Shown here: positions 1-63,796 of the stretch, piece by piece
Position numbering within the stretch: the first letter of the stretch is position 1
Layout of the letters: every line of letters starts with the position of its first letter
Assembly: GCA_001179505.1 (NCBI GenBank)
Contig: CDMY01000281.1
Location: forward strand, 72,784 to 136,579
From: Vitrella brassicaformis CCMP3155
Taxonomy: Eukaryota > Protista > Chromerida
DNA length: 63,796 nucleotides
Direction of reading: 5' to 3'
Notes under the pieces: generated by a model
Told to the model about the DNA's origin: nothing
The model's database searches: none
The model's input: only the letters and a program-made list of their open reading frames with translations
Translations under genes and position numbers: made by a program

Positions 1-80
1 ACAGCCCCCCCCCCCCCCTCCCCACACACACATGGACACGCAGAAACCTAGGGGGTTGCTGTTGTCTACTGATTTGTTAG

Positions 81-424
81 TGCGTACGCATCGGTATCTG
101 CCGCCCGAAACCGAATCGCCCGACTCGAGCACGGTGTCGGGGGAGGCGGCCGATGACGTCCAGACGGGCGCCAGCAGGGCGTGGGCACGATCACAGCTGG
201 TGCCCTCAAACACACCCGTGTGGCTTTTGAGCGTGGGGCTGTATACGCCCGGCCGGCCGCCAGACCCCCCTCTGGCGCCGGGGGCCAACCTGGGCATCCT
301 GGAGCTAGAGATGGAGGGCGGCGCCGACACTCTCACCATCCTGACGCTGGACGTCACTTTCAACGGTGAGGGAGGGAGAGCGACCGATCCGATAGATATG
401 CACAGCCAGGGCAGGCTTCCGACA

Positions 425-457
<33 letters not shown>

Positions 458-1927
458 CGTGTGTTTTGCAGACGACATTGCCCAGTCCACGGTCAACGAG
501 GCGACAATGACGTGGATGGTGCGTCACCTCCGGCAGCTGGCGGGAGTGAGTGATGCCAAGGACGAGAATGCCGCTGCAAAGGAGGACAAGGAAGCGGCGC
601 AGCAGCCGATGATCCCCTCATGTGACCTTCGCAGCCTCTTCTTCTGCGGCGCGCGGCCGGCAGTCGACACATCGCCGGCCAGCGCCACAGGCGGCTCCCG
701 ACAGAGGCTCGGGCCAAGGATTGACTTCAACCAGCCGCCGCACCCCCTGCCCTTCACCCTCCCCACTCCGTCCACACGCCGCTACCCCGGGCCCTTCGTG
801 GACGTGGACATCCACAACGTGCCTCTCCCTCCCGTCGACTCGCCCGTCCCCTCAGCCGTCACTGCAATGAGCGATGACCTCTCCCCGCCGCCCAGTGAGC
901 AGATGCCGTTCGGAACAAGCTTGCGGGAACCCAGGCGGCCGCCGAGAGGCGAGATCGAGGGCGAGGAGGGGGAGGGTGCAGGGGAGAGTGAGATCCCTGA
1001 AGGTGAGGGCGACGTGGGCGACGCTGAGGAGAAGCTCGGAGACACTCTATTGCCCAGGCCGCGGTCGGCGTACCCCCGCGCTCCAGGGATGCCATCTTGG
1101 AGGCGGGGGTACGAGACGCCGACCACCAAGGCGCCGTCACTATTCGTGGGAGACCTCACCCTCGACTCGCAACGGTCGTCAAGGATGTCCACCCACACAC
1201 CAGGGGAGGCGGCGACGGGGGCCGTGCCGACCGGTCCCAATGCCCGGCAGGAGAGCCTACCCTGCCATTTGATCTATCTGTCGTGCTGCGTGGGGCTGGC
1301 CGGCCCTGTGGACCACGCGAGGCTGATAGAGGGGTCCGGCCGGCGGCGGCGGCGCGACGGCGACCGGTACGAGTGGAAGATCTCTGACTCCCACTCACCT
1401 GTGTCGCGGAATGGCGACAGGATGGCCAACATCGAAGACCTCACCTCGCCAATACCGTAAGTAACCACCTCACCACGCCAGCCACACCAAACGACACGAC
1501 CCAGAACAACGAACGATCCACCGTCTTGTCTGTCTTGTGTGTTGCCTGCAGGATTGAGGGGGCCATGGGGCCGTGGTCTCCCGGACCGTGGAGCCCTGTG
1601 GGTCGGCCGCGGAAGGCGCCCCCGCTGACGGAGAGCTCGGGGTACATGTCATGGAAAGGGGCCAGGAGGGAGGCGGACGAGCAGATGTCGCCGCTGTCGC
1701 CCTCGATGGAGCAGCGCATCCCCAGCATCGCCACACTCACTGTCGAAGTGGCCGTCAAAAGCGACTGGTACGTGGGGAGGGAAGCCATGGACGGACGTGA
1801 TTTGTGGATGGATGGACCATCTGTCTGTCTGTCTGTCTGTCTGTGTGGTGTGTGTGGTGTCAGGGAGAATGAGAGTGAGCTTCAGGGAGGGAACCTCAGC
1901 GGCAGCATGCCGTCCACACCGAGATGA
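81..1927 (+). CDS. 3' part of a spliced hypothetical protein, Pro/Ser/Arg-rich C-terminus; 5' end outside the window
   Basis: Exons at about 81-365, 471-1457, 1551-1768 and 1864-1927 are bounded by GT..AG introns with (GT)n/(GTCT)n tracts. They join into one frame ending TGA at 1927. No domain recognised. Confidence 0.6.
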
Positions 1928-1929
1928 AC

Positions 1930-4700
1930 GAATCGATGAGTCGAAGAGTCAGTGAGTGAGTGAGTGTGTCTGATGAGTGAGTGAGGCAGGCGGCCAGTCC
2001 ATCCATCCATGCCGTGCCCGTGGGTTCCCATGGGTGTGGTGTGAGGTGAGAGGGCGGGGCAGACAGATTGCGCGCGGCCCTCAGGCTCTTTTTCGTACGC
2101 TCACTACACATACACACAGGCCTTTTTCAACCATCCCACACACCTCACACACCCCACACACCAACACAGCGCAGCACAGAGAGCACAGAGAGTCTCTGGC
2201 GCGCTGTGCTCGTGTTGCGTGTCTGTCTGTCTGTCTGCTGGTCCCTCTGTCTGTCTGTCTGTCTGTCTGTCCATCTGTCGATTGCGTACTTGGGTGTGTA
2301 GACCGTAGCAAAGACTCCGCGCGAAATGCACGTGGCGGGCATTTGCGCAATTAGACCAACCGACCGACCGAATGAATTGGCAGGAGACGAGGGAGACGGG
2401 AGCGAGCGAGATCAGCTGGTGTATTTCACAGCATCGATCGACAGGGTGGAGGGAGGGATGGCCGCTTGCGATAGATGGGCAGGCAGAAAGGTCTCCGTCT
2501 GTCGAGCGGGCGAGCGGACGGGCGGCAAGTGCTTTGTCGTTTTGTACTTGTGTGCATCATTGATCGATCCATCTGTCCATCCGTCCATCCATCCATGCAT
2601 GCATGCGGCGTTCATTCGTTTCTGGGTCTTTTCCCCCGTCTGCCTGTCTGTCTGCCTGTCTGTCTGTCTGTCTGCCTGTCTGTCTGTCTGCCTGTCTGTC
2701 TGTCTTAATACCAGCTGCTTCGCTTCACTGACTGATCCATGCATGATTCGTTGGGTCCCTACCTCCTTCTCTGTTGGTATCCTTCTCTCCGTGTGCTGTG
2801 TGGTGTCGTTATGGGGGATGGGGTGGGGTGTGAGTTTTGTCACTGACGGTCGATTCTCTGTCTAACCTCCATCCACATGGCTGGCTGGCTGCTGGCTTGG
2901 CTGCCCTGCCCCCAGAGGGAATGGATGGATGGATGGATGGGTGGATGGAGGTGGAATGCTTTCAATGTGATGTGCGCGTGGCGGGTGGAGGGAGGGGGGG
3001 AGGGAGGGATGGTGCTGCCCTAAACCTTGTGTCCCTGTGTGTGTGTGTGTGTGGATACCTCTGTGCATTTCGGCCGCTCTCTTACATACAAACAAGCATA
3101 CCTTCTACACTCTCGCTGACCACACGGACGGGCACATTTGGTTATCCCTCCCTCTCATTCTCCTTCTCTCTGCCTGTCTGCCTGTCTTCCTGCCTGTGTG
3201 TGTGTGTGCATGATTGCCTTTATCAGTCAGTCTGTCTGTCTGTCTGATTGCGTGGCATTGAATGCACTGCATGGTTCCATGAGCGTCTCGTGTGTTTAGT
3301 GTGTGATCTGTGCGATGGATGGATGGATGAGCATGCCCTGCAGAGGTGCAGCAATGCGTTGTCTGTCTCTCTCCCTCTCTCCCTTCCTCTCTCCCTCCCT
3401 CTCTCTCTGTGTCCATTCTAAGTCTTTTCTCGCTCGCTGTCCGGCACGTCACATCACGTCTATCTGCCCGTCAGTCAGTCTGTCTGTCTGTCTGTCTCGG
3501 CTTGCAGCAATGTGCCAGGCGACAGGTGCACCATAGACAGCATTTCTGTCACCACCCGGCAGGCAGGCAGGGACAGCCGTCATTGCTGTCCTTCTTGCCA
3601 TCCATCCATCCATCCATCCCATTCCACGTCACTCCATGTATGGGTCTTGCTTGCTTCCGTGTCTAATTGATCAGTCAGTGGTCTTGCTTACTTGTGTGTG
3701 TACTGTCTACACAGACACACAACACATACATGCATACGTACAATTGTGATGGATTTGTTTGGAGTGGCATGGCATGGCATGGCATGGGCGAGTCGATATC
3801 GCACGCAGCCCATCGTACGTCACGGCGACGTGTCTGTCGTAGGAACTCAGCAACTACTCACTCAGTCAGTACACAGTACACTCTCACGTATGGTTGGTAT
3901 GGGCGTACGCGTCACCATTTTTATTTATCGGCTACATGAATGGATGGATGTGTGGTCAATGGTCAATGGTCAATGGCTGCATGCGCTGTGTGTTGCATTC
4001 CATTGGGGGAGGGGAGGGGCGGGCTGGGTGGCTGTGTGTGCGTGAGGGTATCCATCTCATGTCATCTCATGTCATCTCATCTCTCTTGCAAGCAAGTGTG
4101 TCTGCTGTGTAAGAGTGTGTGACACTGTGTGTGTGTGTGATTGTTTGCCTATGTATGCGTGTATGCGTGTATGCCCGCCCGTATTGTATGTGCGCCTTAG
4201 TGTCTGTCTGTCTGTCTGTCTGCCTGCGTGTGCGTGTGCCACAATGCCATGGATCCATGGCCAGGTGAGCCTGCCTTCAAAGCGAGAGGGAGGGCGCCTG
4301 CGCGTACTTACATCACATTCCATTCCATTCCATAACATGTGTGGTCGTCGGTCGATCAGTGTGTGTGCCTGCGGGGGGGCCGGGTGGATTGGTACCTGTA
4401 GGCCTCGGTAGGTGGTATTGATTGCTTGACGCCCCGCCCCCCAGCGAGATCTGTAAGGACGGACGGACGAACAGGTGCAAGGCAAGGCAAGGCAAGGCAA
4501 GGCGGGGCGGGGCGTGTGTGGTCGTATACATCGTACGTACGTGTAGGTCTCTATCTGTGTGTGTACCTTACGGACGGGCGGACGGATGGACGCTCTACCA
4601 CACACACATGGCATTGCACAAGACAGTCAAGCTGTCGATGAATGGATGGATGGATGGAACAATATTGTCTTGGCCATCATCATCAGCAAAGTGATCCCGA
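1930..4700. repeat. Microsatellite-dense non-coding region
   Basis: Runs of (GTCT)n, (GGAT)n, (GT)n, (GGCAA)n and (TGGCA)n. The ORFs here translate to repetitive VCLSVC/TDRQTD artefacts. Confidence 0.7.
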
Positions 4701-4836
4701 CTCTGTGGTGTCGATCCAGAAACTTTATTGATGGACACCGAAATCCGAGCAATCGCGGCCCAACTACTAATTCGCATGCATGCACGCCGCGTGGGGGGCC
4801 CACCGTCTCCGTATTTGCGTGGTAGCACACCAAGCC

Positions 4837-5727
4837 ATGCAGATCCCTCAGAGCATCGCTGCTGCTGCGGCCATCCTGATTGTTGCCTCCATCACCCCGT
4901 CTGAGGGCGCTTTAACTCGACACGACGTTAACGCCGCCAGGCCCGTGAAGTTCCGTCAAGGTGAGCAGTTCCTGCAGGGGATGCGTGTGTCTCGTCTTTG
5001 AATGAATGGTGGGTGGGTGCAGCGTTGACGCAGAGGCTCGGGTCTCACGGCGATGGCATTGCCACCGACACTGTCAGCAGCATCCTGCAGAACGGCACAG
5101 GTGCGCCACCGCGTCTCGTCTCAGAGCTTCTGATGGTCAGATGGATGGGCGCGTGTTGCCGTGTGTGCAGCTGAGCAAGAATGGACGCTCGACTGCAGTG
5201 GACACACACGTGAGCTCATGGGGGAGAGAGTGAGTGAGGCACCCTTCCAACAGCTGCCATCTCTGGTTGCAATGCGCGACATCAGGTTGCTCTCTGTCCG
5301 AGCCATGCACGGCGGGTGCCGGAGGAGACATGTTTGAGATGTTCCAGGAGTGCTACACCAAAAAGACTTTCCTAGACGTGCTGACCGACAAGTTCCGCGG
5401 GGCCATCAAGGACGGCAGTGCGCTGACTCTGAGGCAGCAGGTAAGAGCATCTATCGATCATGCTCGTCTTGAGCAATGTTTCCGGATGTCTGTACGTGTG
5501 GGTGTGTATGCGTCAGTGCACCCGTGCAAGCCGCAAGAAGGCCACTGACCAGTACTTCAAGGCCCTTCAGGTGAGCTCGTACCAGTGTGTGTGAGGACGC
5601 GCTCTGTGTCTCTGTCTCGTGTCAGATGAGTGAACACTACAACGGCTCCTACTACAGAAGAGCTCTGGGTCAGATCGATTCCGTCTTTGCCGACTGCGAG
5701 TGCTGCATCAAGGAGACGGCAGTCTGA
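4837..5727 (+). CDS. Small secreted Cys-containing orphan protein
   Basis: Signal-peptide-like start MQIPQSIAAAAAILIVASITPSEG. Six exons join in frame (ALTQRLGSH.., EQEWTLDCSGH, RCSLSEPC..LRQQ, CTRASRKK..ALQ, MSEHYNG..CECCIKETAV*). Confidence 0.65.
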
Positions 5728-6304
5728 CCAACTGACTGATTGAACAAGAGCCTCAAGGGCGGGCAAACAGACCGACCCGACATTAATTCTCAAGTTACAT
5801 GCACAACAGAATCTTATCCTTATCGACAGACACTGTTCGAGAGACATTGGGTCAGCTCAAAGGGAAGGAGGAAGTGCCAGTCTGTCAGACATTGCCTTGC
5901 ATCGCACAACACCAGAGGACAGCTCCTGTCACCAACCAGGAGCCACGGCCAAGCGTGAGTGACCACCCCTCCCTCCAGATCTCTGTGCGCGTGCAGAAAT
6001 CAACGCAACGAGGGAGGGGAAAAACTTCGGTGCGCACACCGGTCGATGACCGATCGTATGAGCGTTAGTCGGGACCCCCCCTCCCCACCCCGTCGTCAGC
6101 CAGCTACCACAGTAAGTACGTCACACACAACACTTACTAACAGTCACCCTCTACCGACAGACAATACAGTTCGTTCTCCAAAGCACCACATGTAAGACCT
6201 GGCCTGGCCACCGATACATCAGAAAAACTCGTGCACTTGAAATACCCGGACGTTGCCATGCCACAGACATACTCATGAGCCAAAAAACCGCTCCGAGTGG
6301 TCAG

Positions 6305-7837
6305 TCAGTAAGTGAAGCTCTCCGTCATGATTCGGTCGGACGGCATGCCGCATCTCGCGAGCGTCGCCGTGACCTCCTCCATGAAGGTCTCTGCCCCACA
6401 CACACCCACAGCTGCTGTCGCTGTCAGTGGTCTCCTCAGACCCTCCGGTGGTGTCGTAGATGTACTCGATGGGCCGCATGCACCTGCCCGCCCACATGAG
6501 CAGCCCGCCCCTCTCCATGACCCGCCTAATGCAGCCCTCGTCGCCGCCCATCTCGCCAGCAGACCCACAGCCGCCTCCCGGGCCTTGCAGGTACACGCCG
6601 CCCAGCCTCTCTGCCACTCGCTGCACCCGGCCCTTGTCAGCTCGCGTGATGGCCAGCGCCACAACCAGCTTGAACGGCAGGCTGCCGCTGTCGTCTTGGT
6701 CTTGCTGGTCTGCGAGCAGCTCGAGCAGCTCCTGGAAGAACGGAATGCTGGTGATCGATCGCGAGAAGTGCAGGTAGACAACAGTGCCCCTGTAATTGCC
6801 AGCCGAGAGGAGGCCGCGCAAAGAGGCGATGCATGGCGTGGCGCCCACGCCGGCAGAGAGGAGCATGACGGCTGGTGAGTGGTGCTGGGGGGCCGGGGGG
6901 ACGAGGGAGGGGCGCAGCTCCGGGGGGTGGTTGGGGGATGCCGGCCATGCAGAGAACAGACTGAACTCTCTGTTTATTTAATGAAACCAACACGACAGAC
7001 AGATTGCGAGTGAAGTGAGTCCCTCCCTGTGTGTGGCCCATCCACTCACTCCCTCACTCACCCAGCGATTCCGTCCATCTGGAGTGTGTGTCCCTCCTTG
7101 AGCATGGGGTGCATCTTGGGCGTGATCAGCCCGCCCTCCTGCCGACGCACCGATATCTCCACCCACCGCTGCCCCGCCGACACGATCACCGAACTGATCG
7201 TCCACGTTCGCACCACCTGGCCGCCATCACACCACACAACACAACACAACACAGCCCGCCACTGCATCACTCCCTCCCTCCAGCCACGGCAGTCAGTCTC
7301 TCTCACCTTGTCTGTGAGCCCCCAGCCCAGGTTGATGTCAGGGCCGAATGAGAAGATGGCGTACTGGCCAGGGAGGTGGGCCAGCGTGCCCTCGCCCTCC
7401 ACTAGCAGCCGGAAGGTGCGGATGTCGGGCGTCTCGGGGCGAACGCCCACAACCGTCGCCTTCTTCGGCCACTTGGACGCCGACCCCTCTCCGTCAACCT
7501 GACCCATCTCTGTAGGTAGAAGGATGAGATGACAGAGGCACCACACACACACACACACACACATTGGTACAGGTGCAGTCGGCTGTGCACCACACCCACG
7601 CACCCATCTTTGCGAATGAGTGCCACTTGCGCCACGGCCTTGTCAGTGACGGCAAAGTTGTACGGCGAGTAGTCGAGGAACGTCCACTTGAGGGGCAGCG
7701 GGGGCAGCAGGCGGCCCTCTTCGAGCGTGACTCTGACGGCCCTCTGTGCGCCCGGCAGGTGGGCGATGGACGACGGCTCCGTGATGATCTCTGCACGGCC
7801 CGTCAGCTGCAGCATGGCGCCACTCCTGACACACACA

Positions 7838-7871
<34 letters not shown>

Positions 7872-9157
7872 TATGGATGGATGACGCACGCACCGCGGGT
7901 ACTGACCTGAAGTCCACAACGAGTATTCCGGCCATTGGGACAACGACCAAGTTGCCGAGCGTCTACGTAAACACACACACACACACACACACACACATTG
8001 GAGCAGGCGCAAACAAAGAGCCCACACACATGCCAAGCAAGGCAGCTACGTTGAAGTGAAAGTTGCCGGTATAGTCGGGCCACTGGAATGTCCGCTCATC
8101 CAGCATCTCAATGAACCCGGGGCTTCCGCCTCGGTGCGACATGTCAACGCCCACACGTGGGTCGGCCATGTCTGCACCGCACCACAACGCCCCGCCCACA
8201 GACAGACAACACACAGTGAGAGAGAATCCACAATCTCTGTGTCTGCCGCCCGTGTGTGTGTTGCCGACCTGCTTGTGGAGTGACGTTAGTGCTGGCGATC
8301 CAGAAGCAGTCGGCGAGTGTGAGCATCTTGGTGTGCAGCGGGCTGAAGGTCGTGAAAGACTCCACAGACGCGCCGCTGCCGGCCGCTGCCGAAGCATCGT
8401 ACTGCACAAACAGCAAAAGGACACACAACAAATCTACAGATCTCCGGGCCTCGTGGTATCTGTGCTCGTGTGACCGACCTGTCCGAGCCGGGCGGTGATG
8501 TATTTCGGGCAGTTGCCGAAGCTCACGTCGGCCTCCATGCCCCATCTCCCCTCACCCACACCCACGATGGTCCCATTCAGCCGATTCCGGCGCCGCGTGT
8601 GGAGCTCCTGGCTCAGCACGCCCACCTTGCCTCCTTCTTTGACGCTCTCGGCGAAGACGTCCCCCTCGGCCACCGTTGACGTGAACTGCAGCTGTGTGGG
8701 CGAGCGGCCTTTGATGAAGCCTGGCGGCCCTGCGAGCATTGACGCCCATGGGCGGCCTTTAGTGTCCTGTGTGCCGACGAGTATGTAGGGGAGCTTCTCG
8801 TAGAGCTCGATGTGCTGCGGAGGGATGAAGCGACGGTTGACGATGCGACCGAAGTCCTGAGGGGAGGGCACCCACACACACGCAAAGGACGATGTCACTG
8901 GTGCGTGTGTTGTGCTGTGCCGCGCTGCGTTTGGCTTACTTGCAGCTTGTGGAACTCCTCAGCGGGCATGAACTGTTGCTGCAGCTGACGCTCGGCGTCC
9001 TGCACAGATATGACGGACAGACAGACAGGCAGGCACAGTTGGTGCGTGTTAGGTGTAGTTTATGTGTGTGCTGTGCCTGTCTGTGCGTGTGTACGTGGAA
9101 CGGTGACGGCGTTGCGGGGTCTTTGTAGTCCCATCTGTACGTCTGCACCAGCGCCAT
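6305..9157 (-). CDS. Pyridoxamine 5'-phosphate oxidase-like (FMN split-barrel x2) fused to an FNR-type FAD/NAD(P)-binding oxidoreductase
   Basis: Motifs GRPWASMLAGPPGF, RRRNRLNG, SFGNCPKYI, DMSHRGGSPGF, WPDYTGN, HLPGQY, RTWTISS, LSAGVGATP and terminal CGAETFM..RIMTESFTY. There is a frame discontinuity near 6400 (see findings). Confidence 0.85.
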
Positions 9158-9400
9158 GATCTCGTTCTCCTCTCAGCCAGTCAGTTGGTTCAGATGTGAC
9201 TTCAACAAATGGCCCTCTCTCGGACGAGATGCCAACACGAGTCAATATCTTCTCGCTTGCTGATATAGCAGCCGCCCTGTCCTGACCGCAGCATCATCTT
9301 CCTCCCTCCTTTCGTCTCGTCACAAAGGAGCCTTTGACGATCCTGGCACAGACGCACCCCGGCCGCGCCTCCCTGGCCGTGTTTAAGAAATTAAGCCGCC

Positions 9401-12102
9401 ATGTGGTCGCCGGCGGTGTGGTTAGCGTTGGTCATCGCTCCGTTGATGTCGGTTCGGTGCGCTCCTCCACAGAGCGTGAAGCCAGGGGGGCTACGTGCGT
9501 CAGATGAGTGCAGCAAGCCGGTGTGGCAAGATCTGGCCGATGAGATGGGGACGATGGTCGCCATGCTGAAAACGAAGCAACTCGCGCAGTTGACGGTGAG
9601 CTGATTCGGTGTGATGGAGAGGGAGAGATGAGAGATCCACTTCCTCATTCAGTTCATTCTCTGTGTGCTGTGCTGTGCTGTGTCAGCGTCGGTTGAGTGA
9701 GTGGCTGTATCGGCTTGTCGGCAGCACACGTGTGGCCTTTGAGTGTGGCACGGCCGTGGCGGCCCTGTTCAACCTCCTCACACACACATACACACAGCAG
9801 GCAAGCCCACCCAGCGCCTGTGCCACGGGCGCCTCTGTGTACTGTATGTGTCGGTGTCTTTGGCCATGCATCATGATGTCTGTCTGCAGGGTCTCTATGT
9901 GCGCGCCCTCCGCACCATGCAGCTGGCCGTGGCCTTTGCCGCAATGGACTACCAGAACAAAGGCATGGACCACACACGCGTGTGCCGTTGTCGTTGGTTG
10001 GACCTGTGTGTGTGTGTGTGTGTGTGTCGGTGCGGTGGGTTGGTGGATGGTTTCTCAGGTGAGGAGTACGTTGACCGTTCTCCGTGGCCGGTGCAGTGGC
10101 TGACGCTGACGGAGGACGTCCAGAAGCTCAAAATGCTCCTCCACCAGGTGAGGTGACTTGCGCGACCAGAACTGAGTGAGCACCACAGCCTGCCTGACGG
10201 CACTCACTCGTTCATCAGATAGAAGCAGACGCCCAGCCGTGGCGCGCCCAGCCACTGACAGAGAGCTTAGGTAGGTACAAAACTGATATACCCAAAAAGT
10301 CATTCGATGGATGGCATACCGTTTTCTCGTCTCTAGCAGAGGAGCGTTCTTCTCTTTCGTCGTCGTCGGCGGCCAACTTGAGCATCAGCATCGCGACGGT
10401 GTGCGAGTACGACAGGAGGGTGACCCGGCTGGCTGAGTGGTCGCTCGCCAACAAGAAGGCCTACGCCGACGCGCACGGCTACCACCTCACACACCACACA
10501 CACAGCCCCACCCTCAACCTCACCATCGACGGTACTGAAGTGACTTGACTCACTCACTCGACACACACGCACACGCACCCCATATACTTCCGCTCTTGCT
10601 TGTGCTGCATGCAGATGGCGCCCCTCCCGCCGACCGCCCAGCCGCCTGGGGCAAGGTCGACGCCGTGCTGGGTGAGCTGCTCACGGGCCAGTACGACTGG
10701 GTGGTGTGGATGGACTGCGACGCCTTCATCCACAACCCCGCCATCCGCGTACAAGACCTCATCCATCGGGCAGGCGGGCAGACGGGAAAGCTGGCTGGGG
10801 AGGAGTTTGGCCGGATTGCTCGGCGGTTTGGCCGATGCACCACCACCAGTACCACCAGCGGCAGCAGCGGCGGCAGGAAGGGTGTGAGTGGTGGCGTGAC
10901 GACCGTCAAGTGTGACGGCGGGTGCGGGGCTGGGCTTGGGGCTGGGCTTGGGGCTGGGCTTGGGGGTGGGAAGGCGTGTGACGTGGCTGCTGCATCGGTT
11001 TGGGCGTCTGCGAATGGAGAGGCAAAAAGGTGTGCCAGCACAGCGCACAGCCAGGAGGCAGGACAGAGTGCATCCATTCCATCTGTCTGTCTGTGGTCGT
11101 GCTTGTGTGTGTGTGCTGCAGTGGTGGTGGGCCTGTGTGGGAGCCCCTGCAGCTGTTTGACCACCAGCAGGTCAGTCAGGTGCTGTGCTGCGGGTGAAGC
11201 GACTGCCTGTGTGTGTCCAGCAAAACAAATGCGACCACTGCCCTGCCGCTTTGGCTTTCCACAGGTTGAGCTGATCGCATCTGAGGACGGCCTGATGCTC
11301 AACACAGGCACTGCGTCTCACAACAAGGAAGCTCTGGTGGACACGTGTCGGTGTGTGCGGTTAGTGCCTGCAGGTGTGTGGATGGTTCGGGCCTCCGAGT
11401 GGTCGGCGTCTTTGCTACAGGGTGTGCGGGCGATGACCTTCGCCGACAACCCCGTGACACGCCACCCCTGGTGGGAACAAACCGCTATGGTAAGTGAGAA
11501 TCAACACGCCAACAAAAACACACACTTCTCCTTGACTGAATTCCGTCTGACAGCTGTATTTGCTGTTGCTTCCGTTCGTTCTGGCGGCTGCCAGCCGTCA
11601 CGACACAAAGCCGGCGGACCACACACACGAAGGTTGGTCACCCACCCACTCACAGCCCGAGAGAGAGAGAGACAAGTCTCACTCACTCATCAGTCAGTCA
11701 ATTTGCGTTGGGTTTGTGTGTGTGGTGTGGTCACTGTGGTGCCAGACGGGTGGGGCTTCGCGCCGAGTGTCCGGCTGCTGCCCCAGCGGCACATCAACTC
11801 CTACCCCCCACTCATCGCCAGCAAACTCGCCTCACACGCACACGTCGATGAGGTATATGCGTCAGTGGGAGGGAGCCTTGGCGAGTTGGTGTAGATGTGT
11901 CTGCCTGTGCGTGTATGTCTGTGTGTCTGTCTGTCTGTCTGTCTGTGTGTCTGTGTGTGTGTGTGATCAGGGTGACTGGATCGTGGCCTTCAATGGGTGC
12001 AGGGTATACTCGTCCCAGGAGGTGTGCAACGCCTTGTTTGAGAGCTACTACCACCGGGCGAAGGCGAAGCTAGAGAGGTGGAAGCAGGAGCGGAAGGTTT
12101 AG
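9401..12102 (+). CDS. Glycosyltransferase family 34 (GMA12/MNN10-like) with signal/anchor and N-terminal extension
   Basis: NKKAYADAHGY, WGKVDAV, YDWVVWMDCDAFI (DxD), SEDGLMLNTGVWMVRASEWS, WWEQTAM, HINSYP, GDWIVAFNGC. Confidence 0.88.
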
Positions 12103-12620
12103 GAGCACCAGGGCCTTGAACGAAACCATCGGACAAACACACCGATTTGTGTGTGTGTGTGTGTGTGTGAGCGTGTGAGCGTGTCGGTCTCTCGGATCAT
12201 GAGTCACATCGCGTTAACACACAGAGTCCCCAAGTAGTAATCTTTGCCACAAATCGCACAGACAGCCATCTATATCCCTCAATCTCTCACTGACTGAAAA
12301 AAGACAACGGCCGGCCCTTTGACTGTGAGTGGTCATGCCCACCCCCGTCCATCGCTCGGCTGGCCACTGACTGAGTGTATCCTACAGCGCATCGGTAGCA
12401 AAAAGTGCCCGCACCAAAGTCGCCCCCCCCCACACACACACACGACCACCCGAGAGGGGCATGCATGGCACACAACACACATGAGAAAGAAACCACACAC
12501 ACACACACACACACTCAGGCCGTTCCTCCACTTGGAGGCCCCAAACCCTGAGTGCGTGCCGTGCACATGAGCAAACAGCACTGGCGGACACCTGCCTGCC
12601 CACCGAGACACACATCACAT

Positions 12621-14833
12621 TCAGACGGCCGCCGCAAGAGAGGTGCCTCCACCTCCACCACCCAGCTGGTCATCGTCAGCTGGCTGCAGTGGGTTGCCGA
12701 TCACCTCGGGCGCCACGCTGATGGCGTAGCTGTCCTGCCGGTGACTGCCAGAGAGCCGCAGCACGCGAGCCAACGACAGGAGCCTCGCCGCGCCCCCGCT
12801 CCCACTCCCGTTGCCGATGACCACCCGCCGCCGCTGCCGCCTCAATCTTCTCTCTCGGCGCCTTCTCCTTCGCGCGCGTCGCAGCCAGCGAATGCTGAAA
12901 AGCCCCCACACAAAGGCCGTCTGCTGCTGCTGTTGATGGTGCTGATGTTGTTGCTGCTGCTGCTGCTGCTGGTTGGCGGCTGTGGTCGCTGTCGAGAAGA
13001 GGGAGAGGGTCCTGAGAGGGTGTCTGCGACATCGCCTGTGCACAAGGTAGCAGAACTCCCCCATCGCCATGGACACGCTGTCGAGGAACCGGTCGATTCT
13101 GCTGCACGAGGCAGAGAGGTAGGGCCCCCGGGCAGGGAAGAACGAGTTGTCGCTGCCCTGACGCTCGTTGGTGAGCGATGATGAGCGGGCAGAGGGCGGG
13201 GCGAACCATGAGGCGTCGGTGGGCGACGCGAGGGACTGGGCGATGAACCATGAGTGCAGGCAGCTGTAAAGGACCAGGAAGACCACCATGAACGGCAGGG
13301 CCACTTGGCCGTACTTCCACCTCAACACACGCACGCACACCCACACACACGCATCAACGTCTCCCTCTCTTCTCTCTCTCTCTCTCTCTCTGACTCTCTG
13401 TTTCTCACGTGAAAAATGCCGCCGAATACGCCGCGAGAAGCGAGACCCACCGTGCCGTCCACACTAGGCCGAACCCCGAGTTGAGCACGTGTGAGGAGTA
13501 GTGTTGCGTGCCGTCCCCGCTGCTGCCGCCCTCATTCTTGAAGAACCTCTTGAGCCAGCACAGAGGGTAGAGCCGGGCGATGTCGAGCTCGATGTCCCAG
13601 AAGAGCATGGCGCCCGTGTAGAAGAAGAAGTAGACCAGGTCGAAGGACTGACCCAGGTGGGCCGGCGTCAGGGTCAGACCTGACGAGACGAATGAAAAAA
13701 GACAGCAACGAGAGCACACCCATATGCGTGTGTGTATGTGCCATGCCAGCCAGAAGTCCAATCCAGGTTCCCTCACTCACCGAATCGCGCAATGGCGAAG
13801 TAGTGGAGATACTCCATCACAGCCAGGGCCGTCAGCATCGTCATCTCACGCGAACCACTGCCAGTGACAAAACCAGGCCACCCTCGCGTCAGCCGGAGGA
13901 ACGATACCCTTAGCCGCAGGGCGACCAACGACACGAAGGCGATGGCGTACTGGAGGGCCAGGCGGGTGCTGCGCGGGGAGGGTGCGGGGGCGGCGCACTG
14001 GCCTTTGTGGAAGTCAGTGTAGGTGCAATGGGGGGGCAGCCTCTGCGCGGTTAGCCAGAAGATGGCCGTCAGCATGTAGAGAACCAGGTGGCAAAGCGTC
14101 AGCCATGAGCGGACCTGAGAGAGAGACAACACAAACCAACCAGCGAGTTTGATGTGTGTGTGGCGCTCGTTGGAATGCATTGGTCTCTCATGACACGCAG
14201 TCAGTCAGATTCACTCACCAGTGGGATCTTGGGCAGCCACTGCGGCACGGAAGGCGCAGTGCACCCCGCCACTCGGTCCCACTTGCGCGCCATCCGCCGA
14301 GAGGCCATCGCCACACTCACCATCCCCCCCACGACAGCCACAAGCGCCGCACCAAACACACCAACCGCCACAAAGAGAAGCGCATCAGCAGCCCACGGCG
14401 CCACGAGCATCGCCAGCAGCACCACCAACCACACACCGGCACCCAGCCCCCTCATCCCCAGCTGAAAGGCCCATATGTCAGTGCTGACCACCTTTTCCTG
14501 CAGGGCACCGCGGTCCTTGTGCAGGCACCTCCGCTTCAGCCTGGATATGTGGTCCGTCCACAGTATCTGAAACATGGCCGGGGCGTCCTCGAGGGATCTG
14601 GTGAGCTGCCTGAGCTGCGGGGTGCACTGGGACAGACGCAGCAGGTCCAGTGGCGCACAAAACCGCAGCAAGGTCTCCTTCAGCCCCTCCGTCTGGACGA
14701 CGCCCTCGAAGTTCACGTCGCTGTCGCTGTCGCTGCGGCTGTTGGCAGATGGGGGCTGTGCCGCAGCCTGTGCGTCCTGTGGTTGGGGTGCATTCGCCGT
14801 CAGTGCATGCTGCTGTGCGGATGGCTGTGACAT
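12621..14833 (-). CDS. Multi-pass membrane protein with an N-terminal F-box-like motif and a polyQ/Arg-rich tail
   Basis: EGLKETLLRFCAPLDLLRLSQCTPQLRQL resembles an F-box. About four exons carry many hydrophobic segments. The last exon has QQQQ/HQ and RRARRRRRRERRLRRQRRR tracts. Confidence 0.65.
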
Positions 14834-15192
14834 CGGTGTGCCTGTCGGACGGAGGCCCCTCATGCTGACGCGGCAGAAGTAAGACGAGCGACGGAGCCCA
14901 GTGCGGATGCGCGCGCGCGAAGATGATCTTCGCTCCATTGTCGCAGGCATGGATGCCACACCAGCACCAGCAGGTTGGAGGTGAGACCTCAAGCTCGCAC
15001 GACCTCGGGGCTTGAGTGACGACTGTTTCAGGACTCGTTGGACGTGCTTGCATCTCTCAGATCAGTGTCACTGACGACACCCTTTCACAAGGTGGGCTGA
15101 GTTTCACCGGAACAGACAGCAGCGCAGCCTTGATGATTTCCCTGCCTTGCCTTGCCTGCAGGTGGTGTGGAGCGACTGTGAGTGAAGATAAT

Positions 15193-18100
15193 ATGTCAGG
15201 AGCCCTGACCCAAGACCTCGTTCGTGTCCTACAAGGCCTCCGCCGGGTGGCAGGAGTGGTCGTCGAGTCGCCCGCACTGACCGCCCCGCAGTGGCGCAGA
15301 TTCGACCCCTCACGCTTGAACGGCGACGCCCAGCTCAAGGCAGATGAGTCGGCCCATGAGTCAGCGGGGTCCGAAGAGGCGGCCTTCACGGCAGCGGGCT
15401 ACGTGCAGATGGCCGAGTCGTTCAACCCATCACTGGCACGGCAGCTGCGGCGGCGGGAGCCGCCTGCACACGCCATTAGCTATGTGCAGCACCATGAGGA
15501 GGAGCACTACGGCGCCGCCAGCGATGAGCGGTGGGTGGACGACGGTGGCCCGGCTGTGAGAGTGGAGGAGTATCATGATCATGGTGTGGAGTTCGAGCCC
15601 ATCCCGTCAGCTGCTGCGGATCATCATCTTTCTGACGAGCCGGCGTCGGGGGTGCGGACAGACAGCGCGGACAACAATGGGCATGAGGTGCCTGAGGCGG
15701 CCGCGTACTCGTCCTTCTCTGTCCCGCTACAAGCGTCACGCCGCGCCGATCTATCGGCAGTATCATCAACACCGGCAGCGGCAGCGTCATCGCGGCCGCC
15801 GTCGTCAAGTGATGTGTCGAGCCACCACCATGACGTTGATGCGTTCGTCAACGAGGGCGGCTCGTCGACGTCAGCCTCATCGTCTGCTGTGGCCGCTGGC
15901 CACCCCCGTGTGTATGAGAGCAGCCCGGCCCCGGCAGGCTTTGAGCCGCGAGAGATCGCCGTCCCTTCGCACCCCATGTCGCGCGTCATGCACTTTGGCG
16001 GCCTCTTCATGGGTTTGGCTGCCGGCACCCTGGCCGAGTCTGTCCGGCGAGTCTCTCGGGTGAGTGAGTGACTGAGTCAATGCCCACAGACAGCCAGAAG
16101 ACGCCAGCTGTGGATGTTGCGGTGGTTAGGGTGAGGACACAGGCGACCTGCGGTCCCGCGTGTTGAGCCCGCAGAACGCCGAGAGGATATCTCTGACGCT
16201 GGCCAAGATGAGAGGCGCGGCACTCAAGCTGGGCCAGATGCTCAGGTAGGGACACAGGCACATGGGCACAGACAGACACACAGGTCGATGGAGAGAGAGA
16301 GAGTGGCCCACAGTGGTGTGTATGTGTGTGTGTGTGTGTGTGTGTGTCTCTGGTTGGTGTCAGTCTGCAGGAGGAGTATCTGCCTCCCATCCTCAGAGAT
16401 GCCGTGCAGAGGGCCCGGTGAGGGAGGGAGGGAGGGAGTGAGTGAATGCCTTCCTGCCTGCCTGCCAGCTGTGCGGATGGGTGGTGGCTGTGTGCTCGTG
16501 TGGTGGTGATTCCTCTGTCCGCAGGAACTCAGCCGACATTATGCCCAAGAAGCAGCTGCATGGGGTGTGGTGATGGAGAGAGGGAGGGAGAGGCAAGGGG
16601 CAACACACAGGCGCACACACCACTCGTCTGTGTGGGTCTGCAGGTGATGGAGAAGGAGCTGGGTCGCCACTGGCGCTCCAAGTTTGCGAGGTTCAACGAG
16701 ATCCCCATTGCTGCCGCATCCATCGGACAGGTCAGTCAGAGATCCATATCATCCCAGACAGACCTGTCTGACACATCCCATCCCACTCACAAGACGGAGC
16801 AAGGCAAGCAGCACCAGTAGATGTGTGTGTGTGTGAATGTGTGTGTCAGGTTCACGAGGCTTGGCTCCACGATGGGACGAGGGTTGCAGTGAAGGTGCAA
16901 TACCCGGGTATGCACGGATGCGTGGAGGACGGCTACCTGGCCCCATTCACGTCTTTTGTCAATGTGTGTGTGCGTGCGTGTGTGTGTGTGTGTGTGCCTT
17001 GGGGCAGGCGTCGATCGGTCCATCGAGAGCGACCTCAAAAACCTCCTCAGCCTGGTCAGTCTAGCTAAGTACATCACCCCGCATCCATCCATCCTTCCAG
17101 CTCTTCCTCCCTCCATTCACTCACTCTATCTTTGGTGTGTCCATCCAATTTGTGTGCCTATCGTGTAGGTGACCTACACCAATTTGGTGCCCAAGAGCAT
17201 GTACCTGGACGTCTTGGCTCGCGAGATGAAGACCGAGCTGCTGGCCGAGTGCAACTACGAGAACGAGGCGGGGTTCTACTCCATCTTCAGGTCGGTCGGT
17301 CGCCCGCCCGGCCGGTGCCTGCACTGCACTCACGGGGTGTCCTGTGTGTCTCCTGTGTGGTGTCCAGGAAGCTGTTTTCTGGCCGTGGGGGGCTGTACGT
17401 GCCAGAGGTGATCCACGAGCTCTCGACGAGACATGTCCTCACCACCGAATTTGTCACCGGGGTCAGTCAGTATGCTCTGATATACATGACGTCCCACAGG
17501 CGGCCGACCGGTCGGTCTTTGGTGTGTGTCCTATATGCGTCATGCGTCATCTGTGCAGATCTCTCTGGACGAGGTGGTGACCACGATGGACCAGGCGACG
17601 CGCGACTCGATTGCCAAGCGGCTGCTGCACCTCTGCCTGCACGAGCTCTTCATCTACAAGATCATGCAAACGGTAGGCAGGTCACAACACAACACGACAG
17701 ACACACCAGACAGACACACTGTGTATGTGTGTGTGGGTGTGTGTGGGTGTGTGAAGGACCCCAATCCCGCCAATTTTTTCTACCGAGTAGAGGACGACAC
17801 TCTGTGCCTCATCGACTTCGGGGCCGGTGAGTGAGTGCACTCAGCCACACAGACAGACAGACAGACAGACAGCACAGGCGTAGACGCCTCACCGCACACA
17901 CACCACACCCATTGTGTGTGGGGGGGTTGCCCTATCATATTATCAGGTCGTGCTTACCATCCCAAGTTTGTGGACGACTACATCCACGTGGTGCATGCGG
18001 CCGCCAGGAACGACTACAACCGAGTGGTGCACTACTCCAAGGAACTCGGCTTCCTCAACGGTCGGTCAGCCGCCGTGCTGCATGCACATACACACACGTG

Positions 18101-18743
18101 TGGGAGGTGATGTGTGGCCGTGTGTCGTGTGGCGTGTGTCGTGTGGTGTGTCTGCAGGCAGTGAGTCGCGCATAATGCTCGACGCCCATGTGCGGTCCGT
18201 CGTGGCCGTCGGTGAGACACACACACACACACAGACACACAGACACCCACGAGCTCACTGAACCGCCGGACTCCGACACTCAGGTGAGCCGTTCTCCGCT
18301 GAGGGGATGTTCGACTTTGCGAGCACCAACATCGTCAACAAGGCAAGCCTGTCTGTCCACACACCACACACATATTGGCTGTCTGGTCTATATCTCTGAT
18401 GTGCGTCTGTGCGTCCGTCCGTCCGTGTGTGTCCGTGTTTGTGTGTGTGTGTGCGTGTGTGTGTGCAGGTCTATGAGTTGAGTCCGGTGATGCTTGAGCA
18501 TCGGCAGAAGCCGCCGCCCCCCGAGGTCTACTCGCTGCACCGCAAGCTGGCCGGCTGCTACCTCCTCTGCATCAAACTCAAGGCACATGTGCCGGCCAAA
18601 GAGGTGCGGGCCCCTCACACACACACACACACACGCCGCCGCCCCCCGAGTCTCTCCATCCTTTGCTGGTGTGTGTGCAGATGTTTGACGATGTGTATGC
18701 CCGCTATGAGTTCAGCGGCCCAGACACGTACCAGGGGGTCTAG
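15193..18743 (+). CDS. COQ8: ABC1/COQ8 (ADCK3/4-like) atypical kinase, ubiquinone biosynthesis
   Basis: KMRGAALKLGQMLS (KxGQ), IAAASIGQVH, VAVKVQYPGV, MQTDPNPANF, LIDFGA, PPPEVYSLHRKLAGCYLLC. About 16 exons, stop TAG at 18741-18743. Confidence 0.95.
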
Positions 18744-19252
18744 CTAGCTCGGCCCCCCTCGCACACAGCCTCTCCTGTCGGTCTTTTGCGTGTTCTGATT
18801 ATGATGGTGGGTGGATGGATGGATGGATTCATGTGTGTCGAGTATACTGCAGCAAGCGACCTGACCGCGTGTGTCAACTCACTCGGTTGGCCGGTTTTGT
18901 CCAATGGGCTATCTCCTGGCTGTCTTGTCTGCCTGTGTGTTTGTCGCCGACAGTAGGTGCTGTTTGTCGTAAGGAGTCATGACTGACGCCCGAAGGGCTT
19001 TTCCTTTCTATCTTTGTCGTAAGGACAGATCGATGGGGAGTGTTTGTGAGTGTGTAGCATGCCTTCCTTCATGTGGACAGGGGATTGCATTGTGCATTCA
19101 CCGACAAGTGAGAGATAGACCGCCGACTGACTCACCAGACACGTCAGTCAACGCATCAAGTCACTCATCGCGGCCAAAACAGCCACTCTCTCGTCCGTCG
19201 TTAACAGACCCCTCCCTCCCTCCCCCTCTCCCTTGCTGCACGCCCTCCCTCA

Positions 19253-20549
19253 CTATATCTCATCAACGGCCTCCAGGAACATCTCCCTCAGTGTGTAGAG
19301 CCTCTCGATGGCCCGCCTTTCGGCTGCGGTGAGGTCCTTATGCCAGAAGTCGATGTGCAGCACGTGCCTCTCGTCGTCTGTGGGGTTGAATGTCTCGTGC
19401 TGAAAGGTCGTGTCATAAACCAAGGCCCTCCCCGGCTGCCAGTGCCGCTTCTCCGCACCCACACGTATCCACGCAGGATAATGGCCGCCGTCCTCGCTCG
19501 TCGGCACGAGCACACCAAGCTGCAGCGACACACACATACACACACACACACAGACAGTGTGGTGTGCATGGCGTGGAGTGGCACTCTGAGCTTCTCGCTG
19601 GACCTGGGTGGTCAGCATGAGGTTGTTGCCGTCGACGTGTAATGGGATCCCTGAGTGCGGTTTCTGCCGGTTGAAGCCAACGCATATGCGCTGGGCGACG
19701 GGGATGCTCTCCAGGAGGCGGGCCAGGGTGGGGCACAGGTACAAGGGGAAGCCGTCGACAGGGCGGCCGTTGCGCCACAGCTGTAAAGAAGACCACCCAC
19801 TGCAGCAAAACGAACCAACGAACGAACAACACACCGCCTGAAGTGAGTAAGTTGAGCGACGGTCGGTCCCATTGTCGACCTTTCATAGTTGATGCCTGTG
19901 ACGCTGTCGTGCCTCTGCCCGGCCTCAAGGAGAGCGAGGTACTCCTCCCTGATTTTGGGATAAGCGCTCTCCAGCTCTTTGATCCATGGGAACTCGTCAG
20001 CCTCCCAGAAGGGCTGTGCCGTCAGGCCAGGGAAGTACGAGTGCATCTTGCCCCTGTAGGGCTCCACATACACATCCTTCGGCACCTCCCTGAGACCCCT
20101 CTGCACACACACACACGCACACACACACACATACATGCGCCCTTCTGTTGGCCACGTGTGTGTCATTCCATTCTTGCCTGCATCTCCACAAACAGTCTGA
20201 ATCGCTTCAGCTCTTTGGCCGCAAACTCCAGTGCCAGTGCCTTGTCCATAAAAGACCAGAACTGGTCCTCTATCGCATCATTGTCCCCTTCAAGCAGCAG
20301 GGCGCTCTTGGTGCGCTTGATGGCCTTCCTCATCAGCGAGTCGATCTGGTTGTCCACCGAGGCCGGGCTGGGAGCGACAGGCACGCCGAAACCGACAGAT
20401 CTCATCCTCAGCTGATGCAGCCGGAGATGGACTTGAAGAGAGCGTTGTTGATCCATCCGGGTGACAGATGCGGGCCATTTGCGCAGCAGGAAGCCTTTGC
20501 ATTGCCTGAATGCAGCGATGCCCAGCAGGAGCGCCAAAAACAACAGCAT
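19253..20549 (-). CDS. Aspartyl/asparaginyl beta-hydroxylase-domain 2OG-Fe(II) oxygenase, probable bipartite (plastid) targeting
   Basis: YFPGLTAQPFW, IREEYLAL, GIPLHVDG (HxD), WQPGRALVYDTTFQHETFN, RHVLHIDFWH. N-terminal signal MLLFLALLLGIAAFRQCKG followed by F and a basic transit-like region. Confidence 0.88.
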
Positions 20550-20680
20550 TTTGTTCGACCGGCGAGCTTTTGAATCCGTTGACCGTTTGGTCCAAGCCAA
20601 ATACGTAAGTCGTAAGTCTAGGCATGAGTTCATCGGTGGTCCTGTCATCTTATGCCGGTGTGTTTTGTGCAGGTGCCACA

Positions 20681-22274
20681 ATGTCCACGGCCAAGACGCT
20701 TTCGGTTCCCGATGGCACCTCGGGCAACGAGCGCCTCTCCGCCTCCTCCCCCCCACCCCCCAGGCCGCTGCCCAGCCCCTCAGCAAACGTACACACAGGG
20801 GGGACCCCTAGAATGAAAGAAAACACCTTTTTGATTCATTCGCGCATGTGGTTTCTGCGCAGGAACGGTCCAAGAGTGCGGCCCCTCGTCCAAGTCTGGC
20901 GCGGACGGCCAAGAGCAAGCAGACCAAGAGCTGCACCTCTTTGAATGAGGCCTATGACAACTTTCGATGGCCGCTGCCAAAGATGTTTGGGTGAGGAGGG
21001 AGGAAAAAGACGTCGGCGGGGTATGTGTGGACGTCTGTCTGTCTGTCTGTCTTGTTTGGTGTCGTGCCAACAGGGAGGAGACGTACGCTTACACTGAGAT
21101 CGAAATCCACGACCCTCGGGTGAGAACGTGGGTCGGAAAGCCTCTCGAAGGGGCAGTACATTTCGCAATATGTGTGTGTGTGTGTGTGCCTTGCATGCCA
21201 CGAATGCACCTATCTATGGTTTTTCAGTATAGCGACGAGCTGAAGCAGATGAATCGTGACCTCAAGGACGCGTTAGAGAAGGAGCAGATGGTAGAGAAGC
21301 AGTGGCGGATGTGCTACGCCGGCCTCACCAAGGCAGAACACAGACGCAAGGTTGGTATGCCCAAAGACGCACACACACGCAAGAGACACCTCTGCCCTGT
21401 CCGTGGATCGTCGATGTCCTATCGATGTCGCCAGACACTGTCTGCTTCTGCGCCTGACAAGACCAAGTCCAAATTCGGTGAGGCCGGGAAACGAGGCCCT
21501 CACACAAGGAACACACCGGTAATGCACATTTGTGTCTCGGTCAGACCGCGTCGTGGAGGAGTTCCGCGTGCAGCTCGTCAAGCTGCAGGTGAGTGAGTGA
21601 GTGAGTGAGTGAGTCCGACATGCGTTCAAGCCAGGCTTGCGCACATTCGTCTGGCTGTGCTGTCGTGTTTGTATCTGTTACTGTGTGTGTTGGCTGTTTG
21701 GTTGTGTCAGGAGGACCGTGACAAGTGCAAGCAGTACATAGCGGAGATCTACGCCCGCATCGATGTCATCAACAAGGTAGGCAGAGGTAATGATATTGGG
21801 TGGGTGAGAGGGAGGGCCCCGCCTAGACACTCACTTGATGCTGGCTGTGTGTGCCGTGTGTGCCGTGTGTGCTTTGCTTGCAGGAGATAAACAAGGAGAA
21901 GGCGCTGGAAGACATGCAGCGGGTAAAGAGACAGAGAACGGGAAAGAGACACTGACTGAAAACCGACGACCAAAGGCGTCCCCATGCCTGTTTCATGGCT
22001 GTGCTCAGGAGTGTGCTGAGAAGCTGATGCAGAAGAGTGGAGGCCAACACATGTATGTGTGTACGCAACGAGACACCAACGTCCAGCCAGCCAGAGACAT
22101 GCTGTCCATGCTGTCTGCAGTCAGCAGCCGTTCCGTGTGGGTCAGCACTCGCTGTATCTTGGAGAAACTCTCAAGAAGCACGGCCACCTTGCCCCTGGCG
22201 GGCCCACCAAGCTGTCAGCGGGGGACACGAGAGAAGTGGACGACGAAGAGGCCTACGATGCTCTCGGTCGGTGA
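20681..22274 (+). CDS. Coiled-coil hypothetical protein
   Basis: About ten small in-frame exons (MSTAKTLS.., YSDELKQMNRDLKDALEKEQMVEKQW, DRVVEEFRVQLVKLQ, EDRDKCKQYIAEIYARIDVINK). The exact stop is uncertain. Confidence 0.65.
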
Positions 22275-23091
22275 GCATACACCACCCAGAACCCTTCCCT
22301 AGTGCAAAATTAACGTTATGTGCCTTTTCTCTCGCTTGTCTGTTTCGGCTTGGCTGATAAGGAGACCTTCCTAGTCCGGAGGAGCTCTCCAAGAGCAGCG
22401 GGCAACGGCAGCTTGTGTAGCTAGCGGGAGGGCAAGGAGGGGGATGGAAGCTTGTTGTTGATATGATCCTTGGGTGGATGATCGTTTGTTCGTTGTTCTG
22501 CACTGCCTTGCATACGTGGCGGAGAGGTGTGTGGTGTGGTTTGCTGAATGCAGTCGTGGCAGCGAGGAGAGAGGGGGGTCGACGGGCATGGATGGATGGA
22601 TGCGGGGGATGACATTCACGGCACACAATGAGACCTGAGACGCATGAGGGTGGAGGGGACTGAGGGGAGAAGGGAGAGGGCTCTTTGACTGAGCTGAGTC
22701 TTTTTCTATCTAATCGTCGATGGCGTATCGGTGGCAGCACACACATGCCGCCAGTCTGTCGTGTTCAGCTGAACATGTAGCGGCACGCGGTAGAAAAAGA
22801 AAAAAGTCTCTCCTCTCGGCCGACGCATTTTCTCTCTCCGGTACCGACACTCTTTCTCCACTCTCGACCGGGGTAACCATACACCACACCGAAACGAAAA
22901 AGAAAGAGACACTTCTCTAACAGCCGTAGCCGACACACAGGTAGAGGTGTGTCAACGTGCGGTTACACACCATATCACACACCTGGAGGTGGCGTGTGTG
23001 GGTGTGGCAGAACTCGCCGTCAATCTTCAAACAGACAGAGACACACACGATAGGGACAGTATGTCCTGTGTAGTGGCTCCATGTTAGTGAC

Positions 23092-24589
23092 CTAGAGTTT
23101 TCCCTTGAAGTGCCATGTGACCTGGGCGGTCCGAGAACCCGACACCCCGTACTTGAAGTTCCCGGAACGCGGCCCAGTGAATGTCTGGTTCAGGCGCCGG
23201 CCGGTGCCTGTCTCAACTTCAACGTCGAGCTGTCAGCATGCGAATCAGAAACAGACAGAAATGTTGGAGAAAACACAGGACAAATACCTGGCCGTTGGCA
23301 AAGCACATTGTCCTGGTCTTGCCATTCAATTTGTCCTTGAAGGAGTAGGTGTCTCCATCGCATGGCTTCTCCTGCTCCTCCTCAGACGAGCGGGGCTCCT
23401 TGATGCACTTGCCCGTGCCCACTGGTGGGAGCCAGTCGATATCCGAGGACACCTTGTCGGCATTCGGCCAGGACACCTTCTCGACAGCGCACACCTTGGG
23501 CGCCTCGCACCCCTTGGCGTAACTAGGGACCCACACAACATCCCACCTCGCGAGGTCTTTCTCTGACCAAATGAAATAGAGCAGTGGAGACAAGACTTTG
23601 TGGGGATGCCGATGAGCCCTCACTCAAGTCGGTCCACTTCTCCTCTTTCCCAGCCTTGAAGAACACCGAGCAGGATGAGAAGAACAATGAGTCCCAGAAT
23701 GGGCCTGTGCACATCGGACACAATGTCATGATGGCATTGCATCCAGTGCCACTCGCAGCTATGCCGCGCCTCGCCCACCGTCATGTGCCTGGAAGAACGC
23801 TGCAGCCGTGCCGCTCTGCGGCTGTCCAAGGTCTGCAATCAGAGCCATGAAGAACGTCATGGTGGGTGGGCTGAGCTCAAATCGAGTCGTACAAGTGTGC
23901 AGTGAGCTGACAACGAACCATTGCAGTCGGGCCCTTGCAGAGCGCATCCCTCTCCAGTGATCACGTCAGCAGCGGAGAGCCGAGCAAGGAGCAGGAACAC
24001 TACCCGACAAGGTGCGGCGAAAAGCTGGAGTTCCGGCCGGAAAGCTGAGAGGAGGCGGGGAAAGCTAGCTAGGCCCACAGAAGGCCAGCTAAGCCCGCGG
24101 AAAGCCAGCCAGCCACCCGGAAAGCTGGCCAGACCACCCAGAAAGCTGGCCTTCCGGGCCTCCCTGCCAGCTTTCCAGCCGGAAAGCTGGCCTGTCCAGC
24201 TTTCCAGCCGGAAAGCTGGCTTTGCCGACCTCCCTGCCAGCTTGCCAGCCGGACAGCTGGCTGTCCCGCCCTCCTGTGTGCTCAGAGGGCGGAAAGCTGG
24301 CCTTCTACACTGATGCGAAGGCCTCCACGGACAGCCCTGCGACTCTCTCCATGAATCATTGACTGTCAGTGAATGAATGCCATGCATTGGCTCCACCGGT
24401 CCCACACACTCACACACACACGCCGAACCCATCAATGAATGAACGAATGGATGGATGGACGGCACCAACACTCAACCACACTGATATCTCACTCACTCAA
24501 TCACTCACTCAATCACTTGCTGCCATCCACCCACCCATCCACCCTCCCACTCACGTGTGGTGCACTCTCTCTCACACACAGACCGAAGG

Positions 24590-24624
<35 letters not shown>

Positions 24625-25852
24625 GGGCAGCGCTATGTCCTCTGCAGGTTGTGACCGAGCGTTGCTTCACGCCCGTCATGAGGCAGTCACCCTTCAAGGA
24701 GGCCATCGCAGCAGGGCTGAAGGCCAGGCCGAAGCGCACCATCGAGCTGCTAGAGACCCACCTCTCCGGCCTCGTCGAAAACAACGCCAAAGAATGGAAA
24801 CAGTGCATGGAAGCGGTGAGTGTCCATGCAGAACAACACACCACGGCGGGCAGGACAGCTAACAACACGTCACCGATTGCTTTTGTCGTTGTGTGTTATA
24901 GGTGTATGTGTCGAGGTCCTGCACGGCTACCTCGATGACCGCGGCCTGCAGTCCTGTGGATTCTACAGCAACCCGCGTGCGTTCCAAAAGCCGCCGGTAG
25001 ACCCGCTGATTTCTTCTGCTGTCATCAGGCAAACCTGTGACACACGACACACAGAGAGACATCGTATCAGGATCGGTGAGAGTCAGTGAGAAGGAGACAC
25101 ACATCGGTTGCTGTGTGTCTCAGTGTCTCTGTATGTGAGTCGGGTGTGTACTGTCGTGTGTGTCGAATGCACACGGCGGGCGGGGCAATGGGCCGGCGGG
25201 CGGCACCATCATCACACCAGGACCTAAGGGAGACACACACACACACGAGCCCAGTGGAGACAGCAGCATGACTCCCTCTCGACTCAATCGCTAGTGAGTG
25301 AGTGAGCGAGTGATTGAGTGAGTGAGATATCAGTGTGGTTGAGTGTTGGTGCCGTCCATCCATCCATTCGTTCATTCATTGATGGGTTCGGCGTGTGTGT
25401 GTGAGTGTGTGGGACCGGTGAAGCCAATGCATGGCATTCATTCACTGACAGTCAATGATTCATGGAGAGAGTCGCAGGGCTGTCCGTGGAGGCCTTCGCA
25501 TCAGTGTAGAAGGCCAGCTTTCCGCCCTCTGAGCACACAGGAGGGCGGGACAGCCAGCTGTCCGGCTGGCAAGCTGGCAGGGAGGTCGGGAAAGCCAGCT
25601 TTCCAGCCGGAAAGCTGGCAGGGAGGCCCGGAAGGCCAGCTTTCCGGGTGGTCTGGCCAGCTTTCCGGGTGGCTGGCTGGCTTTCCGCGGGCTTAGCTAG
25701 CCTTCTGTGGGCCTAGCTAGCTTTCCCCGCCTCCTCTCAGCTTTCCGGCCGGAACTCCAGCTTTTCGCCGCACCTTGTCGGGTAGTGAAGAAGAGACCGA
25801 GACACCAGCGGGCACCATCTTTCTCGTCTTGCAACTTCTGCCACACGATCAT
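23092..25852 (-). CDS. Orphan secreted/membrane protein whose first coding exon is interrupted by the CACTA element
   Basis: Removing 23998-25787 and one AA copy restores ..WCLGLFFLLLARLSAADVITGEGCALQGPDCN. Four further exons (DLGQPQ.., GPFWDS.., KDLARWD.., LDVEVE..WHFKGKL*) join in frame via GT-AG introns. Confidence 0.75.
23998..24510 (+). repeat. Left inverted arm of the CACTA element
   Basis: Near-identical reverse complement of 25300-25787, differing by a few substitutions and one internal duplication of about 27 bp. Confidence 0.9.
24000..25773 (-). other. Predicted transposon-derived spliceosomal intron (1,774 nt)
   Basis: Minus-strand donor CAAG|GTGCGG at 25774/25773 and acceptor CTTTTCGCCGCACCTTGTCGGGTAG|TG at 24000/23999. 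The join keeps the host frame (FF-TTRQVF-LLL). Splicing itself is not demonstrated. Confidence 0.55.
24648..24996 (+). pseudogene. Two-exon gene fragment inside the element (cargo or transposase remnant)
   Basis: Phase-0 exons 24648-24815 (VVTERCF..WKQCMEA) and 24916-24996 (VLHGYLDD..FQKPP) with cag|..|gtgagt and gag|..|gtag boundaries. No start or stop codon. Confidence 0.55.
25300..25787 (-). repeat. Right inverted arm of the CACTA element
   Basis: Reverse complement of 23998-24510, read directly. Confidence 0.9.
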
Positions 25853-25898
25853 CTGAAAGGTTTTACGCACAGAAGCCCACATCTTACCTAACACCGCA

Positions 25899-28714
25899 AT
25901 GCTTGTCCCGAAGCGTGTGCTGACAACCGAATCGCAATCGACGACTGCAGTGAGCACGGAAGCAACGGAGGCAAGAGAGGCGGTGGAGTATGACGAGGCG
26001 TATCGTGATCCCGAGGCGAGAGCAGGAGGGCAGCTGCAAGATGGCTATGCAGGAAGCGACGACACAGATGATGGGTGAGGCCGCTGCATGACCGGTGTCA
26101 GCTGCTTTTCTTAATTGGCAATGCTCCATCCGTGCCGTTGTGTGAGTTATGCAGCATGGCGCCGTCTGTGATAGGGCGTGGTAGTGCGTCGTCGCTCGAA
26201 GATCTGAAGGATCATGGTGGCGGCACGCCACACGCATCGCTCGCTGACGTGACGCCGCCATGCACGCCGCTGCTCGGCCTCTCAGTGGCATTCGCCGCTG
26301 TCACAGGTAAGCATCACCTGCACCTGATCGTGGTGCTGACTGACCGATGTGCCTCCTGTGTGGCATTCACTTCCTGATTCCTTCAGGGATTTTGATGGGT
26401 TACGATTTCGCCATAGCAGCAGTGGTGCTGCAGCCGATCCAAGAGGACTTCAACTTGTGCAGCGGCCAGTTCACCTGCCGGGCAAAGGACCTGTTTGTGT
26501 CGCTCGTCGGGCCGGGGGCGATCGTCGGCGCCATGTCGGGCGGCAGCATCGCAGATTGGTTCGGCCGCCGTGTGGCCCTCGCCGCAAGTGACTTTTTCAT
26601 CATATTGGCCGCCTCCCTCATGGCTTTAGGTACCTGCATCCAACACGTGTGGCGTGTCGCCCATTGCCCATGTGGTGTGTCTGTCGGTGTGTTGTGCAGG
26701 TCAATCGTTTTTTGTGGTGTTGATTGGTCGGTTCTTTGTGGGCATGGGGGCGGGCATCGGGCTGGTCAACTTCTCCACATACACGTCGGAGATATCGCCG
26801 CCCAAACGAAGAGGTGCACTCGTCGTCTGCCAGGTGCGACGCGACGCGCCGAGGAATGAGACCACATCTCGTCTGTACGTCTCTCTATCGATCCATTTTG
26901 TCTTGTCTGTGTGTCAGGAGTTGTGTCAGTGAGTCTACGCTCACCCTGGCGTAGATCTCCGCTATGTACTGCGTGCATTGGCATTGTTATGTCTGTGTCA
27001 GATGCATCGGTGCCATTCTTGCTTTCCTGGCTGCCGTCAGTTTGGGGCCCTCCACCGAGCATGCAACCGAGAATGCGTGGCGGTGGCTGCTGGGTGCTGC
27101 AGGGCTGGTGGGCGTCGTGCAGGGGTTCGGTATCCTCCTGCTACCTGAAAGCCCCAGATGGTACGCGTGTGCGCTGGTGGGTGTGGACCCGCCATTCATC
27201 TTGTCTCTCTGTGTTGTCTCAGGCTGATGTTTCGGTATCGCGAGGAACGAGCCAGGGAGGTGATGCGGAAGCTGGGAATGGGGAGCACAGCCGACATCGA
27301 CCAACAGGTACTCCGCGCCCCAGCACCCACTTGGCATTGCCAAACAAACACACACACACACGCGACCTTTTCTTCTCTGCATTCCATCAGATGGCTGCCA
27401 TCCGCCGCGAGCGTGACGGCGACAAATTCCTCGACGCGCGTACGGTCAGCTCCAATGGTTCGGATGAGTCGCTCTGCACTGCCGAGGACGAAACCGCCCA
27501 CTCCCGGAAGAAGCGGGCGCCCCTGCGCGCCGACGAGGAGGGCGGCTGGGTGAAGAGGGTGGCGCTGCAATGGAGAGAGATTCGGGGGCACCGGAAGCAG
27601 ATGCTCATGGCCGTCGGCTGTGCTGTGGCGGGGGTGAGGCGCACACATACGGGGCGGCTGACGGATGAATGACGTCCGCCTGTGTGTGCGCGTGACGTTC
27701 AGAACCTGACATTCGGTCCTGTGGTGTTTCCGTTGAGTGAGGACATTTTGCGGCTTGCTGGTGTGGGGCCGCTGGGGCGGTTTTGGGCTGGCCTCGGGAT
27801 AGGGCTCATGAAGGTGAGATGCGTGTACACTCACTCGACTCGCGCCAGTACCCCCAGGCCCAGAGACAACCACTCTGCAGTGCACAGTGAGTGTGTGTCG
27901 TCGTCTCTTGATTCGTTCAGCTGTTCGGTGTCCTGCTGACGATGAGCACTGTAGATGTGTTTGGCCGACGTCGGCTGCTGTTTGTGGGCAATCTGGGTAC
28001 GTGCTGCTGCCATCTGTTGCTCTCGGTGGCCTTCCTGTCTCACGTCCTCTATACGGGCCACTCCATCGACCTCAACGCCTCCTACACCCATGACCAGCCC
28101 GCGGAGCTATTGCCGCCCTCCCTGACGGCTGTGTTGGGGAGCCTGGGGGTGCTGCTGTTCATGCTGGCGTGGAATGTGGGCTGGGCCAGCATGATCTATG
28201 TGGTGGCGAGTGAGCTGCTGCCCAGCCGCATTAGGGGCGTCGGCATGAGCATGGTCGAGGTCACCTTCTGGGTGCTGGCCTTTGTCAACGGCAACACCAT
28301 GGAACGGCTTTTCCTCAACATCACGCCACAAGGCAAGTTGGTCGACACACGCGAGTCGAGTCGTGCGCATCTATCTATCTATGTCTGTCTGTCTGTGTGC
28401 CTTCAGGGACGTTCCTGCTGTATGCGTGTTTGAACGCATTATGTTTTGTGCTGATATGCGTGCTGCCGGAGAACACTGGCAAGTCACTCGAAGACATCAA
28501 CGCGGCCCTCTCGCCACACACACGACATCATACAGCAGGAAGCAATGACGGCGATGGCGTCAAGATGGCCTGGCCCGCACCGGCCGACCAGCACAACGGC
28601 GGCGCTGTTGAGATGGCCCAGAAGGTCGGTCCTGTGTGTGTGGGCAAGAAGGTGCTGCACAAACAGTCCCGTGTGCTCCAATACGACATGATGGACGATG
28701 AGACCAGCGACTGA
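25899..28714 (+). CDS. MFS sugar porter family transporter
   Basis: GILMGYDFA, ADWFGRR, GRFFVGMG, YTSEISPPKRRG, WRWLLG, LPESPRW, VDVFGRRRLL, SELLPSRIRG, LPENTGKSLEDI. The start may instead be at 26156. Confidence 0.93.
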
Positions 28715-29356
28715 CTGACCGCTTGAGCGAGGGAGGGAGGGAAGGAAGGAGCGAGGGGTTGTTAGTACGAACGATATATGTGACGCGTGGCGGCCCTTTT
28801 TGGCCCCTCAATTATCTGTATGTCACCGCTGCTCGTGCGAACAACGTCGTGAGAGCGTGCAGTGCTCGCTCACTTTCTGGATGCATGTTATGTTGGATGG
28901 ACTGTCGGACGCATCTGTCTGTTTTGCCGATATATGGCGCAATCAGCCGTCGTGTAAGTGGATCAAGCGTTCATTGCACTATAGTCCGCCAGACAGTCAG
29001 TCAGTCAGTCAGTTCACGTCATTTCGACTGTATAGGTGTGGATGGGCTGCGCCTCTGCAGCTACGACAAATCACCCAAGGCACTCAACCCATCGATCGGT
29101 CAAGGCCGCTCGCTACACCGCCTCCCTCCGCCCACGATCTAGCTATACACACACACATACACACACCCACATACACACAAGCAGGCAGGCAGCCACCGGC
29201 CAGACATCCGCAGCCAGTCGGCTCAGTCGTCGGCTAATTAGTGCGGTCGCTCATATACAGACGAACAGACAGACAGCCAGACGCGCCCATGCATGCACAC
29301 ACAAGAATGAGCCATGGATAAAGGAGAGGCTGCTCGCTCTGGTCTTGCTGCCTCGC

Positions 29357-30643
29357 TCACGCCGCCTTCTGCAAGGACGAAGAGAGAGAGAGAGAGAGAG
29401 ATGAGCCTGCCTCTCTCTTGTCTGTGTGGATTGGGTGCTTGGTCATATCTGCAGCATATCTGCAGGCAGGTTACCTACCTGGACGGGCAGGAAGAGTTTG
29501 AATTCGTTGGGGAGCTCGTCTTCGCTGTAGAGGCGGTCGCTGAAGTAGATGCGGCGGATGCGGCAGTTGGCGTGGATCTGCACACGCAAGGTCTCGATGT
29601 AGTTGGTGCCTGACACACACACACACGCACAGGGAGGGGGAGAGCAGCCATTTTGAGTCTGGTGTGACGCGTGGCGGTTTGGCCGATCGACCGACTAACC
29701 GTATGCGCGTCTGGTGAAGTCGGACAGGTTGAACTGGATCTGGTTCCAGCCCTCGTCCAAACGCATGGGCATCGTGCAGATGAACGGCTTCACACGGGTG
29801 GTCGACTGCACTCACCCAATCACATCACACACGTATGGCACGGCACACACATGAATGGGCCCAGCTGGGGTGCGTCTGTGTATCTGTGTGTTGTGTGTGC
29901 CTGGTAGTTGGATGCGCGGAACCTCCGTCGGATGTTCTTGTCGTCGAGCACCTGAACCTCAAACGTGAAGTACTTCTTCAGCTGCACACACACGCGAACA
30001 CACACACACACACACACACGTGTGAGAGCAGCCAGCTGTGCTTGACGCATCCTTCCATCCATCCCCTGTCTGTTGGCTCACGCACATTCTTCATGATCAT
30101 GACAAGGAAGGGCAGCTTGATGCCCAAAGTCTTGTTCGGGTCGGCAGGGCAGGTGATGAAATTCGTAGACACGTTCGTACCTGAGAGAGAGAGAGAGAGA
30201 GAGAGAGATGTGGTGGTGTGCCTGGCCCGAGCTCCTCCCGCCGCCCACCCATAATCTCGAGGACGCTGGACTGAATGTCCGAGTCGGTGAGCCGTTTGAT
30301 GTGCCCATTGCGGACTGAAGGAGGCACGTTGCAAGACAGACAGACACACAAATGAAGCTTGGCGACACTGCAGTGGCCTCAGTGCGTGTGCCATGCATGC
30401 CCACCCTTCTTGTCCCAAATCTGCAGCGGCTTGCTCCTGATGGAAGGAACAACACACACACACGCAGAGGGACAGGCAGACAACTGAGCGAGTGCGCGCA
30501 TGCGCCCGTAAGCATGTTCTGCCGAGTATTTGGCAGCCAAAGCGTCGCCCTCATGTGGCATTTCGCCTCCCTGCCCCATGTGTGCCTCACCCGACGCTGT
30601 AGAGGATGGAGAGGAAGCCCGACTGAAAGGTGTTCTTGAACAT
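29357..30643 (-). CDS. CFAP20: Cilia- and flagella-associated protein 20 (BUG22/GTL3)
   Basis: [118 protein letters not shown]. Confidence 0.97.
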
Positions 30644-30868
30644 GGTCGCGACGATGCAGGTACAACGTTGCAGGGGCACTCTCGAGGACGCTCAGGCCCT
30701 TCCAGCCCAGCCCCCTCCCAAGCGAGCTCGCGTCTCTGGGGGCGATGGGGGCGTAAGGTGGAGTGGCGCATGACCAGGTTGTGCACCCGCTGACCCGAGC
30801 CTTTTGTTTCCCCCTCCTTCCAGCCGGTTCGTGTGTCCTGCGCTCGGAGAGCAAGCAGCGACTTTTTC

Positions 30869-33800
30869 ATGTCGAGCAAGAGCTCGGTGTCTGGGAGGAA
30901 CACAGGCTTCGTCCTCCCACATGTGGTGAGATTATGACACCACACACAGCCCATTGTGCATGCTTGTGGCCATAACATACACAAATATGCTTGCTGTGAG
31001 GACAAGGGTGGGAGGTGGGAGATCAGCTCTGAACTATTGCAGATGACACTGTGTGTGAGTGTGTTGGTTGCAGGCCTGGCAGGAGGGGCTCTTCGGCGTC
31101 CTGTAAGCACGAGACTACTGACACAAGCACACACAACGAACACACTCACAGCGCCAGGACGGCACCATCCACTGCATATGTCCTACAATGGTCTCTGCAA
31201 TGGATCTTGCGTTGTGTCGTGCTTCCTATCGTGCAGATATGTGTTGGATTCCGCGCGTGAGACGGCCGATGACGCCACCTTCCGCCTGACACATGTCTTT
31301 TTCAACGTCCTGGCGCTTGTCGTGGACGCAGGGTGCGATACATGTATGGTCCACGCGGCGATTTGCATATCCCTTTCTGCTGTTTGGATGTGTCCCTCCC
31401 TCCCACCAACGCACAGTCAGCTGATTCCGTTGCTGACATCTCCCACCGACGCACGCGTGTTCAAGTGCCGCCAGTTCGACCTCTTTAACGTCAAATGCCT
31501 CTTCATGCTCATCACCAGCCCGTTCGAGGCGCTCGCCGGAAACAACAAGATCCAGTACACCATCGTGGTTGTATTGCTGAACCTGGTGATGGTCGTTGCG
31601 CTGGTAAACGGCATCATCGTGGCGCACACATTCCGCACACGGCAGGTCAACCTCATCACGCCGATCGTCATCATCAGGGGATTCGTCAGAATACTCGTGT
31701 GCGCCAGCAACGCTTATACACACGATCGGACATGGATTGAGAGATTTGATCTGTGTGTGCATATGGGTGGGTCGATCAGCACGGTGTTCTTCACGAGTGC
31801 GGTGGCTCTGCTTGCTAGCACCGGCTCGTGCGGCTACGTGAGGGAGAATGTCAGGGATTTCAACTGCTTTGGACCGGAACACACCGTCGGTATCCTGCCT
31901 GCCCTTATGGGGGAGGGACCTGGCTGCAAAGCAAGGCCGGCGTCACCACCTCTGTCTCTCTTTCTGTCTGTCTGTGTCTCTGTCCACCTGTGTGTGTGCA
32001 GTCTTCATCTGGTCGATGCTGTCTCTTGTGTGGATGATCCCCTTTGCCCTAGCCGTCGCACGTACGCATCAGCAGATAGATCAGCCACATATGCCGCGTA
32101 CATCGATCAGCTCTGTGTGTGTGTGTGTGTTGTCGGCGTGGATGGCCATGCAGTGCTGTACAACAAGTTCGTCCCATTCGTGTACGACCAGTCGGCGGCG
32201 GCCCACGGGCGGAACGAGGTGCTGTTCATGGCCACCAAGGTGCTGGTCAACATCAACTTCATCATCTGCCGCAACGCCACCGACTACTGCCGCTACGGCA
32301 CGGTCATCAACTTCCTCTGCCTCTCGGCCGTCGCCATCGGCTCACTCATGCAGGCGCCATTCCACGTCGGGTCAGTCAGTCGTCTGTCAATCCATCCATA
32401 CCCCTCCAAGCGTCCATCTGCATGACGTGGCGTGACGTGGCGTGGCAGGTACACGAATCGGATTCGTCTGGGCAGTCTGTTTTTCCTGGTGCTGTTCTCG
32501 CTGGACCCTTTCATTCCGACGCTGGGCGGCAACCGCAGCCTCATGTTCGGAATGTGCGCCCTCTTCGCCATCTTCGGTCGGTCGGTCGGTGGGCGGGAAG
32601 CCAGAAACACACACACATGGATTGATGGATGGATGGATGGATGTCCGTGTGATGGAGAAGGCTACTCGATATCTCAGGTGCGCAAGAATCAGTACCAGGA
32701 GAAGCTGATATCCGAGATGCACGAGGCCCACAACCATTACTCGTCAGTCAGCCATGCACGACGCACAGCAGCCCGCATCCATCCATCCATCCATCATAGC
32801 ACATCTGTCGACTCCCTGCCTGTTGGCGCTGCAGGGAGACCTACTTGTCCATCCTGACCACAATCATCAACCCCGCCCTCGCCGGTAGGTACGGCTGTCG
32901 ATCGACCTCTGTATGGCTGCCTGCACCGACATCATTCAGACACGATCCCCAAGTTCGCGCAGCAGGCGACGTCTCAGGACGTCCGTCGTGGCGGCGGCGG
33001 CGGGACCTCGCCACGAAGCAAGAAGAAAATCAAAAAGAAACAGGCCAGGACCACAGCCGAGGAGGCGAAGCCCGACCCTTCACCAATGGCCCTCGTGCCT
33101 GTCAGACAAGACGACGCACTGGGTAGGTATCCAAAAAGATGTACACGGATACACGCAGACATGGTCGCTTTGAGTGTCTGTGTGTCTGTGTGTCTGTCTG
33201 TCTGATGTAGCTGCGGGTGCTGGGTCTGAGCGCGGAGCGGCTGACGAGTATCAGAAGCTCGAGGAGCAGATTCAGCACAAGCTGGCCAGCCGGCACTTTG
33301 TCAACTCCGTCAGCGAGAGGCTGCTCTTCGAGACGGACATCGAACTCATACTGAGATACTTCAGGTCCTCGCTGAGCCCGGCCAGACATGTATATCATGA
33401 CATTGTACGAATTGCCACTATCATCCATCTGTGCGGTGCGTGCAGAGACAATTGGTCCAACTTCAGTCAGCAGGAGCGGGATGTGGCGCACATGGTGATG
33501 CTTGAGACCTTCATCGTCATGCTGCAACGGTCGCACTATAAGGCATTCGCACTCATATGGTACGGGTGTCTTGGATTGGGTGGGTGAGACATTTGGCTGG
33601 CACTCTGTGTGTGTGTGGTGTGGTGTGGTGTGGTGTGGTGTGGCAGGTATGCATTGGTGTCAAAGGAATACTTCGGTGAGACCGTGTCGATATATGGCTA
33701 CATCAAGAAGGCCCACGAGACGGCGGGAAAGTGCCAGCTAGACATAAAGTACCTCTGCTTTTTCCTCGAAAAGGAGATCGAAGCTACCAGGTACAAATGC

Positions 33801-36800
33801 GCACCCACCCCCAGAGAGAGAGAAAGAGGGAGAGAGAGGGAGAGAGGGCACACTCTCCGCCGCCCGTCGATGCGCAATGCAGGCAGTCTCAGTCCATGGG
33901 TGGTGACACCAAGATGAACCTCGTGGAGTTGATGACGTATCGCAAATGGCGGCAAGCTGCCAAGATCAACCACATCAAGGCCCTGCAGTCCCTCAGCCGC
34001 TTCTGGAAGGTCATGTCGGCAAGCGACATGTCGCCCGCCGGCCGCTCCAAGGGCACAACCAACGAAATGAAGATACTCATCACGGGACTAAGAGCCGTTA
34101 GGGCAGCTGGTGAGACGAACGGCAACCAAAACAGTTGCACTCATATTCCTCTCGTCGCGCTCAGATGCGGCCTACAACACGCTGATTGCGAAATACCCGA
34201 AGAATCCTTCAAACTGGCTGCTGTACACAATGTTTGTGAAGGTGGCTTTGATGGACCGTGCCCGCGCAGCCCAGATGCTGCAGGAGAAAAAACACGGCGA
34301 CGACTACCGCGGCGATGCTGCCTCGTCATCACACGCCAGCGGAGAGGTGCACCCGACAGTGAGACACAAGATGCGTTCGCAGCATTGTTGTGGTGCGTGT
34401 GTGTGTGTGTGTTAGGGTGGCACCAGCACTTACGTGAGTCACCGTGAGGAGGTGACCTGCAATCTGGAACAGAGGAAGCTCTCAGGGCTGAACGTGCTGC
34501 ACCTTGTCTCGCTTCTCGGGTATGGGATCGAAATGCTGACTGACACGACTGCCTCACGTCTCACATGCCGGTATGGTGTGTGGCCGGTTGATGTTGGATG
34601 CATGTGCTGTGCGTGCAGTTGTGTCTTCTTGTTGGTGATGGCTGGCATCACCCACTGGGTGTCAGAGACGAGAATGGAATACACCTACAGGAAGCTCCAA
34701 GACCTGGTGAGCGATCCGGCCATGTGCGCGCATCCATCATCCACACGGGTGATTGGGTGATTGTGTGTTTACAGGACCACAACAGTCAGCCACTGACCCA
34801 GTGGTTTACACACGTTCACAACCGTAACACGTTTGGGCTGTGTTTACAGGCGTGATGCTCAACCTGTGGACCGAAGTCTGTATTCAGCTGAATCTGGTCA
34901 CCATCTACCAAGCCGCCAACCACGACAAGTACCCCTCAGCGTACGGGAAGCTCCTTGAAGCCGACGTAAGCGTACTGATCCACCAGCAAACAGACACACA
35001 CACGTTTGTCGTGTGTCCAGCTGATCCTTGCGCGCAAGGCGGAGGAAATCGCGACGTCGTCCAACAGGATCGCCAACTTCGCCCAGAAGGAAGGCATGGA
35101 CGACATCTTACTCAAGTATCAGGAGCCCAACCTGAGGATAAGATTCTTCCGCAGCGATCGTAAGCGTGTGTGCGCTCGTCTGTGCACAATGCACGAATTC
35201 GTGCATTGTGCAGAGAGCAGGTATCACCGGGAGTTGTCGTTCCAAGAGATGGTGTCCGAGTACGTTAGTGCTTGCAGAAAAGTAACGACCGGCCGACCGA
35301 AGCGACTCACTTGTTTGCATGTCTGTCTGTCTGTCTGTCTGTGCGTGCACGTATGTGTGGGTGTGTACAGGTGGTCCACGATCTCGAGACGGAGGGCCGT
35401 GTGTCGCTCGAGTCGCCTGACCTGCGGTTCGTCAGCGAGCAGTGTGCGGGCGAACCCACGGCGGAGCTTCTTACCATCATGAGAATGCAGGTTGACCACG
35501 TAGGGATCCACAACAAACAAGCAACGCTTCTTTGTGTGGATGAGGGGTAGGGTATCATGCCTTTTGTTTCATCAGGCTCAGGATGCGCTGCAGACATCGA
35601 TAAACGTGCTGGGGGCTTGCAATGCCTTCATCATGTTCGTGTCGGTCGCCACGCTGGTGTTCAGCATCTATATCATCTCGAGGGGCCTGGGCGAGTACGA
35701 TCGCTGGGCGTCCCTTCCCGTCGTTATGCAGGCAAACAACAAACACACAACCTGCTGTCGCAATCACCGCATCCCTCCTTGGTGTCTCTGTCCCTCAGAT
35801 TGCACACACGCTCACTGCTATCGAAAGGAGGAAGCTGCGCAAAGAATTCAGACGGGTCAGTCAGTACTCCATTCTTCCTTCCAGCATCACCTGGACTGCA
35901 TGCCTCTCTTTGATGCTTGGTTGATTGTTTGCTTTGCAGGCGGCGAAAGAGCCTGCTTTGCAGGCGGGAGAGGATGACCTGGCCGAAGTGTTAGAGGAGT
36001 GGATCAAACGTGATAGCGTATCGGTACGCCCACACAGCACTGCCGCCCGCTGCACACGTCCATCAATCACAATCACCCCCTCTTCTGTGTCGGTCTTGTA
36101 CACAAGAGGCGCAGAAGCACCCTGATGGACGCCGACAAGCTGCCTCAACCCTCCGAGAGCGCACCACCGCCCCCACAGCCACTGCAGCAGCCTCCGCCTC
36201 CGGCAGATGACGGCTCAGCGCCTCCCCAGTACCCGTCTCCGAACTCCTCTCCACCGCTTCCCGTCTGTCAGGAGAAGATCACCCGCAGGGTGACAGGATT
36301 CCCCCGCGGACCGGCCGAAGCTGAGGAGGGTGAAGAGGCGGACGAGAAGGACACGGAAAACCAAGGCGATGTCAAAGAGGAGCCGCAGGGGGAGAGAGTG
36401 CAGCAAGAGGAGCCGGAGCACGCTGAGCGGCAGGAGGACCTGAGCCGAAGGCAATCGTTGGACCGCGCCACTGTCATGAAGGCGATACGGCGGGCATCCG
36501 TCACCCACATGTCGTTGTCGGACAAGCGTCAATCGGCGGCTGACTCGCCCCAAATAGTCGTCTCACCCCCTTTGGCTGCATCCTTATCTGCTCGCTTCGC
36601 TTCATTCCCCGACTCAGCGTCACATGAAGAGGTGGAGGAGGGCGTGGTGACCGCTCGGATCAGGGACAGCCCTCAGATGAACAGCGGTACTGAAAAGCTG
36701 AAGAAGAAGGTGTCCTTCCACGGCGACTCGCCACGAAAAGGGCTCATGTGCCCACCTGTGGGCACAATTGGCGGTGACATGCCATTGGACTTCTTCCCCC

Positions 36801-39062
36801 AGGACGACATCGGCGCCATGGCCCTTCCGGTCTGCCAGTCATCCTCCGGCACCTCGTCGCACTGCATCTTGTCGTCCCGACAAGACGTGTCTCCTACAAA
36901 CGTCGGCAACAACGATGTGGCGCCTGACGACCACAAGGGGCGAGAAGGCGGAGAGGCCAGGAGCCCGGAGATTACACACGAAGCTATTCTGCCGCTGGAG
37001 CCACCGACGGACACAGTGACCCCGGGAGCCAGCGTGATGGACGCCGATAACAGAGACGCAGAGCCGCCAGAGGTTCCCCGAGCTGCGCTGCGACTCCCGA
37101 TTGAGCGCGCTGGCGGCGTGGCTGCCATCAGGAAAGGCTTGTTCAACTTGGCCAGGGCCAAGCCGACCGAGGCCGTGGAGCCGGTACCTGCGAAGGACGA
37201 GAAGAAGGGCGCGGCAGATGCTGGGACACCTGGCAGCAGGGGGTCCATGTCGCCAGGAAGAAAAGCGCTCCAGTACGCCAAGGCCGTCTACCGCAACTCG
37301 ATGTAGGAATGCTCCACTCACCATCGCACAGACAGACGCAGGGAGAGCTGTGCTCAACTGGCTGTGTGTGTGCGTGCGTGTGTGTGTGTGTGGTGTCAGC
37401 GAGACGGTGAGTGAGTTGGTGGAGGAGGCGCACAGGATGTCTGAGGAGCTGCGGGCCAAGCCGGGGTGGGGAAGGGCCTTCGACTGCGTGACGACCTCGT
37501 GTCGCATCGTATGGTCGTCCGTTGCGGGGAAGGTCTCCAAGTGGATCTCACTCATATGGCTGGGCATGCTCACGTGGGTCATCGTCAGGCTCATCCTCAC
37601 GCTCGACATGATGAGCGTGAGTGCGGCGGGCTTTAGGCACAACCACATGCATCTGTCTCTGCCACATGTGTCCGTGTGTCTCTGTGTCTGTGTCTCCCTC
37701 TCTGCAGTCATTGAGCGACCGGAAGCACATAGTCTCAGAGCTGAAGGCTCTCCAGTTCCACATAAGGGAGGTGGCGGTCCTGGCACCCGACGTCGTGGAG
37801 AGAGACAGGTTTCCCTGGCGGACACTCATCAGCACATCGGGGCCCGACGGCGCAAGAGAGCAATTCTGGTACAACCTGCACGTTGCCGATGAAGAATTCG
37901 GCGAGCTTGTGCACGGAGAAAGTACAAAGAAGGCCGGTGGCGGCGGGATTGGCGGAACTTCAAGCTCCAGGAAGATCATGTACGAGCCTCACTGTTTCGT
38001 GGACGAGTCTTGCGACAACCGAACACACCCCTTCCCGGGCAGCATAGACCTGGAGCACGGACTCTATGAGGGTGTCCTGGTGTGGATGCGGCGTGCATAC
38101 GACTTCCATCACACGTACGACCACATCCACGGCACCACGCGACGCCTCCGCCAGGCGGACCGCCACAGGCGGTCGCTCAGAGGGGGAACGGCACACCGGT
38201 CAGCAGAACAAACCATACCAGAGCATTCTTGGCATTCTTCTGAGGCCGTGTACGTGCAGGGTGAATGGGAGCAGCAGTACTGCCTTTCGGCAGCTGTATG
38301 GGCGCGACTTTTCCGAACTATTCCAGGAGGATGACATGCCACTCACGTACCGTACCCACACCAGCCCAAACGCGGCGACACGAAGGCGGCGGACTCTCTG
38401 TGTGTTGTGTTGTGCGGCATCGCAGGATTGATCTGGAGCGTCCCCTGTGGTTTTGGTTCCTCACGAATGCGGTCGAGTACGATCTCACTGCAGGACTCCT
38501 CCAGCTGGAGAAGACATTCCTCGAGGTGTGTTCCAGGCAGGCACGCAGGCAGGGAGGCAGGGGACTTGAGAACGGCATGTGTCTCCTCTCCCCTCCCCCG
38601 ACACAGGACACGGAGGATGAGCTGGCACTCGACAAGAGTTTGCTATGGGCGCTGACGGCCGTGGCCTTCGCCATCATCGCCATCTGCGTAGCTATCTTCC
38701 ACGTCGTCTTCAACAACATGCGCAAACAAGTATACTGGCCACCGAGCCAACCAAAACAGAATACAGAGAGAGACACAGCCGACTGTGTATGTGTGTCTCA
38801 GGTTCGGTACGCCGTGACCTTCCTGTGGACGCTGCCGTGGGTGCTGACGGTGGATCACGAGCTCATCGCCCGCTTCTTCGACCCACACTACAAAGAGCAA
38901 GAAGATAACGAGTCGAGCGAGGGCGACAGCTCGCCTGTCTCGCCGCAAAAGAATACAAATGCCGAGGAAGTCGTTGCTGTAAAGACAGAGCCCTTTGCCG
39001 ATTTGTTTGCCAAGGCCAAGCTCAAGGATGCTATGACCGGCAAGAAACAGGCCGCCGAATAG
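30869..39062 (+). CDS. Large multi-pass membrane protein, TmcB (tiny macrocysts B)-like; no PAS domain seen
   Basis: N-terminal TM block (LFGVLYVL..), TPR-like helical region (SLSRFWKVM; YNTLIAKYPKNPSNWLLYTMF), further TM pairs, a 1.2-kb low-complexity exon, and C-terminal ..FLWTLPWVLTVDHELIARFF. About 30 exons. Family assigned by recalled pattern only. Confidence 0.6.
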
Positions 39063-39518
39063 AGGCTCACGAGATGGCGGGTGCGTGTTCATTATTTCTC
39101 CTTTGGTGCTCATTTGTCGGGTGGGTGCGTGCTCATGCTCTGCTGAGGCCTCGAGGGGCGGTACACACTACAGGTCGAATGCAGGTCTTGAGAGGTAGGT
39201 CTTTCGTCCACACACCATACCACATCACACCACACACGATACCTCCGTCTGTGTGGACGTGAGCGCGCGAAAAAAGAGAGACCGAGAGCGAACACATAAA
39301 TGAATGTGCATCAAAAGGCTGGCTGCACTTTACTTACTGCATTCAGTCGCGGGGGCCGCATTGCAAATGATTCGGCCCCCCATACGAAGAAACACCACTC
39401 AAAGACACGCACAGACCCACAGATAAGAAAAGAACAAGACCAGCAAGTCAAACAAACAAACCGACCGACCGACCGACCGACCGACACACACTGGGGACTC
39501 CCTCCCCGTCGCCATTCG

Positions 39519-40601
39519 TCATCTCTGGTAGTGAGCCCTCCACACCCTTGTCTCAATGTCCTCGCCCAGCAGCCGCCTGGTCGCCTCGCGAGTCCCCTCG
39601 GACGGCAGCCCCTCAGTCGTGCATATCGTGACCGAGCAGCTCGAGGCCCGTCCGGTCGCCCACTCGCACAGATGCATCACGGCTACATGACCCCCCTCGA
39701 CCCCGGAAGTGAGCGGAATCAGCCGGTGGTGGTCATGGTGCCTGCGCTTCTTGTCGTACACATGCGTCTGTGTCGACTCGGTGTGGCCATCACTGGCAGC
39801 ATCTTCGCTGCTTTGGGTTTTGAGCAGCGCACGCACCTTCCTGGAGCAAGGGGACGACGGCCGGAAGCTGCACGAGTACCGGCGGTGCTCAGACTGGTTG
39901 ATGCTGCTCCGAGAGAACAGAGCGACGAGGGCGAAGGCCACCATGCAGGCGTATGTGGGATGCACGTCGCCAACGAGCTCTGTCGGGGGGTTGCCGGGGT
40001 CGAATGAGTCCACCGGAAAGAGGTCGCTGGGCCTGTCGTGGACGACGCACGGGGCATAGGCATAGCTGTACGGCCGAAGCAGAGAATCTCCCTCCATCAC
40101 TCGGAAGGCCCTCCCAGTGTCAGGATCCTCCAGGGTCAGCTCCTGCGACAGCAGCTTCCACTGCCGCACAGCTGCAGGCAATCGTAGGTATGCGTGGAGC
40201 CTCGTAAAGGCCGCAAAGGTGGCGTCGGTGAGCACCAGCGGCTGTTTCTTCCGCATGAAGAACAGCAGCGCCAGATGGGTCCTCCAAATCCTCCAATCGC
40301 CTCCATATTCCAGAAGCCACAGCCGCCTGATCAGCCTCTGAACCAACTCTGCGGTCCCGCCATACTCATTTCGGTGCGAGGGGAGCTGTGGGATGGGCAC
40401 GACAAGAGACTCTCCGAAGCCGAGGGATTCCACAAAGGCTGCCAGACGGGCTTGGAGGTACTCGACACCCAGCAAATGCCACCGTCGCCTGTCCACCAGC
40501 CGGAGAGTGAGAACGACGGCAAGATCTCGGAGGGGAAGGTACCAAGTGACGATGGACTTCTTCAACTCATCAGGAACCGCCGCCCACAGTGACTCACTCA
40601 T
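39519..40601 (-). CDS. Intronless protein with an N-terminal F-box-like motif, probably from a lineage-expanded family
   Basis: Single ORF of about 360 aa. VPDELKKSIVTWYLPLRDLAVVLTLRLVDRR is F-box-like; also RRLWLLEYGGDWRIW. Confidence 0.75.
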   Translation of the reverse strand: MSESLWAAVPDELKKSIVTWYLPLRDLAVVLTLRLVDRRRWHLLGVEYLQARLAAFVESLGFGESLVVPIPQLPSHRNEYGGTAELVQRLIRRLWLLEYGGDWRIWRTHLALLFFMRKKQPLVLTDATFAAFTRLHAYLRLPAAVRQWKLLSQELTLEDPDTGRAFRVMEGDSLLRPYSYAYAPCVVHDRPSDLFPVDSFDPGNPPTELVGDVHPTYACMVAFALVALFSRSSINQSEHRRYSCSFRPSSPCSRKVRALLKTQSSEDAASDGHTESTQTHVYDKKRRHHDHHRLIPLTSGVEGGHVAVMHLCEWATGRASSCSVTICTTEGLPSEGTREATRRLLGEDIETRVWRAHYQR

Positions 40602-40955
40602 CCTCCGCACTTCTTCGATATGGGATGAGGAAGTGGTACCGCGCTGATAGCAGCTGCCGGCGTTAGGTCCATTGCCTTCGCGTGGAGCTAAGCTCGCATG
40701 GGGGCGATCGCGTTGCCCCCAGCATCGTTTTCGCGAGAAGAATCGTTTCGAGCGAGAAGAATCACCGCCTCCCGCCCTTGTACCTGCTAATTGCGGGAGC
40801 TGCAGAGCCTTTTGCCGTGTTTTTGCACCATGTTCCCGGTTCCACCCCCTCCTCCCCCGTCAGTCGGCTCATTCCAGGGCAAGACCGCCCCACTACCCCA
40901 TCAGCGGCCTTATGTGGGCCCCCCCGGTCCTCTGCCATAGTTCGGAAGGCCGCCA

Positions 40956-42505
40956 ATGCCGGTCACGCCGCCCAACGGGCGCTTCGTCCTGACGGTGCTG
41001 CAGAGAGGTCCTGGACCGGCCAGGCAGTCGCCTTTGCCACCCCCGCCCTCCATGCTAGGGTTTACACCGCCCACACCCCTGTCGGGCTGCCCGTCGGCCC
41101 GACACCGGACGCCGGCTGTCCCGTTTGTGCCGCCGAAATTCATCGCTCAACCTATTGTCAAGGTCGGTCAGTGCTTCTTCACGCTTCGGTCTTTTCTGCA
41201 CTGCATGAGCTTCACACGTGTGTGTGTCCTTTGGTCGCTGTGAGCAGGAGAGAGTCATCGAGATCGAGAAACACGAGATCGAGGAGCAGGTCGTGGAACT
41301 GCCCCAAACCGTGTACAAGGAGAAGTTCGTTGAGGTACCCAAGAAGGTACGCCTGTGTCAGACAGACAGACAGACAGACTGTCGGTCATATCTCCTTCCG
41401 CTAACAGGTCATCCAGCATCGTATAGTTTATGTTCGCAAGCCTCGGGTGAATCGGGAGCCTTATCGGGTGAGCAGACTGTAGGAAAGATGGGCAGACGAG
41501 AGCACAGACGGGAGGAAAGACACACGCGTCTCCTCTCCTTGACCTGCGTCTTCCTTTCTCAGCCTGTCCAGGCCCATCGCATGGCCAGTGTGCAGCCACC
41601 GATGGACAGGAATATGGTGTCGTTGCAGAGACCGGTGGGCGAGAGACACCTGCTTACCAGCCACCGACAGACAGCATGACGTGTTATGTCTCTCTCCTTG
41701 TCTCTCCTTTGTGCAGGGTGTGCACGGCGCTGCTTTGGTGAGCCCACGTCTGCCTCACGTGCGCCCGCCAACTTTCGAGCACATGGCAAGCAAGAGCAAA
41801 GGAACCGTGATGGCTCATGTCCATTTGTGCACATGCGCAGATGAGTAACCCGTTTGCGGCTCCGCCCCCGGCGCATGGTCCGTCGCGCAGGCTGGAGCAT
41901 CTGTGGTCGCATCCTCCGCCGCCAGTCGAGACGGGGGTGCCGACGGTGGCGCGGGACATGGGAAGGGCCCCGGGTGTTGGCGATGTCGGTGGCATGGCCA
42001 TGCCGCCCATGGGAACACCGGCCAGGGTGGTGCAGTACGGTCAGACTGGTGCTGTTCGACAGGGAGCTGGCGGGACCTGCCTGACAGTTGGTAGTGGCAT
42101 GGCGTCGCCCATGATGGCGCCCAGGACGAGCCACCAGTACACGCAGGCTGGCGCTGGTCGGGAGGCATCGCACGGCACATCCCTGACACACACGTGAGCG
42201 GGGCAATTGAGCTGACACAGGGAGGGAGAGACGAGGCAGAGACAGAGAGACGTGAATGATGTGTGTTTATGTGTCTCCCGTGGGCTGTGTGTGCGTGTGT
42301 ATGCAGGCGTGACGGTTCCCGTTTGGTACGCGTGGACTTATCGTCTCCCAGTCGCAGAGTATGCTCCCCATGTTCGCCGCCGGTGTGTCCACCGTTGCTC
42401 CGCTCGCCGCCCCCTGCCCGGCCAGGCGGCCCGCTCAACCAGCGGCGCGGCAACACTGCCAGGCGACAGCCGCCCCTGCCGCCATACATGCGCCGCCGCT
42501 CGTGA
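40956..42505 (+). CDS. Alveolin/IMC-like protein (short EKxVEVP-type repeat block, Pro-rich flanks), copy 1
   Basis: ERVIEIEKHEIEEQVVELPQTVYKEKFVEVPKKVIQHRIVYVRKP. Seven in-frame exons. Confidence 0.7.
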
Positions 42506-42799
42506 GGCCAAGACAGAAGGAAGGAGACACGAAGAGGCAACGGCCCGAGGGTTTGTGCGTTCATGTGCATGAGGCAATCAATGCGACATAGCTGCATGGA
42601 GCTATAGGCGTTGATTGGACATTCAGATTCGATTGGACTGTCGTCTCATGTGCTTGACGACACTTACCAGACCATGCATGCCATTGTCGAATTATCCACC
42701 GGCACGGCGTGCAGCAGGTGCAAAGAAACATGGTGCATTGAGAATGCGTGTGTGTTCGGTCCGTCAACGCCAGAGTGGCTTTATAGGCATTGATTGATT

Positions 42800-45470
42800 G
42801 AGTCGTGAGTCAGTCAAGGTCAGGCCTGACAGACAGGCGATAGTGTACCCATACAAACCGTATCTATGTACGGCTGGCATTGGCTGGGAGGGAGGCAGCT
42901 GGACAAACAGACAGACAGACAAGACAGGCACAAGGCAGACAGGGAGAGAGAGAGGGAGGGAGGGAGGGAGGGAAGGCCTCCACATGTGGAGGCCGGCCGA
43001 GTATACTGACTGCCACCTACGCGTGCTGATACATACTTATCTCACTGTGTGGTGTTAGGGGCACCACATCATGATGCATGGCATGCAGCCAGCCGGAGTT
43101 GGCCAGTGCACTCACCCACTCAATCACTCAACCACTCCATCCATCCATCCGTGTGCTGTGCTGGCTGTCAAGGCCGGCCGATATCTTATCTTACAGGCAG
43201 CAACTTGAAGAGAGAGACGTGCGTGCGCACGCACATATGAGCACGCACCATCATGATGCTCATCTACGCAGCAGCAGCAGCAGCAACATCCACCACACAT
43301 AGGGAAAAGACCAGATGTACCTAACTACATCACGCACACACACACGCACAGACGCACACCCTGCGCAATGGCATCATTAATATGCGCCAATGCATCTGTG
43401 GTAAGTACGTACGCATCAACTAGGGCCATCAATCCATCCATCGACGCAAGAATCAAATCCACATGTGGTGCCCTTCTTCCCAGGCAGTCCGCACACGCTC
43501 ACGCAACACACACAAAACTGGTGGGGCCCTCCCCTCCCTCCATCCCTCCCGCCCCGCCGGCCATCGACCATGCCTGCCTCCATCCATGGGCGTGATTCCA
43601 AAATCGTAAAGCCCCCATGCCCCTCTGGCACTGCTGCCCCTTTCTCTCTCTCCCCCTAGCTTGGTAGGATCCCCCGTGTGTGTGTGATGGAGGGATGGGA
43701 TGGCTGGTGAGTGAGTCAGTGAGTGGCCAAAATGTCCAGACGGACAGACGGACAGACAGACAGAAAGGATATGGGAGACAGATGGATGGAGAGGAGAAAG
43801 GACGAAGGTACACGAACAGGCCCGTGCGTTAATGACATCATCTGTCCGTCTGTGTGTACGTCGCTTCAAAAGCAGCCATCCAGCCATCCATCCATCCATC
43901 CAGCGGCGGGTGCATAAAAGTGCCCACCCCCACCCCCACCCCCACCCCCACCCACAGCACACAACAACAAGTGACCATCCGAGAGACGCCACGCACCTAA
44001 ATCCACAATCGCCCACAACAGACAGACAGACCGGCACATGACATCGTTCGTATGAAAAGACAAGACAAAAGAGCCAAGTACCGACAGACATCCGAGGCCC
44101 AAGGTTCTGTGCTGCCGGACAGACGGACGTGGGTGATCTGACGGCCCCTGTTTAAACTGACAGGCGGCGGTCAATCAACCCATCTGTCTGTCTGTCTGTC
44201 CTTCCTCCCTCCTTCATGGCGGAGACAAAAAATGGTCTCCACTTTGCCCCCGAGCCATCCATCCATCCATCCAACAATTCTCAATCCGTTCCTTCCTCCT
44301 TTACCGTCCGTCCGGCCCTCCCTACGCATGCAGCCAAAACGGGTGTGTGTATGTGTGTGTGCATGTTGGTACCAATCTAGATACACATAGATAGACATTC
44401 GACACGACAGAGACGAGACGAGACGAGACGACACGACACACTTACTCGTTGACGGGACGGCACGGATGGGAAATAGTATTATTGCGATCGACACGAACGG
44501 CACGAACGACACTTAGACAGACCGACGAGCGACACAGAGAAGGCGGCAAAACAGAGAGCACGGTGGGTGGACCGGTGGCGACTGAGGAGGAGAGGAGAGG
44601 GGACAGAACGCAACAGCGACAATCGACCGATCCAACGCACCAAAAACGGACCGCATCACATTCAAGGCACATAGAGACAGACAGACAGACAGATAGCCCA
44701 GCATGGACAGCATGGCTGGGTGGTGCGATCGCTCAGGGGGGCAGACAGACAGACAGCAGACAAGGGGTCGGCAGGCGGGCAGGCAGGCAGGATGGATTGA
44801 CGGACGGATGGATGGATGAAGCAATCCGTCTCACCTCCCTTTCGTCTCATCTGCCCTCTCTATTCAGCCAGCCCTTGTTTGTGTCACGCCCCGAGATCAA
44901 CAAAAAGGCCGATCACCGGCGGCATGACCCACTCACTCACTCACTCAGGTCACTCTACAGTACATAAGGGCCCAGCAGCCCTCACCTCCACATCCATCCA
45001 TCCATCCATCGAGCGACCGACCCGGGACCCTCCCTGTCTGCCTGCCGCCTGTCCGTTGCCTGCCGCCCCACCTGCCAGCGAGAGTACAGAGGAAAGAAGA
45101 CAGAAAGCCATTGATTGAGAATACAGAAGGTAGCTAGGTGGACAGAGAGACAGGTGAGAAGCGAGCCCTCATAGTGCATCCCTCCCTCCCTCCCTCCCTC
45201 CCCCACACCTCCCTCACATCATTATAAGCACCCCCCGTCCCGTCCTGTACACACACCAACACACACATACAGATTTAGGCACGACACGCAACGCACGGAG
45301 AGGAGACGAGGAGCGCGATCCATCTTGGCCAGCCAGCCAGCCAGCCAGCCAGGCCGCCCACCCTCTGCTGTGCTCTGCCCTCTTCTCCCATCAAGCAATC
45401 GACCGGGCAGGCAGGCAGGCAGGCAGGCAGACAGCAGAAAAAAACCTCACAGACATGTAGTTCGTTTGGC
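42800..45470. repeat. Microsatellite-dense region between convergent genes (probable long 3' UTRs)
   Basis: (CCAT)n, (AGAC)n, (GAGAC)n, (GGCA)n and (CA)n tracts with no credible codon-like ORF. Confidence 0.6.
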
Positions 45471-45663
45471 TGTATGCTGATCTATGCAGTGTGATGTGAT
45501 GTAATGTGATGTGGTGCAGGTGGTGAGCGAAATGACCACAGGAGGAAACATCCCCCTTCCAGCCATCCCCCCTCTAGCCATCCATCGAGAGTGAGAAAGA
45601 GATAATGAGACAGAGACAGACAGAGAGAAGGGCGAGACGAGAGCGAACAGATAGAAAGAGCGG

Positions 45664-48600
45664 TCAGGAGGAGAGCTCCTGGGGACAGACAGAGAGGGAA
45701 AGCAAGCACAAACAACCATGGAATGATGTGTCTGTCTATGACGTGTGCTGACTTGTGTGTTTCCTGAGTGGTTCACCCACCAGGTACTTTTCTTGCAGCA
45801 GAAGGAAGGCCATAGCGTTCGAAAAGGCTGTACCCCTGGCCAACACAACCAACACACAAAGAAGCATAGCATTGCCCCTAACCGACAGACAGACAGCCTG
45901 CCCCTCCCTCTCCCTCCCTGACCCACCTGATCGAGACGACGGCAAAGGACCCCCCCGACCCTCCCCCGATGACAGGCTGCCTGTTGACGGTCAGCTCAGC
46001 CCCCGTCCGGCTCATAATGTAGGCCAAAGTGGTGGTGGGGGGGCCCACGGTAGATGCAGCGGCGGGGTCGGAGGGGTGCGGCGCCCACAGGGCCGACGCG
46101 CCGTTCCAGGGGAAGAGGACGTGCATCGTCGTCGGCCGCATCGACAGGGGCGGGTTGCCGCGGGACAGACCACTGCACATATCCACACATGCGTGGCGTC
46201 ACGCAACGCAACACACGACACACTGTGTGTGAGGGCGTGGCTTACGTACCTGATGCTGTTTGCCATGAGCATGAAGTGGTCAGGCTGTATCTGTGAGAAG
46301 GCCGCGGCGTCGCCCGCCGCCCCGCCCACACCACCACCAGCCCCATAGGCCCCCTGGAGCATGGCGGGGTGCAGCTGGCCGGCCATGGCGGGGCCGGGCG
46401 GGGGGGAGGGGCTCGTGACGATGCCTGACCCCTCGTCGATCGACCTCTCCTGAAGCATCTCGTACACCTGACGGACGGACGGATGGAAAAGACGAGACGA
46501 GTGAGTTTGGGACTGTGTGTGTGTGTGTGTGTGTCTTTGTTACGATTTGGCACGCTTTGGCTCTGGCGAGAGGTGGGCCGGTGATGGTCAGGATGCTGGC
46601 GGACACAGACAGACAGACAGACAAACAGACAGGTGTGTGTGTGACACATCTGACTGACATTGGGTCGTTGGCGCGCTCACCGCTCGTCAGTGCTGCTCTC
46701 CCTCTGCTCGCCCTTCTGGATCGACGCACCTGCAGCCGACACACACACACACACACACACACATACACAGTTGTTGACCGATAGCCAGCCATGGTGTGGC
46801 TGGGCTGTGTTGTGTGTACCTGAGAGCCTCTGTATGCTCTGCACTTGAGACCCGGATCGGCCGATGAGGTGGGGAAAGACCATGGACGGCAGCAGCAGCC
46901 GCAGCGTGGGCGTCGGGCTGTTGCGCGTCTCCAGACACTGACACAGCATGTGCAGCGCCTGCACGATGGCCAGAGATACACACACACACACACACACACG
47001 CACACACGTATCAACACACCTTGCCGCCATGCGTGTGTCTTGTGTGTGTGGTGAGATGTGGTGTGTTGACCTTGCTCATGGCCTGCCATGTGCCCATGAC
47101 GTCGATAACCTTGTCGCCCGGGTCGCAGGGCGGCACCGGCCCGTCGCCGATCTCCACCGTGGCCGTCGACTCGCTACGCACCTGCTTGATGTGAGCACCC
47201 TGGATATTGACACACAACACAACCAGACAGACAAAGAATGACAACACCGAGCCGAGTGTGGTGTGGTGTGGCGTGGGTCGTCTCACTCACCTGCTTGCCG
47301 ACGATCCAGCCCGTCTCCTCCTTGGTCACCACGAGCTTGGCTATCACATTCGACTTCCACGACGGGTGCAAACGAGTCGCTACTGCACGACAGACAGACA
47401 CCCCACACGCGCGCACACACAGATGGACGGACAGCCATGCCACCGTTGGTTGCGCCGTTTGCGCCATCCATCCATGCCATGCCGCCCCACTTCACTGACC
47501 AATGTTGCCCGATGCCAAAGGGTGTGCGGCCACGATGGGTGTGGGGGGCTGGCCTGCGCCCCCGGCAGCGGAGAGGAAGCCATTAGGGAGCGGGCCAGGG
47601 CCCGCCGGCTGCGAGCTGGGGTGGCCGCCCATGCCCATCTGGATGCCGGGATAGCTCGGGGGCGTCACCTGGCGCATACCCGACGACACACTCACCGGGC
47701 TGACGCTGGGGAACTTGGTAGGGTTGAGGTCTTCCCGTGTGATGCGGCCGCCCGCGAGCAGGTCAGCCAGGATGTTGTTGACGGCCGTCATGGCCGCCAC
47801 GACGGCAGGAATCCGACCAGTCACCGATATCCGCCGGTCGCTCACGCCGAACAACTGACATGACACACAAGACGAAACGACGAGCAGCATTGTGGCTGCC
47901 TGAGTGTGTGTGTGTGTGCGTGTGTACGTCTCTGGCGATCTGTATGTCGGCGCACGCCTCGACGCTGATGCTCTTGATCGTCGCCCCGCGCACACCGATA
48001 ATCGCAGAACCTGACACACCACACACCACACACAGCAGGTGAGGTGAAAGGGCATTGATTTGATTGGTCTGGCAGACAGACAGACAGGCAGTCAGGCTCA
48101 CATGCGGCGTCGGGCACGACGAAGTAGAATGTAGAGGCGTGCGCCCCGTCCTCCTCCTCGAGATGCAGATCTTGCAGCGAATCCAGCACCAGAGTGCTGC
48201 TGTCGCCTCGGCCATACCTGCACCACGCACACACAGTGTGTCGACGGCGTGGCGTCTGTGTGGTTCGCTCTCACACACACTCACCTGGTGCTATCAGCGC
48301 TGTCTGAAGGTACGGTGAGCGTGTGTGGTGTGCTGCTGTGCGAGAGCTCCCGCCTCCCCAGCTGCTTGAGCCGCTTCAGCACCAGAGCCAAAGCACGCTC
48401 CTTCTGCTGAGTGCTGCCCGTTATACGCACCACCTGACAGACAGACACACAGACAGACACAGGCCCAGAATGTGTGTGTGTGTGTGATCGGTTTGCTCGT
48501 GTGGTGTGATTGGATACCTTTTCCTGGTGTGGCGACACGGTCCCTAGAGCATGGTGCTGCGCTATGATCCTCGCCTGCACCTGACAGACAGACAGACAGA

Positions 48601-49016
48601 CCAACGTGTGTGTGGTTGGTCTGTCGTGGGTGTGCCTATCTGTGGTCGGTTCGTACCTCCCTCTCAAGTACGAGTATGTCAGCCCCCGACTGCTCCTTGA
48701 TCTGCCGCACCACCGCCCCCTTGGACCCCACAATGAACCCCACACTCTCGGACGGCACCAGCAGTCGGTACGGCACCATGCCCTCCCTCCTCTCCCTCTC
48801 CACAGAATCCGACTCCCCCGGGTCGTCGTGGTGCGACGGCGGGCTCTTGGACACATCGTGGTGCGTGGGCGTCTCGGCGGTAGACTTGTCCATGCTGCCC
48901 TCGTCGAGTGCGTTGTTTGCGGCGGCCCCATTGCTGGCCTGGGCGCCGGCGTCCTCCTCGCCCATCCCGGCCCCTCCGCCCGCAGCCAAGGGTGCCGACG
49001 GGGGACTGCTACTCAT
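45664..49016 (-). CDS. Multi-KH-domain RNA-binding protein (PCBP/hnRNP K-like)
   Basis: At least four KH GxxG loops: GFIVGSKGAVVRQI, SAIIGVRGATIKSI, GWIVGKQGAHIKQV, PHLIGRSGSQVQSI. Confidence 0.9.
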
Positions 49017-49513
49017 CCAGCGGGGGATGAAGACGTACCCTTGACCCCTGATGGTGGGTATGGTGGGATGGTTGGTGAATGTGATGATCTGGTAAGTGGT
49101 GATCCACGCCACACAACACTGGATAGTCTTGGCGCAACGAAATGCGGGGAGCGGACTACAGGGACGGTGGGACAGCTGCGTGCGGCGCACAGGGGACGTC
49201 ACGATGGGCTGGGGAACGAAAATGAGGTCGCTGAACCGCCATTGTCGGCTTCGCCAAGGTGACAAACGAAAGTCAAGGCCACAAGCTGGGATGGGGCGCC
49301 CTGGCAGCCGGTTCGCCTCTGCCGCGATTGCGAGCCAGGATGTCTGAAGGACGAGCTTGGAGGCAGAGAAAGGGGAACCCGCCCCGAAGAGGCTCAAAGG
49401 CATACAGACGCGTCAGGAGAGCTATTCTCTTTCGGCAGATCTTTGATCATCACACCAGGTCTGGACACACAGAGAGATCTGTGAGTGAGTTCGAGCGTCC
49501 TCTCTCGTTGCTG

Positions 49514-50190
49514 ATGGCCAAGGGCAAGTTCAAGAAGCTGCGTGACACTACCCTGTCCCGCAAGGCCACGTCAACCTTCGGCAGCAAGGCGCGCGACACT
49601 GATGAGGTGGCCTTCTCGTTCCAGCAGTTCTTCATTGACCTGGTGGGGCACATACTCTATCGGCAGTTCCTGTTCCCATGCTACCCCGTCATGTGGCTGC
49701 TCTACGGCGGACGCAAGGGGGGATGGATGGCCATGAAGTAAGTGAGCTAAGCAGACAGGCAATCGAACGAACACTCACTGCAGTTGGTTGGTCGGTTGAT
49801 CATGCTTGCCTCGCTGACCCCGGCTGCTGCGGTGCACCGATTGGATGCCATCAGGAACCGGCATTTCCTGAGCTTCTCGTGGCACTCGTGGCTGCCTTTG
49901 CTCACTGTGTAAGCAATGAGGGATGAGCCAGGCGCTGGTTCATTTTGTTTCATTGAGGCTTGTGTGTGTGTGTGTGTTGGTTGGTTGGTTGGTTGCCTGG
50001 CTGCAGTGTGTTCTACATGATATCGTTTTACACTTACGTTTTGGGCCGTCCTGCGTCGGTCTACGCCATCGAGATCCTCCACATGGTGCTCGTGGTGCAC
50101 CTGCACTCATTCACCGTCGCTGTTAAATACGGGTGGGTGCGGACCGCACTTAAGACAACACACAAACCCACACACAGAGGGAGGAGCACA

Positions 50191-50229
<39 letters not shown>

Positions 50230-52787
50230 CAGGTTTGTGTCGCGTCGCAGCTTCCGCGAGAGGCGAGAGCGGATGATCGACAACAACGAGTACGAGGAGG
50301 AAATGCTCATCAGCGGCTGGCTCAACGTCAAACCCTGCAGGGCGTGCGCTGAGCTCAGGGCCGCCACCGAACGGCTCAAGGTGGACCCCAATGCACGACT
50401 CAGATTCGCCATTGCCGAAGACAATGAAGGAGTGAGTGCGCGTGTGCGTGTGCAAGACAGAGAGAGACGGATTGTGTGTGTGTGTGTGTGCTTGTGTGTG
50501 TGTGGGTCATGTGTGTGTGTAGTTTGAGGACACGCAGCAGCTGATGCACTTCCTGTCGGGCGACCCCAAGGACTTCTACCACTGCAAGCACCTGCGGCCC
50601 TCACAGCTGCCCCCAGACGACATCGAGCAGGGCACCGCCAACGACACAACTACCGACACGACCACAAACACGTCCTCCTCGCTCCCACGGGCGCCGTCAG
50701 AAGTCAGGAAGCGGACCGCCACGTCGAGTGTGTGCACCGAACTGGTGCTCTACGACCTGCCGATGATCAAGGTGGCGCATTACATCGTGGCCAACGTCAT
50801 CCAGTACGGGCGTGTTGCCAAGCACACGATGGTGGGGCTGGGCGTGATTGCTTTCTTGACGACGCTCTTCCCGGGGATTGCGCGGATGGTCAACGGCTAT
50901 GGCTTCTTCGGAAGCGACGCTGCGGTGGGTCGGTCGGCCACATATAATAACAGAATACAGGGAGGGCGGGGAGGAGGGGAGCGTGGCTGTATCTCTGTCT
51001 GTCTGTCTGTCTGTCTGTCTGGTTCTCTTGGTTTGTCAGTCGTATGTGGTGGTGGCGTGCGGCATCGTCCCTATCTTCTTCTACACTTGGGTGAATTATA
51101 TGTTCCTCATCACCGCACACGCGTAAGAACACTACACCAGCCTGCCACCACAAGCCCTGCGTGAGGGACACAAACACTTTGTGTCTGTCCATGCGATGCG
51201 TTTGCCTCTCCTCCATCCATCCTATCAGTGACTTCGCGCGTCGGTGCACGTTGATGGCCTGCTGCGGCGGGCTGCTGACGCGTGACGAGGAGGACAAGGA
51301 GAGGGAGGTGCTGCAGGCCAGGGGCATGGGGGCCCTGCCTGTCCTGGACCTGGCGGACGTGTCAACCGTGCGGACGTTCCTCACACTCCGGAGGGTCCTC
51401 AAAGACTGGGGTGAGTGAGCGGGGGAGGGAGTGACACAAGCGTCTGGGTGTGTCTGTCATCGGGGGTCGATCACTGTCTGCCTGCCTGCCTTGTGTGTGC
51501 GTATGTATGTGGTATGGGCAGGTCGGCGGTATCTTCAGCGGATCACGATGTTCATCGGCTGTTTCTTCGTCGTCAATGTGGCGCTCATTGCGTGGTTCCT
51601 CTATGAGGTGAGAGTGAGTTCAGCAGCGGGGCCCCCGCCTCCACCACACAATACAAGGACATGCCAGGATCTGGCTGTATGTCTCTCTTTGTGTGTGCCT
51701 TTCCTCGATGGCTCAGCTCTACGCGCGCAAGGTGTTCGAGATACAGACCGTCATTATAGCAGGTGAGTGAGTGGATGGTGGGGGGGTCCACAGGACAGGC
51801 CACACACACAACACAAGAAAGATGACCTCTATCTCGCACACCACACCTGCCCGCTCGCAGGGACGCACAACCTTTTGCTGGGTGCGATCTTCATCTTCCT
51901 TGTCTTCAACGGCATGACCATCAACAAGAGCGGCGAGCGACACTCATTCCTCCTCGTCAGACACCAGGACCGCATCGCCGCCATGATCCAGCTGCGACTC
52001 AAGGAACTCGCCGGCGAGCGGTGGCCACACAGCGGAGAGGAGGACGACCCTGCTGATGACCCAGCAGCAGCAGCGGACAGTGACACAAACAAGAAGACAG
52101 CAGAGGAGAGGGCCAAGTGTGTGGTGGACAGGGTGGAGCACGCCGGCACGGCATCGCAGGCATTGCCGACGGTGGCTTCGCTGCCCCCGGCTGTCAGGAG
52201 CTCGACGCGGGCAGACAGCATCACCAGCGACACAACATCCAGCAAGACACTCGGTGAGCCAGCTGGCTGCAGGGCAAGAACCAACCACACACACACACAG
52301 TCTCGATATGTTTGTTCTGGCAGACGGGCTTCTCTCCCCCCGTCAGCTGCCCACCCAGCCGTCCTCTTCGCTCAAGTGGACGAAGGCAGACACCAACCTC
52401 AGCGCGCTTCCCCCACCCAGCAGCGAGTCGCAGCAGCTGCAGACGCAGCAGCCGAGCAGCTACAACCAGGTCATGCAGGTGGACCCGGTGCTATATGAGC
52501 TGACCCTTGCCAAGGACAGGCTACAGATGCTCGAGCACGAGATCAAGCTTGACGGGGACGAGGCGCCCATATCCATCTTGGGCTTCAAAGCAGGTGGGTG
52601 GGGGCGTGTGGGTGGGTGGGAGAGAGGATGCTGGCTGGAACGTCTCGTGTATGCCCGTGTGTGTGCGTGCGTGTGTGTGTCTGTGCTGGGTCGATCAGAG
52701 ATGGAGCTGCTGAGAGCGGTCAGCGTGATCCCCATCGCGACGGTGACGGCCATCAGCGAGTTCTGGCTCAATGAAAGGGGGGCGTGA
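49514..52787 (+). CDS. Multi-pass membrane protein with a PHTF-like C-terminal region
   Basis: Hydrophobic exons. LDLADVSTVRTFLTLRRVLKDWGRRYLQR and EAPISILGFKA..VIPIATVTAISE recall the PHTF1/2 C-terminus (recalled similarity, unverified). Confidence 0.55.
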
Positions 52788-53216
52788 TGGAGGGGGAATG
52801 AGTGCGAGATTGTGCGTCCTTCCTTCATGGCTGACTCCAACAACTCTCCCTTTATCCGTGTGCGTGTGTGCATGTGTGTATGTGTCTGTCGAGTAAGGGG
52901 CGCTTTTTGCCCTCCCTAGGTAGGTGTGTCCGTCGTCGTGTCATGTCTGTCTGTCTGTCTGTGCTGTTGTGTGTGGTCCGGTTTTGTTTATCGGATTGCC
53001 GGGGAGTGTCAGCGGGGCGCGCTGACACTCACTTTCATGAGAGTCGTTGCGTACGCGTAATGGGCTAGCCAATGGATGGATGGATGCACTCACACAGACA
53101 TAGACACACACAGGTGTTGCTCGCGTCCATCGGCCGATATGGCTATGGCTTAGGTCTTCCCTTCACAGCACCACAACACACCACACTCTCACGCGTCATC
53201 CGCCGCCCCATTGCCG

Positions 53217-55989
53217 TCATCGCGTTTCGGTTGCCCCGCTCCCTCTGTGCTGTCTTCTCGCGTGGTGCCTGCTGTAGGTGAGGTACACCAGCAGCCCCAG
53301 CGCCGTCCACACACTGATGACTGCCCACCCAAGGCGTCTCAAAAATGTCGCCATCACCACATTCATCCCTGCAGGAAGCCACTGCCAGTCGATTTGTGTG
53401 TCTCCGTCAGTTCCCCTTATGCCCTCACCCACCCACCCATGCCTAGCAGGGGTATCCATGGCGGCGCGGGGATCTCGAATACCTCACCATCGGCACCACC
53501 GGCACTCCCCGGCCCCAGCAGGCCTTCCCCCTCGTCCCCTTCCCCTCCCTGCTGAATGCTCGGCCGCATGCAGATCAGAGTCCGTTTGGGGCTCTTGGGG
53601 CTCGTGGCAGCAGCTGCAGCAGCTGCACTGGCAGCCGTTGCCGCGGCCTCCCTCTGCCGGATAACTAGCTCGTCAAACTCGTCGATCTCGACCTTCTTGG
53701 TGATCCTCAGCGCTGAGGAAACAGCAAGAACCAGGCCGCCGCAGAAGGTGAGCCGATGGATGACGGCAGAGGGCTCCACGAGCGTGGAGTTGGTTCCCCC
53801 AAACACGCCAAGCTGATGCATGCGATGGCCGGCGAGAGAAGGGAGACACGATAGATGTGTGCTGGTGGGGGGTATCCAGATCCAGTCTGTACGTACGTCA
53901 CCTGTATTGAGGCTATGGCTGCCTTTGTGGAGACTGCGAGCAGCCCGCAGCCGACAAGGTAGCCGACGAGTGCCAGTGCCAGGCCGGGATCTCCCTCCCT
54001 GTCTCGGTCTACCGGTGGGGACGGGAGGACAGCCAGAACCGCCTCACGAGACCTGACCAGCCAGACACGACACGCAGTAGAGAAACATACAATCGGCGGG
54101 TTTGTAGTTATGTGTCTCTGCGCGCGTGGATAGACCTGACTGACGTGACCGACCTTATCATGATGACGCCGGCGCACACGAAGGTGAAGGCCGTCAGGGT
54201 GCCGATAGAAGTCATCTCAGCCAGACTGCACACACAACATCAACCAGCACTCAAGTACACAAGTAAGGAAAGCGACTCTACACCAGATAGCAAGAGGGAG
54301 TGCAGGGAGGAAGAACCTACCGTGCTATGTCCAAAAAGGATGCCAGGAGGGCTGCGACAATTGCCATTAGGGCGGTACTGCGGACCGGCGTGCGAAACGT
54401 CTGGTCCACCTGCCACATGCAGGAGAAATGCAGCAGTACAGTGGGTGCACCATGACGCGTACTGCGACACACTCGTCTGCCTATTTGTGCACTGCACATA
54501 CATGGCTGAGCCACGTCGGTAGCAAACGGTCGCGTGCCATCGCAAAGTACAGCCTGATTTATGGATCGGAGAAACATGAAGATCGACTGCCAGCCACTAT
54601 CCATCTGTGTGTCTCATGCATCTTTGGCGGCGGGTTGTGTTGTGTGCCTGACCTTGGCCCAGCCACGAGGCTGACGAGCGCCCCTGCTATGAGACCGATG
54701 ACCGCACCGCCTGAGAGCCAGACCGGAGGAACGTGTTCGAGCCGAGCCTTTCGGCCATCGGTCTACCGGATATGAAAAGCTCAAGCCAAGCCGATCGGCC
54801 CCTAAACAAACCACAGAAGGAGAAGAGCCCGTGAGGATGCATGTCTCTCTCCTTTGCTTCTCGTCCGTCTGTCCACCTGAAGGCAGCCGCGAGCGGTGCG
54901 CTGAGATCCACGCTGCTCCATGGGACAATGAGTGTCAGACAGGCCGCCACCGCCACATAGATGACACTCGATACCGCCACGGAGCCCACAAGGCCATATG
55001 GCAGCGAGTGCCGAGGGGACCGACACTCCTCCGCCAGAGAGGCAACAGCGTCAAACCTGACAGGAGACGCACACAAACGCAGACTGACGCATTCGCACCT
55101 CCTTCCCCCCCTTGTTGCGCCAACCCAATATATGCAAAGGAGATGGTCGCCGCGCCACTCAGTATACCCTCCACCCCGTTGGGTGCGAAGTTGCTCCACA
55201 GCGACCCATCCACATACGCCAGCGCGCCCAGCACGAAGGCCGCCAGGGCCGCCACCTTGAACGCGGTAATGACGCCGTTCAGCACACTCGTCGCCTTGAT
55301 GCCGACACAGATGATGGCCCCGAGCAAAAGGATCAGTGAGGCCGCAAACACTCCCCTGCTTGCAATAATGGGAGCCGATTGTGTGACCAGCACGAAGGGG
55401 GCGCCGGCAGGCGAGGGAGAGAGGGGCGCTCCCAAGCCAGTGAAAAAGCCCTGCGTGTAGGATGCCCAGCCCCGGGCAATGGTCGCCGCACCCACCGTGT
55501 ACTCGAATGCCAGTGTCCAGCCGAGCAGGAAGGCCGGCAGCTCTCCCGACGTGCAGAAGGTGAACGAGTACGCACTCCCTGATTGGCAGAGAGCGAGTAT
55601 GGGTGTGTGTGCTGCAGCCGCTACCGTTTCTCTGGCTGGCTGGGCTGACCTGCGATGGGTATCCGTGTGGCCAGCTCTGCATAGCACAAAGACGAGCACA
55701 TGGCCGACAGCCCCGCAATGAGAAACGACACGACGACGGCCGGGCCAGCCCGGCGAGCGGCTACCCCCGACAGAACGAAGATGCCTGAACCAACTGCACT
55801 CACATACGTATACATTGCAATTAAGGGCGCCATCCATCCGTCCATCCGTCGAGTCGACGTGCGTCCCTTACCGACTTTGCCCACGCCGATGAGCAGGAGG
55901 TCATTGGAGGTGAGGCACCTTTCGAGGCCTGCATCTGCACCTGCCGCGGTCTCATCTGCCAGATCCGTCAACGACTTGCGCCTCATCAT
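53217..55989 (-). CDS. Cationic amino acid transporter (APC superfamily, SLC7/CAT-like)
   Basis: LERCLTSNDLLLIGVG, GSGIFVLSG, AGPAVVVSFLIAG, CYAELATRIP, GSAYSF, AFLLGW, FAYIGFDAVASLAEE, C-terminal WTALGLLVYLTYSRHH. Confidence 0.93.
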
Positions 55990-56126
55990 CTCCAAATGAG
56001 GTCTACTGGAGGACGGCTGGCGCGAGCCCAGGAATCCAGGGCCTGCGAGCCTCCATCCCCTCATTTGTAAACTCTGCCGATCGGAGGAGTTTGGATCTGA
56101 TTTTGGAGGTGGCCTGGGTGGCGAAG

Positions 56127-56898
56127 ATGCCGCAGCTCAACCCCTACGCTGATGTGTTTGTGCCCCGCCTGTGGTCATCCTCCGCACACTATGGCCAGGA
56201 CGTACTCAAAGGTACACACGCCAGGGAAAACCCTTCCCGCCATCCCATCCATCTATCCATCCATCCATCCATCCATCCATCCCTCTCTCTATACCTCCCT
56301 CCTCAGGTGTGTACGAGCCCAACGTTCCGGTGATCCCCTTCTCGTCCATGCTGATGTCTAACGCCTCGAACACGCTGGATGACGTCAATGACAATTCTGG
56401 CAGCTCACCGCCACACGGACTTGCCTCCGCTCTGGTAGGTATGGTGCGCATCAACACACGAAACATTGCAGGTTCCTACTTACCCTTTCTGCCTGTTTGT
56501 TGCAGGCTCGTTTGGACGGCGAGGGTGCCCACGGTGTGGCGACCACTCTCACCTTCCTTCTGCAGCCGCCGGCCGACACACACTACAAGAAGGACCAGCT
56601 GGACCTCATGGCGCCCGCTGAGGACGGCCAGCAGCAGCACCGTGTGACGACCCCCAGGAGCGACACCACAGACGCCGGCAGCACCAACATGAGCATCAGC
56701 ATCGACGACTATCACACCGCGACCGACGCACCCCTAGGCCTGACCGCCGACATGCTGCCTGAAGTGAAGGGGTGTGGCGGTGGGGCCGGGTCCTGGCTGG
56801 AGGGAGTGATGCAGATGGGCGCCGGTAGCACGGTGCTCGGTTGCAATGCGTTCCACGCCACCAAGGCAGTGACGCTCGAGTGGGATATGCTGGAGTGA
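56127..56898 (+). CDS. Small acidic protein with an N-terminal PAM2 (PABP-interacting) motif
   Basis: MPQLNPYADVFVP matches the PAM2 consensus LNxxAxxFVP. Three in-frame exons. Confidence 0.65.
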
Positions 56899-57474
56899 GC
56901 GAGAGAGTGGGGGAGTGAGTGGCTGACAGACACATCCACACACACATCCACACTTTTTTTCGTGCCTTCACGACTTGCTGGCTGGCTGAACGGCAGACTG
57001 GGAGGGCGACTCACTCGCACACACACACGTGGATTGAGGACTGGATGGATGGATGGATGGATCCATGGAAGGGTGGAGGAGTGTCAAGTGGCTGGTGGAC
57101 CGACACGTGTGTGTGTGTGTGTGCGAATGATCGGCCTCATTATTTCGATTGGAATCGACATTCGGTGAAACGAATGAGTTCACTGAAAGCCCAGAAGTTC
57201 GTCGTTCTTCCAAGCAGTCGAATTCACTACACCCACACAGACACACACCCACCTCAGACCCCCACTCGCCTAGCCTAACAGTCACCACTTCCACGCGTCG
57301 TGCAAGCAGGCAGGCAGGCAGGCAGGCAGGATGCAGCGCATGATCCATCCATCCGCCAGTCAGTCGAAAAAAGAGTGACTGACTGACGAATCCTGCGCAC
57401 ACACACATACACGAACAACCCGCCACACCCGCCGCGAGCCCCCTTCTGTCTGTCTACTCGTTGTCCTTGCTGCT

Positions 57475-60400
57475 CTACTCCTCCGCGCCACCGGCCACAT
57501 CAGCCGCAGGGGGCGAGACCGGCGATGCGCTCATGCTGCTCCAGCCATCCATACGACACAAACAAACCGACACAAATGAGGCAAGGAGAAAGGGGCGGCG
57601 TACTTACCTGCCAGCCGCGGCTGGTGCCGCTGGTGGTGGGTTGGACGCCGCGTCCTCTTCGTCATCATCTAACTTGACGTTGTCATACTGCAGCCATGGA
57701 CAGGCAGACAGACAGACAGACAAAAACAAAGGCGTGGGTTGGGCAGGGAAATGCCGCCGGGTGGGGTGGGGGTGCGGGAGGATTACGTTGTGCAGGGCCT
57801 TGCGCCACTCCCTCAGCTTGCCATCAAACTCCCTGGACGGCCAGGCCATACGCAGGCGGCGCGGCAAAACACATGTTTGCTTTGCAGATGTCTGTCCCAG
57901 TGTTGGTCATCTTCTCCTCCTCCTCCTCCTCACCTCTTGCTCTCCGCCCTCTTGGGGTCGGGCGTCATCGGGTCGACAGCAGTGCGGTGCTCACTGAAGG
58001 ATTTAAAAGGGAAGGAAGGCAACAGACAGGCGAAAGATGCGATGCGATGTGTCCGTCCCGTCCGTCCTTTGGTGTGTGTGGGTGCTGGGGGAAAAGGGCA
58101 CACCGCTTGACTAGCTTGCGATAGTTCTGGTAGCCTTGCGTGCCCTTGCCTGACCGACAGACAGATAGACAGGCCGGCAGATACTCAAGTGGATGTGGTT
58201 TTCCCCACCGCCCCCATCGACACACACACCGATGTTGATTTGTTTCTGTCTGGATGTAATGCGCTTCTGTATCTCCTTCAACTCCTCTTCAGTCTTCGGA
58301 CGCTCCTCTGAAACACACACAGGTACACATATCAATCAGGCAGCGCCATCGCCCTTTTAATGCCCACCCATCATGCGTACCTTCCTTCCCATCCCCCTCT
58401 CCCTGCCCCTGCTGTCCCCCTTCCTGCCCCCCGCCCTGGCCAGGCGACGCGATTCCGTTTCCCTGGCCCATCGGCGCGGACGGAGGCGAGCGCGACTCCA
58501 CCCCACCCACCCCACCGCCCATCTGCATGGGGGGCGAGTAGGCCCGCACCTGCATGGGCATGGGCATGGGTAGCGGCGAGTGCAGCCCCGGCCCGCCATA
58601 GCCCCCACCGCCAACCATCATCACTGGCTGCATGGGCTGCACCACCTGCGGTGGCAGCGGCCGCCACCCCATCTCCGCCGGCATGATCGGCCGAATGGGC
58701 ATTTGCACGTGGGTGTGCGTGTGTGGCCCGTTACGGTGGGGTGGCAGTGAGAGCGGGGGAGGGGGTTTCTCGTGCTCATCCAGCGATTGCGGTAAGAAGT
58801 CGGCCAGCGATGGGGTGGTGGGCGCCTTGTGCGGCCGGGGGCCACCCCGCCCACCGCCTCGACCACGACCACCACCACCACCACCAGGAGCGAACTGACC
58901 AGGGTCTGATGGAAAGAGAGAGAGCAAAGAGGCGATATGCGTGTGTGTTGTGTTGCGTCGTGTCTTGTGTGTCGGTGCGTCTTGTTGCGATTGGTACTTT
59001 TGTGGTACTGGTCGAGAATGGCCTGCGTCTTGGGGTCGCGATGATGGGGCTGGTGGAAGAAACGCGACTGGCCAACCTGCCACACACACATCCAAGGAAA
59101 GATGACACAAAAAACATACATACATAACAAATACATATCAATCACGTCATCAAGTGGCATGTGCCTCCTGACTGTTCTCATCTCATCTCATCTCATACAC
59201 TCACTCACATGGTGTTTGGTTCGCTTGGTCTGCGGCTTGACGTCCTCACTGAACTGCGACGCACTATCACTAGCCCTGATGAAGGAAGGAATCGATACCA
59301 ACACACACAAACACACACATACACACACGCAGGCCAACAATGCTTCCACACCGCAGGTGAACGTTTCGGGGCACACACGTGCAACACAGTTTATCACGCA
59401 GTTCACACACGTTCCTTTCTTCCTCTCTCTCTTCCGCTTACTCCCTCTTGGCGTGATCGTCCCCCTTGCCCTTGTCCTGCTGCTCCAAAATCGACCGCAG
59501 CGGCTTCGAATGGCCGTCGCCCCTCCCCCTCCCGCCATCTCCTCCCTCCAACCCCTCCCCCCGTGCGTCCATCCGCACGTCCTGCCCCTCATCAGGCAGC
59601 CCAAACCCCTCCAACTCATCCTCCCGCCGACCCACATGCTTCCGCGCCTTCTGGGAGGCCTTCTTGAACATCGGGCGCCCGTGGTGCTGCTGCTGCTGGT
59701 GCGCATGGCCGTGACCGTGGCCGTGAGTGGGCTTGTGGGGCCCAGCTGCTGATGGCCCTGGCCCTGGTCCTGGTCCGGCGAGGGTGGGGAAGTGATCCTC
59801 GTATGTGCCTGGCATGTGCTCTACGTCCTGCTCATCGTCTTGCTGCTGCGCCGGGGCGGACGGTACTGCTGCTGCTGCTGCTGCTGGATGGGAGCTCTCC
59901 TGGCCCTCTGCATCCATTGGGGCAGCAGAAGGCTGAGCGGACAAATGAGAGAGGGGGCCGTTAACAGACAGGTCTTCATGGATGTCGTGATTGCAATCGT
60001 TTGCTGTGTGGGTGGGTACCTCTTCCTCCTTTTTCTCCATCTGCGCATTTGCATCTGCATCGACGGCAGATGGTTCCGAACCCACTGCTGCCGATGCCGC
60101 TCCTGCCGCTGAACCTGCAGCTCCAGCGGGCACCTCATCGAGCAGGTGTGAGAAGTCTGTGGGACCCTTGGGCCGCGGCACGGCGTGCTCGCCATCGCCA
60201 CCGCCATCCTTCCGATACCCCTGGGAAGAGGTGATCTTATTCTGCAACCTGAGCCACAAACAAGGAAGGATACAGAACGCAGTATGTGAATGGATGAGTT
60301 CGGCAGCCGGAAGCGGTGCAGGTGGTGGTTATTACTTGAACGCGAGGTTGACGCCTTCCTTGCTGTGCTCCAGCTCCTTCAGGCCGGCAGCGTAGCCCAT

Positions 60401-60634
60401 CCCGCTGCTCTCGTCCACAGGCAGGGGCTGAACACAAAACAACACACAAGGAAACAAAAGCCACCATCCACACCATGGCACGTCCAGTGCCGTGTGCAGT
60501 GCATCCGTCCCTTCATCCCTCCCTCCCTTCATCCCTCCCTCCATCTGACGTACCTTTGGGATGCTCCAGCTGTCGTTACTGTCCTCCACCATGTCGGCCC
60601 ATGCCCGCCCGCGGAACTGGGGCTGACGCGCCAT
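57475..60634 (-). CDS. SLBP: Histone RNA stem-loop binding protein (SLBP-like)
   Basis: RNA-binding domain assembled from exons at about 57690-58316: SRQKQINIGKGTQGYQNYRKLV..PMTPDP..SKRQFDGKLREWRKALHNYD. N-terminal WADMVED motif and a long RGG/Pro-rich disordered region. Confidence 0.85.
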
Positions 60635-60690
60635 TGCTATGGACGATGCTATCCAATACAACTAACAATCACATCGCCAACAGCGCTCTC

Positions 60691-60700
60691 TGGCGCGAAA
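60691..60700. promoter_or_regulatory. E2F-type site TGGCGCGAAA in the SLBP/hydrolase bidirectional promoter
   Basis: The reverse complement TTTCGCGCCA fits the E2F consensus TTTSSCGC. It lies about 57 bp upstream of the SLBP ATG. Confidence 0.4.
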
Positions 60701-60823
60701 GGAAGGCTACAAAACAAACACGCGAGCGGCCAGAAATCACGGGCCAGGGTTGCGGCCGGCAGATCTGCGCGCCGAAATGAGATGCGGAGAGAAATGCTGC
60801 AGGTCTGAGTGATTGAGGCCGCC

Positions 60824-61994
60824 ATGGCCCCTCCCATCCTCTTCTGCTTCCCCCTGCTGTTCCATCTGCGTTCAGTCCTCACTGCACGCGCTAAGGCGTC
60901 CGCTGCGATTCGGCGACTGCGCGCATCGCTGGACAAGACGCGGGAGCAGACAGGCACGCCCTACCACTTCCTGTTTATTCATGGCGCCTACCACGGGGGA
61001 TGGTGCTTCGACGCGCTGGTGGAGCAGCTGAGGGAGGAGGGGCATGGGAGGGAGGCAGTGGCTCTCGAAGGAACGGCTGTCGACGCCGTGTCTAGCTTCG
61101 AAGAGTAGGAGAGATGAGAACGAGTGCACTCACGCTTGATGACATGATGACACTCTGTCTGTGTGCGTCACTTGTGTGCTCCCGTGCAGGAATCTGATGG
61201 GGTATCCCGACGCCTATCGTGCGCTGACCTTCGACAAGATGGTGGATCGGACTGTCGAGAAGGTTGCCAGCCTGCCCGATGACGCCAAGGTCGTGCTGGT
61301 GGGCCACAGCTGGGGCTGCATGCCTATGACGATGGCCGCAGAAAAGTGCCCACCCGAGAGGCTGGCCTTCATCGTCTACCTGAGCGGTCCTTGTCCATCC
61401 GACGGGCAGTCGGCTTTCGACCTCGGCAACGAGTGGTTCGCCACGCCAGCAAGTGAGGGGGGCGGGGCGGAGCTCATCACCGAGGTGATGGACAAGGGCA
61501 AGTTTTGGGAAGACCACTACCCCGAAGACGACCTCAGGAGTCCCAGCGGGCTGAGAGTCAAGAGGAGTCCGTCTGACAAGACCGATGAGAAGCTGCAGTT
61601 TGTGCGTCGGGTGGGCCAGGCAGAGTTCTACTGCGACCTGAGCGAAATGGAGAGAGTGAGGAAGGCGCTTTATGGCTGCTGTCCTGAGCGCGTGTCAGCC
61701 GAGATGCTGGCGCGTATGCGGCCGATGCCTTTGGCCAACTTCAGCGTCCGTGTGGCCCTCACCGAGCGATTCGAGAGCATCCCCCGAGCGTACGTCAAGT
61801 GCCTGCGTGACGAGAGCATGCACCCGGCCTACCAGGAGTTTATCGTCAAGAGGCGGGGCTTTCGGGAGGGGAGCAATGCTGTGTATGAGCTGGACACGGA
61901 CCACTCGCCGCAGGTGTCGCACACCAAGCAGCTGGCGGCCCTGTTGGCCGACTTGGCCGAGGGATGGGAGAGGGAGGGGAAGCTTCAGAAGTAG
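60824..61994 (+). CDS. Alpha/beta hydrolase, methylesterase (MES/SABP2/HNL-like) type
   Basis: FLFIHGAYHGGWCF, LVGHSWG (nucleophile elbow), IPRAYVKCLRD, YELDTDHSP (catalytic His). One intron at about 61107-61189. Confidence 0.9.
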
Positions 61995-62305
61995 ACAGAC
62001 AGATGGAGGACGGTATGCCTGCTGGCATGGTGTGGTGTGGGTGTCTGTCTGTCTGAGCGGTGTTTGCAAGTGGCAAGGCGTGAATGCCTTTGCGTCGATT
62101 GAGGGTGCGTGGATTCGTGACTGTCTTTATGGTGCTGGTGGATAACTCGACAATGGCATGCATGGTTTGATAAGTGTCGTCAAGCACATGAGACGACAGT
62201 CCAATCGAATCTGAATGTCCAATCAACGCCTATAGCCTCATGCACATGAACGCACAAACCCTCGGGCCGTTGCCTCTTCGTGTCTCCTTCCTTCTGTCTT
62301 GGCCT

Positions 62306-62605
62306 NNNNNNNNNNNNNNNNNNNNNNNNNNNNNNNNNNNNNNNNNNNNNNNNNNNNNNNNNNNNNNNNNNNNNNNNNNNNNNNNNNNNNNNNNNNNNNN
62401 NNNNNNNNNNNNNNNNNNNNNNNNNNNNNNNNNNNNNNNNNNNNNNNNNNNNNNNNNNNNNNNNNNNNNNNNNNNNNNNNNNNNNNNNNNNNNNNNNNNN
62501 NNNNNNNNNNNNNNNNNNNNNNNNNNNNNNNNNNNNNNNNNNNNNNNNNNNNNNNNNNNNNNNNNNNNNNNNNNNNNNNNNNNNNNNNNNNNNNNNNNNN
62601 NNNNN
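62306..62605. other. Assembly gap (300 N)
   Basis: Run of N. The homologous segment in copy 1 (about 42024-42504) is about 480 bp, so the gap size is probably nominal. Confidence 0.98.
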
Positions 62606-63796
62606 GGCCGGTGTTCCCATGGGCGGCATGGCCATGCCACCGACATCGCCAACACCCGGGGCCCTTCCCATGTCCCGCGCCACCGTCGGCACCCCCGTCT
62701 CGACTGGCGGCGGAGGATGCGACCACAGATGCTCCAGCCTGCGCGACGGACCATGCGCCGGGGGCGGAGCCGCAAACGGGTTACTCATCTGCGCATGTGC
62801 ACAAATGGACATGAGCCATCACGGTTCCTTTGCTCTTGCTTGCCATGTGCTCGAAAGTTGGCGGGCGCACGTGAGGCAGACGTGGGCTCACCAAAGCAGC
62901 GCCGTGCACACCCTGCACAAAGGAGAGACAAGGAGAGAGACATAACACGTCATGCTGTCTGTCGGTGGCTGGTAAGCAGGTGTCTCTCGCCCACCGGTCT
63001 CTGCAACGACACCATATTCCTGTCCATCGGTGGCTGCACACTGGCCATGCGATGGGCCTGGACAGGCTGAGAAAGGAAGACGCAGGTCAAGGAGAGGAGA
63101 CGCGTGTGTCTTTCCTCCCGTCTGTGCTCTCGTCTGCCCATCTTTCCTACAGTCTGCTCACCCGATAAGGCTCCCGATTCAGCCTCGGCTGGACAACCTG
63201 ATGACGCAAGGATGACAGATAGCCTGGCTCGAGCGTCTGCACAAGGGAGAGACAAAGAGAGACATGACACGTCATGCTGTCTGTCTCTCTTGCCCACCGG
63301 TCTCTGCAACTGTGCCACATTCATGTTCATCGGTGGCTGCACACTGGCCATGCGATGGGCCTGGACAGGCTGAGAAACAAGGACGCAGGCCAAGGAGAGG
63401 AGACTCGCGTGTGTTTCCCTCCGTCTGTGCTCTTATCTGCCGATTTCGGCCACTGTCTGCTCACCCGATAAGGGTCCCGAGTCACCCGAGGCTTGCGAAC
63501 ATAGACTATACGATGCTGGATGACCTGATGAGCGGAAGGAGACATGACCGACAGCCTGACTCGGTCTGTCTGTCTGTCTGTCTGTCTGTCTGACACAGGC
63601 GTACCTTCTTGGGTACCTCAACGAACTTCTCCTTGTACACGGTTTGGGGCAGTTCCACGACCTGCTCCTCGATCTCGTGTTTCTCGATCTCGATGACTCT
63701 CTCCTGCTCACAGCGACCAAAGGACACACACACGTGTGAAGCTCATGCAGTGCAGAAAAGACCGAAGCGTGAAGAAGCACTGACCGACCTTGACAA
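62306..63796 (-). CDS. Alveolin/IMC-like protein, copy 2 (inverted paralog; partial, crosses the gap and window end)
   Basis: Reverse complement is nearly identical to 41154-42700, plus two extra exons. Confidence 0.7.

What the first reader, a model, noticed from the sequence alone, without database searches (positions are those of the whole stretch)
23998..25787. CACTA transposon whose TIR encodes both splice sites, so it would splice out in frame (introner-like)
The TIR CACTACCCGACAAG|GTGCGG gives a donor 14 nt inside one end. Its complement at the other end, ..CTTTTCGCCGCACCTTGTCGGGTAG|TG, gives a pyrimidine-rich acceptor 2 nt from the end. The retained 14+2 nt plus the 2-nt TSD total 18 nt, so the host reads GLFF-TTRQVF-LLLA with no frameshift or stop. 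The unspliced insertion (1,792 nt) is not a multiple of 3. Because the TIRs are symmetric, this works in either orientation. GTGCGG is used as a donor elsewhere in this window (COQ8, ~18605). Maize dSpm elements are known to be spliced via terminal sites. Here the donor offset matches a 2-bp TSD exactly, which suggests a family that hides in exons and creates new introns.
Basis: partly seen in the sequence, partly recalled or inferred. Interest (0 to 1): 0.9.

Follow-up and report, generated by a model that had tools for sequence, protein, structure and literature searches.

The report
Young CACTA-type transposon interrupting an algal gene
A recently inserted 1.8-kb cut-and-paste transposon sits at the start of a small gene of the alga Vitrella brassicaformis; its ends do contain sequences that could act as splice sites, but the RNA data I could reach show no sign that it is spliced out, so it looks like an ordinary insertion, not a proven intron-maker.

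Summary
Window 23998-25787 is a 1,790-bp element with exact CACTACCCGACAAGGTGCGG ends, about 520-bp inverted arms, subterminal repeats and an AA/AA 2-bp duplication. The genome is Vitrella brassicaformis CCMP3155.

The element lies between a divergent MFS transporter gene and a small orphan gene (CEL99482.1). It most likely interrupts the orphan's first coding exon, in a signal-peptide-like segment. Removing the element plus one duplication copy gives an open frame from an ATG through three RNA-supported splice junctions.

Use of these sites is not shown, and the evidence leans against it:
- No RNA contig joins 25774 to 23999.
- No RNA covers the upstream exon remnant.
- Host RNA contigs stop 49 nt short of the element.
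- The intron would be 1,774 nt against 61-86 nt for local introns, and would end in TAG where 7 of 7 local introns end in CAG.
- Both sites sit inside a perfect hairpin stem.
- Six of 12 GT/AG pairs near the ends are also frame-preserving.
- Depth suggests only 2-3 copies of the family.

Termini-encoded splicing of CACTA elements (maize dSpm) and introners that add codons are already known. Other first readers of this scan noted the same stretch, and similar elements elsewhere in this genome.

The parts
23996..23997 (.). Left copy of the 2-bp target-site duplication (AA; TT on the host strand)
   Evidence: Removing the element plus one copy restores an open frame.
23998..24520 (.). Left terminal inverted repeat arm (about 520 nt), starting CACTACCCGACAAGGTGCGG, with subterminal GGAAAGCTGGC-type repeats at about 24097-24304
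24521..25294 (.). Central non-palindromic region carrying gene-fragment cargo: a coding-like exon, a GT..AG intron and a second exon on the + strand at about 24648-24998, and a 73-nt exon copy at 25152-25224
   Evidence: Translations. RNA contigs from elsewhere match 25152-25224 with one mismatch and unrelated flanks. DNA depth over 24633-25168 is at single-copy level.
25295..25787 (.). Right terminal inverted repeat arm, ending ...CCGCACCTTGTCGGGTAGTG, with subterminal repeats at about 25510-25690
25788..25789 (.). Right copy of the 2-bp target-site duplication (AA)
25768..25779 (-). Putative donor on the host strand: ACAAG|GTGCGG, cut between 25774 and 25773. A candidate site only.
   Evidence: Sequence. 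No RNA joint was seen. It is paired in the predicted hairpin.
23998..24025 (-). Putative acceptor on the host strand: CTTTTCGCCGCACCTTGTCGGGTAG|TG, cut between 24000 and 23999. A candidate site only.
   Evidence: Sequence. No RNA joint was seen. It is paired in the predicted hairpin.
23919..23997 (-). Downstream part of host exon 1 (frame ..LLLARLSAADVITGEGCALQGPDCN), ending at the RNA-supported donor at 23919
   Evidence: The joint 23919|23832 is in RNA run X2, and that contig reaches about 23948.
25788..25882 (-). Inferred upstream remnant of host exon 1 (MWASVRKTFQMIVWQKLQDEKDGARWCLGLFF, ATG at 25882-25880). Not covered by RNA contigs.
   Evidence: The ORF is. X2 has zero depth on this remnant, and the X1 contig in that bin starts only at 25894.
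23092..23947 (-). Annotated CDS range of the host gene CEL99482.1 (200 aa, orphan). Its ATG at 23947 and its first donor are in a different frame from the RNA-supported junction.
   Evidence: The RNA-supported introns are 23563-23623, 23705-23778 and 23833-23918.
25894..26073 (+). First RNA-supported exon of the divergent MFS sugar-transporter gene (annotated ATG at 25899), 107 nt from the right end of the element
   Evidence: A 3,336-nt X1 RNA contig carries GT..AG joints. Annotation and Pfam Sugar_tr/MFS_1 are.

Best explanation
This is a young, low-copy, non-autonomous cut-and-paste transposon of the CACTA/CMC kind. It is fold-back-like, with about 520-bp inverted arms that carry subterminal repeats. 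It is also Pack-like, with captured intron-containing gene fragments in the middle. It inserted with a 2-bp duplication into what was a 159-bp head-to-head gap (annotated ATG to annotated ATG) between an MFS transporter gene and a small orphan gene of Vitrella brassicaformis. The insertion most probably (about 70%) lies in the orphan gene's first coding exon, splitting a signal-peptide-like hydrophobic segment (..WCLGLFF|LLLARLSAA..). Otherwise it lies in that gene's 5' leader or promoter. I read it as an ordinary, tolerated insertion in a weakly expressed, lineage-specific gene. The downstream exons are still transcribed and spliced at low level, probably from a start near or inside the left end of the element. 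The GT and AG in the terminal repeats are potential cryptic splice sites of a kind long known for CACTA ends, not a demonstrated intron-making adaptation. Shown here: the element's anatomy, its presence in independent DNA runs, the host's downstream splice junctions, and the frame arithmetic. Inferred: the original start codon and signal peptide, the present transcription start, and the lack of splicing.
For: Element anatomy and the improbability of chance come. DNA contigs of run X3 cross both junctions by 30 nt. Organism and contig are given. The RNA-supported junction 23919|23832 turns the annotated ATG frame into a 9-codon ORF, and the frame that runs through all three junctions has no ATG between 23997 and 23919. 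Dropping the element plus one TT gives an open frame from ATG 25882 to the stop at 23219, with a continuous hydrophobic stretch across the join. No 25774->23999 joint is listed, and no RNA depth falls on the outer arms (bins 23970-24303 and 25306-25806) or on 25788-25893. The host contig ends at about 23948 while still at about 5x depth. Local introns are 61-86 nt and all end in CAG. The hairpin has a predicted energy of -1460 kcal/mol, with donor and acceptor paired to each other. Six of 12 alternative site pairs are also in frame. The terminal 81-nt contig has depth 136.8 against 21-26 for the flanks, which is roughly 5 arms or 2-3 elements. No protein among 5.8 billion carries the upstream exon peptide or arm-encoded ORFs. 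The host protein is an orphan. Vitrella is very compact: exons are about half the genome and the median intergenic gap is 92 bp, so a random insertion often hits a gene (PMC4501334 supplement).
Against: RNA evidence comes only from assembled contigs of two small transcriptome runs with about 5x depth on this gene, and these drop rare forms, so absence of the joint is weak evidence. The host's downstream exons are still expressed and correctly spliced, which needs some explanation of where transcription starts. AAG|GTGCGG is a credible donor in this genome. CACTA ends have been shown in maize to work as splice sites. Other first readers flagged at least two more TIR elements in this genome with similar 'built-in splice sites', which could point to a pattern. 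The putative host start codon lies only 16 nt from the MFS start codon on the other strand, which is unusually tight and weakens the exon-insertion reading.
Confidence: 0.68

Rival explanations
1. Introner-like behaviour. The host gene is transcribed from its original promoter through the element. The spliceosome removes 1,774 nt using the donor 14 nt inside one terminal repeat and the TAG|TG acceptor 2 nt inside the other. This leaves 18 extra nt (six codons, TTRQVF) in the signal-peptide region, so the gene stays functional.
For: The sites exist and the arithmetic is right. The retained 16 nt have no stop in any frame, and the arms are symmetric, so the same would hold in either orientation. 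GTGCGG fits as a donor elsewhere in the window. Downstream host exons are expressed. Precedents exist: maize dSpm termini act as splice sites (Menssen et al. 1990, cited in PMC4219821), and an Aureococcus introner carries both sites and adds 12 nt (PMC9860276).
Against: No such joint is seen, and there is no RNA on 25788-25893 in either RNA run. The intron would be about 20 times the local intron length and would end in TAG, against 7 of 7 CAG locally. Donor and acceptor pair with each other in an 88-bp perfect stem within a hairpin of about 520 bp. The six inserted residues put R, Q and two T into the hydrophobic core. Frame preservation is not special. There are very few copies. The annotation, built with RNA-seq intron hints (PMC4501334), does not use the sites.
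Confidence: 0.14
2. The public annotation is right: the host CDS starts at ATG 23947, and the element lies 50 nt upstream in the shared promoter/5'-leader region of two divergent genes. No coding sequence is interrupted, the open frame across the empty site is a coincidence, and no splicing is needed.
For: The annotated CDS ranges leave 23948-25898 between genes, which would be 159 bp without the insertion and near the genome's norm (PMC4501334). The putative upstream start codon would lie only 16 nt from the MFS ATG. An open 32-codon stretch in GC-rich DNA is not rare. RNA contigs of the host end just upstream of ATG 23947.
Against: The only RNA-supported first donor (23919) closes the annotated frame after 9 codons. 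The annotated donor (CTT|GTACGA) has no RNA support here. The hydrophobic run WCLGLFF abuts LLLARLSAA exactly at the join and in the right frame.
Confidence: 0.18

Closest known systems
Maize En/Spm (CACTA) defective elements spliced through sites in their termini (a2-m1 dSpm; Menssen et al. 1990 EMBO J 9:3051, cited in PMC4219821)
   Same: Both have CACTA...TAGTG ends and subterminal repeats and are non-autonomous elements in an exon. The acceptor candidate TAG|TG is the inverted CACTA end itself, and a donor lies in the other terminus. Removal would leave a few element-derived nucleotides and a slightly altered protein.
   Different: In maize the splicing was shown by cDNA; here it is only a sequence possibility. 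This element has about 520-bp arms, a 2-bp duplication instead of 3 bp, and sits in a genome whose introns are about 60-90 nt. I could not read the 1990 paper itself, so details of the maize sites rest on its title and my own knowledge.
Introners: intron-generating transposons (Gozashti et al. 2022, PMC9860276; Gozashti et al. 2025, PMC12130899; Amoebophrya introner elements, PMC7789003)
   Same: These are TIR plus TSD elements that carry or co-opt splice sites. The Aureococcus family carries both sites and adds 12 nt (4 from the element, 8 from the TSD), which is the same logic as 14+2+2 here. Alveolate relatives (Symbiodinium, Amoebophrya) have them.
   Different: Introners are defined by many near-identical copies found as spliced introns, from 5 to more than 2,000 copies per genome, with family median lengths of 30-654 nt. 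Here there are about 2-3 copies by depth, a 1,774-nt would-be intron, no spliced RNA and no annotated intron. No paper in the library links introners to Vitrella or Chromera.
CMC (Chapaev-Mirage-CACTA) elements with 2-bp duplications, e.g. ENS1_Cis and the CMC-NA MITEs (PMC6004678)
   Same: They share CAC...GTG termini and a 2-bp TSD and are non-autonomous derivatives.
   Different: Those are short MITEs. This one is 1.8 kb with very long arms and captured gene fragments, and its transposase partner was not identified here.
Pack-type gene-fragment-carrying DNA transposons and fold-back elements (from my own knowledge)
   Same: Long inverted arms make up 58% of the element, and the central part holds intron-containing pieces of host genes.
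   Different: The parent genes of the cargo were not identified here.

Membership tests
CACTA / CMC superfamily DNA transposon | Termini 5'-CACTA...TAGTG-3' in inverted orientation | tested here: met
   An exact 20-nt inverted end occurs twice against 0 expected by chance. The outer 88 bp are identical.
CACTA / CMC superfamily DNA transposon | Short target-site duplication (3 bp in EnSpm proper; 2 bp in some CMC lineages) | tested here: met
   The duplication is AA/AA, 2 bp. A 2-bp length is supported by frame restoration. The 3-bp EnSpm rule is not met, but 2-bp CMC elements are on record (PMC6004678). There is only one copy, so the length rests on one site.
CACTA / CMC superfamily DNA transposon | Arrays of subterminal repeats in both arms (transposase-binding motifs in En/Spm) | tested here: met
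   CCGGAAAGCTGGC with up to 1 mismatch gives 14 matches, 13 of them inside the arms, against 0.1 expected. Binding was not tested.
CACTA / CMC superfamily DNA transposon | An autonomous partner with a CMC-type DDE transposase and matching ends | not tested
   No transposase ORF lies in the element. Other notes of this scan report CMC-type transposases in the same genome, but I could not reach those loci.
Introner (intron-generating transposon) | Removed precisely from mRNA by the spliceosome | tested here: inconclusive
   No 25774->23999 joint appears in two RNA contig sets, and there is no RNA on the upstream exon remnant. Depth is low and contigs drop rare forms.
Introner (intron-generating transposon) | Many similar copies present as introns of unrelated genes | tested here: not met
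   There is one copy in 63.8 kb. The terminal 81 nt have about 5 times single-copy depth, which is 2-3 elements (rough). No copies turned up in metagenome contigs. The genome-wide context of the other copies could not be examined.
Introner (intron-generating transposon) | Carries or co-opts GT/AG so that the mRNA length change is 0 or a multiple of 3 | tested here: met
   14+2+2 = 18 nt with no stop. However, 6 of 12 nearby GT/AG pairs do the same.
Introner (intron-generating transposon) | Size in the range of the host's normal introns (family medians 30-654 nt in PMC9860276) | tested here: not met
   The would-be intron is 1,774 nt, against 61-86 nt for seven RNA-supported local introns.
Pack-type / gene-fragment-carrying transposon | Internal segments copied from host genes | tested here: inconclusive
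   RNA contigs from another locus match 25152-25224 with 1 mismatch and different flanks, and DNA depth there is about 2x. Exon-intron-exon-like ORFs lie at 24648-24998. The parent genes were not identified.

The most novel reading that the evidence does not exclude
A CMC/CACTA element of a chromerid alga is an incipient introner. Its terminal repeat pairs a donor at +14 with the universal CACTA TAG|TG acceptor, so that, with a 2-bp duplication, insertion in either orientation into a coding exon is removed in frame, leaving six codons. If so, even 1.8-kb, hairpin-forming, cargo-carrying copies would survive in exons of a genome that is half coding sequence. It would also be the first transposon-to-intron route seen in the closest photosynthetic relatives of apicomplexan parasites.
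Probability: 0.12. Interest if true: 0.6.

Novelty: new member of a known kind. Interest (0 to 1): 0.27.

Why it matters
If the ends were really used as splice sites, this would extend the transposon-to-intron route to chromerids. It would also show that a large fold-back element can be tolerated in an exon of a very compact genome. As it stands, the value is more modest. It is a cleanly delimited, young CACTA/CMC-type element with a 2-bp duplication and gene-fragment cargo, in a genome reported to hold only 0.17 Mb of class II elements. It also corrects the likely 5' end of gene CEL99482.1. And it is a well-defined test case, one specific junction, for anyone with the strand-specific Vitrella RNA-seq.

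Tried and rejected
1. Direct RNA test. The single read-laying run used two RNA and two DNA-like runs. It found the neighbouring introns but no joint across the element, and no further calls were available.

2. Looking for a transcript-derived or annotated protein that carries the spliced, empty-site or read-through N-terminus:
- The representative search with the last exon found only the annotated orphan protein plus weak repeat-inflated hits to bacterial surface proteins.
- The word-index searches with P0001, with the read-through ORF 25700-25957 and with an arm ORF found nothing new.
- The 90% cluster has one member.

3. Other copies of the family. The 20-nt end scanned in metagenome contigs gave two hits, which on inspection are chance matches in unrelated bacterial-looking DNA. 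There are no further copies in the window. The other Vitrella contigs could not be reached with these tools.

4. Pfam gave nothing for the host protein.

5. The Menssen 1990 paper is not held.

6. Rejected ideas:
- An assembly artefact: the X3 DNA contigs cross both junctions.
- A 3-bp duplication: GAA and AAG do not match.
- Frame preservation as evidence of design: 6 of 12 alternative pairs also preserve the frame.
Full report
**What is there**

Window 23998-25787 is a 1,790-bp element. Its 20-nt ends, CACTACCCGACAAGGTGCGG, are exact inverted copies and occur nowhere else in the window; 0 matches are expected by chance.

They span about 520 nt each, with 488 matches, 8 mismatches and one 29-nt indel, and the outer 88 bp are identical. 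Each arm carries an array of GGAAAGCTGGC-type subterminal repeats: 13 of 14 window matches lie in the arms, against 0.1 expected.

The flanks are AA|CACTA...TAGTG|AA, a 2-bp duplication.

The middle 770 nt is not palindromic. It contains coding-like pieces with a GT..AG intron on the + strand. It also holds a 73-nt segment (25152-25224) that RNA contigs from another locus match with one mismatch and different flanks. The element therefore carries captured gene fragments.

DNA contigs of run X3 run 30 nt into the element from both flanks, so the insertion is real and not an assembly artefact.

**Where it is**

The annotated protein recovered with the host's last exon is CEL99482.1 of Vitrella brassicaformis CCMP3155, on contig CDMY01000281.1.

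Mapping the annotated gene ranges onto the window gives two neighbours:
- an MFS sugar transporter CDS at 25899-28714 (+)
- the host CDS at 23092-23947 (-)

The annotated gap between the two start codons is 1,951 nt, and it would be 159 nt without the insertion. Vitrella is very compact. The median intergenic distance is 92 bp, exons total 35.8 Mb of 72.7 Mb, and class II elements total 0.17 Mb (PMC4501334 and its supplement).

**RNA evidence**

- Run X1 has a 3,336-nt contig of the MFS mRNA. It starts at 25894 and has GT..AG introns.
- Run X2 shows three minus-strand introns of the host: 23563-23623, 23705-23778 and 23833-23918.
- The host contig reaches about 23948, 49 nt short of the element, while still at about 5x depth.
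- Neither RNA run has depth on the element's outer arms (bins 23970-24303 and 25306-25806) or on 25788-25893.
- No joint from 25774 to 23999, or any other joint across the element, is listed.
- Contigs drop rare forms, so this weakens the splicing idea without excluding it.

**Is coding sequence interrupted?**

The RNA-supported first donor (23919) differs from the annotated one. With the RNA-supported donor, the annotated ATG (23947) runs into TGA after nine codons. The frame that continues through all three junctions (..LLLARLSAADVITGEGCALQGPDCN|DLGQPQ..) has no ATG between the element and 23919.

Removing the element and one TT gives an open frame from ATG 25882 to the stop at 23219. In it, WCLGLFF abuts LLLARLSAA to form a signal-peptide-like hydrophobic run.

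I put about 70% on the insertion being in the first coding exon. The counter-argument is that this start codon would lie 16 nt from the MFS start codon on the other strand. Also, an open 32-codon stretch in GC-rich DNA is not rare.

The host protein is an orphan. Only weak, repeat-inflated hits to bacterial surface-repeat proteins were found, and there is no Pfam match.

**The splice-site idea**

The arithmetic is correct. The donor AAG|GTGCGG lies 14 nt inside one end, and the acceptor ..GTCGGGTAG|TG lies 2 nt inside the other. That makes 14+2+2 = 18 nt and reads GLFF-TTRQVF-LLLA. The unspliced reading stops after 61 codons. GTGCGG also fits as the donor of the last ABC1/COQ8 intron.

Several things count against use of these sites:
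- **Intron length and acceptor.** The seven RNA-supported local introns are 61-86 nt and all end in CAG. The proposed intron is 1,774 nt and ends in TAG after a poor pyrimidine tract.
- **Secondary structure.** The element's RNA folds into one hairpin of -1460 kcal/mol, in which the donor GU and the acceptor AG are paired with each other's arm.
- **Frame preservation is not special.** Of 12 GT/AG pairs within 120 nt of the ends, 6 are in frame without a stop. One of these uses a better-looking acceptor, CCTCCTCTCAG. The TAG|TG acceptor is simply the inverted CACTA end, common to all such elements.
- **Copy number.** The contig of the terminal 81 nt has depth 136.8, against 21-26 for the single-copy flanks. 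That is roughly five arms, or 2-3 elements (a rough estimate, as the tool warns). A family that makes introns on a genomic scale would have far more.
- **No protein trace.** No protein in the 5.8-billion collection carries the upstream exon peptide or arm-derived ORFs. The annotation, made with RNA-seq intron hints, does not use the sites.

**Comparison with what is known**

Splice sites in the termini of a CACTA element that turn a defective copy into a new intron were described for maize dSpm in the A2 gene. I know this from Menssen et al. 1990, cited in PMC4219821; the paper itself is not held.

Introners that carry both splice sites and add a multiple of three nucleotides, counting element plus duplication, are described for Aureococcus. 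TIR/TSD introners are known in the alveolates Symbiodinium and Amoebophrya (PMC9860276; PMC7789003).

CMC elements with 2-bp duplications are on record (PMC6004678). No paper in the library links introners to Vitrella or Chromera.

**Earlier notes of this scan**

Other first readers noted the same stretch as a CACTA element with a 2-bp duplication, frame restoration and Pack-like cargo. They also noted further CACTA fold-back copies, and a different TIR element in a BTB exon. For that last case a follow-up agent likewise found no evidence of splicing. These notes gave me leads only. I confirmed the organism myself.

**Verdict**

My estimates are:
- **About 0.68:** an ordinary young insertion of a low-copy CACTA/CMC fold-back element at the 5' end of an orphan gene, with unused or at most cryptic splice potential. 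Within this reading I put about 70% on the insertion being inside the first coding exon.
- **About 0.14:**
- **About 0.18:** the annotation is right, the element is purely in the promoter or leader, and the open frame is a coincidence.

One RNA-seq mapping would settle it.

Noticed in passing
window 26835-27001 (microexon at about 26919-26928): The MFS transporter mRNA contains a microexon of about 10 nt (AGTTGTGTCA) between two short introns. It is seen in both RNA runs as 10 letters lying between the sides of a 167-nt skip.
   Followed up: partly
window 23092-23997, minus strand: The public model of CEL99482.1 starts at ATG 23947 and uses a first donor near 23894. The RNA contig uses donor 23919, which closes that frame after 9 codons. 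The model's 3' end (a last intron near 23245-23284) also differs from the simple ORF that ends at 23219. The annotated N-terminus is probably a work-around for the transposon insertion.
   Followed up: partly
window 24633-25244: The cargo of the element is heterogeneous. DNA depth over 24633-25168 is single-copy, so that part is unique to this copy. Over 25139-25244 it is about 2x, and an expressed exon from elsewhere matches with one C>T difference at 25174. Variant positions 25133 and 25138 indicate a second, slightly different copy in the genome.
   Followed up: partly
window 24304-24470: RNA run X2 has depth 33 on this inner part of the left arm, far above the host gene's depth of about 5, but none on the outer arm. 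Either another family copy or a gene that shares this segment is transcribed.
   Followed up: no
window 25807-25987 and 23958-23997: DNA-like run X5, which carries a different organism label, shows zero depth in the bin 25807-25973. Its contigs stop at 23957 and restart at 25988, whereas run X3 is continuous up to both junctions. This could be a coverage hole, a filter effect, or a structural difference next to the element.
   Followed up: no
window 23100-23997: Three marine-sediment metagenome runs from 2025 hold 19-36% of the sampled words of this flank at near identity. Vitrella or a very close relative is therefore present in those sediments and might supply an empty-site allele.
   Followed up: no
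window 18604-18680: The last intron of the ABC1/COQ8-like gene fits a GTGCGG donor and a CAG acceptor (77 nt). The frame continues to the annotated stop at 18743.
   Followed up: partly
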